A stretch of 64,000 nt of DNA from an uncultured Planctomycetaceae bacterium (GTDB lineage Bacteria; Planctomycetota; Planctomycetia; Planctomycetales; Planctomycetaceae). The stretch is from assembly GCA_963813715.1 (NCBI GenBank), contig CAWFAK010000009.1, positions 672,001 through 736,000 on the forward strand, read 5' to 3'. The notes below the pieces were generated by a model. The model saw only the letters and a list, made by a program, of their open reading frames with translations. It was not told the DNA's origin and did no database searches. Of this stretch, positions 1 to 64,000 are shown one piece after another (the first letter of the stretch is position 1; every line of letters begins with the position of its first letter). Made by a program: the position numbers and the translations under genes.

Positions 1-45
1 CGGCTTTGGCGCATGTTGCCGTGATCGCGAGAGCCGACCACCCTT

Positions 46-1030
46 TCATTTCGCGCCGCTGGTTGCCACTCCGTCCTTGAGGCTGAGAGCCGACGTCACG
101 CCGGCTCCCGCACCGGCGATTTCGTCGAGCACGTCGGCCAGGCGGTACAGGCTTTCCGACCAGCCCTGGTCGCGGCCGGAGAGGAAGCGGAGCGTGATCG
201 GGTCGTGGATTTTTTCCACGGTGGCGCGAACGTTGATTCGCGTCATCGGGCCTTCTTGGCGAAAGTCGACGGCGTTCGTCGCCTCGAAGAGCGGCTTGCC
301 GCTCGGGTCAAGCGGCATGGCGGTGAAGACGAGCCGCTCGGGCCGCACGATTTCGAGAAACTCGCCGACCATCGGGCGGACGGTTCCGTCGGGGTGCTGC
401 ATGTCGACGCGGAGCTTGCCGCCGACGCGGAGGTCGAGTTCGCAGCGCGGGCTGGAAAAGCCGCGCGGTCCCCACCATTTCGCCAGATGGAGCGGGTCGG
501 TCCAGGCGGTCCAGACGAGTTCCCGCGGCGCGAGTACGACGCGCGACATCCGCATCTCGTGCGAGCCGGCCCCCATTGCCGCGAGCTCGACGGCAAACTT
601 GTCGAAGAGCTGCTCGTTGCCGGGAACGGCCAGGTGCTTGACGCTCCGGTAGGACTGAGGCGTGTCGAAGAGCTGCCGGAAGATGATCTTGGTTTTGCCG
701 TCGAGCTCTTCGAAGAAAATCGTCAGGCGGAAATTCGGCAGCGAGACGTGGTCGAGCACGAGCCGTTCGGGCGCCGGCGATTTCGACGAAACGAAACTCG
801 CCGGGGTAGTCCGTCCCGTTGGGGCCGTGCATCACGAGCCGCCAGACGCCGCCCGGCCGCAGGTCGAATTCCTGAGACGTCGTCGTGAAGCCGTTGGGCC
901 CCCACCATTTCACGAGGGCTTTCGGATCGGTCCAGGCGCGAAACACCAGTTCGCGCGGCGCGTCGAAGACGCGGGTGGTGACAATCTCACGGTTTGCGTA
1001 ATCGTCGGCGGGGATGGGCATGGCGGACAT
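46..1030 (-). CDS. Tandem SRPBCC/AHSA1 (START-like) domain protein; frameshift near 770
   Basis: Two AHSA1-type starts (EIVTTRVFDAPRELVFRAWTDP...WWGP; MRMSRVVLAPRELVWTAWTDP...WWGP) split between ORFs 308..1090 and 46..759; ATG at 1030 after AGGA. Confidence 0.85.
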
Positions 1031-1385
1031 GGCGTTTTTCCTGTTTGGACGAAGCTTGCAGTTCTTTGAGGTGTTCGGCCAGGCGATCAAATGATTCGGA
1101 CCAGAAGCGGCGATAGTGATCCATCCAGTTGTCGACTTCCTCGAGCGGCGCGGTGCACAGCCGGCACGGACGAGTCTGGGCCGAGCGGCTCCGCGTGATG
1201 AACCGGGCCCGCTCGAGCACTTTGAGATGCTTCGAGATCGCGGGCAGGCTCAAGTCGAAGGGCTCGGCCAGCTCGTTGACCGTTTTTTCGCCGGTCGCCA
1301 GCTGAGCCAGAATGGCCCGCCGCGTCGGATCGGCGAGGACGGCGAACGTGCGAGTGAGTGAGTCGTGGGCTTTGGAAGCGGGCAT
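987..1385 (-). CDS. ArsR/SmtB-family transcriptional regulator
   Basis: FAVLADPTRRAIL...LAEPFDLSLPAISKHLKVLERA HTH; typical ArsR-SRPBCC pair. Confidence 0.92.
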   Translation of the reverse strand: MPASKAHDSLTRTFAVLADPTRRAILAQLATGEKTVNELAEPFDLSLPAISKHLKVLERARFITRSRSAQTRPCRLCTAPLEEVDNWMDHYRRFWSESFDRLAEHLKELQASSKQEKRHVRHAHPRRRLRKP

Positions 1386-1401
1386 GAGGATCGACGAGTA
1401 T

Positions 1402-1457
1402 TTAACCGTCAGGGTAATTAACTATCGTAGAGTACAGACTGGTGATCCGTTCGTCAA
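1402..1457 (-). promoter_or_regulatory. Putative sigma70 promoter and ArsR operator
   Basis: TTGACG (1457-1452), 17 bp, TACTCT (1434-1429); imperfect palindrome TTAACC-N4-GGGTAA at 1402-1417. Confidence 0.55.
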
Positions 1458-1613
1458 GAGTGGTTAACCACGCATCGAGACCTAAAGGGTTGACACTACA
1501 GCCGGGTGAGCAAATAGCCCGGATCTGAGGCTCGCCCACGTTCCGTCAAGTGAGGCTCAACGGGCTGAGACAATGCTATCGACCGTGCTCGGCCTCGTCG
1601 CAGCCCGGCTTCG

Positions 1614-2220
1614 TCAATCAGCTCGTCGCGTCATCAAGCACGACCAGGCCAAAAAGCCTTCGGGCGGCGCGGGGACCTCGAAGCGGAATTCGCGGAGGAA
1701 CTGGATCTCGAACACCGGCTCCAGCTCGTTGCAGATTTCGGCGGCGGTCATCGTCGGTGGGCCCGTGGGGCCTTTTTCGTTCGCGTTGCCCGCTGAGCAG
1801 CAGGAATCGCGTGCCGGGTCGCGTCAGTCGCTTGAGCGTTTTGATGAAGCCGGGCTGGTCGATCCGCCGGGCCGCGTGATAGCAGCCGCGATCGAACACA
1901 AAATCAAACGGCGGCACATCGAGCGTGAAACGGCACAGGTCGGCTTCGAGGAAGTTCACCTTGGCTTTCGCGTCGGCCGCTTTCTGCCGCGCGGCGGTCA
2001 CAGCAGCGGAGGAAAAGTCGAACCCCGTCACGTCGAATCCCCGCGACGCCAGATAAATCGCATTCGTCCCCGTCCCGCAGCCCAGCTCGGCCGCCCGTCC
2101 GGGCTTGATCGACCCGGCGTCGAGCACGCGGATCAGCTCCTTCGAAGGCACGCCCGAATCCCACGGAAGCTCGCCGTCGACGTAGTGCTGGTTCCAATCT
2201 TGCGGGGTCATGTGAGCCAT
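1614..2220 (-). CDS. Class I SAM-dependent methyltransferase (TPMT/TehB-like); frameshift near 1790
   Basis: ELGCGTG motif I, FDFVFDRGCYH; C-terminus continues in another frame to ...WSCLMTRRAD*. Confidence 0.85.
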
Positions 2221-2309
2221 CGGTCGGTCTCCCTCCGTCTGTCGATCTTGCTGGCTGGGTCTGCCCTATTTTAGGCGCGCGGCCGTGACTTGGAACGCAG
2301 TCCAGCCGT

Positions 2310-4157
2310 TCAGAGAATGCCATGCAACGGCCCGCCGGGCGCCGCGAGTTGATCGACACTCTTGCTGACGGCCGGATCTTCGACCAGCGGCGGTGCGTGG
2401 TGCGGCTTGAGCCGCGCGTCGATGATCGAGCGATCCGCGGCAGCCCCAATGTTTGTCGCGGACAAAACTCCCGATGCCGTGCGACGTCGGCCGCCGGGTT
2501 CGAGCGGGTGAACGTCGTCCAGAGAAAGTTGTTCAGCGAGCCGCTCGCGAATTGGCTGTCGTCGACGAGCACCACGAGCGGAAAGGCGTTGAGCGGATGG
2601 TTCGCGTCGACGGCGGCACACAATCGCGCGACGGCCGGCTCGATCTCGCCCTCGCCGCGAACGAACGGCGGAGCGTCGAGTCGCCAGGATGCCCGGCAAG
2701 CAGAGCCGCGGGTTCGCGAAACCGTCGGGCAGACGCAGTTCGGGCGGAACGCTCGTCGGCAGCGGGCGGCGCGGCGGGCCGGCAGCGGCGATCACCAGTT
2801 TCGAGCCGGCGTTCAGTTCGCCGCTGGTGTAGTCGAGCGTGTCGATCGTCGTGCACGTCTGAAAGTGCAGGTCGGTCGTCCAATCGACGCGGGACAAAAC
2901 GTGCGCGAAGAACGCGGGGACGTCATTGATGTCGAGCTGCGGATCGTCCTCTTGAGCGGCGATTAGCAGATACTTGGCGAGCGACAGTTGCCCCTGGCCG
3001 AGAATGGCGTTGGCGTTGGTCAGCAACTCCTGCGGTTTGCGGCGGCCGGCATACGGGACGTAGCGCTCGCTGCCGATCGCCAACAGGAGCGGATGCACGC
3101 CGGCCGCGTCGACCGCGTGGACCGCGTGCACGCCGGGGATCACCGTCGGCAGAATCGGCCCGGTGAGGTCGTGGATCAGCTCGCCGAACGACGTGTCCTC
3201 CTGCGGCGGCCGGCCGACGACGGTGAAGGGCCAGATGGCGCCGGGCCGGTGATAGACGGCATCGACGTCGAGCACCGGAAAATCGTGCGCCAGACTGTAA
3301 TAGCCGAGATGGTCGCCGAACGGGCCTTCGGGCAAAACTTTCTGCGGGTCGACCGTGCCGCTGATGCAAAAGTCGGCCTCGGCATAAATCGGGCAGCTGA
3401 CCGGTCGCGCGAGATCATCGGAATCCGTCGGCCGGCCAGCGCCCCGGCGAACGTCAGCTCGCTCAGCCCCTCGGGCAAAGGCATCACGGCGGCGAGCATC
3501 ATGGCCGGCGTGCCGCCGACAAACACGTTCACGCGCAAGCGGCTCGCCGCGGCGAATGGCCGCCGCGTGATGCACGCCGATCGAGCGGTGGATCTGATAG
3601 TGCAGGCCGACCTGCGCGATTGGGAACGTATTGTCCGCCCGACAGCTGGATGCGATACATGCCCAGGTTGGACTGGGCGAAGCCGGGCCGGTCGGGATGC
3701 TCGGTATAAACCTCGGGCAGCGTGACGAACGCGCCGGCATCACGCGGCCAGTTGACGAGCTGCGGCAACTGGTCGATCGTCGTGCGGTTTTCCAGCACCG
3801 GCCCACGGCTCACGCGCTTTGGCCGCATCGTCCAGAGGGCGGCGGGCACGCCCCGATAGTGCCAGGGGCGTTTCCAGGCGTCGGCCGGATCGATTTTGAG
3901 CGCGATCAGTCGCCGAACGGCCTCGAGCGTGTCGCGGAACAGGAAACGGGTCCGCTCCCGCGTGCCGAACAAATTGCTGACCATCGGGAAGCGGCAACCC
4001 TTGACCCGTGCATAAAATAGAGCGGGGCCCTGCCCTGGTACACGCGGCGCTGGATCTCGGCCGCTTGCAGATGCGGATCGATTTCGGTTTCGATCCGCAC
4101 GAGCTGGCCGGTGCGTTCCAGGTCACGGACGCACTCTTGCAGGTTGCGATAGCCCAT
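2310..4157 (-). CDS. UbiD-family (prFMN) decarboxylase; several frameshifts
   Basis: MGYRNLQECVRDLE start, NLGMYRIQ, EGPFGDHLGYY, GRPPQED and DARLKPHHAP motifs spread across ORF fragments. Confidence 0.9.
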
Positions 4158-4284
4158 CGGGGAAAGGGAGTCTTCAGGTCAGCGTTGTCGACCGCTCGAC
4201 AGATTGTAGTCGCGCGAGCCGCCGGAGGCCGCGTGCCCCCGCGTTCATCTTTCCAAATCGTGTGCAGGATGGTTTACTGACGAC

Positions 4285-7200
4285 ATGAAAGTAAAGCGGA
4301 CCGCGCCGCAAGGCGAACCGGCGGAGCCGGATCCTCGAATCTTGCAGGAAATCCTCGGCTACCTGAACTTCTCCGGCGGCAAGCCGGACGCGGCTTTCCA
4401 GCGGAACTGGAACACGCTTTTTGCCGATGGGGAGCCCGCTGGCCAGGCCACGGCGGTCAAAAGCCTGCTGCTGGAGCACCTGCAGCGGCTCCAGCCGTCC
4501 GTCCCCGCCTTTCACGATTCGAGCCAGGCGCAGGCCGTCCTCGAGCTGACCTTCGACCATTGCCTGCCGGCCTATCGGCGGCATCACGCCGACCTCTTAT
4601 TCCACCTGCCGCCGGCCGAATTCGAGCACCCCTTCTTCCTGGCGCGGATGATCGAGGCCATCCTCGAACAAGGCTCGCCTTGGAACCAGAATGAGCGGAT
4701 CGTCCACGGGACGATCAGCAAGCTCAACGACTTCCTCGGCTACCGCCCGCTGGCTGTGCTGGAAAACGGCCGGCAGATGGAACCTTACCCGCACGAGCGG
4801 TTTCGACCCGTGCCGCTCGCTCTGCGGGATGCGGGCGTGGCGCACGGCCCCTATCACGACCTGATCGAGCGGACGATCGCCTTCCTGCGGGACACGCCCG
4901 CCGAAATCCTCCGCGAGTCGCACTTCGATCCCGATCACATGGAAGAGTTGGCCCTCGACGTGCGGGCGCACGACCACACGCATCCCGTCACCAAGCGGAC
5001 GAACTACACCTTCGGCGAGTGGGACCCGCACCGCATCGACACCAAGGGGACCTACACTCGGTTCGTCCTCCGTAAGATCGTGCTCGACGCGCTCCTCGAT
5101 TGGATCGGCCAGCAGCAAAAGCTCAGCCTGGAGGAGCGCTATTACGACGCGGCCGCCGTACTCAGCGGCACGATGCTGATGGCCTCGTCGATCAGCGGAG
5201 CCGGTCCCGAAAGCCACGACTCCAGCGTGAACCTGATTTCGCTGTTGCCGAAAGTGGCCCGGCAGCGGGACGCTTACTACGAACGCCTGATGACCGAAGC
5301 CAAGGGACCGCGCCGCGCACGGCTGCGTCGCGAAGCCAAGGTGACGCAGCAGCCGTTCGGCCACATCCGCCAGCACTTGAACATCATCCTGGCGCGGCAC
5401 GGGGCGGCGCAAGTGCAGGACCGGCACGTGTCGGGGATTTATGCGCAGCTCGGTTATCCGCAGGCGGCCCGCGAACAAAGCGCACGAGTGCCCGCCGCCT
5501 CGGCCCGCTTCGAGACCGAGATCGAATGGCGCCTCGTGGCGGCCGATCGCGCCGTCGAGCGCGGCGCCACGCGCGAAGCGGCCCAGTTGCTCGACGAGAT
5601 CGAAGATCATCTCGATCGGGGGATCGACTGCGGGGCGCTCGCCGATCCGTGGAACATCCTGGGCTTTCAGGGCATGTTTCCGCTCTTTTCGTCGCGCGAG
5701 GACTCCGTTCCCGACCAGCGCGTGCCGGAACTGATCGACTTCATGGAGGGGCTGTTCAGCGTTTATTCGCGGGCGCTGGGCGAAGCGGCCGCACTTGCCG
5801 ACCACGAGATGGTCGCCAGGCTCTCGTCGGTGTTCGAACGGCGGGCCGCCTGGTGGGACAAATTTGCGACGACGACCGTCGAGGACGTGCCGCACGTTTC
5901 GGGACGGGAAAGCTTCGAGTCGGCCGTCCGCGTGGCCCAGACGTTGCGTGCCTGGAGCGAGGCGGGCGAGGCGGCCGGCGATATCTCCTTCTGGCGGACG
6001 CGCGTCGAGCAGTTCGAGTCGGCTCGCGCGTACGCGCTCGTCGTCGACGTGCTGCTCCGCCGCCAGGATTTCGTCGCCGCGATGGGCCTGTTGATCCAAT
6101 GGCTGAGCGACGGGGAGAACGTCGGCCTGGAGTCGGAAGGCTATTCCTTCCACGCGCTGTTGCTGCGGTGGATGCACGGACTTTTGGGGACCGAGCCGGC
6201 GGCCGGCGCCGTCGTGCCGACGCGTGAAGACTGCTGGCCGGCGATTCGGCGGCTGTTCGATTTTCTCGAAGCCAACGCCGGTCCCTACTGGACCGTCCCG
6301 ATGCTGGCCGATGCGCTCGGCAACGCGCCGATCACTCGTGCAACCCAAAGCGAGGAAGAGGAAGACGTCAAAGAGGACGAAGCAGCGGCCGAGGACGAGT
6401 CCACACAGGAAGACCAGTCGCTGTTCCAGGCCGCCTACGAAGGCGTCGTCTATCGCGATAGCACGCGCGACGGCCGTGAGGGGGACACGCTCGACAGCGG
6501 ACCGACGGCGGAAACCGCCGAGGTCGAAGCCCTCACCCGTTTCTTCGATCCGCGCTTGCGATTCATCAACACGCTGGCGCAGGCCTGGTTGATGGCCGCT
6601 CTGAATTTCGCGGGCAACGGTCGCTCGGCGGCTTCGTCCGCGCCGGAAGCGTCGGGCAGCTCGCGGGACGAGATTATCTCGGGCTGGCGGCGCAAGGCCC
6701 GCTCCCTCAGCCGCGACTTGTCGAAACTGGCCGACCAGTTCGCCCAGTACGAGCTGCCGATGCCGTCGGGCGATCACGACGAGAACGTGGAATACGATTA
6801 TCAACGGCACGCCCAGCTCTACTTGCTGCACTCGGTCGTGGTGACGCAGGTGCGGCTGCGAATGGCCGAGCGGCTGCTCACGGCCTGTCTGCCCGCCGAG
6901 CGCACGGGCGGCGAGCTCTCCCCAGCCGAGGGGCGGATCGTCGACGTGTTTCGAGCGGTCGTCCATCGCGACGCGGGCCGCTTGCGGCGACTCTTGCCGG
7001 GCCTGCGGAAACATCTGCAGACCAAGCCCCTGCTCTACGTGGCGCTCGACAGCGGCGGCAAGCCGGGACAATTTCGGCAGGCGAAACTCCTGCAGGCAAC
7101 GCTGCGATTCTTGCTCTCGCAGTTGCCGCGGGCGGGCTGCCTCCGCGAGACGTGGCAACTGCTGCAGACGGTCTACAACATGGAGCGCGGCGCACGGCCG

Positions 7201-8499
7201 CCAGGCATGGTCGTCAGCGAATTCGATCAGCTGTTTCGCACGGCCCTCAAATCGACGCTGGAAAGCATCGTCCGCTCCTCCAGTCGCTGGCGCTTCGACG
7301 AGAGCAATGCCCGCGGGCGCGACGGCGTGCCGCAGCGCGCCGACGATCCGGCGGCGCCTCCGCCGCAGCGGCGGGCTTGGGAGCGGCGGACGGGCGGTCG
7401 CGGCAAGCCGTCCGGCCAGGCGTCGCGATCCGCCATCTGGTACGCCGGCACCTTGCGGGCGACGGGCCCGTTCCCGGCCGCCCGGCGGGCCGCGTGGCGC
7501 AACGACCAACTGGTGACGACCGCCAGCGACGTTGTGCAGCGTTACATGAAGCTGTGGCTCACGCACAGCCGCTCGATGCGGCTCTCGAGCGTCGAGGAAA
7601 TGTCGGAGACCGCGGTCTGGAAGCGGGTGCGGGCGTTCATCGAAAACTACGGGGCCGACCTGTTTCACGCCAAGGTGCTGACGCTCGGCAACATTCGCAC
7701 GATTCTCGACGCGGGCATCGCCGACTTCATCGACTACCTGGACGAGAGCCGCGATCCGATCCACCCGGTCAAGCTGATCGACGACCTGGAAGCCGGCGCC
7801 ATCGATTCCGAAAAGGCGATGACCTATCTCGAGCTGATCTACGAAACCATCGTCGACAAGTTCGATCGCTACGTGGAATACAACACGACGACGACCCATT
7901 CCGACTACGGGGAGAAGTTCTACTGCCTGCTCGATTTTCTGCGGGCCGAGTCGGCTTACGAGCGGGATGCCTGGAACCTCAGCCCGATCAGCCTGTGCCA
8001 CGAGCTGTTTTCGGAGTGCGGCCGGCCGGCGGCCGCGCGGGCCTGGGAGCAGGATTTCCGCGCCCGCTCCGGATCGGTCGCCAACAAGCACCTGATTCGG
8101 CTGCGCTCGCTCGAGAAGAAATACGGCATGCGGCTGCCTTCGATCTCCGATCGGCTGGCGGAGCGATTCGTCAAGCCGCTCGCCGTCCACCGCATGCGGG
8201 CCCTCTTGCCGCAGGCGCTCCGCGACGCGCGGCAGCAGCGGGAAACGTCGGCCGCGTTCGACGCCTTGCGGGCCGAGATCGACGAGTACCTGCAGACGAC
8301 CAACGGCTCGGGCATCGACGTCCCAATTTGGCTGCGGACGCTCGAACGAGACCTGATCCACCTGATGGACGAATCCTCGAGCGTGCTCGAAACGCTGGAG
8401 ACGCCGCGGCTGCACGCCGCCACGCTTTTGACGTGGAACCGGCTGCAACTGGAACTGCAGCGCTGGGACGATACGCCGACGAAACGCCCCGAGCGGTGA
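4285..8499 (+). CDS. Large hypothetical protein (1404 aa), probably mostly helical
   Basis: Uninterrupted ORF with host-like codon usage; no recognised catalytic motif. Confidence 0.85.
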   Translation: MKVKRTAPQGEPAEPDPRILQEILGYLNFSGGKPDAAFQRNWNTLFADGEPAGQATAVKSLLLEHLQRLQPSVPAFHDSSQAQAVLELTFDHCLPAYRRHHADLLFHLPPAEFEHPFFLARMIEAILEQGSPWNQNERIVHGTISKLNDFLGYRPLAVLENGRQMEPYPHERFRPVPLALRDAGVAHGPYHDLIERTIAFLRDTPAEILRESHFDPDHMEELALDVRAHDHTHPVTKRTNYTFGEWDPHRIDTKGTYTRFVLRKIVLDALLDWIGQQQKLSLEERYYDAAAVLSGTMLMASSISGAGPESHDSSVNLISLLPKVARQRDAYYERLMTEAKGPRRARLRREAKVTQQPFGHIRQHLNIILARHGAAQVQDRHVSGIYAQLGYPQAAREQSARVPAASARFETEIEWRLVAADRAVERGATREAAQLLDEIEDHLDRGIDCGALADPWNILGFQGMFPLFSSREDSVPDQRVPELIDFMEGLFSVYSRALGEAAALADHEMVARLSSVFERRAAWWDKFATTTVEDVPHVSGRESFESAVRVAQTLRAWSEAGEAAGDISFWRTRVEQFESARAYALVVDVLLRRQDFVAAMGLLIQWLSDGENVGLESEGYSFHALLLRWMHGLLGTEPAAGAVVPTREDCWPAIRRLFDFLEANAGPYWTVPMLADALGNAPITRATQSEEEEDVKEDEAAAEDESTQEDQSLFQAAYEGVVYRDSTRDGREGDTLDSGPTAETAEVEALTRFFDPRLRFINTLAQAWLMAALNFAGNGRSAASSAPEASGSSRDEIISGWRRKARSLSRDLSKLADQFAQYELPMPSGDHDENVEYDYQRHAQLYLLHSVVVTQVRLRMAERLLTACLPAERTGGELSPAEGRIVDVFRAVVHRDAGRLRRLLPGLRKHLQTKPLLYVALDSGGKPGQFRQAKLLQATLRFLLSQLPRAGCLRETWQLLQTVYNMERGARPPGMVVSEFDQLFRTALKSTLESIVRSSSRWRFDESNARGRDGVPQRADDPAAPPPQRRAWERRTGGRGKPSGQASRSAIWYAGTLRATGPFPAARRAAWRNDQLVTTASDVVQRYMKLWLTHSRSMRLSSVEEMSETAVWKRVRAFIENYGADLFHAKVLTLGNIRTILDAGIADFIDYLDESRDPIHPVKLIDDLEAGAIDSEKAMTYLELIYETIVDKFDRYVEYNTTTTHSDYGEKFYCLLDFLRAESAYERDAWNLSPISLCHELFSECGRPAAARAWEQDFRARSGSVANKHLIRLRSLEKKYGMRLPSISDRLAERFVKPLAVHRMRALLPQALRDARQQRETSAAFDALRAEIDEYLQTTNGSGIDVPIWLRTLERDLIHLMDESSSVLETLETPRLHAATLLTWNRLQLELQRWDDTPTKRPER

Positions 8500-8619
8500 A
8501 CTGCGGGGACGTAACCGATCGTGTCCCGCAGCAGCGAACTGCGTTTCGCGCACGTGCTTTTCGGGCACGCACGTCGTGCCGTCCATCGTGCCGTCGGAAT
8601 GGATCGTGAACGTGACCGC
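8464..8619. repeat. 156-bp diverged direct repeat, copy 1 (copy 2 at 12081-12236)
   Basis: Colinear with copy 2, about 29 mismatches by eye; encodes WDDTPTKRPER* on + and a ComEC C-terminal copy on -. Confidence 0.9.
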
Positions 8620-8656
8620 GCGATGGCTCAACTGGGCGCGCTTCCTTGGATTCGCG

Positions 8657-8705
8657 TTGACTTAGCGAACGATTTCGCTAAGATGACTAGCGAATTCTTT
8701 CGCTA
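8657..8705 (+). promoter_or_regulatory. blaI promoter with two palindromic operators
   Basis: TTGACT-16-TAAGAT overlapped by CTTAGCGAA-N4-TTCGCTAAG (8661-8682); second TAGCGAA-N4-TTCGCTA (8688-8705). Confidence 0.8.
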
Positions 8706-8737
8706 TCCACGATAGCAGGAAGTAAGGAGCGGATCTC

Positions 8738-9124
8738 ATGGCGCGGCCGCCCGCCTCGCAGCCAACCGACGTCGAGCTGCAAATCCTGGCCATTCTCTGG
8801 GAGCTGGGCCCCAGCCCGGTGCGCGAGATCCACGGGCGGCTGGGCGCGGCCAAAGGGACCAACTACTCGACCACGGTCAAAATGCTCGCCGTCATGCTCG
8901 AGAAGGGGCTCGTCAAACGGGACGAATCGGCCCGACCGCATGTCTATCGCGTGGCCGAGGCGCGGCAGCGAACGCAGAAGCGGATGCTTGCCGCTCTGAT
9001 CGACCGAGTGTTCGACGGGTCGTCGATGAGTCTCGTGCTGCAAGCGCTCTCCTCGCGGCCGGCGTCCAAATCCGACCTCGACGAAATTCGCCGGCTGATC
9101 GACCGGCTGGAAGGAAAGACGTGA
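8738..9124 (+). CDS. BlaI/MecI/CopY-family repressor
   Basis: PTDVELQILAILWELGPSPVREIH...YSTTVKML...LIDRVFDGS. Confidence 0.93.
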   Translation: MARPPASQPTDVELQILAILWELGPSPVREIHGRLGAAKGTNYSTTVKMLAVMLEKGLVKRDESARPHVYRVAEARQRTQKRMLAALIDRVFDGSSMSLVLQALSSRPASKSDLDEIRRLIDRLEGKT

Positions 9125-12027
9125 TGATCTGGCAACTGTCCACCGCTGCCGGTTCCGTGCCGGGTCTTCCGGATTTGATCGATTGCGTCGGCCGGTTGCT
9201 GATCGGCTCGCTATGGCAGTTCGCGATCGTCGCCGCCGTTCTTGGGCTCGCGCTGCGATTAATGCGCCGGGCCTCGCCGCGAGCGCGCTACGCGGCGTCT
9301 GTGATTGCGCTGGCTGCTGTCGTGGCGCTGCCGGCAATCACTTGGTTCTGGGTTTCTGGCCTCGCTGAGCGAGAGCGCGAGACGCGGGCGATCGCGGAAG
9401 CACGCGATCTGCTGAATGGGGGCGCGAGCGCGATGGCGGAGAACCGTCAATGGATGAGGATCTCTCGGTCTGCAAGCCCCCGCCCCGACGAGCGGCTGGG
9501 TGGTCTGTCGCCTGCGGCGATCGTCCGTCGTTTCCCGCCTGCGCCGCGGGCCGCGGATGCGTGGTTGCTGACGATTGTGGCCGCCTGGCTACTGGGCGTC
9601 GCGATCTGCTCGTTACGGCCCTTCTTCAGTTGGCGCACCGTGCAGCGGCTGCGCGTCTTGGAGACTTCGCCTCTTCCCGACGCGCTGCGGCAGATTTTCG
9701 ATGGGGCCGCCGCAAAGATTGGTCTTCAGAGGAAGGTCAGCGCGCTGCAGTCGGGTTTGATCCGGATCCCTGCGGTCGTTGGGTATTTTCGGCCCCTCGT
9801 GCTGATCCCGCTTTCGGTCGCGACGGCGTTGCCGACCGATCAGCTCGAGGCGCTGATCGTCCACGAGCTGGCGCATATTCGGCGGCACGATTATCTCGTG
9901 AACCTGGTGCAGACCGCCCTCGAGACAGTGTTCTTCTATCACCCGGGCGTTTGGTGGATTTCCTATCAGCTTCGCCGAGAGCGCGAAGCCTGCTGCGACG
10001 AGGTCGTGCTCGGTGTCTGCGGCAATCGGTTCGAGTATGCCAGAGCACTGATCGCGCTGGAGGAACTGCGAGCCAGTTCGCCCGCCTTGGCCCTCGCCGC
10101 CGCCGGCGGGTCGCTCCTGGAACGAATTCGCCGTATCGTCGGCGCGCCTGAGGAGCCGAAGCCGGGGCCGGGCGCCCTTCTATGGGCGGGGGCATTGGTC
10201 GCAGCGGCACTTGTCGGTTTCTCAATCGGAAGCGGCAAGCACGCGGCCGGTTCGGGCCTCAGCGCGGAGCAGATGATTCGCATCGCGTCGATCATGCCGA
10301 CCGCGGCGCCGCGGCGGCCGTTTCGCGTGACTCTGCCCGACGGGGCCGAGTTTGAAGTCGTGGGCGTCTGCGAGCATCCCGCGAATGGCCGGGCGTGGTG
10401 GCGGGCCGATGGCTCGCCGCTCCCCATTGCTCCGAATGAACCCTTCAATTCGCGGGTCAATGATGGCCCGCAATCGATCCATCGCGAATTCGTCGTCGAT
10501 GCGCTGCACGATGCCGGGGCGACCGTGCAAGCACACATCGAGGGTGGGGGAAGCGCGGCCGCTTCGTCTTCGGAAAAAAAGGAAGGTGGCAAGCTTCGCG
10601 ACCGCCAGCGGTTTGCCATGGCATTCCCAAAGAATGCCCACACGGCGAAGGTTGTCATCGACTATTCCGGCGGTCCGTGGACGACGATCGCCCAGCGCGA
10701 TCGGAGTGACGGTTCACCGGTCGGCATTGGGTTTGCGGAGGGCGGTGTCGTGTTTGGCGAAGCCGTCGAGACTCAAGGGACCGTGCGAATTCCCATTTCC
10801 TACGATCTCAAAGCCCCCGATATCGGCGACGTGCGGCTGATCGCCGTCGACGGCCGCGGACACGAGCACGCGCCGGAACACGCGAACTTTGTTTCGGCCC
10901 GCAATGCCAACCTGATGAGCGTGGAATTTCGAGAGATCCCGCTGGCGGAGATCAAGGAGTTCCGGCTGCAAACCCGCCGCACGCAGCGAATCGAGTTCCG
11001 CAACATCTCGCTGAATCCCGGCCAGACGTCCCACGTCGAAATTTTCATCGACGGCAAGCCCTATCCACTCGCGGCTGCCGAAGCGAAGCCACGACCCGTC
11101 GACAGTCCGCCGGCAGCCCTCGATTGGGTGCCTGCACCAATGAACGCGCGGCGCTGCCACGGCGCCCCCCGCGATGCGCGATCCAAGAGGAGCGCGGAGG
11201 AGAGTGACCCGCGGTCCTTGGTTGGACAGAACGCCTATCGAGCAGTGCTTCCCAACGGATCGACGATCGCGCTCGTCGGTGTGGGAGCGAATCGGGGCAC
11301 ACACGAACAATGGTGGACTCCCGACGGTCGGCCGGGAATCAATGTCGATCACCAGTTTGGCTGGCAAGTCCCGTTCGATAGCGAAAATAAGGTTCTTCGT
11401 ACATTTCTGCTCGAATCGTTCAGTCCGGAAGGAACGTTCTCGATCTCCGCCAACGGCACAACCACGCAATCCGAGCGGCAGCACTTTTCCGGACACGGCA
11501 TCTACAACCAACACCAAATGATCGCAGCCATCTCTGAAACCTCACCGATGACGCTCTTCGTGCGATACTTCCCCAAGCCTTGGAGAACAGTCGCCACGCG
11601 GCCCGCGAACTGCCCCCCGGGTATGCGGCAGGCAACATTTCCGGAGGGGAGCGCGGATATCACGGATCCCACGCAAAAGAACAGCGGCACACAGATCGTC
11701 GTCGCGTACGGCGTGAAAGACCGCGAGTCCCGGATCGTCGCCGTCGATCGAAACAACACAGAGCACGCGCCACAGGGCGTGTGGGGCGACGGCAAGAACC
11801 ACATGCAACAAGTGGAATTCCAGCTGCCCCTGTCCCAAATCCGCGAATTCCGTTTTCAGGTTCGCGAATACGAAGCCATCGAGTTTCGCAATGTGGCGCG
11901 CGTGCCGGAGCAAAAGACCAATGTCGAAATCTACATCAACGGCAAGCGGTTTCTTCCAAACGCCGCGAAGGCCGACCTGTTGCCCTTGTCCGTCCCGTAT
12001 ACCTATTACATTGGGGCGACGCACTGA
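9121..12027 (+). CDS. BlaR1/M56-family metallopeptidase with two tandem uncharacterised C-terminal domains
   Basis: TM segments, HELAHIRRHD zinc motif, EREACCDE; GTGA overlap with blaI. Confidence 0.9.
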   Translation: MMIWQLSTAAGSVPGLPDLIDCVGRLLIGSLWQFAIVAAVLGLALRLMRRASPRARYAASVIALAAVVALPAITWFWVSGLAERERETRAIAEARDLLNGGASAMAENRQWMRISRSASPRPDERLGGLSPAAIVRRFPPAPRAADAWLLTIVAAWLLGVAICSLRPFFSWRTVQRLRVLETSPLPDALRQIFDGAAAKIGLQRKVSALQSGLIRIPAVVGYFRPLVLIPLSVATALPTDQLEALIVHELAHIRRHDYLVNLVQTALETVFFYHPGVWWISYQLRREREACCDEVVLGVCGNRFEYARALIALEELRASSPALALAAAGGSLLERIRRIVGAPEEPKPGPGALLWAGALVAAALVGFSIGSGKHAAGSGLSAEQMIRIASIMPTAAPRRPFRVTLPDGAEFEVVGVCEHPANGRAWWRADGSPLPIAPNEPFNSRVNDGPQSIHREFVVDALHDAGATVQAHIEGGGSAAASSSEKKEGGKLRDRQRFAMAFPKNAHTAKVVIDYSGGPWTTIAQRDRSDGSPVGIGFAEGGVVFGEAVETQGTVRIPISYDLKAPDIGDVRLIAVDGRGHEHAPEHANFVSARNANLMSVEFREIPLAEIKEFRLQTRRTQRIEFRNISLNPGQTSHVEIFIDGKPYPLAAAEAKPRPVDSPPAALDWVPAPMNARRCHGAPRDARSKRSAEESDPRSLVGQNAYRAVLPNGSTIALVGVGANRGTHEQWWTPDGRPGINVDHQFGWQVPFDSENKVLRTFLLESFSPEGTFSISANGTTTQSERQHFSGHGIYNQHQMIAAISETSPMTLFVRYFPKPWRTVATRPANCPPGMRQATFPEGSADITDPTQKNSGTQIVVAYGVKDRESRIVAVDRNNTEHAPQGVWGDGKNHMQQVEFQLPLSQIREFRFQVREYEAIEFRNVARVPEQKTNVEIYINGKRFLPNAAKADLLPLSVPYTYYIGATH

Positions 12028-12080
12028 CCCGGCGGCTAACGCCTGACTGCGAGGCACTGTCGATTCGGTCCGCAGGCGAC

Positions 12081-12236
12081 TGGGACGAGGCACCGACGAA
12101 ACGCCCGAATCGGTGAACGGCTGGGACACCACCGATCGTGCCTCGTCGCGGCGGATTGCCCTTAGCGCACATGCTTTTCGGCTACGCACGTCGCGCGGTC
12201 GATCGTGCCGTCGGGATGGATCGTGAACGTGACGGC
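12081..12236. repeat. 156-bp diverged direct repeat, copy 2
   Basis: Encodes an orphan WDEAPTKRPNR* on + and the real ComEC end (AVTFTIHPDG...KHVR*) on -. Confidence 0.9.
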
Positions 12237-14642
12237 GCCCGCGTCGTCGGTCGACGTGATTCGCGTCTCGGCAGCGTATGCCGCGCGGAGCGACTTGAAG
12301 TCGACGCGGCGGTCGGCGCTCACCACCAGTTCGCGCGGATGGGCCCAGTCGGCGAGCGCCGCCGGATTGGCGCGGCGGCTGCCGTGGTGCGGTGAGAGCA
12401 ACACGTCGACCGGCAACGGCGGGCGGCTCAACAGCGTTTGCTGACCCTGCCCGTCGAGATCGCCCGTGAGCAGAATCCGTCGGCCGGCGAACTCGATCGC
12501 CAGCACGATGGAATTGGCGTTGTCGTCCGAATGCGGGCGGCCGAAGCCGGGATGCAGCAAGCGAATTTCGACCCGCTCGTCGAGCCGCAGTCGATCTTCG
12601 TCGCGGACAAGGCGGATCGGCACGCCGGCCTCCGCCGTCTCGTCGCACAGCGCGGCCACGGCCGGCTGCTTGAAATCGAGAAACTGCTGCGAGACCAGGA
12701 GCGCGCCCACCGGCATCGCGTGCATCAGCTCGGCCGCACCGTTGAAGTGATCCATGTCGGCGTGCGAGACGACGAGCGCGTCCAGCCCCTGGCGGCGGCG
12801 TTCCCACAGCGTTTGCTGCACGGCCCGCTGGGCGATGCGACCGTCCTGCATCGAGCCGGCGTCGTAAAGCAACGTGCGGCCGTTGGGGCACTCGATCAGG
12901 ATCGCCCCGCCGTGGCCGACCGACAGAAACGTGCAACGCAGGGCGTCGTCCTCGGCCGTGCGCAGGCCCCAGCCCAAGCCGACGATCAGCCAGGCCAAGA
13001 GCAGGCACCAGCCGCGGCCGCCCCAGCGTCGTACGGGCCGCACGAAGGCTAGCGCGAAGAGGACCGCGTAATACCCGGCCAGCCACCAATCGGACGGGCC
13101 GGCGACGTAAAAGTGCGACATCCGCACATGAGCGGCCCGCTCCACCAGGTACAACAGCATCCCGAGGCCCCATTCGAACGGCACGGCGGCGATCCACGAA
13201 ACGTCCGGAGCCAGCAGCCCGACGCCCAGGTGGATGTAGCCGGCCCAGAGAACGCAGAGCGAGACCGGCGCCATCACCACGTTGATCAGAATGCCGACCG
13301 GCGAAATGATGTGGAACCGCGCCGCCACCAGCGGCAGCGTGAAGAGCGCGGCGGCGATGGCGATCGTCCAGTCGTCGCGCAGCTGCTCGCGCAGCGATCG
13401 GACCCACGCGTGGATCGTCGCGACGAAGCGCGAGGCCGGTTCTCCGTCGGCGAGCGCAAGTTCAGTCGGCCTTCTCCACCGCCCGCAGGCCCAGGCAATC
13501 CCCAACACCGCCAAGAACGACAGCTGCGTTCCCGTATTAAAGAGATCGGTCGGATTCCACAGCAGAATTACGAGGGCCGCCAGCGCCAGGCAGTTCGTCA
13601 GCGACGGCCGCCGCATGATCAAGCGCGCAAGCGAATAGAGGGAAATCATCACGGCGGCGCGAATCACCGGCGGATTGCCATCAGTGAGGAGCGCGTAGCC
13701 CACGACGCCGACGATCGTGAGCAAGCTCGTCCCTCTTACGGAAAGCCCGGCCAGCCGGCCCACGCCCCACAGCAACAATCCGAGAATCGCCACGTGCATT
13801 CCGGAGATCGCCAGCACGTGCAACAGCCCGCTCTTGGTGAAGGCGTCGCGAATCTCCTCGTCCATCTGCATGCGGCCGCCGAACAGCAACGCGTCGGCCA
13901 CCGGCGCCGTGCGCGGCGAAAGATCGCGGGCGAAGACCGCTTCTCCCTCCGCCCGCAGCCGGGCCGCCCATTGCCAGAGCGAGACTGCCGAGCCCACCTT
14001 TAGCAGCCGCACGGCGTCCGGATGGTCGGCCGTCAGCAAACAACGGATCCCTTTGCCCCGATAGAAGCCGGCCGGATCGAAACCGCCCGGATTCTTCGCC
14101 GGTGCGGGCAAGCTCAGCCAGCCGCAGACCTCGACCCGGTCCTCCACGTCGCAATGCACCAGATGGCCGCTGACGTGGACCAGAGCCCGGCCGCTCACCG
14201 CGCACTCGTCCCCGCCGTCGAGGAGACTTTCGACTGCCAGGACGGCGGTCGAGGCATCGGGCCTTGGCCAGGCATAGCGTGCGCTGGGCGTATCGTGCGA
14301 GATTAAATCGGGCCGGGCAAGCAGCGTGCCGACCACGCGCACCAGCCGCGGCTCGTCCGAAGCGAAGAGCGACAAATCGTTGTCGCGGGCGACCGACCAG
14401 GCCAGATGATGCCGCGCACCGCCCAGACAAACGACGCCCAATAGCAGCGCGACGGCCGATTCTTTGGCGAACCGCGTCGGAGACAGCGCGGCCCACGCGG
14501 CAGCCAGCAACACGGCGCCGAACAGCCAGACGTCGAGCGGCGCCGGCCGAAAATGATCGCAGCATATACCGCCGCCCAGCGCCAGCGCGATCGCCACGGC
14601 CGGATGCCGAATAGGGGATCCGTCTTTCATCGGCGGAGCCAA
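12162..14642 (-). CDS. comEC: DNA internalisation competence protein ComEC/Rec2
   Basis: NPGGFD, HVLAISGMHV competence domain, MBL domain SHADMDH, PHHGS. Confidence 0.95.
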   Translation of the reverse strand: MAPPMKDGSPIRHPAVAIALALGGGICCDHFRPAPLDVWLFGAVLLAAAWAALSPTRFAKESAVALLLGVVCLGGARHHLAWSVARDNDLSLFASDEPRLVRVVGTLLARPDLISHDTPSARYAWPRPDASTAVLAVESLLDGGDECAVSGRALVHVSGHLVHCDVEDRVEVCGWLSLPAPAKNPGGFDPAGFYRGKGIRCLLTADHPDAVRLLKVGSAVSLWQWAARLRAEGEAVFARDLSPRTAPVADALLFGGRMQMDEEIRDAFTKSGLLHVLAISGMHVAILGLLLWGVGRLAGLSVRGTSLLTIVGVVGYALLTDGNPPVIRAAVMISLYSLARLIMRRPSLTNCLALAALVILLWNPTDLFNTGTQLSFLAVLGIAWACGRWRRPTELALADGEPASRFVATIHAWVRSLREQLRDDWTIAIAAALFTLPLVAARFHIISPVGILINVVMAPVSLCVLWAGYIHLGVGLLAPDVSWIAAVPFEWGLGMLLYLVERAAHVRMSHFYVAGPSDWWLAGYYAVLFALAFVRPVRRWGGRGWCLLLAWLIVGLGWGLRTAEDDALRCTFLSVGHGGAILIECPNGRTLLYDAGSMQDGRIAQRAVQQTLWERRRQGLDALVVSHADMDHFNGAAELMHAMPVGALLVSQQFLDFKQPAVAALCDETAEAGVPIRLVRDEDRLRLDERVEIRLLHPGFGRPHSDDNANSIVLAIEFAGRRILLTGDLDGQGQQTLLSRPPLPVDVLLSPHHGSRRANPAALADWAHPRELVVSADRRVDFKSLRAAYAAETRITSTDDAGAVTFTIHPDGTIDRATCVAEKHVR

Positions 14643-14989
14643 CGGGTGCTTGGTGGTCGGCGGCGGACACCGGATGGATCGTCAACGGGCCCTTGGACAC
14701 GGGCCTCGTGAGTCCGGCCGCCGACTGAGACCGCCGCCAGTGTACACCGATCGGCGGCATCTCGCGCTCACAGGAGCGATGGCAGCGGCGGAGGTCAGGG
14801 CGTGGCGAAAAGCCACTGCGGACGGCGGACGCTGAGCCACGGACGTTAAGATTTGTGAAGGACGTAGGTGTTTGCCCGCGCCCCGGGCGGTCGAGTATTG
14901 TAGATTGGCAGGGTTCCCGCCGCTTGGGCCTGTCGGTTTGGGGCACTTCTCCGCTTTCGAGTCCGTCCGTTCGAGTACGAGCCTCCGCC

Positions 14990-16949
14990 ATGAGCCAGAG
15001 TCCCACTGTCGGTTTTCGCGACGCGATCGCCGCCCTGGAGCAGTTGGGCGCCGCGTTCTCCCGCTACGATGAAGCGGGCGGGCGGGTCATCGTCTTTACC
15101 GGCTCCAAGATCGACGACCGCACCCTCGAGCTGGTCCGCCACGTTCCCGGCATCAAGCGGCTCGACCTCCGCGGCACGACCATCACCGACGCGGGTCTCG
15201 AACATCTCAAGGACATGACCGACCTCGAGCAGGTCTGGCTCACCGGAACGCGGATCACCGGCGCCGGCCTGGCCCGGTTGCAGAAACTCAAAAATCTCAA
15301 GTCGCTGCTCGTGGGCGAATCGCGGGTCGACAATGGCGGCCTCGCGCATGTCCGCGGGCTCCGCAGCCTGGTCACGCTCGGCCTTTCCGGCACCCGGATC
15401 ACCGATGCCGGGCTCGTCCACCTCAAGGAACAGACCAAGCTGCAGATGCTCGATCTGCGCAACACGCGCACGACCGACGTGGGCCTCAATCATCTCGTCG
15501 GACTCTCGAATCTGGCCGAATTCTTCCTGGCCCGCACCAAGATCACCGACGCCGGCATGGACGTCGTCGGCAAGCTGACGAAGCTCACGAACCTGTCGCT
15601 GGCTAAAACGCCCATCTCCGACGCCGGCATCGCCAAGCTCGAATCGCTCGTCAATCTGCGGCAGCTCGGCCTGGCGAACACGGCCGTCACCGACGCCGGC
15701 ATGGAGTCGATCGGCAAGCTGACGGCGATCGAAAAGCTGACGCTGGTCAGCGTCCGCATCACCGACGAAGGGCTGGCGCCGCTCGCCGCGCTCAAGAATC
15801 TGGAAACGCTCTTTTTAAGCGGCACGCGCGTCGGCAACGAGGGCATGCAGTTTCTCTCCAAGCTGACCCGCCTCGACGACCTGGGCCTGGCTTTTACGGC
15901 CGTGGGCGATGCGGGCCTCGCGCGGCTCAAGGGCTTGGTCAATCTGAACCGCCTCTCACTCGAAAGCACGCGTGTCACCGATGCCGGGCTGCCGGCACTC
16001 GTTGGCATGAAGAACTTGCAGGTCCTGTTCCTCAGCGGCACCGGCGTGGGGGATGAGGGGCTGGCACACCTGGGCCGCCTGACCAACCTCAGAAGCCTGG
16101 GACTGGCTTTCACCCGCATCACCGACGTCGGCTGCGAACACCTCGCACGGCTGTCGCGCTTGGAAAGCCTCTCGATCACCAGCACCCCCATTACCAATGC
16201 CGGGCTGGGTCACCTTGTCGGCCTGTCGCGGCTGCGGAACTTGTCGATTGTCGGCACGAAAATCACCGAGGGCGGCATCAGCAAGCTCAGCCGGGCCGTT
16301 CCCAAGTGCGTGATCAAGACCGACGCGGGCACGGCCGACCACGTCGATTCGGAACTCAAAGCCCGGGCCGAGCTCGAGCGGATCGGCGCGAATCCGCCTC
16401 GACGAAAAAGGCGAAGCGCTCGCCGTCAGCTTCGTTAAGGGAGCCGTCTTCGCCGACAAAGAGCTCGCCCACCTGAAATGGATGATCGACCTCCGGCAGC
16501 TGAGCCTCACCGGGGCCAACATCTCGGACGAAGGCCTCGTCCACCTGTCCGGCCTGACCAAGCTCGAGGTCCTCGATCTCAGCAACACCAAGATCACCGA
16601 CTCCTGGCGCGAGGCCATGCCCGAGCTGCCGCGACTGACCTGGCTCGACGTGCGGGGGACCAAGATCACCGACATCGGCCTCCGCCGCATGAGCGACCTG
16701 CCGAGCCTCAAGAACCTGTTTGTCAGCGGCCCGAAGATCACCAACTCGGGGTTGGAGCACCTGGGCAAGATGACGTCGCTCGAGCACCTCAGCCTCACGC
16801 TCTGCCGCGGCGTCTCGAACTCCGGCCTGCTCTACCTCCGCGGCCTCTACCGCCTCAAACGCTTGGATCTCCGCGGCACCAGCGTGCTGGAAGACGGAGC
16901 CAACCAGCTGCAGCGGTTCCTGCCCAACTGCGCAATGCTCCGCGACTGA
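14990..16949 (+). CDS. Leucine-rich repeat protein (24-aa repeats); frameshift near 16395
   Basis: About 20 LxxLxLxxTxITDAGL repeats in ORFs 14855..16438 and 16482..16949. Confidence 0.9.
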
Positions 16950-16968
16950 GGTTGGCCGCGGCGGCCGC

Positions 16969-17874
16969 CTAAGTCCGAGCGTTATTCGGCAGCAGGGTCG
17001 TCCACTCGGCGACGTAGGGGCAAACCGTGTCGAGGTCGTAGCGGGTCAGTGTTCGGACGAGATTACAGTCGTCGTTCGCCCAAAGCTCGATATTGGATAC
17101 GACCTCAAGAACCGCGCCTTGGCCGTCTGCCCGCTCAACAACGTACCAATGGACCCAATCGGAGCCTGGCGTGCCTTGCTGCACGGCGGACGCGGCTGCC
17201 CAGCGACCGGACATCAGCGACTCGCGGACTTTCGCGCCCGTGGTTTCGTAATCGACCAAATCGATCGAAGCGAGAGTGCCCATTTTGATGACATCGCTAA
17301 TGTCCCCGAGCCCCTCGCAGTGACTGATCAGTGTTCTCATGACCCACGCCCCATCGGTTGTGGGCTCCTCGTCGCGCACTGCTGACCCATAGCGGGCCAA
17401 CGCCTCGCGCAGGATATCGATCTCGTCGGAATCGAGGTCCGGTAGCATCCCGCCGCCACCTGTCAGTCGCATCAGTCGCGTGGCCAGCCCCGATCGATCG
17501 TCAACGGATTTCACGAACTTGAGTGTCTGCACGACCCTCATTCCGGGGACGCCCCATCGGGACGGGACGAGGTCCCAGCCGACGGCGGCAATCTCGCTCC
17601 AACGATAATGCCACGTCCTCAACAGCGTCTGGACCTCGACGCCAGAACTATCGAACGTCACCATGCGGCCCGTTCCGACGGCGCGACTGAACAAAATCGA
17701 GGCGAAAAAGAAGAATCCGAGCGCCACGGCCGGATCGCGAGTCGCGATCGTAACGACTGCAGCCGGGACCATGAGGAGGCTGTACAGGACCAAAATCAGT
17801 AGCCGCAACCTCCATTCACCGCGAGCGCGACGCCCCAGAACCTGGCGATCAGAACTGGCCGCGGGCTGGGCCAT
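16969..17874 (-). CDS. Hypothetical membrane protein (two TM helices, possible PH-like domain)
   Basis: 301-aa ORF; two hydrophobic helices then ...WHYRWSEIAAV. Confidence 0.6.
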   Translation of the reverse strand: MAQPAASSDRQVLGRRARGEWRLRLLILVLYSLLMVPAAVVTIATRDPAVALGFFFFASILFSRAVGTGRMVTFDSSGVEVQTLLRTWHYRWSEIAAVGWDLVPSRWGVPGMRVVQTLKFVKSVDDRSGLATRLMRLTGGGGMLPDLDSDEIDILREALARYGSAVRDEEPTTDGAWVMRTLISHCEGLGDISDVIKMGTLASIDLVDYETTGAKVRESLMSGRWAAASAVQQGTPGSDWVHWYVVERADGQGAVLEVVSNIELWANDDCNLVRTLTRYDLDTVCPYVAEWTTLLPNNART

Positions 17875-18453
17875 TTTCCAATATCCCCTGCCGTTTTCGA
17901 CCGACGGTCACCGTTTTGAAAACGCGGGATCTTGCCGATCGGATCACGAAGTCAGCGCGAGGGCGAGGCCAGAGTGCCATGGCGAGCGGCCGAGTCGATC
18001 CACGATTATTCGCGTCGCTCGGGATGGCGGCTCGGAAGGTCCGCTCCCAAGTCCCGCCGCTGCCAAATCTGCGGTCTGAGCATTCGATCCACCGCGTGCG
18101 CGGGCCGGAAAAAGACTTCGCTAACAGTTCCCGCCAATGGCAGGCTGACTGACAGGCGGCCGATAAGACGGCTCCGGCGTGGCCATGACGATGATGAAGC
18201 TCATGACGGGTTGGTCGCGGTCAATCGAAAATGACTGCGTGACGAGCCCGTAGTAGGCGGCCAGATGAATCCCGCTCACGGCGACAGCGAGAGGTTGACT
18301 CAGTGACAAGGAAACGTGCGTTGCGAGCTCGGTGAAGTCAGAGTCGGCCAGATCATGCCGCTCACGGCGACGACGACAGCTACCACAGCGACAAAGGAAA
18401 ACCGCGTTCGACTTCGGTCTATCATGACGTCGGGTCCGCGATCGCATTTCCTA

Positions 18454-19532
18454 TTATTGCGGCGCCAGTGCAGTCACCACCCGCGTCCCCATTTCTTCCG
18501 TGCCGATACTCGGACCGCCGGCCGCAATATCCTTCGTGCGGTGCCCCTGATCAAGCACCGTGTTGACCGCCGCTTCGATCCTCGCCGCTTCCGTTTCGAG
18601 ACCCAGCGAGTGCCGCAGCAGCATCGCGGCGGCGAGGATCGTCGCCAGGGGGTTGGCGATGCCTTTGCCGGCGATGTCGGGGGCTGAGCCGTGGATCGGT
18701 TCGTAGAGGCCGGGGCCGCCGGAGCCGAGGGAGGCCGACGGCAAGCAGGCCGAGCGAGCCGGGGAGCATTGAGCCTTCGTCGGTGAGGATGTCGCCGAAC
18801 ATGTTTTCCGTCACCACGACGTCGAAGTCGCGCGGCCGCGAAATCAGGTGCATGGCCATCGCGTCGACGAGCACCACGTCGTACGCGATCTCGGGGAATT
18901 CGTTCTTCATCACGCGGGCGGCCACCTCCCGCCACAACCGCGACACTTCGAGCACGTTGGCCTTGTCGACCGACGTGACTTTTTTGCGGCGGCCGCGGGC
19001 CAGTTGCCCGGCCAAGCGCACGACCCGCTCGATCTCGCCGGTCGAATAGATCATCGTGTTCCAGGCCTGCTCGCCGCTCGGGTGCGGCTGCCGCACGGCT
19101 TCGCCGAAATACAGGCCGCCGGTCAGCTCGCGGATGAAGAGGATGTCGACCCCCTCGACGATGCTCCGCTTAAGCGGCGAGGCGTCGACGAGTTGCCGAT
19201 GAGCGGTGATCGGCCGCAGGTTGGCGAAGAGGCCCAGCTCCTTGCGAATCTTGAGCAGTCCCGCCTCCGGCCGCGTTTTCGCCCGCGGATCGTCCCACTT
19301 CGGCCCGCCGACCGCCCCCAGCAGCACGGCCTGCGACGACCGGCACTCGGCCAGCGTCCGCTCGGGCAGCGGGTCGCCGAATTCATCGATCGCACAGCCG
19401 CCGATCGGGCACGTCACGAAGTTGAACGTGTGATGAAACCGTTCGGCCACCGCGCCGCAACACGCGCTCGGCTTGGGCAACGACCTCGGGGCCGATTCCG
19501 TCGCCGGGAAGCAACACAATCTTGGCGTTCAT
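18454..19532 (-). CDS. leuB: 3-isopropylmalate dehydrogenase; frameshifts near 19460 and 18745
   Basis: [48 protein letters not shown]. Confidence 0.96.
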
Positions 19533-19578
19533 CGGCTTGTTGTCTCACGAAAACCAGAATCGAAAACCTCGCAGCGCC

Positions 19579-19607
19579 AGCTTATGCTGCAACGCGCCTG
19601 GCATCCA
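19579..19607 (-). promoter_or_regulatory. Putative leuB promoter TGGATG-N17-TAAGCT, copy 1
   Basis: Same hexamers and 17-bp spacing recur at 21045-21073 and 23812-23840. Confidence 0.65.
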
Positions 19608-19674
19608 TCGTGCCCCGGTGCGCAGCAAGACCCGGCGAGCGTCGGGCGTAAGCCTGATGGTGCTGAGATCGTTT

Positions 19675-20589
19675 TTATCTGCCGTTTTGCTTTTCCGGCT
19701 GGAGCGAATATCCGGCCGCCGGAATCACGCGTACTGCCGGAGTCACCGATCTGAGGGTGATATGCGTGTTGCGCTCGTTGTCGTGAATTTGCGAGCCGGC
19801 TGGAAGATCGCTCGCAAACGCCGCCTGAATCTGCTCGGCTCCGCGCGGGAACTGCACGCGAATTGTCCGCAACTCATCGGTAAAAAAGAGTTCCCGGTGC
19901 TTGGTGCCCCGATAGCTCTCCAGCTTTGCTGCGAAAGGAAAGGCCCGTCCATCACTGAAGGTCACCAATTTCGAGATGCGCAATCGATGGAAGAGCTTGT
20001 CCTCCAAAAAGGTGTCGTGCCCAAGATGCCTGGCATCGGGTTCGCGGACGAAAAGGTGGGCGTATCCATGTCGCACGTTCACGCGAAGCACTCTCGTTAA
20101 GGGGGGAGTGTCGGCATCGCTATCCACCAGGGATACGTCGGCGTTGGCCATACTGAACCACGACGAACCGCCGAAAAGAAAGTAAAAGCTCGCGGGACGA
20201 AAAGAGGCCGAATGATCTTTCGGCTTTCCCAAATGTTGTAATTCAGTGGCACCATCGCCTGCAGCAAGGCCGTCGGCGTCGAGAGGAAATGCTCGAACAC
20301 ATTGCTCTCTGGATGCACTCGAGCATTTCGCGATCGGGCTCCCATGACCACCGGCAACGAAGCAGGCGATTCCGCTGGGGCATACCTTTACCCCAGCCGG
20401 GCATAGAGGTTCGTTTGATCTCGAATTCGCCCGTGACTGGTGCGTCGTCTTTGAGGCGGTCCAAGAAGCGGTGGAACAACTGTTTTGCCTCGTCGGTGCT
20501 GACCTTCGCGTCGGCTCCCCCTCGAACCGAGGTCAGGGTCACGAACAGCGTGATCAGACAAACTGTTGAGCGAGCGCAGCGGGTCGCAT
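19675..20589 (-). CDS. Hypothetical exported protein; multiple frameshifts
   Basis: AGGA then ATG at 20589; signal-like LITLFVTLTSVRGGADA; pieces in ORFs 20243..20638, 20097..20357 and 19675..20232. Confidence 0.5.
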
Positions 20590-20607
20590 GGATCCTGCCC
20601 TGAGTAG

Positions 20608-20725
20608 ACCGAGCAACACAGCGTGCGACGACCGGCACTCGGCCAGCGTCCGCTCGGGCAGCGGATCGCCGAATTCATCGATCGCACAGCCGCCAATCGG
20701 ACAGCTCACGAAGTTGAACGTGTGA
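20608..20725 (-). pseudogene. Duplicated internal 5' fragment of leuB
   Basis: 20624-20725 matches 19332-19433 with about 5 mismatches in 102 bp. Confidence 0.9.
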
Positions 20726-20767
20726 AGAAGCGAAGTTCAAAGGCTACCGTGTGGGTAATGACTGACT

Positions 20768-20986
20768 CTATCTCTGCGTTTGAAAATAGAGCGCCAGCCA
20801 GATGCAGACCACCAGTTGCATCGCGAGCGGCACGAGGAAATGGACCGGCGTGAACAGCAGCGCGATCGATGCGGTTGTCAGCGTCACAGCAAAGCCCTTG
20901 GCCACGCGGCCGAAGTCTTCGTTGATGAGAATGAAAATCGTTCCGAAAAAGGCAAACGCGAGCGGAAAGAGAAAAATCAGGTTCAT
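20768..20986 (-). CDS. 72-aa hydrophobic membrane protein, paralog A
   Basis: MNLIFLFPLAFAFFG...; GGAG RBS; 58/72 identical to paralog B. Confidence 0.75.
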   Translation of the reverse strand: MNLIFLFPLAFAFFGTIFILINEDFGRVAKGFAVTLTTASIALLFTPVHFLVPLAMQLVVCIWLALYFQTQR

Positions 20987-21044
20987 CGCCCGTCTCCGAG
21001 TGCAATTCTCCCGGCACAAGTCGTACGCGATCCGGCGGATCCTC

Positions 21045-21073
21045 AGCTTATGCTGCGGGGCGGACGCCATCCA
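21045..21073 (-). promoter_or_regulatory. TGGATG-N17-TAAGCT promoter, copy 2
   Basis: Upstream of paralog A; shares GCAGCATAAGCTG with copy 1. Confidence 0.65.
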
Positions 21074-21163
21074 TCCTTGAGACGTTGACGTGCCAATTGA
21101 CGCTGGATTGAAGAGGTCTGCTGGTTCAAACTGGCCGGTGACACGCGGACCAAAGAGGCAGTC

Positions 21164-21637
21164 ATGCGGCCGATCACCTTTACGTGTGAAGAAACCGTCT
21201 CCATCACCCCGGGCGACATTCTGCGACAGATCCTCGATCCGGCCTGCTGGCCGGATTTCAAGGGCTTTGGCGTGATCCCGGGAATCCGGGCGGCCCAACT
21301 CGAAGTCCAAACTCCGGAAATCGTCGGCACTCGCTTTCGAGTGACGAACACGGATGGATCGAGCCACGTCGAGGAGATTATCGAGTGGCAACCCGATCGC
21401 CGCTTGAAAACCCGCATGCTCGATTTTTCCGCTCCTCTTTCCCACCTCGCCACGCATTTTGAAGAAACATGGGAGTTCCAAAGCGTCAGCGACAAGACCC
21501 GAGTCACCCGCTTCTTCCAGTTGCACGCCAAATCGGCGTTGACCCGGCCATTGCTTTGGGTGATTTCACTCTTCCTCAAGCGGGCCATCGCTCGCAATCT
21601 GCGACAAATGTCGGCGGCCCCGGGATTGCGGGCCTGA
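21164..21637 (+). CDS. SRPBCC/polyketide cyclase-family protein
   Basis: ILDPACWPDF...GTRFRVTNTDGSSHVEEIIEW; GAGG RBS. Confidence 0.75.
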   Translation: MRPITFTCEETVSITPGDILRQILDPACWPDFKGFGVIPGIRAAQLEVQTPEIVGTRFRVTNTDGSSHVEEIIEWQPDRRLKTRMLDFSAPLSHLATHFEETWEFQSVSDKTRVTRFFQLHAKSALTRPLLWVISLFLKRAIARNLRQMSAAPGLRA

Positions 21638-21769
21638 AACGAATCTCCGCCGGGCGCCATCCCGAGAAACACGCCGCCCGGAGCTGAATTCACTCACAAA
21701 AAGCCCTTGCCGCGGCGTCAGTATGCTGGTCGACTTCCGGGAAAGAGCGAAGTTGAGAGGAGCCGGCAC

Positions 21770-23460
21770 ATGAATCTGCGAATCGGGATCACAATGCTCG
21801 TCCTCGGGTCGGCACTGACTGCCGAGGCGAGCACGATCGTGCGGGTCACCGGGCAGGTTGTCGACGCTGCGGGGAAGCCGGTCGCCGGGGCTCGTGTTGG
21901 TGAATACTGGATTAGCGAGCAGGGCGGGCCGCTGAAGTCGGAGCGGCCGGCCGTTTCTGGGGCGGACGGGAGATTCTCGCTTGAGATCGAGCTCTTTCGT
22001 TTCGATCAGGCCTTGATGGCCTTCGACCCGACGGGGCAATTGGGGGGCGTGGCGACGATCGGAATCAAGTCCCCGCAACAGCCGATTTCACTGAAGCTGC
22101 TTCCTCTCGGCCGGATCCGCACACAGTTCACGTCGGAAAAATCAGACGTGCCCCTGTCGGAGTCGTTCCTGACCCTGCTCCTTCCGCCGAACAAGCTCCA
22201 GCTGGGGTACGCCCGGTCGCGTGCCTCGGCCTTTGATCTGCAACTGCCGCCCGGCCGGTATACCCTGCAGGCGGAGGGGGGCGGCGACAACCACGAGATG
22301 GACTCCCGCGAGGTGACTGTCGAGCCTGGGAAATTGGTCGATCTCGGCGAAATCAAGTTGACCCTCTCGCCAAGAGCCCGGCTCTACGGCAAGCCGGCGC
22401 CAGCGTGGCACTTTGCGGACGCGCGCGGCGTTGCCAAAAGCGCGCAGCCGAAGGACTTCAAGGGCAAGTGGGTCGCGCTGGAGTTCTGGGGCTACTGGTG
22501 CGGACCGTGCACAGGCCGCGGTTTGCCCGGCTGGATGGATTTCGCCGACGACCACGCGATCGACCGCGACAAGTTCGACATCGTGACGGTGCACGAGCGA
22601 AACGTGACCGACTTCGCCGACCTCGACAAGAAGCTGAAACCGATCGTCGCCCGCGTGTGGCGCGGCCGTCCGTTCCCGTTTCCGATCCTGCTCGACACGA
22701 GCGGCTCGATGGCCCGGGACTACGGCGTGCGCGGCTATCCGACCGTGGTGCTGATCGACCCGGAGGGCCGCGTGGTTGACTTCGGTCGAAAGCCGACAGA
22801 GTTCGGCAGCCAGGTCTGCGAAGAATTCCTCGCGTCGAAGCTGACGCCTTTGCCACCGGGCAAACGGCTCGAGCGGGCCCTCGACCGTGGGCAGGCCCTC
22901 GGCGTCGATGATGAGCCGCTGGCCGAGCTGATAGATTTTTATGCTCGCGTGAGTCGGATCGCGATTCGCATCGATCGTGACGAGCTCAAAGCCGCGGGGC
23001 TCGACGTGAACGTCATCGTGCCCCTCAAGGTGAACGGCCGCATCACGCTGCGCTCGTGGCTCAACCTCACGCTCGATCCCCTCGGGCTGACGTACGTCGC
23101 GGAGGGCGCCGGGCTGCGGATCGTGCGGCGTTCGCCCGGCAATCTCCGGCTGTCACAACCTTCGCACCGCCAGGAAGAAGAGAACGCCCTCGTCGCCGCG
23201 GCCCTCAAGAAGAAAGTGACCCTCGAATTCCACGGCGAGTCGCTTAAGCAGGGGATCTCCATGCTCGAAACGAAGAGCGGAGATGAGACCTTCTTGCTCA
23301 ACCCGGCGGCTCGACCTGCGGAGGCGATCAGTCCCGAGACGAAGGTGACCGGCTCCACCGTCGAGGAGCCGCTGGCGTCCGCTCTCAGCGGCTTCTCGCT
23401 CCGCTCGGCATGACGTACGTCATCCGCGACGAGTGCGTGATCCTCATCATGGGTCGCTAG
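21770..23460 (+). CDS. Exported TlpA-like redoxin with N-terminal carboxypeptidase-regulatory-like domains; frameshift near 23390
   Basis: Signal peptide, GQVVDAAGKPVAGARV, LEFWGYWCGPC, YPTVVLIDPEG. Confidence 0.8.
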
Positions 23461-23499
23461 GACGACCAATGCGGCTCGGCTGGCACTCCTTATCCCGCA

Positions 23500-23537
23500 G
23501 CCGGTCATCGGTTCATTTGCCGGTCATCGGTTCATTT
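23500..23537. repeat. 19-bp perfect tandem duplication
   Basis: GCCGGTCATCGGTTCATTT x2, duplicating the stop region of paralog B. Confidence 0.85.
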
Positions 23538-23742
23538 GGAAGTACAACGCCAGCCAGATGCAGATCGTCAGCTGCATCGCCAGCGGCACGAGGAAATGAA
23601 CCGGCGTGAACAGCAGCGCGATCGATCCGCCCGCAAGCAGGACGGCGACCGACTTGGCGACGCGGCCGAAGTCGTCGTTGATAAGAATGAAAATCGCGCC
23701 GAAGAATGCAAACGCCAACGGGAAGAGAAAGATCACTTGCAT
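23524..23742 (-). CDS. 72-aa hydrophobic membrane protein, paralog B
   Basis: MQVIFLFPLAFAFFG...YFQMNR. Confidence 0.75.
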   Translation of the reverse strand: MQVIFLFPLAFAFFGAIFILINDDFGRVAKSVAVLLAGGSIALLFTPVHFLVPLAMQLTICIWLALYFQMNR

Positions 23743-23811
23743 TGACCCACCGCGCATGGTCGCTGTTCACCGAGTTTGCGTGTAACGTCCACGGCGTGAT
23801 TGCCAATCGCC

Positions 23812-23840
23812 AGCTTATTCTTCTCCGCGACCCGCATCCA
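23812..23840 (-). promoter_or_regulatory. TGGATG-N17-TAAGCT promoter, copy 3
   Basis: Upstream of paralog B, identical geometry. Confidence 0.6.
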
Positions 23841-24131
23841 TACCTCGCGTACGAAAGCACCGCCCGGTTGATCCGCCGGTGGCGGACCGGCTCGCCTGGA
23901 CTATACTCCTGGTTCGCCGTCCAGAGGGGGTGAAGCTGGATCGCGTCAGCAGGACGGCAGTGGAAGGCGGCCGCCGAACGAGCGTGCGACCTCGCCATCG
24001 TCACGAACGACGCCCGCTGAATTCGTGCGCCGCTGCGGAATTCGAGCGCCTGCTTGACGTCCCGACTGTATTCGATAGATTCGGTACGTTCGGGCGGCAT
24101 TCCTAGCACTGCCACTCAAGGAACGCAGCGA

Positions 24132-25408
24132 ATGCCGAGCCTCCGATTGGCCGCCTCTTGTCTGGTCGTCGCCAATTTCCTGGTGGCCGCGACGACGCTG
24201 GCGTTCGCAGAGTCCGATGCAGAAGACGCACGGCTCAGGCCCTATCTCGAGGTTCTGAGGCGCGACGGCGTCGAGCCAGTGCGCTTCGTGTCACGGGCAT
24301 CGACCAGCACGACCTCGTGATTTTCGACGACGCGGTGCATCCCGCCGTCGAACCGTTTGATTTCTACCGCCAGTTGATCAACGACCAGACCTTCCAGCGG
24401 CACGTGCCGATCATCTTTCTGGAACTGATTCCGAGCAACAAGCAGCGGCACATCGAGGCCTATCTGAGTGCGCCGAGCGACGATCCGCGGCTCTTGTATC
24501 CCGCCTTTCAAGACAATGCCAACGGCCAGGGCTTCAATTTCAAGACGTATTTCGACTTCTTGAAAGCCGTTCGTGAAACGAATCAGTCGCTTCCCGCTGA
24601 TCGGCGTCTCCAAGTCGTTGGAGCCGGGGGCGAGACCTATTGGTCCGAAATCCAGACGCCGCGCGATCCTGCGGCTCTACTACCAGTCGACGTACGGCTA
24701 CGACCATCACATGTATGTCATTGTCCTCGAAGTGATGGAACACTTCAAAGCCGGGAAGAAGGGCATCCTGCTGACGAACACGCGGCATTCCTACAAAGGC
24801 ATCAAGCAAAAGAACGGACAGTATTTTTGGGACACCGGCACGTTCTTCGCGCAGTGGCATCCGGGAAAGACGTATTCGATTCGATTGCACAATGTGGCCC
24901 TATCGATTCGGGCCATCAAACCCGTGGATCCTGAAGACGTCACAGACTCTGCAAGGGATGGAGCGTCTCGACTACAAGTTTGTGCGGATGGCTCGTGGCC
25001 TGTGGGACACCGCGTTTCCGCGAACGGCGACCGGCCCGTCGCGATTCCGCTCGCTCACAATGTCTTTGGACAGGAGCCTTACATCGGCAACCATCAACCC
25101 GAGGCTTTGCCCAATCAGAAAATCGAGGATGCGTACGATGCGCTGATCTTCCTGGCTCCGCTGGAGAAACTGCGGCAAACCGCCCAAGTTGATTTCATTT
25201 ACACGCCCGCTTTTCGCCAGGAGCTGAAGCGCCGCTTTCGACTCGAACATTCCGAGGCCGAGTTAGCCGAAATGCTCAAGGGTGCGCGCACGAGGCGAAC
25301 CTCGACGATTGGTTTGCCAAGGCGCTCGTCACCGCGCCGGAACAGCCGTTGGAACTGGCCAAAACGCTCGGCCCGATCGACGAGTGGAAGCAGCCGGTGC
25401 GGCAATAA
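24132..25408 (+). CDS. Hypothetical exported protein (possible EreA/ChaN-like fold); multiple frameshifts
   Basis: Signal peptide; DLVIFDDAVH, IIFLE, AYDALIFLAP spread over several frames. Confidence 0.55.
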
Positions 25409-25605
25409 AGCCGTCCGACCACGATCGACTCCTGCTCCCTGGCGTTATCTCGCTCGCTGAACGCGACTCTCCGCGACGTGCCGTCCGCGGACAACCGCCG
25501 ACTCGTTAGCTGGTTCACGCCGCCGGTTCGCGGGGCTATACTTGCCGTCTCGCGGGCCGCACCGGGCGAGGGCCGGCCGTGTTAGGGAAAGGCAACGCAA
25601 ACTCG

Positions 25606-26721
25606 ATGGCGTCACAGTCTCAATTCGAACGGCCTCAATTCGAACGGCCTCAATCCGAACGGTGGAAATCCGAGCTGACGGTCGCGCTGGATGCCGTGCG
25701 GGCCGCGTCGCGGATTTGTCGCGACGTGCAGTCCAAAATTGCGGCCGACGTGTTTGAAAAAGAAGATCGCAGCCCCGTCACCGTCGCCGACTTCGCCAGC
25801 CAGGCCGCGATCTGCCGGCTGATCGGCGATGCGTTTCCGCACGATCCGATCATCGGCGAGGAAGAATCGGGAGCCCTCCGCCGCGAAGAAAACGGCCCAT
25901 TCCTCGAGCGCGTGATCGAAGAGCTGCGGGCGATCGGCGTCGAGGCCACCGGCGAACAGGCGTGCGACTGGATCGACCGCGGCTGCGAAAAGAAATACGC
26001 CCCGCGCTTCTGGACCCTCGACCCCATCGACGGCACCAAAGGCTTCCTGCGCCAGGAACAGTACGCCGTCTCGCTCGCCCTGATCATCGACGGCCGAATC
26101 GAAGTCGCCCTGCTCGGCTGCCCGAATCTGACCGCGACTGGTGAGGCCGACGACCCGGCAATTGAATCAGCGGACCCAACCGCGTCAACCGGCGCGATCT
26201 TTTACGCCACGCGCGGCGGCGGAGCGTGGGTCGTGCCGCTCGACGATCTGACGGCGACGCCGACCGCCGTCCACTGCAGCCACCTGGCCGACCCCGTCGA
26301 GGCTCGCTTCTGCGAATCGGTCGAATCGAGCCACACATCGACCAGCTTGTCGTCGCGCGTCGCCGAGGCCCTCGGCATGCACCGCGCCCCCTTGCGAATG
26401 GACAGCCAGGCCAAGTACGCGATCGTCGCCCGCGGCGATGCCGAAATTTACATGCGGCTCCCCGCCAAATACGGCTACAAAGAAAAAATCTGGGACCACG
26501 CCGGCGGCGTCCTCGTGGTCGAAGAGGCCGGCGGAATCGTCTCCGACGTGATGGGCCGGCCGCTCGAATTCAACCACGGCTACGAACTCTTGGCCAACCG
26601 CGGCATCGTCGCCGCCAATCGCGAGCTGCACGGCCGGGTCATCGCCGCCCTCGACGAAATCTACAAAACCTTCCCCGCCCCCCAAGGCCCGCTGCCGGCC
26701 CCCGGTTGGAAACCAACCTGA
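25606..26721 (+). CDS. 3'(2'),5'-bisphosphate nucleotidase, HAL2-like (inositol monophosphatase superfamily)
   Basis: SPVTVADF, IIGEE, LDPIDGTKGF, DSQAKY, EKIWDHAGG. Confidence 0.93.
   Translation: MASQSQFERPQFERPQSERWKSELTVALDAVRAASRICRDVQSKIAADVFEKEDRSPVTVADFASQAAICRLIGDAFPHDPIIGEEESGALRREENGPFLERVIEELRAIGVEATGEQACDWIDRGCEKKYAPRFWTLDPIDGTKGFLRQEQYAVSLALIIDGRIEVALLGCPNLTATGEADDPAIESADPTASTGAIFYATRGGGAWVVPLDDLTATPTAVHCSHLADPVEARFCESVESSHTSTSLSSRVAEALGMHRAPLRMDSQAKYAIVARGDAEIYMRLPAKYGYKEKIWDHAGGVLVVEEAGGIVSDVMGRPLEFNHGYELLANRGIVAANRELHGRVIAALDEIYKTFPAPQGPLPAPGWKPT
25619..25662 (+). repeat. 15-bp coding tandem repeat x3
   Basis: CTCAATTCGAACGGC x2 plus CTCAATCCGAACGG (QFERP repeats). Confidence 0.85.
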
Positions 26722-27038
26722 ACGCCAGCTGAATTGGCGTTTTGCCTGGGAAATGGCGTAGAAATTCAAGGCGGCCGCCCGCTCGCCGACCTCCGCGCCG
26801 TCCGCACCGGCACCCGCTGGCGATGGGCAACGCGATTTGTTTAAATCGAAGTGCCTTTGACGACGAAACGGTCCCGCCCCCCGTGGCCGAGTCATTGACG
26901 CCCGGCCCCCCGTGGCCCGGTGATTGGAAACGGGGGCGCGGCTCCGGCCGAGCCTCGAGCTCGCACGTCTGGCTCGAGCGCGGGGCGAGTCGTGCGTCGC
27001 ACTCCCAAGAAACTGAATCCCCTCCGAATCATTCCTGG

Positions 27039-29081
27039 ATGACTCACATGCGTTCTACTCGTCTTGCCGCTCGATCGATCGTCTTTGTGGCCGCGGGCCT
27101 GTTGATCGTTGTCGCCGCGACTGTCCGCGTGCCGGCCGACACGCCCGTCGAGAGCCAGTCGCACCTGCTCAACGACATCAAGTACCTCGCCTCCGACGAG
27201 CTTGAAGGTCGCGGCATCGGCACCAAGGGCCTCAACAAAGCCGCCGACTACATCAAAGAGCAATTCAAAGAAGCCGGGCTCGACGTCACCCAGGTCAAGG
27301 GCGACGCCTTCCAATATTTCAAGATGACCACCAAGGCCATCCTCGGCACGCCGAACACGCTCAAGTTCGTCGGCCCCGGCGGCAAGACGATCGAGCTCAA
27401 GCGCGACGTCGACTTCGTCCCCTGCTCCTTCGGCGGCGGCGGCAAGATCAGCGGCGACCTCGTCTTCGCCAGCTACGGCCTCGACGAACACGACTTCCGC
27501 GACTTCAAGGGCATCGACGTCAAAGGCAAGGTCGTGATCGTCATGCGACGCAACCCCGGCCAGGTTGAGGAAGAGCCGCAAGAAGGACCCGCCCCGGGCC
27601 CCCCCGGCCGCCGCCGTGCGAGCGCCGCCGACCTCCGCTCCAAGCTCAGCAACGCCATCGCCGCCGGCGCCAGCGCGATCATCTTCCTCAACGATCCGTT
27701 CAGCGTGCGAAAGAACGCCAAGGACGCCGAGTCCCGCGTCCGCCGCGCCAATAACCACCTCATCGACGCGGCCGTCGCGCTCGACACGGCCGAAGAAAAA
27801 GGGGCCAACTCCCCCGCCGTCGCCGAGGCGCTCAAAGAACTCCGCGAAGACGTCACCAAGCTCAAAAAGGCCAAGGCCGAGGTCAAGAATCCTGAGAACG
27901 ATCCGTTCATGAAGTTCGGCTACGGCGGCACCGGCAGCGACACCAGCATCCCCGTCGTTCAGCTCAGCCTCGACGCCGTCAATCGCGTGCTCGAGCCGGC
28001 CCTCGGCAAATCGATCACCCAGCTCGAAACGGCCATCGACAACGACATGAAGCCGCACAGCGCTCCGCTGGCCGGCTGGAAGGCCGAAGGCGTCACCACC
28101 ATCGACCGCTCGCCCACGCAGGTCAAAAACGTCATCGGCGTGCTCGAAGGCGAAGGCCCGAAGAAGGACGAAATCGTCGTCGTCGGCGCCCACTACGATC
28201 ACCTGGGCCGCGGCGGCATGGGCTCGCTCATGCCCGGCTCCGCCGAAATCCATAACGGCGCCGACGACAACGCCTCCGGCACCGTCAGCGTGCTCGAGCT
28301 CGCTCGCCGCTTCGGCCATCGCGGCAAGAAGCCCCCCCGCAAGCTCGTCTTCATGACCTTCTCGGGCGAGGAAGAGGGTTTGATCGGCTCAGCCTACTAC
28401 GTCAAAAACCCCGTCTTCCCGCTCAACAAGACGATCGCCATGATCAACCTCGACATGGTCGGCCGCCTCAAGGACGACAAGCTCACCGTCTACGGCATCG
28501 GCACCGCCCCGCACTGGGAAAAGCTCCTGAAAAAGCTCGCCCCCACGCACCAGCTCCACCTGATCCTCAAGCCGGAAGGCTTTGGGCCGAGCGACCAGTC
28601 GTCGTTCTACGGCAAGAAAATCCCCGTGCTGCACTTCTTCACGGGCACGCATCCCGACTACCACCGCCCGACCGATAAGTGGCCCAAGATCAACATCACG
28701 GGCATGGACCGCGTCGTCGACCTGGTCGAGCAGATCGTGGCCGACACCGACGAAAGCCCGACACCGCCGCAATACGTCGAAGTGAAGGGGAACGCCCGCG
28801 TCGAACGCCAAGGCAGCCGCCCCTACTTCGGCAGCATCCCCGACTTCGGCAGCGAGGTGAAAGGCTACGCCATCCAAGGCGTCAGCCCCGGCAGCCCGTC
28901 GGATAAGGCCGGCCTCAAAGGCGGCGACGTGATCATCGAAATCGGCGGCCGAAAAATCACCGGCCTCGACGATTTTGACCTGGCCCTCCGCCGCTTCAGC
29001 GCCGGCGACACCATCGACGTGACAGCCACCCGCGCCGGCAAGGAAGTGAAGCTGAAGGTGACACTGGGCGTGCCCCGCTAG
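27039..29081 (+). CDS. M28-family aminopeptidase with PA and PDZ domains, exported
   Basis: LASDELEGR, VGAHYDHLG, GADDNASG, GEEEG, NLDMVGR, C-terminal PDZ. Confidence 0.93.
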   Translation: MTHMRSTRLAARSIVFVAAGLLIVVAATVRVPADTPVESQSHLLNDIKYLASDELEGRGIGTKGLNKAADYIKEQFKEAGLDVTQVKGDAFQYFKMTTKAILGTPNTLKFVGPGGKTIELKRDVDFVPCSFGGGGKISGDLVFASYGLDEHDFRDFKGIDVKGKVVIVMRRNPGQVEEEPQEGPAPGPPGRRRASAADLRSKLSNAIAAGASAIIFLNDPFSVRKNAKDAESRVRRANNHLIDAAVALDTAEEKGANSPAVAEALKELREDVTKLKKAKAEVKNPENDPFMKFGYGGTGSDTSIPVVQLSLDAVNRVLEPALGKSITQLETAIDNDMKPHSAPLAGWKAEGVTTIDRSPTQVKNVIGVLEGEGPKKDEIVVVGAHYDHLGRGGMGSLMPGSAEIHNGADDNASGTVSVLELARRFGHRGKKPPRKLVFMTFSGEEEGLIGSAYYVKNPVFPLNKTIAMINLDMVGRLKDDKLTVYGIGTAPHWEKLLKKLAPTHQLHLILKPEGFGPSDQSSFYGKKIPVLHFFTGTHPDYHRPTDKWPKINITGMDRVVDLVEQIVADTDESPTPPQYVEVKGNARVERQGSRPYFGSIPDFGSEVKGYAIQGVSPGSPSDKAGLKGGDVIIEIGGRKITGLDDFDLALRRFSAGDTIDVTATRAGKEVKLKVTLGVPR

Positions 29082-29173
29082 ACGCAAGGCGTCTTCGCGT
29101 TCGCAGGAGGGCGAGATCCTCGCCCCAACAGCCAACCCGTTTTCCGGCACACGCCCTTAATGCTCGCGGTTAC

Positions 29174-32100
29174 TCAAGCTCCAAACCAATGGTCGGCCTC
29201 GGCTACAGCTCCGACCGGCGCGACCCGCGTGGCGACAAGGCGTCTACACTTCTCCTTAGCTTGGCCGACAAGTTCAATGGGATAGTGATCGCAATTCTCG
29301 ACGACCTCTTCAGCAACCGCCTTCGGGATTCGCTGCGCTCGCAGCATAGTTGAATACGCATAATTGAAATAGCCGTCCCGTCTTGCTCCCTTATCGTAAC
29401 TGTTGGCCAACACGGGCAACCACGCCTTTGCTGTCGTCCTGTCCTTTTCAATTGCACGAAGTGCGACCTCCTGACAGAAGCCCAGCGTTGTCGGGTCGGC
29501 GCCGTCGTAAGTCGATGCAAGCCGCTCTCCAAGTGCTAGCGTGAGGTCGGGCGCGCGAAGGCTCAGCAGTATGATCATTCTGTCTGACATTGTAGCCGGT
29601 AGCACTTCGGCGTTCAGCGCTATCGCCCTCCGCCCAGTTACCCCGCTAGTGCCAAGAGCTCCGCACCCAGCGATTATCCGCTCCCACCAAGCGGAGTCCA
29701 CTCTCACGAGCATTTCATCTATTTGAGTACAAAGCCGCTCGATCACACTACCCCCCGCCCATCCGCCCAACATGAGCAGCACATGCGCCCTTTGCAAAGG
29801 GGTCCGCGCGTCCGCTAGCTGCCTCTCCCACCAAGACGCCGACCCAGCCCGAAGTCGCGCATATCGGGCCCGCCGGGCCAGCGGCACAGTCTCATCGAAG
29901 AGATCGCGAGCATCGTCACACGTTTCCTCTTTGGACCGGATTCCCGCTCCTACGCTTGCTAGTTTGATAAACGCCCACCGCTCTCCAAAACGCGCTCTTC
30001 CACCTTCCACGAGTTCCTGCCACGGACCGATTCGCGTTGCCCATTCGCCGGGAGGCCGCCGGTCCAGTTCGACGCTCAGCGCGACTACCTCTGCACATCT
30101 CCGCCCGGCCGCATACGCTCCACAACCTTCCGATAGCCACTTAGTTGGATCCGTCGCGTACTCGGGACTGTAGCGCTGCCACACAATACCGGATGCCCGC
30201 TCATCGCCTCCGAGCATATATCGGTATACCGCCCACACTTGGCCAAATGCGCTCAAAAGAGATTGCCCTTGCGTCCCCACATATTCTTCTGCCGAATCCA
30301 ATATATAATCAACAACTGCCTGAAAGCGGCTCTCTTTCGCCTCGACGAACTTGCTCTGGCCACCCCGGTCTAAGAACGATAAACGTTCCGCCACGTCCAC
30401 TGGGTCGGAGGCCATTGCTTCAAGCTCCGCGTCGGTTAGCAAGTCAAGTATTCCCAGGTGCCACCCGTAGCGCATCCACACCGTCTGACTGCTGCTTGCA
30501 AGACCAGCGCACGCCCCATACCACTGATCTCTTGCTTCAGCAGGGGTTGCATTTGCGCGCCATATCTGAACAAGCATTGCGCCATAGTCGCAAGGCTGCG
30601 AGTCTCGCAACAAAGAGACGCTTCGAGCAACAACCTCCTCCCTTCCACTCTGCTGTGGTAGGACGAGCAGCTGTCCCCCTCTATGGGAGCGCGCTACAGC
30701 ACTCATGTGCCTTAAGCCTGGCCCGTCAATTATCAACGCTACGACTTGTTTCATAGAGCGCGGATGCTGCGCGAACACCCAATCGGAAAGAAGGGTCGTT
30801 GCAAGTAGTTGCGCGTGACTTGTGGACTTATACCCTGGTGAGCGCGCCAGTTCTTCAAGACGATCAACGAGGGACGGCAGTTCGCCCTTGCTGTAGTCAG
30901 CCCGCGTAAAAGCGCGTTACGTTCTGCCAGAAGAAATCCCTTGCCAGTGCGTCGAATCTATCAGGCAGCGTCCCAGCACGTTCACCGCCGGGAGGCGAGT
31001 ATTGAGCGGTGTTATAGAGATGCCGCGCGGCAAAATATTCGCGGAGCGGCTGTACCTCGAATTCATATGTTCCTTCGACCCGCGATACCAGAGCGACGAC
31101 GCGCTCGACAAGCCCGGTGAACAGCGTATGCGCAAGTGCAACATTGTGCCCTTCGAAGGACAGATAGTGCGCCACAAGGTCATGCAACCGCTGAGCGCTT
31201 ACACTGCCTCGCGTCTGTTTGGTTTGGGATTCTGATTGAAGGATCCAAGCTAAGTAACGATGGATGTCCAAGAGCAGGTCACGATGGTCGCGGACGACTG
31301 TCGACTTCTCTGCCTCGCGATTAAAGAATAAATCCACGTAACTGTCGTACAGCGACGTTCGTTTGTCAGGTAGAGAGCCGCCTCGCGTTTGAATAAGGCT
31401 AAGCAGAATCGCTAGCTGCATCGGATTGCGTGCTAGCTCACGTAAATGAGGCTAGTCGACTTTGTCACGAAGGATGCGACGGACGTCGGCGGCTTCTTTT
31501 CCGTCGAGGCGACGCGCCCGGAGCCATTTCTCTGCATATTCGTCAATTAGAGGGCGCGTAATCGAGCCAAGCTGGATGTATGTGAAAGTAAGCTCCGACA
31601 GCCCTGGTGCGTTTGCAAAGGCCGCGGGCCGACTTGTAACGATTGTTTGGAGAGATGCCGCGAGTTTGCGCAGCCGATTAACGCCGGTGGCGATTGCGTC
31701 GACCACTTCCTTACGGCTTTGGATATCCGCGACTTCGTCGAGCCCGTCGCAGACCAAGAGGAGCGCACTGATCCGGGCGACGGCTTGAAGATCGGAGACG
31801 CTAAAAAGGGAGCCGCCGGAATAATGGGTTATGTGCGCTGCAAGGAACGACTCCAATGACTTATGCCACCCTTCAGGCGCAGGTGCGTTGTCGTCGGGAG
31901 CGAACGGGTTGCGTTGGTCTAACCAGACCGCGAGATCTCTACAATCAAGCTTGATGGGAAGTCGAACGGAAGTTGCGCGCGTGGGAGACCGGGTGCCTTC
32001 CCCCTCTGAGGAATCCCCCAGAAGTTGCGTTCGATGAATTTGACAGATGTATTGAACAACGGTGGATTTTCCCTGGCCGGGGGCGCCCTCGAGGACGACA

Positions 32101-32906
32101 CACGGCAGGTTTGCCTGCGCGAGCGGATGCAATAACAGGCGGGCGGCACCGATCGCTTGCTCTCGCCCGGGGAAGGCGTGGTTGCCGAGTGATCGCGCAA
32201 CCTCGCTGATAACGCTCATGTGAGTTGCCCGCCACCGAGTAAGCTCCGACGGCACCAAATCGATGGGGACATCAACGAATAGGTCAAGCAGTTTGTTTTG
32301 GAGCTCGACCTGCTTGAAACGAACCTCGGTGTCGCGTGCGAATTGATCTCTCACATACGCCCTAATGGCTGTAGTGCGGCGCTCGGCATGCTCGCCCAGA
32401 CCCTGTTCCACGATTAATCGGAGTATGTCGGTCCCACGGAGAATTTCGGGATAAGACCACTTGATATCCCATGCATTATCGAGACGTCGGTTGATGTCGT
32501 CGCGCCACCAGCATTGTCCTGGAATTGGAAGGTGCTCGTCGAGAATGGACTGTACGGAGTCAATCGAACCTGCATCTGGATAGGCGGTGCCAGAGATGTT
32601 GGTAAGGAGGTAATACTGCTTGGCTCCCTTGGGAATCAATGACCGTACTTTAGGAGCCTCCTCTTGAAGCAGGGTTCGCAACTTGCGATGTGGGTCTATT
32701 TCTGTTTGAGGGTTCTGGACGAATTTCATCTGGTAGACAATGAAATCCTCGGCGTCGCCGTATGGAAACAGAGTGGTGGCGTCTCGACCTCCATCACGCT
32801 GCCCAAGTGGAAAGCACTGCGTCTTTGGAAACGCCTTTGCTAAGAGTGCTTGACAGACTTGTTGAAAGCGATCCGGGCCGAGTTGCTCAAGGAGATAGTC
32901 CATCAT
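29174..32906 (-). pseudogene. Nuclease-NACHT/STAND NTPase (about 1240 aa), interrupted by an in-frame TAG and a +1 frameshift
   Basis: N-terminal DGGRD...VYQMK, Walker A GAPGQGKS, Walker B LLVCDGLDE, VTSRP, NPMQL; TAG at 31452-31454, extra base near 30897; lower GC than flanks. Confidence 0.85.
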
Positions 32907-33411
32907 GTTGCGTCTCTCCCGGCGTTGTGCCTGTTCCGTGGAGTAGCTAAAGTGCTCCCGCGGCAAATCGGTGATTCCAGGATCGTTGCAGGCACGAACA
33001 GCGTGCTAATGCGGTGGAAAAGGGGTGCTCAGTGGGCTGCAGATGGAACGTGCCGGCAACGAAGGTCAAAACGGCAGATGGTTGAGTAATGGCGGTGCGC
33101 GTTGAATATGGAAACGAGATGATTGTTACGAGAGCAGTCGGAAAGTGCAAAGAAAAAAAGGCACGGTAAGAAGACCAGCTTCCACTTGGCTAATCGATCA
33201 CCCGCAGCATAATTGGATGTAGTTCCGAGCCGCAGGGCCGGAAGGCGTGGTCCAAGGTCCATGGTCGGCCGAAGGCGGCGCTACGGAGAAGGCCGAGTCG
33301 GGAGCCGAAGGCGGGGCCGAGAAGGGCTCGGGGCGAAGTCGGGAGCGGACAGCGGGTGGCCGGTGGGGATTAAATTCCCGCCACGGACGAAAAAAACGCC
33401 CCCGCCGGGGT

Positions 33412-33597
33412 GGGGATCCTTTTTTCACACAGGGGAGAAAAAGATCCCCGCGCGCGGGACAAGTGGTCCCGCCGGGTCCGCCTAAAAGTGGTCCCGCCGG
33501 GACGGGACCGCCTAAAACTGGTCCCGCCGTGACGGTACCCTCACATTTCACATAAGGGGGGCGCCGAAAAGTGGTCCCACCGTAGAGTGTCCCACCG
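33412..33597. repeat. Iteron-like repeat block with hairpin
   Basis: TGGTCCC(G/A)CCG at 33464, 33489, 33519, 33572; GGGGATC...GATCCCC inverted repeat at 33412-33449. Confidence 0.75.
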
Positions 33598-33652
33598 GTC
33601 AGCGTCGATCCGGCTGAGCGGCGATCCGGCCCGCCGCTCCGGGCCAACGATC

Positions 33653-34507
33653 GGGACGGGACACGTTCGGTCGAGTCCAAGGTCGAAGATCCGCCGAAGG
33701 CGTGGTCCAACGTCAATGTCCAAGGTCGGAGGTCAGATGCCCGCAATCCTGACTTTGGACTTCGGACCGCGGGGACTTTGGACTAACGCCGGGACGGGAC
33801 ACGTTGTTTCACCGAGAAAACCCCGGAGAAATTGCGTCAGGCCAGACGTGAAACACCAAGAAGACGAAGACGTTGAACAGGAGGTAACAGAGTGAACAGA
33901 GACTGGAATCGATTGATTTCTCTGTTACCTCTGTTTCCTCCTGTTCAAAATCTTTTCGTGCTCAATCGTTGCGTCTTCGTGCCAAGGACACCAATCGGCC
34001 CATCGAGACTTAACTTGGTGCTCTTGGAGCCTTGGTGGTTAGAGATCCGGGTTCAGTCCAATCGGGACACGGGACGGGACAAGTTGTTTCACCGGGAAAA
34101 CCCCGGAGAAAATCTGCCCTCACCCCGGCCCTCTCCCATCCGCCGAGCGGACGGGCGAGGGAGCCGCTTGAGTCTGCCCCACCCTGCGGTGGGGACGGGA
34201 CGGGACACGTTGTTTCACCGGGAATACCCCGGCGAAATTGCGTCAGGCCAGACGTGAAACACCAAGAAGACGAAGACGTTGAACAGGAGGTAACAGAGTG
34301 AACAGAGTCAGACAGACTGGAATCGATTGATTCCTCTGTTACCTCTGTTTCCTCCTGTTCAAAATCTTTTCGTGCTCAATCGTTGCGTCTTCCTTGCCAA
34401 GGACACCAAGGCAATTTGGATCGGCCCACCGAGACTTAACTTGGTTCTTGGAGCCTTGGTGGTTAGAGATCCGGGTTCAGTCCAGTCGAGACACGGGACG
34501 GGACAAG
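33653..34507 (+). repeat. Array of ~41-bp GGGACGGGAC... repeats separating hairpin-rich spacers
   Basis: Full repeats at 33791, 34071, 34197; partial at 33653, 34495; 33791-34083 is nearly duplicated at 34197-34507. Confidence 0.9.
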
Positions 34508-34531
34508 CCGCTCGCTCGCTAGAATGACGGC

Positions 34532-34780
34532 ATGAGCGACGAACCGAAGAAACCGGACGTGAAGCGAATCGGCCGGCTCTGGGGCTTGCCATCCCCCGTC
34601 GCAATCGTTGCCGTTATTTTGGGGACCGTCGCCGGACTCGCCTGCGTCTTTTCCATCGACTTCCTCGGGATTCCGTACACTCTGGCCGTTAGTGTGATCT
34701 CGGGAGCCGTCGGCGGAATTATCCTAGGACTCTGCCTCAGACGTTGGCCCCCAAGTGGACTGAAAAGTCGGCGCGCTTGA
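34532..34780 (+). CDS. Small two-TM hypothetical protein
   Basis: 82 aa, two hydrophobic helices. Confidence 0.55.
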   Translation: MSDEPKKPDVKRIGRLWGLPSPVAIVAVILGTVAGLACVFSIDFLGIPYTLAVSVISGAVGGIILGLCLRRWPPSGLKSRRA

Positions 34781-34978
34781 CCGTCGCAAAACTCCCGCGC
34801 CGCGCACCAAGTGTCGTCCAGGACGCGGCGCTCCCCCAGACTCACGACAAACCGCCTGCCGCGTCGCGGGCATAAAAAAATGAAAAAATATTGGCATTTT
34901 AGGAGGGATCAATTTAATCTGAACAAAAGTTGGGCCTAAACGGCTGTTCCACCGGACATTCGCGGGAGTGAGGCGGTC

Positions 34979-36550
34979 ATGGCAGAAAAACGAATTGGGT
35001 TCGGTCTGGCTTTTGTGGGACGCTTCCTGGTCGTCTTCGCCGGCCTGGCCTCGGCGTCGCTGGCGTCCACCGTGGGCAACGAGGCGGAGACGATCCTCAC
35101 GAGCATGCGCAAGGCCGCGGGGAGCTCGGCGCTCAAGCAGCAAACGGGCGACGTGTTGATTCGCGGACGATCGACCGAATCCGGCTCGCCCGCCGAATTC
35201 AGCTTGCACTTCACGTCGGGCGACCGGTTCCTGGAAATGGTCGAAGGCCCGCTGGGCGAAACTCGCGGCTGCAACGATTCCGGCTGCTGGAAGTTCGACC
35301 GATCGGGTGTGTCGCGGACGCTCGAGCTTTCCGACCGGGACGGTTGCGAGCTGCTCACGCGAATTCAAACCGGGCAATGGCTCGCCAACGTTGATATCAA
35401 GAATGTTCTTGTGGCCGCGAACGAAGGCGATCCGCGGACCGCGATCCTCCACGTGCGCCAGGGACGCCTGAAGGCCCGGCTTTCCGTCAATCGCTCGACC
35501 TGGCTGCCCGAGAGCCTGGTCTGGAGCGATATCGCCGGCGAGCATGTCTGGACTTTTCGCAGCTTCCGCGACGACCTGGGCTGGAAGGTGCCGGCGACGA
35601 TCGCCGTGACGACGGCGGGGAAACCGGACGGGACTTATGAAGTGAGCTCGGTCTCCCGCGAGTCCGCCAATGCGACGAATTATGACCGCATCGAGAGCAA
35701 GTGGGACGGCGTCCATTTCAATTCAAAGTTGTCGTCGCGGCTGGATATCAAACGGGACAAGATGGGGCAGCTCCTTGTCCACCCGAAAATCGACGGGCAG
35801 AGTTTGGGATGGTTCGTGTTCAACACCGGGTCTACTGTCACGATGTTGGACGCGGCTACGGCCGCCCGGCTGAAATTGACGCCAGTGACGTCGGTTTCCA
35901 CGATCTCCCCCTTCGGCACTCGCCAGGCGTCGCTTGTTCGAGGGACCTCGCTTGAACTCGGTCCGGTGAAGATCGATAAGCCGTTTCTCGTGACGTCGGA
36001 CCTGGCGATGGTCCAGGCCGCGCTCGGCAAAGATGTGGTCGGCTTCATCGGATACGACCTGCTGAGCCGCTGCGTTGCCCAGATCAATCTCGGGGAGAAT
36101 TCCATTCAGCTTTATGACCCGCAGACGTATCGGCTCGCGGCGGGACACTGGCAGAAGCTGGTCTTTGACTCGGACATTCCCGTGGTGCAGGCGAAGTTCG
36201 ACGGCGGCGAGGGGTTCTTTCGGCTCGACATCGGTGCCACCGGGGCCGCGAGCAACGTGGTCTTTAACACACCGATCGTGGCGGATCTCAAGCTCCTGCA
36301 GGGCCGGAAAGTGAAGGACGTCCAGCTGGCCATGAAGCGTGCCTTGCAGGGCAGGATTGGTTGGTTCGAGCTGGGCGAGCACCGGTTCGGGAACCCGAAC
36401 GTCGTCTTCGCACTCGATACCCAGGGGCCGTTCGGAGACGAATTCACGGCAGGCAACCTGGGTGTCAACTTCCTGCGAGTGTACCGCATCGTGCTGGATT
36501 ACCCGCACGAACGCGTGGCGCTCGTGGCACCTCGCAAAGCCAAGAAATGA
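34979..36550 (+). CDS. Exported protein with two retropepsin-like (aspartyl protease) domains
   Basis: WFVFNTGS...GFIGYDLL and FRLDIGA...GNLGVNFL; signal peptide. Confidence 0.75.
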   Translation: MAEKRIGFGLAFVGRFLVVFAGLASASLASTVGNEAETILTSMRKAAGSSALKQQTGDVLIRGRSTESGSPAEFSLHFTSGDRFLEMVEGPLGETRGCNDSGCWKFDRSGVSRTLELSDRDGCELLTRIQTGQWLANVDIKNVLVAANEGDPRTAILHVRQGRLKARLSVNRSTWLPESLVWSDIAGEHVWTFRSFRDDLGWKVPATIAVTTAGKPDGTYEVSSVSRESANATNYDRIESKWDGVHFNSKLSSRLDIKRDKMGQLLVHPKIDGQSLGWFVFNTGSTVTMLDAATAARLKLTPVTSVSTISPFGTRQASLVRGTSLELGPVKIDKPFLVTSDLAMVQAALGKDVVGFIGYDLLSRCVAQINLGENSIQLYDPQTYRLAAGHWQKLVFDSDIPVVQAKFDGGEGFFRLDIGATGAASNVVFNTPIVADLKLLQGRKVKDVQLAMKRALQGRIGWFELGEHRFGNPNVVFALDTQGPFGDEFTAGNLGVNFLRVYRIVLDYPHERVALVAPRKAKK

Positions 36551-36568
36551 CCGACGAGCCCGCAGCAC

Positions 36569-38361
36569 TCACAGCCGGGGTGGGGCGGGTTTGATCGGGG
36601 CCGCGAAGGCGTTGGCGCCGTGGGTTTTGACCCGGCGTTTGTAGACGCGGTCCTTGCAGCAGGCGTAGATCGTGTCGAACTGCGGGCCGCCGAAGCAGAG
36701 GTTGGCGATCTCGCCGTTGGGCGTGGGGATGATCGCGAGGACGCGGCCGGCTGGGTCGGAGACTTGGATGCCCATGTCGGTGGCCGAGTAGAGGCGGCCG
36801 TCGCGGTCGACGCGGATGCCGTCGACGCCGCTGTTGTCGGCCCGGTCGGGCATGTGCAGGTAGAAGTAGCGCTGCTTGGCGGCAAGCGATCCGTCGGGCT
36901 GGATTTGGTAGCTCCAGACCCAGTGCGAGCGGCTCTCGGCGACGTAGAGCAGCGACTGATCGGGCGAGACGGCGATGCCGTTGGGCAGCTTGAGGCCCGT
37001 GTCGACGATTTTCTTTTCGCCCTTGGGGCTGATGTGCCAGACTTTGCCGGGCTCGGCCGGGTTGGGCAGCGTCGGGTTGGTGACGAACATGCTGCCGTCG
37101 TGTAGGACGACGATGTCGTTGCCGTAGAAGCCGTCGGCGGCAATTTGCGGCGTGGTGACTGCGCCGGCTGGTTCAGGACCAGGTCGAGGCGTACTCTCCG
37201 ATTGGTGTCGTAGGCGAGGATTTGGTTGGTGCCGCTGGCGACGGCGTAGAGCCGGCCGTCGGGGCCGAAGGCCTGGCCGTTGCCTTGCTTGGAATCGGCG
37301 ACGAAGAGGGTGACCGCGCCGTTGAGGCCGATCTTGTACGTCTTGCTGTTGGGGATGTCGTTGAAGAAGACTTCGCCTCGGGCGTTGGCGGCCGGACCTT
37401 CGGTGAATTTGTAGCCTTGGGCGACGAGCTGCCAGGGCTCGTCGGGGATGAGGATTTCCTGCAGTTGCGGCGACCCGGCGCCGGCCTTCACCGGTTTGGG
37501 CCAGTCTTTCCAGAGCCAGCGCATGGCTTCGGGAAAGACTTCGGTGGCGTGGCGGGCGTTGTGGGCGCCTTCACCCCAGGAGTGATTGACTTCGTAGCCG
37601 GCAAAGCGGAAGGCGCGTTCCATTTCCTGATTGGCCATCCACCAGTCGCCGCCGGCGATGTTCTGATCGTTGGAGCCGTCCTCGAGGAAGATGCGGATCG
37701 GCTTGGGCTCGTACTTGCGGATCCAGGTTGGGTAGTTGTTGCCGCCGCGGAGGCCGACGTAGGTGCCGACGGCGCTGAAGACGCGGGTGAAGGCGTCGGG
37801 GCGTTCCCAGGCGGCGGTGAAGGCGCAGATGGCACCGCTGGAGGCGCCGCCGATGCAGCGGTCGTTGCCGTTGTGCGAGAGGTGGATGGGCCGGCCGTCG
37901 GCGGTGGTTTTCTGTTCGACCTCGGGGAGGATTTCGTCGAGCACGAAGCGGACGTAGTGATCGCCCAGGCCGTCGTACTCGAAGCTGCGATTGAAGCGAT
38001 CGATGGCGTTCTTGGAGAGGGCCTTCACCCGGCCGTGCATGATGAAGACGCCGATGGTCACCGGCATCTGCTTCCATTCGATCAGCTCGTCGAAGACGGC
38101 CGGCGCTCCAAAGCCGATGCCATCCTGCCCGACATAGATGCACGCGGGTTTGGACGGGTCGTACTGTTTTGGCACGTAGACCCAGTAGTCGCGGACGGTG
38201 CCGGGGAAGATGCGGCTGCGATCGAACGAGTATTTTTGAACTTCCCCCCGGGGCGGCCCATCGCTTTGCGGCCCAGCGTTTTTGGCTTCCCCGGCGGTTA
38301 CGACCGGCGTAAACGCGAAGAGCGAAACGACCAAAGCCGCCAAGGCGCAAGCTCGCAACAT
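36569..38361 (-). CDS. Esterase fused to SMP-30/gluconolactonase; frameshift near 37140
   Basis: RDYWVYVP, GASSG nucleophile motif, FTEGPA, PNGIAVSPD, DGIRVD. Confidence 0.88.
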
Positions 38362-38523
38362 CGATGCAGTCTCCGGGTTGGATCAGACTCGGGTCGCTGG
38401 AGCTGGAGGTCGCGGCGAGAGGAAGTTTGGAATGCTCGAGTCGGCAGGAAGCGGCCCGCATTGGGCAATTAATCACAGGCGCCGCGTGGGCAATGACGGA
38501 CGGGCCGCGGTGCGGCGATGGAA

Positions 38524-40423
38524 TTACGGGGAGTTCGTTCCCGGCAGGTCGAGCGGCAGTTCGCGTTCGGCGTAGGGAGCCACTTGATTGAACCATTCGC
38601 GCCAATCTTTGCGGACCTGGGCGCGCCACATTTGCATGGCTTGGTGGCGCTGCTCTTCGTTGGCGTTTTCCGGCAGGTTGGTCAACGGGTCGGCGGGGCG
38701 GCCGAAGCCGTTGGGACGGCGGCTCAGCCAGCAGAGCGCATTGTTCGCTTCAATGACGACGTTGATATCGGAATCGTCCAGCGATTTGACGATGAGCAGT
38801 GCGTCGTGCACGGTGCCGCAACGGCCGAGCGCCCAGAGCACGGTGCGCCGCACCTCAGCACGGGGATCGTGGATAAGCCGCTTGAGTCGATCTTTCTGCC
38901 CGACAAGCTTTTCGCGATCGCCGACCTCCACGGTCTCGATAATCGCCTGTTGGACGACCTCGACCTGGTTGCTCTTGGGGTTCTCGAGCTCGGAAAGCAG
39001 CTTGTCGACCGGCGCGTCGAGTTTGCGGACCTTGATGCCGTCGCCTGTGGTCTGGACGGCGGCCAGGTTCTTCGGAAGCCCGCGGCCCCCGATCATCAGT
39101 CCGCCACCCACCCGCGGATCTTCGACTCGCGGGCCCATCAGCTTCCTCGTGGCGCGGGAAAGAAACAAGGATGGCGAAGGCCGTATCCGCGTTGGGTCCG
39201 ATCTCGAAGGCATCCTCGAAGTGTCCGTCGTTAAACTGCTTTCGCAACAGGACAGCCGCGTGGGACGAGTACCAGTCATGGCCGTCGAAGTCGTCGATGC
39301 CGGCGAGCGCGCACATCCGCTCAAGACCATAGAGGTAATACAACTGGTAGTGAGAGACTCGCTTCGTGAAGTTGTTCCGCACCCAGTTCGCTCCGCGCGA
39401 GATGCCGCGATTGATGCGGGAGAGCGACACAATCTTTGCGGGTACGACAGTGCTGATTTTGCGTGCCCGTCCGGGCCGGCCCGCACTGCGCTCGCCGCCC
39501 AAGTCGATCGGTGTCAACACGGGGGCCGAATCCTCTTCGTTGTCCTTGGCGGCGGGATCTTTTTTGGGCGGAGCCTTCGGCTTGGTGCTGCGGGCGACGC
39601 CGGGAGCATCTTGCTGCTGGGCCGGTTCATCTTTTGCTTCGTCCGGCACGTCCGCGAAGGGGGAGGGATACTCCCGATCGGGATAGAGCATCATGCGGGC
39701 AACGCAGAGACTGGCGACGCCGTTGACGGTCATCGTGTGCGTGGAGAGCTTGCCGTCGGCGGGATGGTAAGCGAATCCACCGTCTTCGTCTTGGTTCTTC
39801 AAGTGCCAGTCGGCGACGCGGCTCCAGACGCTCATCGGAATTCGCACGCCGGCTCGGGACGCAGCCCACAATCCCAGCACGGCATACTGCGTGTGGCTCG
39901 TGTCTCCGCCGTGCTCCGACGTGCCGAAGTAGTACCAGCTTCCGCTGGGCCACTGATGGTCGACCGTAAACGAGGCCGCCAGGCTGATCTCGCGGACGTA
40001 TCGGCTGGGGCTGATGGCCTCCAAGAACATCATGTCGCAGCCGGCCTCGTAGAACTGATGCTTGGTCCCTTTGCCGTACGAGACTTTATCGAACTTCTCG
40101 ACGAGCAGACGGTGCTGCAGGGTTTTGATCGCCGGGCTGTCGAAAGGCTCTCCGCCGCGGATCATCGCGTAGCCGACGATGCCGCACTCTTGAATCTTGA
40201 CGTCGTCGAGATGGGTCCGCAGATAGCTGACGCCGCGTTCAATGGCCATCCGCACTTCGGGACTGGTCGGGTCCAGCGCAGGCGCGGGAGTTCCCAAACA
40301 GGACACCAGCGCACCGGCCACCAGCAGCCGAGCTGCGAAAATCAGCGAACGAGGGCTGGCCAGGAGGCGCGACCCGTCTGCGGCCGATTTCGAAAGTGCT
40401 CGAGAACAATGACGTGCGGACAC
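38524..40423 (-). CDS. Prenyltransferase/squalene-oxidase repeat plus HEAT-repeat protein; frameshift near 39165
   Basis: DTSHTQYAVLGLWAA, QDEDGGFAY, YYLYGLER; HEAT repeat VRRTVLWALG. Confidence 0.75.
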
Positions 40424-40426
40424 AGC

Positions 40427-40462
40427 TTGATCCGACGGTTGATCCGCCGGTCGATCCGACGG
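40427..40462. repeat. 12-bp tandem repeat x3
   Basis: TTGATCCGACGG / TTGATCCGCCGG / TCGATCCGACGG. Confidence 0.75.
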
Positions 40463-40605
40463 AGGGGCGACGCGTACGACGGGAGGAAAGTTCGCCGCTA
40501 AACCGATCGTACGCCCGGCAATTCGCGGGAGTCAAGCGGCACCACGCCGACGGGCAGTTGGCTCCCGATGGAGAGTCCTCGACGGGCCACGGGCCGGACG
40601 ACCAT

Positions 40606-42430
40606 TTAATGCAAGTGCCGTCTCTTCTCGCGCGAAACGGCTTTTTCACCGCCTGGAGCGGCCTCAGGCACGGTGCTCGCCGAGTCGGTCTGCGGGGCCA
40701 TCTGGTAAACGCTGAAGTCGGTCGCGAAGTAATCGGGCGGGCGATCGGAGTCGGCCAGCAGGTGGTCGGCCCGCTTCACCACAATTGCCTGGTGATCGTG
40801 CTCCTGCACGAAGCGTTGCAACTGCTGCAGCGAGTAGGGGACGGCAAACAAATAGACGTTCGGCAGGGTATAAGTCGCCTGGTAGAGATCGGAGAGTCCC
40901 AGTCGGGCGACCGCCGCGTCGAACGGCGGGCTGTGGATATTCCACCCCAGTCCCAGCATCCGCAGGTCGCGAATCTCGGCATAGTTGTCCAGCGGTGCCG
41001 TGAAGAACATCGGAAAGCGGCCTCCCCAATTCAGGAAGACCGCATGCGGATCGTTCGCCACATAACGCTCGCGCAGCGTATGAACGAAGAGGGCCAGCAC
41101 CTGCTGATCGCGACGATTAAAGTCGCTGCGACTGGCATCAATGAGGGTGACGTCGAAGAACGCCATCGCGTAATAAGCGGCAAACGCGGTCGCCGCCACC
41201 GCCTTCAGCGGACGCAGCCGATCCCAAGTGAACGGCAGCGGCAGCAGGTGCCGGCGGAGCGATGCTTCCCGTAAGACGATATAAAACACGGCGGCCGCGG
41301 CGGAGTAATAGGCGGGCAGCACGACGCGCGTGGGCAGCTTGGCGTAAAGCGCAAACGTCATCAACAGCCCGTCGAGCAACAGATACTCGGCCACGACCAC
41401 CAACAGCACGCGCAGCCGGCTCCCGGCCGCCAGCACGAGGGCGAGCACCAGGTTGGCGTAGAGCATCGGCGGGAACACGCTCAGCGGACGCAGGCTCTCG
41501 GCCAGGTACGTGTCGGGCTTGCTGCGTCTCCACGTGCTCCCCTCGAAGCGGTCGAGAACGGCCTCCAGCTTAGGGCGGGAGTAGGTCTCGCGATCGGTGA
41601 AGAACCAGTTGGTGAACATGCCCCAGTCGGTGTAGCTCCAACCGATGCGATCGAAGAAGAACCGCGAGTTGTGCTCGTAGGCGACGATCGGCAAGTCGTG
41701 AATGAAGGCGCGGGCCCGGTTGTAGGCCATAAACTCCCGCCACGCGGGATCGCTGCGATAGTGCCATTCGTCGGCCGCGGACGCCGCCGCCACCGCCACC
41801 ACGCACAGACCAATTGCCGCGAACGGCCGCCAGCGGCGAAAGAAGACGGCTTCATAGACCAACAGCGGCAACAGCAGAACGAGCGAGTAGTACATCGCGT
41901 CAGGCCGAATGAGTCCGGCCAGCACGACAAGCGCCGCGCCGTAACCGAGAGACGTCGCCGTGTGGCGGCCGCCGGCTTCGTCGCGCGACAGGAGCAACAG
42001 CACGCCGCTCACCGCCGCCAGAATGGCCGTCGAGGTGAATTGCAGCCGCAGCAACAAGCGCGACCTCGAACTCGCAGAACAGGAGCGCGAAGAGAATCAC
42101 CGTCGTCCGCGCCGGCCGCAGCCGCAGGAAGGCCCACAACAGGCCGGTCAGCGCGGCCCAGTGGGTGGCGAGCAGATACAGCGTGTACCAATTGACGCGA
42201 TCGGTAAGCCGATACAGAAACGTGAGTACCGAACCGATCAGAATGTTCGAGAAGATGAGCTCGGGCGACGGCGTGCCGGTCGTCACGCCCGACACGATCT
42301 GCGCCATGCCGACGTCGTCGTTCGACTCGAAGCCCAGCGTCACGATCGACAGGGCCACTGCCAGGCACGCCGCGCTCGCAGCCGCGGAGAGGCAAAGCAG
42401 TCGCAGATCGTGTCGCCGTTGATCGCTCAT
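40606..42430 (-). CDS. Polytopic membrane protein (possible GT-C-like); frameshift near 42060
   Basis: FESNDD after TM1, many TM helices, LIRPD. Confidence 0.65.
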
Positions 42431-42584
42431 GCTGCGGGTCGCAGGAAGTGGAACGTTGGCCGCACGTGTGCGGGCACCATCGTCCACTCTAACTGCTGGA
42501 CACGCCGGCTCAAGCGGCAGGCAACACGGCGTTGCTGAATTCGCGGGCGAGGCGGCGCTACGAACGGCCGTCGGAGCCAGCGCT

Positions 42585-43608
42585 TCAAGACGTGACGGGC
42601 AGCAAATCGGGTTCGGGCGCCGGTCGGGGATTCATTTTCAGCGCCGCGACGTCCGGAAACCTCGCGCCCCGCATCCCGAAGCCCACGCCGATCGTGAGCA
42701 GCAGCACGATCGCCACGCAGAGCACACTTCCTTCCGGGCCGGCCGAGCCGCCGGTGAGCCAACGCGACCCGGAGACCTCGACCGTGAGAAATCGATCGTG
42801 GGCCAGAAATCCGCTGTCCGTCGTCCCGTAGAAGAACGACTCGGCCCAGTTGTAGGCGGCATGAAAGCCGATCGGCATCCACAGGTTGCCGGTGCGACGC
42901 AACAGCACGCAAAACAGAAAGCCGAAGACGCCGGTCGAAAAGCAGCCGAACGCCGTCTCGCCGTGGTTGCCCGCGTGCAAGAGGCCGAAGATCGCGGACG
43001 AAACCAGAGCCGCCGGCCAGAACCCCATGCCCGTGGTCAGCGTGAACAACAGATAGCCGCGGCACGTCAACTCCTCGAACATCGCACCGAACACGAAGGT
43101 GATCGCGGCAAACGTCGCATAAGTCGCCAGGGCCTGTCCTTGCACCGTCCCTTTCGAGAACGCGATCACGCCCGCCACGTGCATGGCGGCAACCACCATC
43201 GTCATCGTCACGAGGCCAAAGACAGCTCCAAGCCAGAATCGTCGGCCCAGGCATTGGCGCAACGGCAAGCCATAGTCGGCCAGATCTCGCTTCTCAATGA
43301 TTGCCATCACCGCCGTCGTGATAAAAATAATGCTGGCCGTGATCAGGTCGTTGAGAATCGGGACCGAGTCGGGAATGCTCCCCCGTCGGCGAAGGACGAA
43401 GACAAACACTTCGACGGCCACAAAGAGAGGAATCAGGACCAGCAGGAAAATCACCAACCGCCAACCGGTGGCGCAGCTCGGCGGAGTTGAAGAAGAAGCT
43501 ATGCACGGGGCCGGGAGGCGGCTTCTCGATGGCACTGATCGAAGCGCCCGTAGACAAAGCGACCTCGCGAACTGCGGCCCTGACTAGGCCAATCAGTGAA
43601 TCGTGCAC
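42585..43608 (-). CDS. CPBP/CAAX (Abi) intramembrane metalloprotease; frameshift near 43520, start uncertain
   Basis: FEELTCRGY, FGLLH, GFHAAYNW. Confidence 0.85.
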
Positions 43609-43761
43609 TTCCCAAATCGGGTGTTCGCAACAATGGCGATCATCTTACCCAGAATCTCGCGTAGAATTCAGCGAGCGGCGACCGATTGACGGTGGCATGG
43701 GCCCGCCCGCTTTACCGCGCGACAAAGGGTCACGCGGTGATAGCAGGAACGGAGAACTCAA

Positions 43762-44159
43762 ATGGCAGGCGACGCCAATTCGGCCGGGAAGAAATATGCC
43801 GAGGCCAATGAGCAGTTGATCGTCGAGATCTACGTGCGGAACCTGAAGCAGTCGATCCCGTTTTACGAGCAGCTTGGCTTCACGATCTGTCGCGAGGAGC
43901 CGGGCTTTGTCGAGCTGGGCTGGGGCGAGTCGCGCTTGTATCTCGAGCAGATTCCCGCCCAACCCGACCCGCCCAAGACCTGGTTGCCAACATCCGCATC
44001 CTGGTCCCGGACATCGATCGATTCTGGTCCAAGTGCGGCGAGATGAACCTGACAGTCGTCAAGGAAATCGCCGATCGCGACTACGGACTCCGCGATTTCA
44101 CGGTCGTTTCGCCCGACGGGATCGGGCTGCGGTTTGCCTCACGGCTGCCGGGCCGGTGA
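43762..44159 (+). CDS. VOC/glyoxalase-family protein; frameshift near 43980
   Basis: YVRNLKQSIPFYEQLGF; DYGLRDFTVVSPDG in the second frame. Confidence 0.85.
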
Positions 44160-44197
44160 CCGATCGTAAACGGGCACGGTGGGAGCCGGCCGCGCAA

Positions 44198-44227
44198 CAA
44201 AAAGGCCGGACGCCACTGCGCCCGGCC
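44198..44227 (-). terminator. Intrinsic terminator after tRNA-Gln
   Basis: GGCCGGGCGC-AGTG-GCGTCCGGCC followed by a T run on -. Confidence 0.7.
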
Positions 44228-44229
44228 AT

Positions 44230-44300
44230 TAATCCCGCTAGGATTTGAACCTAGACTGATAGATCCAGAGTCTATCGTGCTACCGTTACACCACGGGATT
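44230..44300 (-). tRNA. tRNA-Gln(CTG), CCA not encoded
   Basis: Full cloverleaf: AATCCCG/CGGGATT, ATAGA-CTCTGGA-TCTAT, CTAGG-TTCAAAT-CCTAG. Confidence 0.95.
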
Positions 44301-44388
44301 GCGGGCGCGAATTTAGCTGATTTCCGCGAAGGCTGCAAACGGAGGAAGACCGTGTGCCTGCGTTCGACTGCGGCGAACTTGTCGCACC

Positions 44389-45015
44389 CTACGTCGCTCC
44401 GCGAAGCAGTCCCACGAGCTGCGGAATCAGCCGCTCGAAGGCGCGGCCGCGGTGGCTCAGGCGGCGCTTCACCGCGGGACTCAGTTCGCCGAACGTGCGG
44501 TGATATTCGGGAATCAAGAAGTACGGATCGTAGCCGAAGCCGTTGGTGCCCCGGGCCTCGCGCGTGATGCGACCGCGGCAATAGGCTTCGACCTGCAGCA
44601 CGATTTTTCCCGACGGGTCGGCCAGCGCCGCGTTGCAGACGTAGCGGGCATTTCGCCGCTCTTCCGGAACCGCGGCCAGCTCGCTCAGCAACTTGGCGTT
44701 GTTGGATTCGTCGGTGGCCTCCGGTCCGCTGAAGCGGGCCGAGTAAATGCCCGGAGTTCCGGCGAGCGCGGCGACTTCCAGGCCGCTGTCTTCCCCGAGC
44801 GTCCAATGGGCGACGGCGCGGGCCGTCTCGGAAGCCTTCTTGGCGGCGTTGGCGGCGAACGTGCTGCCGTCCTCGACCACTTCGGGCACGTGGGGAAAAT
44901 CGGCAACGCCCAGCACCTCGATCCCGTGAGGGGCCAACAGCTCGCGGATTTCCGCCGCCTTCTTGCGGTTGCGGCTGGCGATCACCAAACGCGGCGCAGC
45001 TCCCGAAACACTCAT
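44389..45015 (-). CDS. rdgB: Non-canonical purine NTP pyrophosphatase (RdgB/HAM1)
   Basis: ASRNRKK, EDSGL, PGIYSAR, GFGYDP, SHRGRA. Confidence 0.95.
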   Translation of the reverse strand: MSVSGAAPRLVIASRNRKKAAEIRELLAPHGIEVLGVADFPHVPEVVEDGSTFAANAAKKASETARAVAHWTLGEDSGLEVAALAGTPGIYSARFSGPEATDESNNAKLLSELAAVPEERRNARYVCNAALADPSGKIVLQVEAYCRGRITREARGTNGFGYDPYFLIPEYHRTFGELSPAVKRRLSHRGRAFERLIPQLVGLLRGAT

Positions 45016-45116
45016 GTCGCTGAGTGTTTCGGGCCGCACGGACGATGTCAACGATCGCCGCGAACAGACACAAGAACGGACATCGGACCGGACAGAAACG
45101 GCCGTCGCTCGGGCCG

Positions 45117-46243
45117 CTACTTCGGCACGTCGATCAGCTCGGGATACGCGTCGAAGATAAACGTTTTCACCGACTTGTCGCTGGGACGCGGGTGACGCGG
45201 ATCCACACGCGGAACGGTAAACGGCTCGGCCGCAATCGTCGGCGTGCCGTCAGTTTTGACCTGCGTCACCTTGCCGCCGAAGAAGTTCTGCAGCGACGCG
45301 ATCCGCGGATCGTCCTTCGAGTCGAACGAGCCGACCGTGACGATCGAGGAATAGCGGTCATGATAGACATAGGACTCGAATTCCCGGTCATAGCCCAGCG
45401 AGCGGGCGTGACGCAGGGCCGTGCACAATTCCCAGCGCGTTCGGCAGCGTCGCTCAGGGGCGGATTGGTCAGCTCGAACTTGTGATCGTCCGGAGTTTCC
45501 TTGCTGAACTGCGTGTAGAACCGTCCCTGAAACGTGGCGATGACGACGGTGTAACGACCCGGATTGCTCAACAGCGAGTAATCGCCGCCCGAATTCAGCT
45601 TGATGATGAACGGATCGCGGCGGCGCACCGCCAGCTCTTCGTCGGACAAGAGCGGATTGGTGGTCATGAAGGCGCCGCTCAGCGGTTTGGGGCGGTCCTT
45701 GGTTGTGCGGAAGATGCCACCACTCTTGGAACGCTTGATCTCGCCCCCCAGCGTGGCGGGCTTGGCGGCTTCCACGTCGGAGAGGAAGTCCGGCTGAAAC
45801 TCCTTGATGAAATGCAGGGTGTCCTGAGCCACCTTGTCGTTGGCGCTCGGATAGTTGCCGGCCAGCACGCAGATGCCCCCCGTCCAGTTGCGGACGCGGG
45901 CCTTTTGCGGCGTCATTGTGCGGCGGCCGATCACCTGCACCTCCTCGTCGACCTCTTCCTGCCGGAAGACGTAGGACGGGATATGGTGCAGTCGGAGCTC
46001 GTAGACCAGTTGTTGGGCGGCTTGTTCGGGCGACAGTCCCTCGCCGCGGCGATCATCCGGCGGCTCGATGAAGCTGGCCACCATGATCATCCAGGGGCCG
46101 TGCCGCTTCGTCAGCTTGTAGTGCTTGCCCTTGACGGCCTCGATCGTCGCGGCGGCCCGGGACGAGGCACACGCAAACGCAAAACCGGCGAAAACTGCCA
46201 GAACGACCGCGAGGCGACTTTTACTCCGCACGACAGACTCCAT
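45117..46243 (-). CDS. Exported hypothetical protein; frameshift near 45440
   Basis: Signal peptide; internally repeated WMIMVASF / YTVVIATF modules. Confidence 0.7.
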
Positions 46244-46302
46244 TCTGAAATGCGTTTTGGCCCGGGGATGGCGGGACGCAACAGGCGTTTGAGACGGGAA
46301 TT

Positions 46303-46377
46303 TTCGAGTTCGAACCGAAATTGGTTCGAGTGAAAGGTCGGGATTAATTCGAGTGAAGGGCTGACCGATTCGAGTGA
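46303..46377. repeat. Four phased TTCGAGT(GA) direct repeats
   Basis: Starts at 46303, 46325, 46348, 46369. Confidence 0.7.
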
Positions 46378-46399
46378 GAGCCGGATTGGGCCGCGGATG

Positions 46400-47149
46400 C
46401 TAACAATTCGTCCGAATCTCGTCCAGAGGCCATTTTTCACTCAAGATTTCCCGTTGCCGTGCCGTCAGCTGGGCGATGGCCTTCCGGGCCGCCTGCACCT
46501 GCCGCTCGAGCAAATCCGGGGAAAACGGGCGTCCCTCGGCCGTCCCCTGCACTTCGATGAAGTCGCCAGCGCCGGTCATCACCACGTTAAAATCGACCTC
46601 GGCCCGCACGTCTTCGGAATAGTCCAGGTCGACCAGCACCGCTCCATCGACGACGCCGACACTGATCGCCGCCACGCTGTTGACGATCGGCAGTCGGCCG
46701 CCGGCGAATTTGTCGCGGATCGAATCGAGCGCGTCGACCAACGCCAAAAAGCCGCCGGTGATGCTCGCCGTTCGCGTGCCGCCGTCGGCTTCCAGGACGT
46801 CGCAATCGACGGTCACGGTTCGCGGCCCCAGCGCCGCCATGTCGACCGCCGCCCGCAGGCTGCGGCCCACCAGCCGCTGAATTTCCTGGCTGCGACCGTC
46901 GATTTGTCCACGCTCCCGCTTTTTGCGCGGGGCCGTGCTGCCGGGGAGCATGCTGTACTCGGCGGTCACCCAGCCGGTGGGGTTTTCCTCTTTGGCCTTC
47001 CAAGGAGGGACCGCTTCGTCGACGCTGGCCGTGCACAGGACGGTGGTGCGGCCCGCCTGAATCAGCACGCTGCCGGGCGCTCCGCCGGTGAAGTGCCGCC
47101 GCACGGCGAGCGGCCGCAGGGCGTCGGGCCCGCGGCCGTCACGTCGCAT
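46400..47149 (-). CDS. rph: Ribonuclease PH
   Basis: [47 protein letters not shown]. Confidence 0.96.
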
Positions 47150-48291
47150 GATCGGCCCCCCAGCAACCACACCAACAGCCCCTTCGCCAGGTGCATGCGG
47201 TTTTCCGCCTGTTGAAAGACGATGCTTTGCGGCCCGTCCAGCACCTCGTCGGTGACTTCCAGGCCGCGTTTGGCCGGCAAGTCGTGCATGAAACGGGCCG
47301 ACTTGGGAGCGGCCGCCATCAGCGCGGCATTTACCTGGAACGGTGCGAAAACCTTTTCCCGCGCCGCGGCCTCCGCTTCCTGCCCCATGCTGGCCCAAAC
47401 GTCGGTGTAGACGATGTCGGCCTGCTTGACCGCACGGAAAGGATCGTCGACAAGCTCGACGTCGGCCGTCGGAAAGTCGCCGCCGCACCTCCCGCAGAAA
47501 AGCCGTCGACAGCTCGTAGCCGCGCGGCGAGCAAAACGTGATGGGCATCTTGGCGTAGGCGGCCGCCATCGCCAGCGAGGCGGCCACGTTGTTGCCGTCG
47601 CCGACATACACAATCCGCACACCGGCCAGCCGTCCGCAGGCTTCCTGGATCGTGAACAAATCGGTGAGGGCCTGGCACGGATGCAGCTCGTCCGACAGCC
47701 CGTTGACGACCGGGCAACTGGCGAGCCGGGCAAACTCTTCGATCAGCGACTGCCGAAACGTCCGCATCACGATGGCGTCGGAATACGCGCTGAACACGCG
47801 TGCGACGTCGGTCAATGATTCGCGACCGTTGAGTCCGGCGTCCTGCGTGCTAAGAAACACGCTGCCCCCGCCGAGCTGGATCGCCGCCGCCTCGAAACTG
47901 TTGCGGGTCCGCAGCGAAGGCTTTTCAAAAACGAGCGTCAGAACGCGCCCTTGCAACAGAGGCGGACGATCGCCGCGGGCGTGCCGCCCCTTCAAATCGG
48001 CCGCGATCGCCAGGATGGCTTTGACGTCGTTGGGTGCCAGATCGAAGACCGAGGTCAGGTGCCGCGGCCGACCCGACTCGCGCGCGTTCGCCGCCGCACT
48101 CTTCCCTTTGGATTTGCGGCCCGCCGCACTCGTCGGCGTGTGCGCCGCTTGAACAGTGGACTTTCGCAGGCGCGGGCTTTGGCCGTTCGTTCCGGCGCGT
48201 GGCTGGTGGAGGCCTTCGCCTGTCGCAGGCGGATGGCCGCGGCCGACTTGCCAGATTCCGATTTTCCCGGGCGGGGACGATCAGCTTTCAT
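47140..48291 (-). CDS. argF: Ornithine carbamoyltransferase; frameshifted, both ends uncertain
   Basis: [40 protein letters not shown]. Confidence 0.9.
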
Positions 48292-49485
48292 CGGCGATCT
48301 CCCGCAGAACTTCGGCGATCGCCTCGCATCCCTGGTCGACCTGCTCCTCGGTGATATTCATCGCCGGCAACAACCGCACCACCGTGTCATGCGTGACGTT
48401 CAGCAGCACGCCGCGCTGCATGGCCTTTTGCACGGCCGCGCCGGCTGGAACATTCAGCTCGATGCCGATCATCATGCCGCGGATCCGCAGCTCGCGAATC
48501 AATGGCAGCTCGCTCTGCAGGGCTTCGAAACGCGTGCGGAACCGCTCCGACATGCGGCGGCAATTGTCGAGCAGCCCTTCCTCTTCGATCATCCGCACGG
48601 CCGCACAGCCGGCCGCCATCGCCAGCGGGTTGCCGCCGAACGTGCTGGCATGCGTGCCCGGTCGCAGGCTCTTGGCAATTTCCGGGCGGGCGATCATCGC
48701 TCCGCAAGCGACGCCCGCCGGCAAGTCCCTTGGCGAGCGTCATGATGTCGGGCTGCACCGGTGTCTGCTGATAGGCGAACCAGCTCCCCGTGCGGCCCAT
48801 GCCGGTCTGCACTTCGTCGAAGATCAGCGAACAGCGGTGCTCGTCCGCCAATTGCCGCAGCCCGACGAGGAATTCGTCCTCCGCAATATGAATGCCCCCC
48901 TCGCCCTGAACCGGCTCGAGCAGGAAGCCGCACGTCTCGTCGTCGATGAGATCCTTCACCGCGTCGAGGTCGTTGAGCGGAGCGTAGCGGAAGCCGGCGA
49001 CCAGTGGGCCGAGCCCTTCGTGATACTTGGGCTGTGCCGTCGCAGTGAGCGCGCCGAGCGTCCGGCCGTGAAAGCTGATTTTCGAACGTGATGATCTTGT
49101 AGCGTCCCTCGCCGTGCAGCCGCGCCAGCTTGATCGCCGCCTCGACCGCCTCCGCTCCGCTGTTACAGAAGAAGGCCTGGCCGAAGCCTCGCGTGCACAA
49201 CAGCTCGGCGAACTCGCCCTGGGCCTCCGTGTACCAAGTGTTGGGCACGTGAATCAGCTCGGCGACTTGGGACTGAATAGCCCGCACAATGGCCGGCGGC
49301 GAGTACCCCAGAATGTTGCAGCCCCAGCCGGGAAACAAATCGAGATAGCGATTCCCTTCGGCATCCCAAACGTACGAGCCCTCGCCCCGCACCAGGCAGA
49401 TGGGGAACCGCTTGTAGTTCGGAATCACGAACTGATTGAACTGTTCGATCGTCTGGGCACTTGTCGCTGTGGTGGCACGACTCAC
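48281..49485 (-). CDS. argD: Acetylornithine aminotransferase; frameshifts near 49080 and 48725
   Basis: [39 protein letters not shown]. Confidence 0.93.
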
Positions 49486-49516
49486 GGCTGCATTCCTTGA
49501 CGAGGATCAAATCCGC

Positions 49517-49586
49517 GGAGGGCGAGGCTCCCGCCGAGCCGTTCTGGCTCGCGAAAACCGGCTCAGCAGGAGCTTCGCGGCTCCCC
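49517..49586. repeat. REP-like palindromic pair
   Basis: GGAGGGCGAGGCTCCCGCCGAGCCG ... CGGCTCAGCAGGAGCTTCGCGGCTCCC. Confidence 0.75.
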
Positions 49587-49601
49587 TCACTGTTGTCGTT
49601 A

Positions 49602-50477
49602 CTAGGGAACGATCTCCGTCCCCACGCCCGAATCGGAATAAAACTCCAACAGCACCGCATGAGGCATGGCGGCATCTACAATGTGGACTTTTCGCACGCC
49701 GCTCCGCAAGGCCTCGAGCGCCGCCTCGACCTTCGGCACCATGCCCGCGTCGATCACCCCTTCGACAATCAAACCGCGGCAAAGGCTCGCGGGCAGATGC
49801 GAAATCAAGGTCGACGGGTCGCGGCGATCGCGAAAGATGCCCGGCACGTCGCTCAAAAAGACCAGCTTTTCCGCCCCCAACAACCGGGCCACGGCCGCGG
49901 CGGCCGTGTCGGCGTTCACGTTGAGTTTTTGCCCGGCCGAGTCGAGCGCGATCGACGGGATGACGGGAATCGCCCCGGCCGCCAGGGCCTCTTCAATCGG
50001 GCCCCGGTCGAGGTCGATCACTTCGCCAACCCGCCCCAGATCGACCGGCTGCCCGCCATCCCCGTTGAGCAACAGCTTCTTGCCGATCAGGCAGTTTTTC
50101 CCCAGGTAGCTCAGGCCGACGGCGTCGGCCTGCTGTTGCTTGATCTCCGCGACCAGCGAGCCGCAAATCTCGCCCGCCAGAGTCTGGGCCACGATCTCGA
50201 GGGTCCGCTCGTCGGTGAATCGCCGGCCGTTGACGAACTTGGGCTCGATGCCGGCCGCGTTCATCGCCTGGGTGATCGACTTCCCGCCGCCATGCACCAG
50301 GACGGGTTTCATGCCGACCGAGGCCAGGAAAATCACGTCGGTGAGCACGCTGCGGACGGCAGCCGTCTCCTCGAGGGCGCTGCCTCCGAGCTTGATGACG
50401 ACGTAGCGGTCCCGAAACTGGCGAATCCAGCCCAGCGCTTCGACCAAAACGTCGGCTTTGCGAATCGCCTCGTTCAA
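49602..50477 (-). CDS. argB: Acetylglutamate kinase
   Basis: VIKLGGS, VHGGG, NVNAD, GMVPKV; TTG start after GGAG. Confidence 0.95.
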
Positions 50478-50803
50478 CCCCGACTCCGACCCGCCAGACT
50501 TCGGGCGATCTGCCCGGCCTGTGCGATCTGGTGGAACTCTGCACCGCGGCTGACTTTCCGCGACTGACCAGAAAACGATCCAGACGGGGCGTCTGTCCGC
50601 GTCTGCCCAAAGAGGGAAACCCCTGATTTTAAAAGGACTTGCGGGGAAGTCAACGAGCCGCAAGTGAACCGACACGTGGGCCCCCGAGCCGGGGTTAAAT
50701 GCCTTGGGGGGAGCACGTCGGCGCCGTCGGGCGGCGCTGCGCTTCGTCCGTTCGCCCGGTAAGATGCGGGTCCCCCGCTCACCCGAGGATTTGGAGACTC
50801 CGC

Positions 50804-52355
50804 TTGAAGATCGCTTCGATCGTTCCGTCGCTCGTGCTGTTCGGGTCGCTCGTCGGCGTCGCCTCGGCCCAGCAAACGAAGAGCGGGCCGGCTGTCCCGA
50901 AAACGGGCGCCGGGCCGAACGCAGCCTCCGCCTCGAAGTCAGGCGCCGCCCCCGCCTCCCGCCCCAACATTCTGGTGATCGTCGCGGACGATCTCGGCTA
51001 TGGCGAGCTGGGCTGCCAGGGTCACAAAGACATTCCGACGCCGCACATCGATTCGCTCGCTCAGAACGGCGTGCGATTCACCTCGGGCTACGTCTCCTGC
51101 CCCGTCTGCAGCCCGACCCGCGCCGGCTTGATGACCGGGCGTTATCAGCAACGCTTCGGCCACGAGTTCAACCCAGGGGCCGGTCGACGAGGCGGCCAAC
51201 AACTTCGGCCTCGTCCGCGACGAAAAAACCCTCGCCGAACGGTTGAAGGCGGCCGGCTACGCAACCGGGATGGTCGGCAAATGGCACCTGGGCACCAAGG
51301 AAGGACTGCGGCCACCCGAACGCGGCTTCGACGAGTTCTTTGGCTTCCTCGGCGGTGCGCATCCCTACCTCGGCGAGCGCCGGCGGCGCAACATCGAAGT
51401 CATGCGCGGCACCCAGCGCGTCACGGAGTCCGCCTACCTGACCGACGCCTTCGGCCGCGAAGCCGTGGCTTTCATCGACCATCACAAGGCCGAGCCGTTC
51501 TTCTTATATCTGGCGTTCAACGCGGTGCACGCCCCCCTGCAAGCGACGGCCGACTATCGGAAACGCTTCCCGCAGGTCAAAGACGAAAAGCGGCAGACCT
51601 TTTCGGCCATGCTCTCGGCCATGGACGACGCGATCGGCCACGTGCTGGACACGCTTCATAAGTCGCAACTCGAGGAGAAGACGCTGATCTTTTTCATCAG
51701 CGACAACGGCGGTCCGACTCCGCAGACCACCTCGCGCAACGACCCCCTCCGCGGCACGAAGACCACCACCTGGGAAGGCGGCATTCGCATCCCGTACATC
51801 ATCCAGTGGAAAGGGCACGTGCCAGCCGGCAAGGTCGACGATCGTCCCGTGATCGCCCTCGACATTCATCCGACGGCGCTCGCGGCCGCCGGCGTCACCG
51901 CCCAGCCGGAAAAACCGCTCGACGGCGTCAACTTGTTGCCGTTTCTCGACGGCGCCGCGACCAGCGTGCCTCACGAAATTCTCTTCTGGCGATTCGGCAA
52001 CCAGATGGCCGCCCGTAAAGGCGATTGGAAGTTGACCCTGGCCGCTCCGCGTCCCCCCGCCGGTTCGCCGGCCGCCGCACTGGAAGACGACCCGCGCCCG
52101 CGAGCCGGACGCCGACGCCGGCCCGCTCGCAACGCGACGGCCCAGCTCTACAACCTGGCCCAGGACATCGGCGAGAGCAAAGACCTGTCGGCCGAGAATC
52201 CCGACAAGGTCAAAGAGCTGAAAGACGTCTGGGACAAGTGGAACGCCGAGCTGATGGCCCCGCGATGGGGACGAGCCAACCCAAGTCCGCCCGCGCAGCC
52301 CGGCGCCGCAATCGAACTGAAGCGGTGCCGGCGAGTTCACCAACCCGAAGCGTGA
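50804..52355 (+). CDS. Formylglycine-dependent sulfatase; frameshift near 51180, 3' end uncertain
   Basis: [27 protein letters not shown]. Confidence 0.93.
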
Positions 52356-52362
52356 GCGAGGG
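52339..52362. repeat. Uninterrupted REP arm ACCAACCCGAAGCGTGAGCGAGGG
   Basis: Same family as the interrupted REP at 57698-57981. Confidence 0.75.
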
Positions 52363-52519
52363 CTCCGATCTTCTCTTCTCGACGCGCGACCCTGCCTTCG
52401 AGCCGACCGCCGATTGACCCGCTGCGCTGACGCTCGAACCGTCGCGCCGTACACTGGTCGAGTCGCCGCTGCGCCCGTCTTGTTGATGTGCGGCCGCCTT
52501 CCCTTGGAAAGAGAGCCCC

Positions 52520-54024
52520 ATGACGTCCCGCCGCACGTTCGCTGTCGTCGCCTGTCTAGCCGCCCTCTCGTGCTGTCTCTCAGTCGAAGGGCGGGCGGCC
52601 GAGCCGGGTGCTGTGTCCAGCGCCGAGGTTCAGAAGCGAATCGCCACCGTTGAACGCAGTCTGATTCCGGTGATCCGCATCAAGGGCCGCGCGCCCAATC
52701 AGCTTGCCGAGCGGATGCAGCGGCTGCACGTTCCCGGCGTAAGCGTGGCGGTCATCAATCATGGCGAAATCGAATGGGCCAAAGGCTACGGCCTGGCTGA
52801 CATCCACACCAAGACGCCCGTCACGCCCGAGACCCTGTTTCAAGCCGGCTCGGTCAGCAAGCCGGTGGCCGCGCTGGCGGCCCTCAAGCTCGTCGAAGAA
52901 GGAAAGTTGAATCTCGACCGCGACGTCAACTCGCAACTCAAGTCGTGGAAAGTCCCCGAAAACAAATTCACCAAACAGCACGCCGTCGATCTCCGCGGGA
53001 TTTTGAGTCACACGGCCGGCTTCACCATTCACGGCTTTCCCGGCTACGTCGTCGGCAAGCCGATTCCGACGCTGATCCAAGTGCTCGACGGCGAGCGACC
53101 GCCCGCCAACACGCGTCCCGTGCGGGTCGACAAAGTCCCGGGCAAGGGCTTTCGCTATTCCGGCGGCGGCGTGACCGTGATGCAACAACTGGTGATCGAC
53201 GTCACCGGCCGACCGTTTCCGCAGGTCGTCCACGACCTGGTACTCGCGCCGTTGGCGATGACGTCGAGCACGTACGAACAGCCCCTCCCCGAAGCTTGGA
53301 CGTCGCGGGCGTCGAGCGGCCACACGCGGCAAGGAAAAACGTTCACCGGCCGCTGGCACGTCTATCCCGAACTGGCGGCCGCCGGCCTGTGGACCACGCC
53401 GTCCGACGTCGCTCGCTACGTCCATCGAGGTGCAACAGGAGCACGCCGGCAAATCGCACAAGGTCCTCTCGCACAAATTGGTCGAAGAGATGCTGACGCC
53501 GCAGGGAGGCGGACCGGTCGGGCTGGGACCGTTCCTCAGCGGGACCGGCGCCGCGCGACGCTTCGAGCACGGCGGCGTGAACGCCGGCTTCAATTGCAAG
53601 TTCGTCGGCTACGTCGACGGCGGCCAGGGAGCCATCGTGATGACGAACTCCGACAGCGGCGGAGCGCTGTGCGAAGAAATCCTGAGCGCCGTCGCCTTGA
53701 CCTACGGTTGGCCCAACTATCTGCCGCCCGAGCGCGAGATCATCAAGCTCGACGACAAAACGCTCGCGACGCTGGTCGGCAACTACAGCCTGGGGTTCTT
53801 CGGCGAAGTGAAGGTCGAACGCCGCGGCAACGCCCTCTTCGCTGTTTCGCCGCAGGGCGAGTCGGAACTGTACTTCGAGTCGCCCACGAATTTTTGCACC
53901 GACGATCCGGAGGTCAGCGGCCGCTTTGGCTTGGATGGCCAGGGGCGACGTGGCCGAGGTGATCATCAAGTTTGGCGGCGAGGAAATTCACGCCAAGAAG
54001 AAGCCCCCCGAGGCGAGCAAGTGA
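52520..54024 (+). CDS. Serine hydrolase, beta-lactamase/AmpC-like; frameshifts near 53420 and 53945
   Basis: SVSK (SxxK), YSG, HGG. Confidence 0.9.
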
Positions 54025-54042
54025 GCGGGAAGCGTGGCCAGC

Positions 54043-55276
54043 ATGCCTGATCGAGCCGCCGGCCCAGCCGCTAACCAATCTGCTGGCCCACCGGCCAGCG
54101 CGGCCCTGCGATTCGATTTCTTCGCCAACGCGCGGCTGCTGTTCGGCTGGGGGCGACGGACCGAAGCCGGCAGCCTCGCGCGGTCGCTGGGTGAGCGCGC
54201 GTTTCTGGTGACGGGCTCGCGGGCCCTCGAGCGGCAGGGCGTGATCGAGGAGATCGCGTCGTCGCTCCGGCAGGCAGAGCTTGAAGTCGTCTCTTTGGCC
54301 GGAGTCTCACGCGAGCCTGAGGTGGCGGACGTCGACCGCGCCGTGGACAACATTCTCGGTCACGGTCCGCGAGCGGGCGATATCGATCGTGGCCGTTGGC
54401 GGAGGCTCGGCGATTGATCTGGCCAAGGCGGTCGCGGCGCTCGCGACCAACCGGCAGGGCACGAGCGTTGCGGACTTCCTGGAGGGCGTCGGCAAAGGAC
54501 TGAAGATCGAGACGCCGCCGTTGCCCGTGCTCGCCCTGCCGACGACGGCGGGGACCGGCAGCGAAGCGACGAAGAATGCCGTCATCTCCTCGACCAACCC
54601 GCCCTACAAAAAGAGCCTCCGCAGCGAGTTGATGATCCCGCGGGCCGTGTTGATCGATCCGGAACTGACCGTCGGCTTGCCGCCACACGTCACCGCGCAC
54701 ACGGGCATGGACGCGATCACGCAGCTCATCGAAAGCTATATCTCGCGTCGCGCTCAGCCGATCCCGCAGGCGCTGGCGCTCGACGGCCTGGCACGGGCCC
54801 TCCCCGCCATTGAACGGGCCGTCACGAACGGCAGCGACCGGCCCGCACGGGAAGCCATGGCCTACGCGGCCTATTTATCGGGGGTCGCCCTGGCGAATTC
54901 GGGCTTGGGGTTCGCACATGGTGTCGCGGCCGCGCTCGGCATTCATTGCGGCATGCCGCACGGCCTGGCCTGCGCGATGATGCTGCCGACGGCCCTCCGG
55001 ATCAATCGCGACGTCCGCACTGTTGAGCTGGCACGGCTGTGGACTCTCGTCGATCCGGCCTCGCGGCTATCCAACGGCGACGCGGCCGACCGCTTCATCG
55101 AGCACATCGCAGGCATCGCCCGGCGGATCGGCATTCCGTCGCGACTGTCGGCCGTTGGCGTCGACCGCGCGGCCATCCCGGCGCTCGTCAAGAGTTCGCG
55201 AGGCAACAGTATGGACGGCAACCCGCGTGACGTCAGCGACGAAGAGTTGACACAGCTGTTGGAAGTGCTGCTCTAG
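54043..55276 (+). CDS. Iron-containing alcohol dehydrogenase; frameshift near 54385
   Basis: GGGSAID, PTTAGTGSE, GMDA, AHG, HG. Confidence 0.92.
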
Positions 55277-55287
55277 CGACGGGCGAA

Positions 55288-56377
55288 TCAGCTCGCGGAG
55301 GCCGGGGCTGCTGGCGCCGCGGCGTCCCGCTCGGCCGCCAGGCGCAATTGCCCGCAGGCCGCGTCGATATCCGCGCCTTTGCGTTTGCGCACGGTCGCCG
55401 CAATTCCGGCCGACGTGAGCGTTTCGACGAACGCCGCGACGTGCGCGTGGGTCGGGGCCGCGAACTCGAGTTCGTTCACGCCGTTCATCGGAATCAAGTT
55501 GACGTGGGCGCCGCGGCCCTCCAACAGCCGCGCGAGTTGACGAGCCTGCTCCAGGCTGTCGTTGACGCCGCCGAGCAACACGTACTCGAACGTGACCCGG
55601 CGTCCCGTTTCCTGGAAGTAATCGTCGGCCGCGTCGAGGATGGCCTGCATACCCGTTTTTTCATTGATCGGCACGAGTCGATTGCGCAGTTCGTCGTCCG
55701 GGGCGTGCAGCGAGACGGCCAGGTTGAACGGCTTGCCACAGCGGGCCAGCTCGCGAATCTTTTCCGGCAGGCCGACGGTCGAGATCGTGATGCGGCGAGC
55801 CCCCAGGCCCAGTCCGCCTTTCTCGTTGAGCGTCTCCATCGCCGGCAGCAGCGCCTTGAGGTTGGCCAGCGGCTCGCCGATGCCCATCACGACCACGTTG
55901 GTGATGCGTTCGTGCGGCGTCAGCAGCCGATCAAGCCGCAGCACTTGCTCGATGATTTCGCCGGTCGACAGATTGCGTTTCACGCCCAAGCAGGCCGCTC
56001 GCGCAGAACACGCAGCCCATCGCGCAGCCGACCTGCGTGCTCAGGCATACGGTGACGCGGTCGGGCTCGCGCATCAGCACGGCTTCGATGTGGTTGCCGT
56101 CGGCCAGCCGCAGCACCAGCTTTTCGGTGCGATCGCTGGCGACCTGGTGCCGGGCAATCTCCGAGCTGAACAGGCGGAACTGACCGACCAGCGCGGCGCG
56201 GAGCGACTTCGGCAAATCGTGCATGCTCTCGAAGTCGCTGACCCGCTTGCCGAAAATCCAACGCCGAATCTGCTCCGCCCGAAACGGCTGCTCGCCCTGC
56301 CGCTGACACCAAGCGGCCAATTCCGCGCGCGACAGGTCGGTGATCAGCGGCAGGTCAGTCACGGGGGCGTTCGACAC
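55288..56377 (-). CDS. rlmN: Dual-specificity RNA methyltransferase RlmN; frameshift near 55985
   Basis: STQVGCAMGCVFC radical SAM motif, MGIGEP, SLHAP, AACGQL. Confidence 0.95.
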
Positions 56378-56655
56378 GAGAAAGTCACATTCAAGAGGAG
56401 GAAGTCAGAAAGCGAAAGAGGGCGACAATCTTATTCTAATGACCGTGCGCGATCTTACGATCGACGGGCAAGGCGGCATGCCATGCCAGCTTGCCCTACG
56501 GAATCGCGCCTGCGCACTTGTGGGCTCGATCGCCGAGCGCTTTCTCCGCCGGGATAAGTTTCCGCGGAATCTCGCGAATTTCGCGTCCGGACTGAAAAAT
56601 CCCGCGACGGTCGGCGTCTCTATCTTGAGAAGACGACACCGCCAGACGCCGCCGC

Positions 56656-57165
56656 ATGAGCTTCCTGACGCCGGAACTATTGGGCCAGCTGATCGATGAG
56701 CATGCGGCTGCGCTGGAGTTATTTGCATCGCAGTGGTCGCGGGCGGCGGCAGACGCTGTGCAGGAAACATTCGTCGAGCTGGCTCGTCAGCCACGGCGAC
56801 CGGACAACCTGATCGCCTGGCTCTACCGGGTCGTGCGGCACCGGGCCTACGACGATCGCCGGGCCGAGTCGCGGCGACGGCGGCGCGAAAGCGTCGCGGC
56901 CGCGGAAAATGAGCCCTGGTTTCGGCCGACGAGTGCTGGGCAAATCGTCCCGCAGGACGCGACCGACGCCCTGCGGGAATTACCCGATGACCTCCGCGAG
57001 GTCGTAGTCGCCCGCATCTGGTGTGGACTGACATTCGAACAAATCGGCGAAATCACGCAAACGTCCGCCGCAACCGTCTTTCGCCGACATCGGGAAGCAC
57101 TTTCCCTCTTAAGAAGTCGATTGGGAATCTCATGTCTGGACCCAGAGAAAACCTCGAACGCGTGA
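56656..57165 (+). CDS. ECF RNA polymerase sigma factor
   Basis: DAVQETF, AWLYRVVR; sigma4 region LPDDLREVV...LTFEQI. Confidence 0.9.
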   Translation: MSFLTPELLGQLIDEHAAALELFASQWSRAAADAVQETFVELARQPRRPDNLIAWLYRVVRHRAYDDRRAESRRRRRESVAAAENEPWFRPTSAGQIVPQDATDALRELPDDLREVVVARIWCGLTFEQIGEITQTSAATVFRRHREALSLLRSRLGISCLDPEKTSNA

Positions 57166-57680
57166 GCGAGCTGTCGGACGAGGAACGGCAGATCGAACGC
57201 TTGCTCGCCGAACTGACTCCGCGCGACAGCCGGATCAGCCGCGACCGGACAATGTTCTGTGCCGGTCAGGCGGCGGGCGTGTCGCCAGCGACCGAAACGA
57301 GGAAGACGCGCTGGGTCTGGCCGGCCGTGACGGCGTGCTCGACCGCCGCCGGGTTGCTGGCAGGAATTCTGATCGCCGGACCGATCCGGCCCGCAGCCTC
57401 GATCGCTCAGCGGACTTCGGAGACTTCCCCCGCTGGTCCGCCGTCGACAGTCGCGCATGCGAATGAACCGGAAACTATCGTCGCCGATGCCCCGGCGCCC
57501 ATGGAGCTGCGGATCGCGTTGGCCCGCCGAGCGGGGAACGAACTCGCCTGGGCCCAGTCCGACTTGTCGACGAGCCGCGGTCGTCCGACGGCGGCCGGCG
57601 CCCCGGCGGCGGGTTCCTTCGCGCCGCTGACCTACGGAGCCGCGCTGGGCCGACTGAGTGCGGAGGAGAAGGACTTGTAG
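57132..57680 (+). CDS. Putative single-TM anti-sigma factor
   Basis: Overlaps the ECF gene; one TM helix (WPAVTACSTAAGLLAGIL). Confidence 0.65.
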   Translation: MSGPRENLERVSELSDEERQIERLLAELTPRDSRISRDRTMFCAGQAAGVSPATETRKTRWVWPAVTACSTAAGLLAGILIAGPIRPAASIAQRTSETSPAGPPSTVAHANEPETIVADAPAPMELRIALARRAGNELAWAQSDLSTSRGRPTAAGAPAAGSFAPLTYGAALGRLSAEEKDL

Positions 57681-57708
57681 GACAAATGCAGAAATGCCCC
57701 TCGCTGAC

Positions 57709-57811
57709 CAACCAATTGCATGTGACGACGTAAGTCCTTACCGACATAGCTTTCGAAGCTGTATCGCAAAACCCTTCTGCGCAACACTAGTATCGCTAAT
57801 GCAATTTGTTG
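57709..57811. mobile_element. MITE-like element, copy 1 (103 bp), in the left REP arm
   Basis: TIR CAACCAATTGCAT/ATGCAATTTGTTG; flanks TGAC/TCAC. Confidence 0.8.
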
Positions 57812-57866
57812 TCACGCTTCGGGTTGGTGAAGCAGCGCGAATGCGTTTTACCAACCCGAAGCGTCA

Positions 57867-57970
57867 CAACCAATTGCATGTGACGACGTAAGTCCTTACC
57901 GACATAGCTTTCGAAGGTGTACGCAAAACCCTTCTGGCGCAACACTTAGTATCGCTAATGCAATTTGTTG
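57867..57970. mobile_element. MITE-like element, copy 2 (104 bp), in the right REP arm
   Basis: Same TIRs; perfect 4-bp GTCA duplication. Confidence 0.85.
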
Positions 57971-58052
57971 GTCAGCGAGGGCTCTTTGGGCATCGAGTCA
58001 TCATCATCAACCAACCATCATCAACTCAGCGATTGCTCTTGGGAGACAGACG

Positions 58053-59532
58053 ATGCGAACGATGTTCGGGCCGGTGATTGTGCTCGGCTTCCTCGCGAAC
58101 GCGTGCTGGGCGGGGGGTCCGGAAAAGTCGCAGCCCGCGAACCTTCCGCCCGCCCCGGCCGATGAGCCGCCGGCGGTGCGGCTGGTGGTCTCGCCGGCCG
58201 CGGAGCCGGTGCCGGCGCTCAAGTACCGCCTGTTGCCCACCCTGGCGGAGCAAACGCCGGGAAATGCCGCCCTCGACTACAGCCACGCCGTAAATCGCGA
58301 CATGCCCCGGTTTGATCAGAATAAAGTCAACCGGTGGGGTTCCTGGCTCGATCTGCCGCCCGATCGATTGCCGGTCAAAGAGTTGGAGGCCGAACTCGCT
58401 TCGTACGCGCGGGCGATTAAGGGACCTCGAGCGGGCGTCGCGTCGCGAAGTGTGCGATTGGCAATTGCCGATCAGTCGCGACGGCTTCAGTACGAATTTG
58501 GACGACTTTCAGAACCTGCGCATCCCCGTCAGAATGCTGGCCCTGAAGGCCCGCCTGCAGATTGCCCGCGGCGATCTCGACGGCGCACTGTCGACGATCG
58601 CGACGACCTTCAAGGTCAGCCACGATTGCAACCAGGGTCGACTGTTCATCACCTCACTGATTGCCTGCGCCATCGCCGGGATCAACAGCGATTCCGTGCA
58701 AGCCTTCGTGCAACAACCGCAGGCGCCGAACCTGTATTGGGCGCTCACCGACCTCCCTTCGCCCCTCGTCGAGTGCCGGGAGGCTGTCAACGTCGAAGCC
58801 ATGGCCGTTGACTACGAATTCCCGCAACTGGCCGTGTTCCGTTCGCGGCGGCTCGGCGCCGAAGAAGCGCGACATCAATCGGATGAACTCCTCACCCGCT
58901 GGTTTCGCGACACAAAGTCCTTCGAAGGGGGCGCCAAGACGCTGGAGGAGGCCCGCGCCAAATTTGCCTCCGCTGCCCGGGCCGCCAACGACAAGCAGGC
59001 TTTGCTCGACTCCGGCTGGTCCAAAGCCGACGTGGCGGCCATGGCCCCCGAACAAATCGCCTGGCTGATCTCGGACCGTCACTGGAGGATCTGTCGCGAC
59101 GAGTTAGTGAAATGGGCGGGCGTGCCCGCGCCGCAAGCCCTCGCGGGGACTCAACGTTCGCAAGAGCGATTTAAGGAGTTTCTCTCGGCCGAAACCAATC
59201 CGCTCGCCGATTTCGAGCTCGTGAAGTTCATGCCCACGAGTGCGCTTCTGGGCGCGGTGGCTCGTCGCGACCGCGTGATCGCCTGCTTGCGCGTGATCGA
59301 AGCGCTCCGCATGCACGCCGCAACCCACGAAGGCAAGTTGCCGTCATCGCTCGAGGCAATCGAGGCCGTGCCGATTCCAGTCGACGCCTACTCGGGCAAG
59401 CCGTTCGTCTACCGCCTCAACGCCGACGGCACCGCGGACCTCCAGACACCGGCTGTCCATCCGAACAACCGCGCCTATGGCCGGCACTATGTCATTCAAA
59501 TGCGCGTGATTCAAGTCCGCGCGACGAACTGA
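58053..59532 (+). CDS. Exported helical hypothetical protein (third gene of ECF locus); frameshift near 58420
   Basis: Signal peptide; PALKYRLLP, PNLYWAL, IEALRMHAA. Confidence 0.75.
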
Positions 59533-59569
59533 TCTCGCCGACGAAATGACGCCCCCGTTCGGCGACACG

Positions 59570-61057
59570 TCACTCCGACAAATCCTGCGTCTGCGGCTCC
59601 GGCAGGAACGAGCAGGCGATCGAGCCGACGACGTAGACGAATAACGCGACGCCGGCCGCCGTGAAGGCGAAGTGGGCCGCGTCGACGAGGGCGGCCTGCG
59701 GCGGCGCCAGGTCCGCCGCCTTCGGCAAGTTCGTGGCGATCGTGCTCGTCACCAGGGCGAAGAACGTCCCGATCATGCGGCCACCGATGTTCGCGGCAAA
59801 GCTCTCGCCCGTGCCGCGGAGGTGCACCGGGTAAACGTAGGGGAGATAGTTGCCCCAGAAGCTGAACTGGGCGACGGTGAACAGCCCGCAGAAGAAGATG
59901 CCGATTTGCGCCCAGGACAGGTGCATTGAGCCGACCGTCAACACCACACGGTTGTCGAATGCCCCCAGCGCAAAGAAGAAGGCGGGCATCACCAACAGGC
60001 CCGGCAGCTGGAACACTCGCAACAGCCCGCGGCGGCTGACGATCTGCACGGCCAGCATGGCCAGCAGGAAGCGGCCCACCAGTCCGCCGATCTCTTGAAC
60101 CTCGGCGTACTCGGCGGCAGCGGTCTGATCGATCTGCTTGAGCGCCTTCGGCTGCGCGCCGTTCTTGATCGCTTCGGCTTTCTCAGCCTTCACCTCGGTC
60201 AGCCGGGGGACGATTTGCGGCATTTGCTGGATGGCGCCGAACGCCGCGCCGAAACTGCAGGCAAACATCAACGTGCTGACGATGGTCGTCCTGCGGAACG
60301 CCGGTGCGAAGACTTCGAAAATCGACGGCCGGCGTAGCGTTCCGGCCTTCCGTTTCTCCTGCCACACCGGCGACTCGGGCAGGAACGGCCGGATCAAGAT
60401 CAGCGGGATCGCCGGTATCAGGCCGGACAAAAGCGTGTAGCGCCAGGCGACGTGAGGATCGCTGATCGTGCCGAACATCGAGTTGAGGGCCGACGGAATT
60501 TGCAGCCCCGGCAGCTTCCCCGAATAGTGGATGGCGAACCAGTTAGCCCCGGCGACCAGCAAGCCGCCGATCGAGGAAAAGGCCTGCGTGTAGCCCAAGG
60601 CCCGTTCGCGCTGGTCGCGATCTGAAAACAGCTCGGCGATCCAAGCGATGGCCGCCACGAACTCAACGCACACGCCCACGAACGTGAAACACCGCAACAC
60701 CAGCAGCATCGGCAGCGACGTCGCATAGCCTGAGGCGAACGTGGAAACTGCGTAAAGCAAAATGCTCCACGTGAGAATGCGGCGGCGACCCAACCGGTCG
60801 GTCAACCAGCCTCCCAGTAAGCCGAAGATGCCGCCGAAGATGGCCGGCACATAGAACAACAGGCCCACCCAGTAACCGAACTGCGGAGTCCCGGGCTTGA
60901 TGCCGCCCAGATCGTCGAGCGCCGGCCGCACGATCAAGGGGAGCATCAATAGCGAATAGGTGTCGAACGCGAAGCCGATCGACGAGATGATGCAGATCAG
61001 CCATTTGACGAAGGTGAACGGAGGTTTTCCGGAAGCAGAGACATTCGCCGTGGTCAT
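59570..61057 (-). CDS. MFS transporter
   Basis: GWLTDRLGRRR motif A, multiple TM helices. Confidence 0.92.
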   Translation of the reverse strand: MTTANVSASGKPPFTFVKWLICIISSIGFAFDTYSLLMLPLIVRPALDDLGGIKPGTPQFGYWVGLLFYVPAIFGGIFGLLGGWLTDRLGRRRILTWSILLYAVSTFASGYATSLPMLLVLRCFTFVGVCVEFVAAIAWIAELFSDRDQRERALGYTQAFSSIGGLLVAGANWFAIHYSGKLPGLQIPSALNSMFGTISDPHVAWRYTLLSGLIPAIPLILIRPFLPESPVWQEKRKAGTLRRPSIFEVFAPAFRRTTIVSTLMFACSFGAAFGAIQQMPQIVPRLTEVKAEKAEAIKNGAQPKALKQIDQTAAAEYAEVQEIGGLVGRFLLAMLAVQIVSRRGLLRVFQLPGLLVMPAFFFALGAFDNRVVLTVGSMHLSWAQIGIFFCGLFTVAQFSFWGNYLPYVYPVHLRGTGESFAANIGGRMIGTFFALVTSTIATNLPKAADLAPPQAALVDAAHFAFTAAGVALFVYVVGSIACSFLPEPQTQDLSE

Positions 61058-61356
61058 CAAGTCACCGGGGACAGGCCGTGTTGGAACTGAAACGTGCTGG
61101 AGTGGAAGCCGGGCGGAAAGTCGCGGCGCTCGACCAGCAAAGTTCGGCCCCGATTCTAAAGAACGGTCCCGCGTTGTGCGACGCAGCGGGCGCTAAAATG
61201 GGCCGCCGCGCACGTCATTGCGAATTGCTGGTGATTTGCACAGGCTCCGCGCCGCGGTTACTTTCGGAGATCGATCGCGGTGCCCCGACCTCCGGTGGGC
61301 GGCATGTTAATCTTTTGCCACTGACGGCTCGCCGCGGCCGGGCCACAAGGTGTTTG

Positions 61357-62931
61357 ATGCACGGCTTCGACGCGACCGTCTCCCCGGCTGCTGACAATTT
61401 TTCCGGCCCGTGGTATCGGGCCATGAACCGCTATCACTGGTTCGTGCTGGCCGTCGCCGCCATGGGCTGGCTCTTTGACACGATGGACCAGCAGCTGTTC
61501 GTGCTCGCGCGGCCGGCGGCGATGGAAGACCTGCTGCCCATACCAGCCGGCGCCGACGCGAAGACCGCCGACGGCATCCGCGCCACGCGGGCCACGGCCA
61601 GCGGCAACGCCACCACCATCTTCATGACTGGCTGGGCGACCGGCGGCCTGGTGTTCGGCGTGCTGGGCGATCGCATCGGCCGCGCCCGTACGATGATCAT
61701 CACGATCCTGCTCTACTCGCTTTTCACCGGGCTTAGCTCGCTCTCGCAGGGAGTCTGGGACTTCGCGTTCTACCGGTTCCTCACCGGCCTCGGCGTGGGC
61801 GGCGAATTTGCCGTCGGGGTGGCGCTCGTGGCCGAAGTCATGCCGTCGATTGCCCGCCCGTATGCGCTGGCGCTGTTGCAGGCGCTCTCAGGCATCGGCA
61901 ACGTGACGGCCGCCTTGATCTTTCTGGGGCTGGGCTTCGCGCAAGAGCACGGCTGGATCGCGCGGGCCCTGGGGACCGGAGCGGTCGCCGTCCCCTGGCG
62001 GATCATGTTCCTGGTCGGCGCCATCCCCGCGGTCGTGGCCATCTTGATCATGCGACGACTGAAAGAGCCCGAGGCCTGGCAACGCGTCAGCCACGACGGC
62101 ACGATGACGGCGCAGCTCGGCTCGTATCGCTCGCTCTTCCGCGAGCCCGTGCTGCGGAGCCGCGCGCTCTTTGGTTTGATGCTGGGCTTTGCCGGCGTCG
62201 TCGGCCTGTGGTCGGTCGGCTTTTACACCTTCGACCTGATTCGCTTCGTGCAGCGGAAGCCGGTCACCGAGTTGGTCTATCGCGAACAGCGAGAAGTCGC
62301 GGAGCGAGCCGGCGACCGGGCCCGCAAGGCCCAGCTCGAGACGCTGACGGCCGAGGCGGGCAAAGCGTCGGCGGCGTCATCTGCCGCCTTGCCGCCCGAC
62401 CTCAAGCAACTCAAGACCGATCTCGACGCGTCGGTCAGCGGACGGCTGGCGCGGTGGAGCGCCTACACGTCGATCGCCATGAATCTCGGCGCGGCGCTGG
62501 GCATGTTCGGCTTCGGTGCGCTCGCCCAACGCATCGGCCGCCGGCCGACTTTCGCGCTGGCGTTTCTGGCGGCGTTTGCCAGCACGCTGGCCGTCTTCTG
62601 GTTCTTGCAGGACTTTTGGCAGATCTGGTTGATGGTGCCGGTGATGGGATTCTGCCAGCTCTCGCTGTTTGCCGGCTATGCCATTTATTTCCCCGAGCTA
62701 TTTCCGACGCGGCTGCGCTCGACGGGCACGAGCTTCTGCTACAACGTGGGCCGGTTCGTGGCAGCCGCCGGTCCGTCGGCACTCGGCTTGTTGCGAAGCC
62801 GGGCCTTCTACGGCTTCGGCGAGCCACTCGACATGCGCTACGCCGGCATGACGATGTGCACCGTCTTTCTGCTGGGACTCTTTGCGCTTCCGTTCCTGCC
62901 GGAGACCAAGGGACAGCCGCTGCCCGAATAA
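61357..62931 (+). CDS. MFS transporter
   Basis: GVLGDRIGR, GGEF, PELFPTRLR, PETKG. Confidence 0.92.
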   Translation: MHGFDATVSPAADNFSGPWYRAMNRYHWFVLAVAAMGWLFDTMDQQLFVLARPAAMEDLLPIPAGADAKTADGIRATRATASGNATTIFMTGWATGGLVFGVLGDRIGRARTMIITILLYSLFTGLSSLSQGVWDFAFYRFLTGLGVGGEFAVGVALVAEVMPSIARPYALALLQALSGIGNVTAALIFLGLGFAQEHGWIARALGTGAVAVPWRIMFLVGAIPAVVAILIMRRLKEPEAWQRVSHDGTMTAQLGSYRSLFREPVLRSRALFGLMLGFAGVVGLWSVGFYTFDLIRFVQRKPVTELVYREQREVAERAGDRARKAQLETLTAEAGKASAASSAALPPDLKQLKTDLDASVSGRLARWSAYTSIAMNLGAALGMFGFGALAQRIGRRPTFALAFLAAFASTLAVFWFLQDFWQIWLMVPVMGFCQLSLFAGYAIYFPELFPTRLRSTGTSFCYNVGRFVAAAGPSALGLLRSRAFYGFGEPLDMRYAGMTMCTVFLLGLFALPFLPETKGQPLPE

Positions 62932-62945
62932 ATGTGGTGTGCTTC

Positions 62946-63030
62946 GGGTGGCACTGGCGGCTAGTCCGCCAGTGTCTTAAGTCGCTCGCAGTTGGATGAC
63001 GGACACTGGCGGACAAGCCGCCAGTGCCAC
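62946..63030. repeat. REP-like palindromic pair
   Basis: GTGGCACTGGCGGCTAGTCCGCCAGTG ... CACTGGCGGACAAGCCGCCAGTGCCAC. Confidence 0.8.
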
Positions 63031-63057
63031 GCACGGCTGAAAACAACGCAGGCTTCG

Positions 63058-64000
63058 ATGAAAGACAGCGTGTGGCGTCCGCAGCTCAAAACCGGCTCGC
63101 GCTGGTTCATCCTCGTCTCTGCGCTCGTCGCAGTGCTCGTCTGCACCGGATCCGGAACGTACCAGCCGGGAGCGCTCCCCATTGACGAGCCTCTCGGCGC
63201 GCGGATCCCCGTCGGCTTCGTCGTGCCGTTTGTCTTGTTGCTGTTGTCGATCGCCGTTTTGCCGCTCGTGGCCCACGACTGGTGGAAGGACGATGGCAAC
63301 AAGGCGAAGGTGGCTGCCTTCTTCTCGCTGCCGGTGATTGTGCTGTTCATCTTTCACTTCGGCGACAGCGGCAGCCATGCGCTCGTGCATCAGGGGATGG
63401 AGTACGCGTCGTTCATCATCCTGCTGGCCGCGCTCTACGTGATCTCCGGCGGCATCCTCATCGAGGGGAATTTTCGCGGCACACCCGGCTCGAACACGCT
63501 GCTGTTGGCGGTGGGTGCCGTGCTGGCCAACCTGATCGGCACGACCGGCGCGTCGCTCGTGTTGATTCGGCCGTTGATTCGTGGCAATCTCCGCCGCTCG
63601 AACGTCGTGCACGTGCCTGTCTTCTTTATCTTCATCGTGGCCAACTGCGGCGGGCTGTTGACGCCGCTGGGCGATCCGCCGCTGTTCCTCGGCTTCCTCA
63701 AAGGCGTGCCGTTCGAGTGGACGCTCAAGCTGTTTCCGCAATGGCTTTTGGTCAACGGCGTGTTGCTCGCGTTGTTTGTCGTGTGGGACGTCCTCGCTTG
63801 GCGCCGCGAAGGCCGGTCCGCGATGAATCTGGCAGCAGAGACGCTGCCCGAAAGGAGTCCGTCGGCAGACGCCGCGCCCGAGCGCTTCGGGCTGCGGGGC
63901 GTGCACAACGTGATTTTTCTGGCGGCGGTGATCGGCCTGTTGTTCGCGGCGGGCCGCGGCTACGGGCACTCGGGCGACCCCTGGCCGTTCGGGTTCCAGG
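63058..64000 (+). CDS. IT-superfamily transporter (putative Na+/H+ antiporter or citrate transporter), runs off the window
   Basis: Manual translation: ANLIGTTGAS, VANCGGLLTPLGDPPLFLGFLKGVPF; absent from the ORF track because it has no stop in the window. Confidence 0.88.
   Translation, partial: MKDSVWRPQLKTGSRWFILVSALVAVLVCTGSGTYQPGALPIDEPLGARIPVGFVVPFVLLLLSIAVLPLVAHDWWKDDGNKAKVAAFFSLPVIVLFIFHFGDSGSHALVHQGMEYASFIILLAALYVISGGILIEGNFRGTPGSNTLLLAVGAVLANLIGTTGASLVLIRPLIRGNLRRSNVVHVPVFFIFIVANCGGLLTPLGDPPLFLGFLKGVPFEWTLKLFPQWLLVNGVLLALFVVWDVLAWRREGRSAMNLAAETLPERSPSADAAPERFGLRGVHNVIFLAAVIGLLFAAGRGYGHSGDPWPFGFQ

Follow-up and report, generated by a model that had tools for sequence, protein, structure and literature searches.

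According to the account in PMC1797815, dRS3 delimiters in the NIMEs of Neisseria stand on either side of units of about 50-150 bp, which belong to more than 100 families, in dynamic arrays that also carry IS elements. The dRS3 itself is described there as 20 bp in length, ending in inverted repeats (ATTCCC-N8-GGGAAT), and as a phage integration site, and syntenic arrays are reported to vary in unit number between relatives. In the enterobacterial BIMEs, as PMC2817692 presents them, REPs alternate in orientation and palindromic units are combined with other motifs into mosaics; REPs are also described as targets of IS elements (PMC3733652). Planctomycetes are included in general REP surveys, going by the same account (PMC3733652), and our literature search found no account of arrays of the NIME or BIME kind in this group. 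The locus considered here occupies positions 33653..34507 of a 64,000-nucleotide stretch of DNA (the window) from an uncultured Planctomycetaceae bacterium. A preliminary description had taken it for a Cas-less repeat-spacer array and a candidate undescribed system: either a modular structured-RNA locus or a repeat-delimited system collecting REP/MITE units. We propose that it is, very probably, a local cluster of genome-wide, lineage-specific, non-coding intergenic mosaic repeats punctuated by the short motif GGGACGGGA(CA).

Within the window, the layout first reported for the array was recovered almost unchanged (Table 1). The repeat is present as three 42-nt copies, the second 95% and the third 93% identical, and its first 16 nt (CGGGACGGGACAMGTT) recur at 33652 and 34494 (81-100%), where truncated copies had been noted. 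The intervening sequences measure about 122, 238, 84 and 256 nt and belong to the three types listed earlier, built on GTCCAAG/CTTTGGAC units, on the AACAGGAGGTAACAGAG hairpin and on CCCTCACCCC.../GGGCGAGGG. Each contains an inverted repeat; the AACAGGAGGTAACAGAG hairpin, with arms of 35-36 nt that are 86% complementary, occurs twice, spacer 4 being a second copy of spacer 2 (identities of 97%, 99% and 97% over blocks of 112, 79 and 62 nt). The repeat that had been given as 41 nt long resolves into two parts, a delimiter (D) and a leader of about 30 nt (H), which we call together the head, and the local order reads D-A, D-H-B, D-H-C, D-H-B', D. The window array has seven delimiter sites, and the 3' end of module C (GGGGACGGGAC) provides the one at 34192. 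In module A, a member of a 12-member segment family, inverted arms lie between direct delimiters on both sides, and the orientation relative to D is constant among the copies displayed. The upstream module P has one delimiter site inside it, at 33499, and a tandem repeat at 33473-33539 with a period of 30; its terminator-like hairpins, on both strands, are not in excess (4 against 2.6 +/- 1.6 in shuffled sequences). A BLAST depth profile against the window's own genome shows that the whole of 33400-34560 is dispersed repeat between single-copy flanks, the depth reaching at most 74 in the head, 5-16 in A, 2-15 in B, 7-24 in C and 9-23 in P (33400-33635).

Table 1. Parts of the array and of the module upstream of it, in window coordinates.
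Feature	Position	Strand	Composition and matches
Module P, dispersed	33400..33650	+	GGGGATCC...GATCCCC hairpin, 30-nt tandem of GTGGTCCCGCCGGGAC-type palindromes, TTCACATAAGGGGGG
Delimiter D (CGGGACGGGACACGTT), a truncated copy in the preliminary description	33652..33667	+	delimiter site listed at 33653
Module A	33668..33789	+	hairpin of GTCCAAG units versus CTTTGGAC units; 24 BLAST matches genome-wide
Head 1, delimiter D + leader H (GTTGTTTCAYCGRG...)	33790..33831	+	nhmmer 53.9 bits
Module B	33832..34069	+	long hairpin AACAGGAGGTAACAGAG/CTCTGTTACCTCTGTTTCCTCCTGTT (36 nt, 86% complementary), then CCAAG/CTTGG-rich tail
Head 2, D + H, AAG variant	34070..34111	+	sole head at the orthologous locus of the sister species
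Module C	34112..34195	+	hairpin CCCTCACCCCGGCCCTCTCCC ... GGGCGAGGG; 7-24 genome matches per position
Head 3, D + H	34196..34237	+	direct-repeat and profile matches
Module B', second copy of B with small indels	34238..34493	+	97-99% block identity to 33832-34069
Terminal delimiter D (CGGGACGGGACAAGCC)	34494..34509	+	adjoins unique flank; same D-flank junction in the sister species

The repeat is by no means confined to this place. Its 24-nt core has 95 matches at up to three mismatches in the own genome (54 forward, 41 reverse) and the reversed pattern has none, so the repeat pattern lies far above chance. An nhmmer profile made from the three local copies gives 99 matches in 49 clusters (21 single copies, 12 pairs, 12 triples, two clusters of four and two of five), and 48 of the 49 clusters have a single orientation. 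A discrete local array is therefore not what we find: heads stand at 49 loci, 21 of them with a lone copy, and every local spacer recurs elsewhere. A search with a 13-mer from the H core for orientation returned 197 matches where our own estimate expected about 166, so that chance matches dominate it. Among 169 distinct aligned head copies, positions 1-27 are near-invariant and the remainder is variable. The superficial picture of direct repeats in one orientation with sequence between them would also fit an orphan, Cas-less CRISPR-like adaptive array, but we regard this as extremely improbable: head-to-head spacing ranges over 69-358 nt with IS-bearing gaps excluded, nearly half of the loci are single repeats, one local spacer is present twice and all spacer types recur genome-wide, and conservation is poor over the 3' third of the repeat. 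As stated in the preliminary description, no cas, integrase or transposase domain was detected in the window, which holds for the 50 ORFs scanned (those of at least 170 aa or flanking the array), and Cas1 (PF01867) has no match in the own assembly, which is 82.6% complete, the control matching in 7 of 14 genomes.

The motif that bounds the modules is shorter than the repeat. The delimiter GGGACGGGA(CA) is an oriented, asymmetric 9-11-mer found at the edges of heads, A modules and many other hairpins. Its 9-mer occurs at 549 sites in the own genome, against 52 for a reversed control, and these group into 192 clusters, of which 90 contain at least two sites (447 sites, 35.9 kb in total); 89 of these 90 arrays are co-oriented. 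Between neighbouring delimiters lie 245 segments with a median length of 121 nt (5th-95th percentile 41-346), which group at 70% coverage into 173 families, mostly hairpins, the largest being H joined to the CCCTCACCCC hairpin of module C (n = 20) and the GTCCAAG/CTTTGGAC hairpin of module A (n = 12). H and A hold a fixed orientation relative to D, H is fused to several distinct hairpin bodies, and no conserved right end was found among the modules. The biggest array counts 25 delimiter sites and is in part a delimiter minisatellite; minisatellites of about 10 units of 14-15 nt and of 13 units of 19 nt lie at C17:898566-899277. The idea of a repeat-delimited locus that collects REP/MITE units is thus sound in its architecture and, as described below, its turnover, but the units are dispersed and the true delimiter is a 9-11-nt motif common to 90 arrays. 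The delimiter also lies within 62 of 418 canonical G-quadruplex motifs, which is suggestive at most.

The array is non-coding, although three ORFs, of 102, 121 and 89 aa, run across it and the absence of any continuous ORF that had been reported does not hold to the letter. These ORFs have a GC3 of 0.49-0.63, whereas the real gene next to them, at 34979-36550, reaches 0.79; since they lack the third-position GC signal of genes here, we take the array not to be coding. Genome-wide, gene context was taken from a crude caller based on GC3, which predicts 4807 genes and a coding share of 68%; by this measure 89 of the 90 arrays are intergenic. Convergent gaps hold 36 of 88 arrays but make up only 17% of all gaps above 100 bp, and 60 of 88 arrays have the orientation of the upstream gene (p = 8e-4 with this crude caller), which could mean a 3'-UTR function instead of junk. 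One explanation for such a setting is a transcribed modular non-coding RNA locus, yielding small RNAs or 3'-UTR hairpins for mRNA stability or termination; the modules A, B and C are hairpin-forming and intergenic, and REPs have been credited with such roles, in the account of PMC3733652. For the window array we nevertheless consider this quite improbable. An Rfam scan of 32500-35500 gave only a plant microRNA model below threshold (26.5 bits, where the gathering score is 96). The internal stem TTTCACCGGG/CCCGGAGAAA proposed earlier for the repeat exists in the consensus, but over the 169 copies its positions pair no better than column composition predicts (0.70 against 0.67 expected, and 0.76 against 0.72); we found no covariation in the head, no consensus structure with RNAalifold and a mean folding z of -0.43. 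The head is thus not a supported palindrome, and terminal inverted repeats are absent from its copies. There is no terminator-like site in 33650-34510, turnover among close relatives is high, and the window array, as an exception among the arrays, sits in a divergent gap, upstream of a + strand gene. A structured-RNA locus, as first suggested, is accordingly not supported by any Rfam family at threshold, head covariation or consensus fold.

The distribution among relatives separates the delimiter from the head. We searched 41 genomes: the own genome, 11 of the same genus, 13 from other genera of the family and 16 from other families of the class. Head copies number 95 in the own genome (G000) and 73 in a sister species (G002), three genomes carry 1-3, and the head is missing from the remaining 36. 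The delimiter 11-mer is present in large numbers in seven of the 12 genomes of the genus (215, 144, 274, 285, 266, 68 and 45 copies) and present at most three times in the other five. Outside the genus there are at most 12 copies, mostly within a few of the reversed control, with counts somewhat above it in two genomes (11 against 6 in G022 and 12 against 2 in G037). Three genomes without the head (G003, G006, G009) have the same co-oriented grammar of delimiters and modules, with other leaders in place of H. As the delimiter occurs in seven genomes of the genus and the head in bulk in two, the delimiter system appears to be the older part and H a young module, present in bulk only in the two sister species.

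Spacer turnover was found at orthologous arrays of the two sister species, where whole delimiter-bounded modules differ. At the window locus, where the right flank is 94.6% identical over 3511 nt, G002 reads P, D, D-H-C, D, D-flank and is without A, H-B and H-B'; the own genome thus has three extra modules, each with one added delimiter. A second orthologous array has its modules in one order in both species, with an additional H-C between two delimiters in G002. Pairwise MAFFT alignments of orthologous intergenic regions were partly unalignable, and segmentation by delimiter was used instead; by this heuristic module alignment, four further orthologous arrays share 12 segments; another 18 are specific to G000 and 5 to G002, and D bounds every one. 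Change on a smaller scale is seen as well, with one orthologous locus near-identical except for a 36-nt hairpin and one 7-nt unit, and with the number of GTCCAAG units varying between the species. Public soil metagenome contigs point in the same direction: one from run X2 joins 34065 to 34490, so that 424 nt (one unit) are absent, and one from run X10 joins 34492 to 34195 and has an extra B' unit. In two mixed metatranscriptome libraries, available as contigs only, the depth of neighbouring genes resembles that in DNA runs.

These contigs also bear on whether the three local repeats could result from a duplication made in assembly. No public contig spans the entire window array, and window genes that look frameshifted suggest a long-read assembly with indel errors. 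Against this, the boundary between B and head 2 is covered by contigs of two independent runs (33928-34100, with 1-2 mismatches), B and B' are separated by real substitutions and indels, and arrays of this kind recur at 48 further loci and in G002. An assembly artefact is therefore very improbable.

On the left of the window array, the NACHT gene that had been noted beside the array is present, as a domain in the adjoining 504-aa ORF, but the association is not conserved; in G002 this flank holds another gene, a predicted ORF that we read as transposase-like. The NACHT-side flank is also missing from four metagenome runs, with 31500-33300 uncovered in all four. Genes beside other arrays share no common family and are unrelated, ordinary ones (kinases, FGE-sulfatase, AAA_25). 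Several window genes seem frameshifted, for example a sulfatase split over 50699-52355. Several of the 41 G002 loci that were fetched join different G000 contigs or distant places of that genome, and these therefore lie at synteny breaks.

IS elements are targeted to the arrays with some precision. All ten head-to-head gaps above 1 kb hold transposase ORFs, and these are of three families. A DDE_Tnp_1 (IS4-like) element, inserted in either orientation at the delimiter, is flanked in four of its five complete copies by 11-bp direct repeats that are the exact delimiter; the fifth copy has one of its two delimiters in inverted orientation, the outcome that recombination between IS copies would give. 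The ends of this element (AATGGCACTAA) have only 11 occurrences in the genome, all at IS copies. An element of the DEDD/IS110 family lies in CCCTCACCCCGRCCCT within C modules (the CCCTCACCCC module) in eight of nine copies, six of the nine directly after a head, with CT at both junctions; a CT core is typical of the IS110 family. The third, an rve (IS481-like) element, sits in a third module. A search for an autonomous parent with the head as its end found, as long repeats beside heads, nothing but these three IS families, which are unrelated to one another, and a small number of paralogous host genes, in an assembly where such a parent could lie in the missing 17% or so. The paralogous host genes were of the same kinds as above (kinases, FGE-sulfatase, AAA_25).

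Another possible source of a copying enzyme is the Y1 transposases. The own genome has eight Y1_Tnp genes, and multi-copy repeats lie close on both flanks of several of them, with a BLAST depth of about 25 copies for y1, about 22 for y2, 15-23 for y5 and 89-106 for y6. On our reading, y6, with a palindrome of about 30 nt upstream and inverted downstream, and y1 may form REP-RAYT-like pairs. Judged by eye, a body fused to the head (GAAGCACC..CAGCTGA..GGCTCGCC) also seems to resemble the repeat flanking the Y1 gene at C7:398229-398888. However, none of the eight genes is flanked by heads; there is no head within 1.9 kb of any of them and the nearest lie about 2.0 and 2.4 kb from two genes. Y1 genes, counted irrespective of orthology, are found in each of the 12 genomes of the genus, the five without abundant delimiters among them. 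With no head-flanked Y1 gene and Y1 genes in all 12 genomes, no enzyme is tied to the delimiter, and our searches found none linked to the delimiter or to the head.

We propose the following for how the arrays may arise. A short oriented delimiter punctuates a large vocabulary of modules of 40-350 nt, mostly hairpins of the REP/MITE type. The modules would be non-autonomous DNA that enters delimiter sites by copying, or drops out of them, in one fixed orientation, every gain duplicating the delimiter; recombination and slippage between delimiters would then reshuffle the arrays, which also serve as landing pads for IS elements. The arrays would on this proposal have no function for the host. 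Recombination between two delimiters would leave the same 'empty' site, so that gain is not distinguishable from loss. Ordinary DDE transposition fits poorly with the fixed orientation of H and A and with ends that are not inverted; single-strand HUH chemistry, site-specific chemistry or recombination alone is favoured over it. That the copying enzymes are the genome's own HUH/Y1 (RAYT-like) transposases is a tentative suggestion, rather more likely to be wrong than right.

One explanation for the data dispenses with transposition. If the delimiter is prone to slippage and recombination, modules could be spread by ectopic homologous recombination, gene conversion, unequal crossing-over and slippage. 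The delimiter does itself form minisatellites (C17:898566-899277), the number of GTCCAAG units differs by species, joints with altered unit counts appear in metagenome contigs, arrays lie at G000/G002 synteny breaks, and the one IS copy with inverted flanks fits recombination between IS copies. It is hard, however, to explain with 9-11 nt of homology how one module family came to occupy 12 to more than 20 loci, and this explanation does not say why the head multiplied so fast, to 73-95 copies, in no more than two species. We therefore hold recombination without any transposition to be unlikely, if worth keeping in mind.

Another possibility is that a dedicated recombinase, specific for one orientation, uses the delimiter as its core site and that the modules are cassettes that move by circular or linear intermediates, as in integrons and in the dRS3 hypothesis for NIMEs; the same idea has been proposed for the latter, in the account of PMC1797815. 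Co-orientation in 89 of 90 arrays would fit this, as would the arrival or departure of exactly one delimiter with each module gained or lost, the restriction of the delimiter to a sub-clade of the genus and the use of the delimiter site by integrative elements. But no recombinase gene was found among the scanned window ORFs and no candidate enzyme elsewhere, and the genes flanking arrays are, as noted, unrelated, so that we judge a recombinase of this kind improbable. In its most far-reaching form, GGGACGGGACA would be the core site of a NIME- or integron-like recombination system dedicated to one orientation and limited to one sub-clade, which assembles co-oriented arrays of hairpin cassettes on which IS elements and strain-specific islands (for example the NACHT gene) would land, and so drives genome rearrangement, its enzyme being one to seek among the HUH or other recombinases of the lineage; this we offer as a speculation with little chance of being right.

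Taken as a cluster of mosaic repeats, the window array is one of about 90 clusters of an ordinary dispersed hairpin-repeat family and no undescribed system. An apparent Cas-less defence or RNA system is thereby removed as a false lead. The class of genome feature is an ordinary one, and what is new is a variant of intergenic mosaic repeats. The modest point left is that a soil genus has NIME/BIME-like arrays built on an asymmetric, co-oriented 9-11-nt delimiter, with fast turnover, specific IS targeting and a position at synteny breaks; the copying mechanism, if found, would bear on the unsolved origin of NIME-type arrays.

Several known systems share single traits with these arrays. CRISPR arrays have direct repeats in one orientation with sequence between them in common with the locus, but differ from it in its irregular spacing (locally about 84-256 nt), its repeated spacers (2-24 further genome matches), its dispersed single repeats and its lack of cas, so that the CRISPR analogy breaks down on each of the defining features examined. 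Integrons differ in that the scanned window ORFs hold no integrase or recombinase domain and in that the arrays occupy 90 loci instead of one platform. Compared with MITEs, module A has inverted arms with direct delimiters, and the heads are without inverted repeats. Compared with elements of the IS200/IS605 type (PATE), orientation is fixed here relative to the delimiter, and the comparison with replication strand by GC skew, which is very weak, gave 12 of the same sign and 15 of the opposite one. REPIN-RAYT systems show similar lineage-specific bursts of short non-autonomous repeats, but REPINs are inverted REP pairs beside a single RAYT, whereas heads are direct, unpaired and not linked to a RAYT. 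The closest known kinds are the enterobacterial BIMEs and the Neisseria NIMEs. With the BIMEs and REPs of enterobacteria and pseudomonads, as these have been described, the arrays share high-copy intergenic palindromic units combined with other motifs into mosaics, their role as IS targets and, in the own genome, Y1 genes with multi-copy repeats on both flanks; they differ in that REPs, on the published account, alternate in orientation and the units here are co-oriented, in that the head is neither RAYT-flanking nor a supported palindrome, and in having no sequence relation. The NIMEs likewise lack a sequence relation and belong to another phylum; the delimiter here is an asymmetric 9-11-mer that is always direct, unlike the 20-bp dRS3 with its terminal inverted repeats, and no link to surface-antigen genes was seen at the arrays here. 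With the NIMEs the arrays nevertheless share a short delimiter with many unit families in intergenic arrays (here 549 sites, 245 segments and 173 families), variation between the syntenic arrays of relatives, a content of IS elements (here of three families) and the use of the delimiter as an integration site by mobile elements.

When the genome of the window (G000) is compared with that of a sister species in the same genus (G002), the repeat arrays at loci L048, L069, L073, L083 and L085 coincide with breaks in synteny or with contig joins, as in the joins of C17:554522 to C17:536480 and of C12:209580 to C7:998744. The NACHT/AAA_16 ORF adjoining the window array has an atypical GC3 of 0.60 and was not found at the orthologous G002 locus, nor in four metagenome runs that all contained the right flank of the array. 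It looks like a strain-specific island that was joined at the repeat array. Several other window genes appeared disrupted or fused: a sulfatase is split into two overlapping ORFs, a single ORF holds both OTCase and RNase PH domains, and UbiD is truncated. These may be indel errors of long-read assembly.

Module P, the dispersed repeat at the left end of the window array, recurs about 17-20 times and has, at window positions 33400-33460, terminator-like hairpins ending in T-runs on either strand, namely CCCCGCCGGGGTGGGG followed by T6 and its complement; the number of such hairpins in this region was no higher than in shuffled sequences. A 21-mer, CCGCCGCTAGAATGACGGCAT, was found 27 times when up to three mismatches were allowed. 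It directly abuts the ATG of various small ORFs, is present in serial copies at two loci (four and six copies) and is also carried by four congeners. At these sites TAGAAT lies 6 nt upstream of the ATG and resembles the -10 box of leaderless mRNAs.

The delimiter, the short oriented motif that bounds modules in the arrays, also forms minisatellites, with one tandem block on each side of a REP: one repeats a 14-15-nt unit, GGGACGGGAtcggtt, about 10 times, and the other a 19-nt unit, GGGACGGGActgggacacc, 13 times. Both are predicted to be prone to G-quadruplex formation, and genome-wide the delimiter lies inside 62 of the 418 canonical G4 motifs in G000.

Feature coordinates in the window and in contigs (C) of G000
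Feature	Location	Strand or remark
21-mer CCGCCGCTAGAATGACGGCAT sites	window 34513-34555; C5:1499341-1504057; C15:102103-105943	
NACHT/AAA_16 ORF	window 31452-32966	-
IS110-family copies	9 loci, e.g. C5:1086650, C16:500668, C17:775757	
Genes looking disrupted or fused	window 50699-52355, 46400-47995, 2310-3806	
Delimiter minisatellites	C17:898566-899277	two tandem blocks
Y1 (RAYT-like) gene	C5:265677-266291	

An IS110-family element of ~1.28 kb is present in G000 in nine copies at 93-98% identity. Eight of the nine are inserted at the same position of the CCCTCACCCCGRCCCT module, and CT is found at each of the two junctions. The element is a candidate for guide-RNA-directed targeting of a REP-like site. 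Multi-copy repeats (~15-25 copies) lie on both flanks of other Y1 transposase genes in G000. The tabulated Y1 gene has a ~30-nt palindrome, GGTGGCACTGGCGG...CCGCCAGTG, on either flank; this palindrome has about 90-106 copies in the genome, and together with the gene it looks like a REP-RAYT pair.
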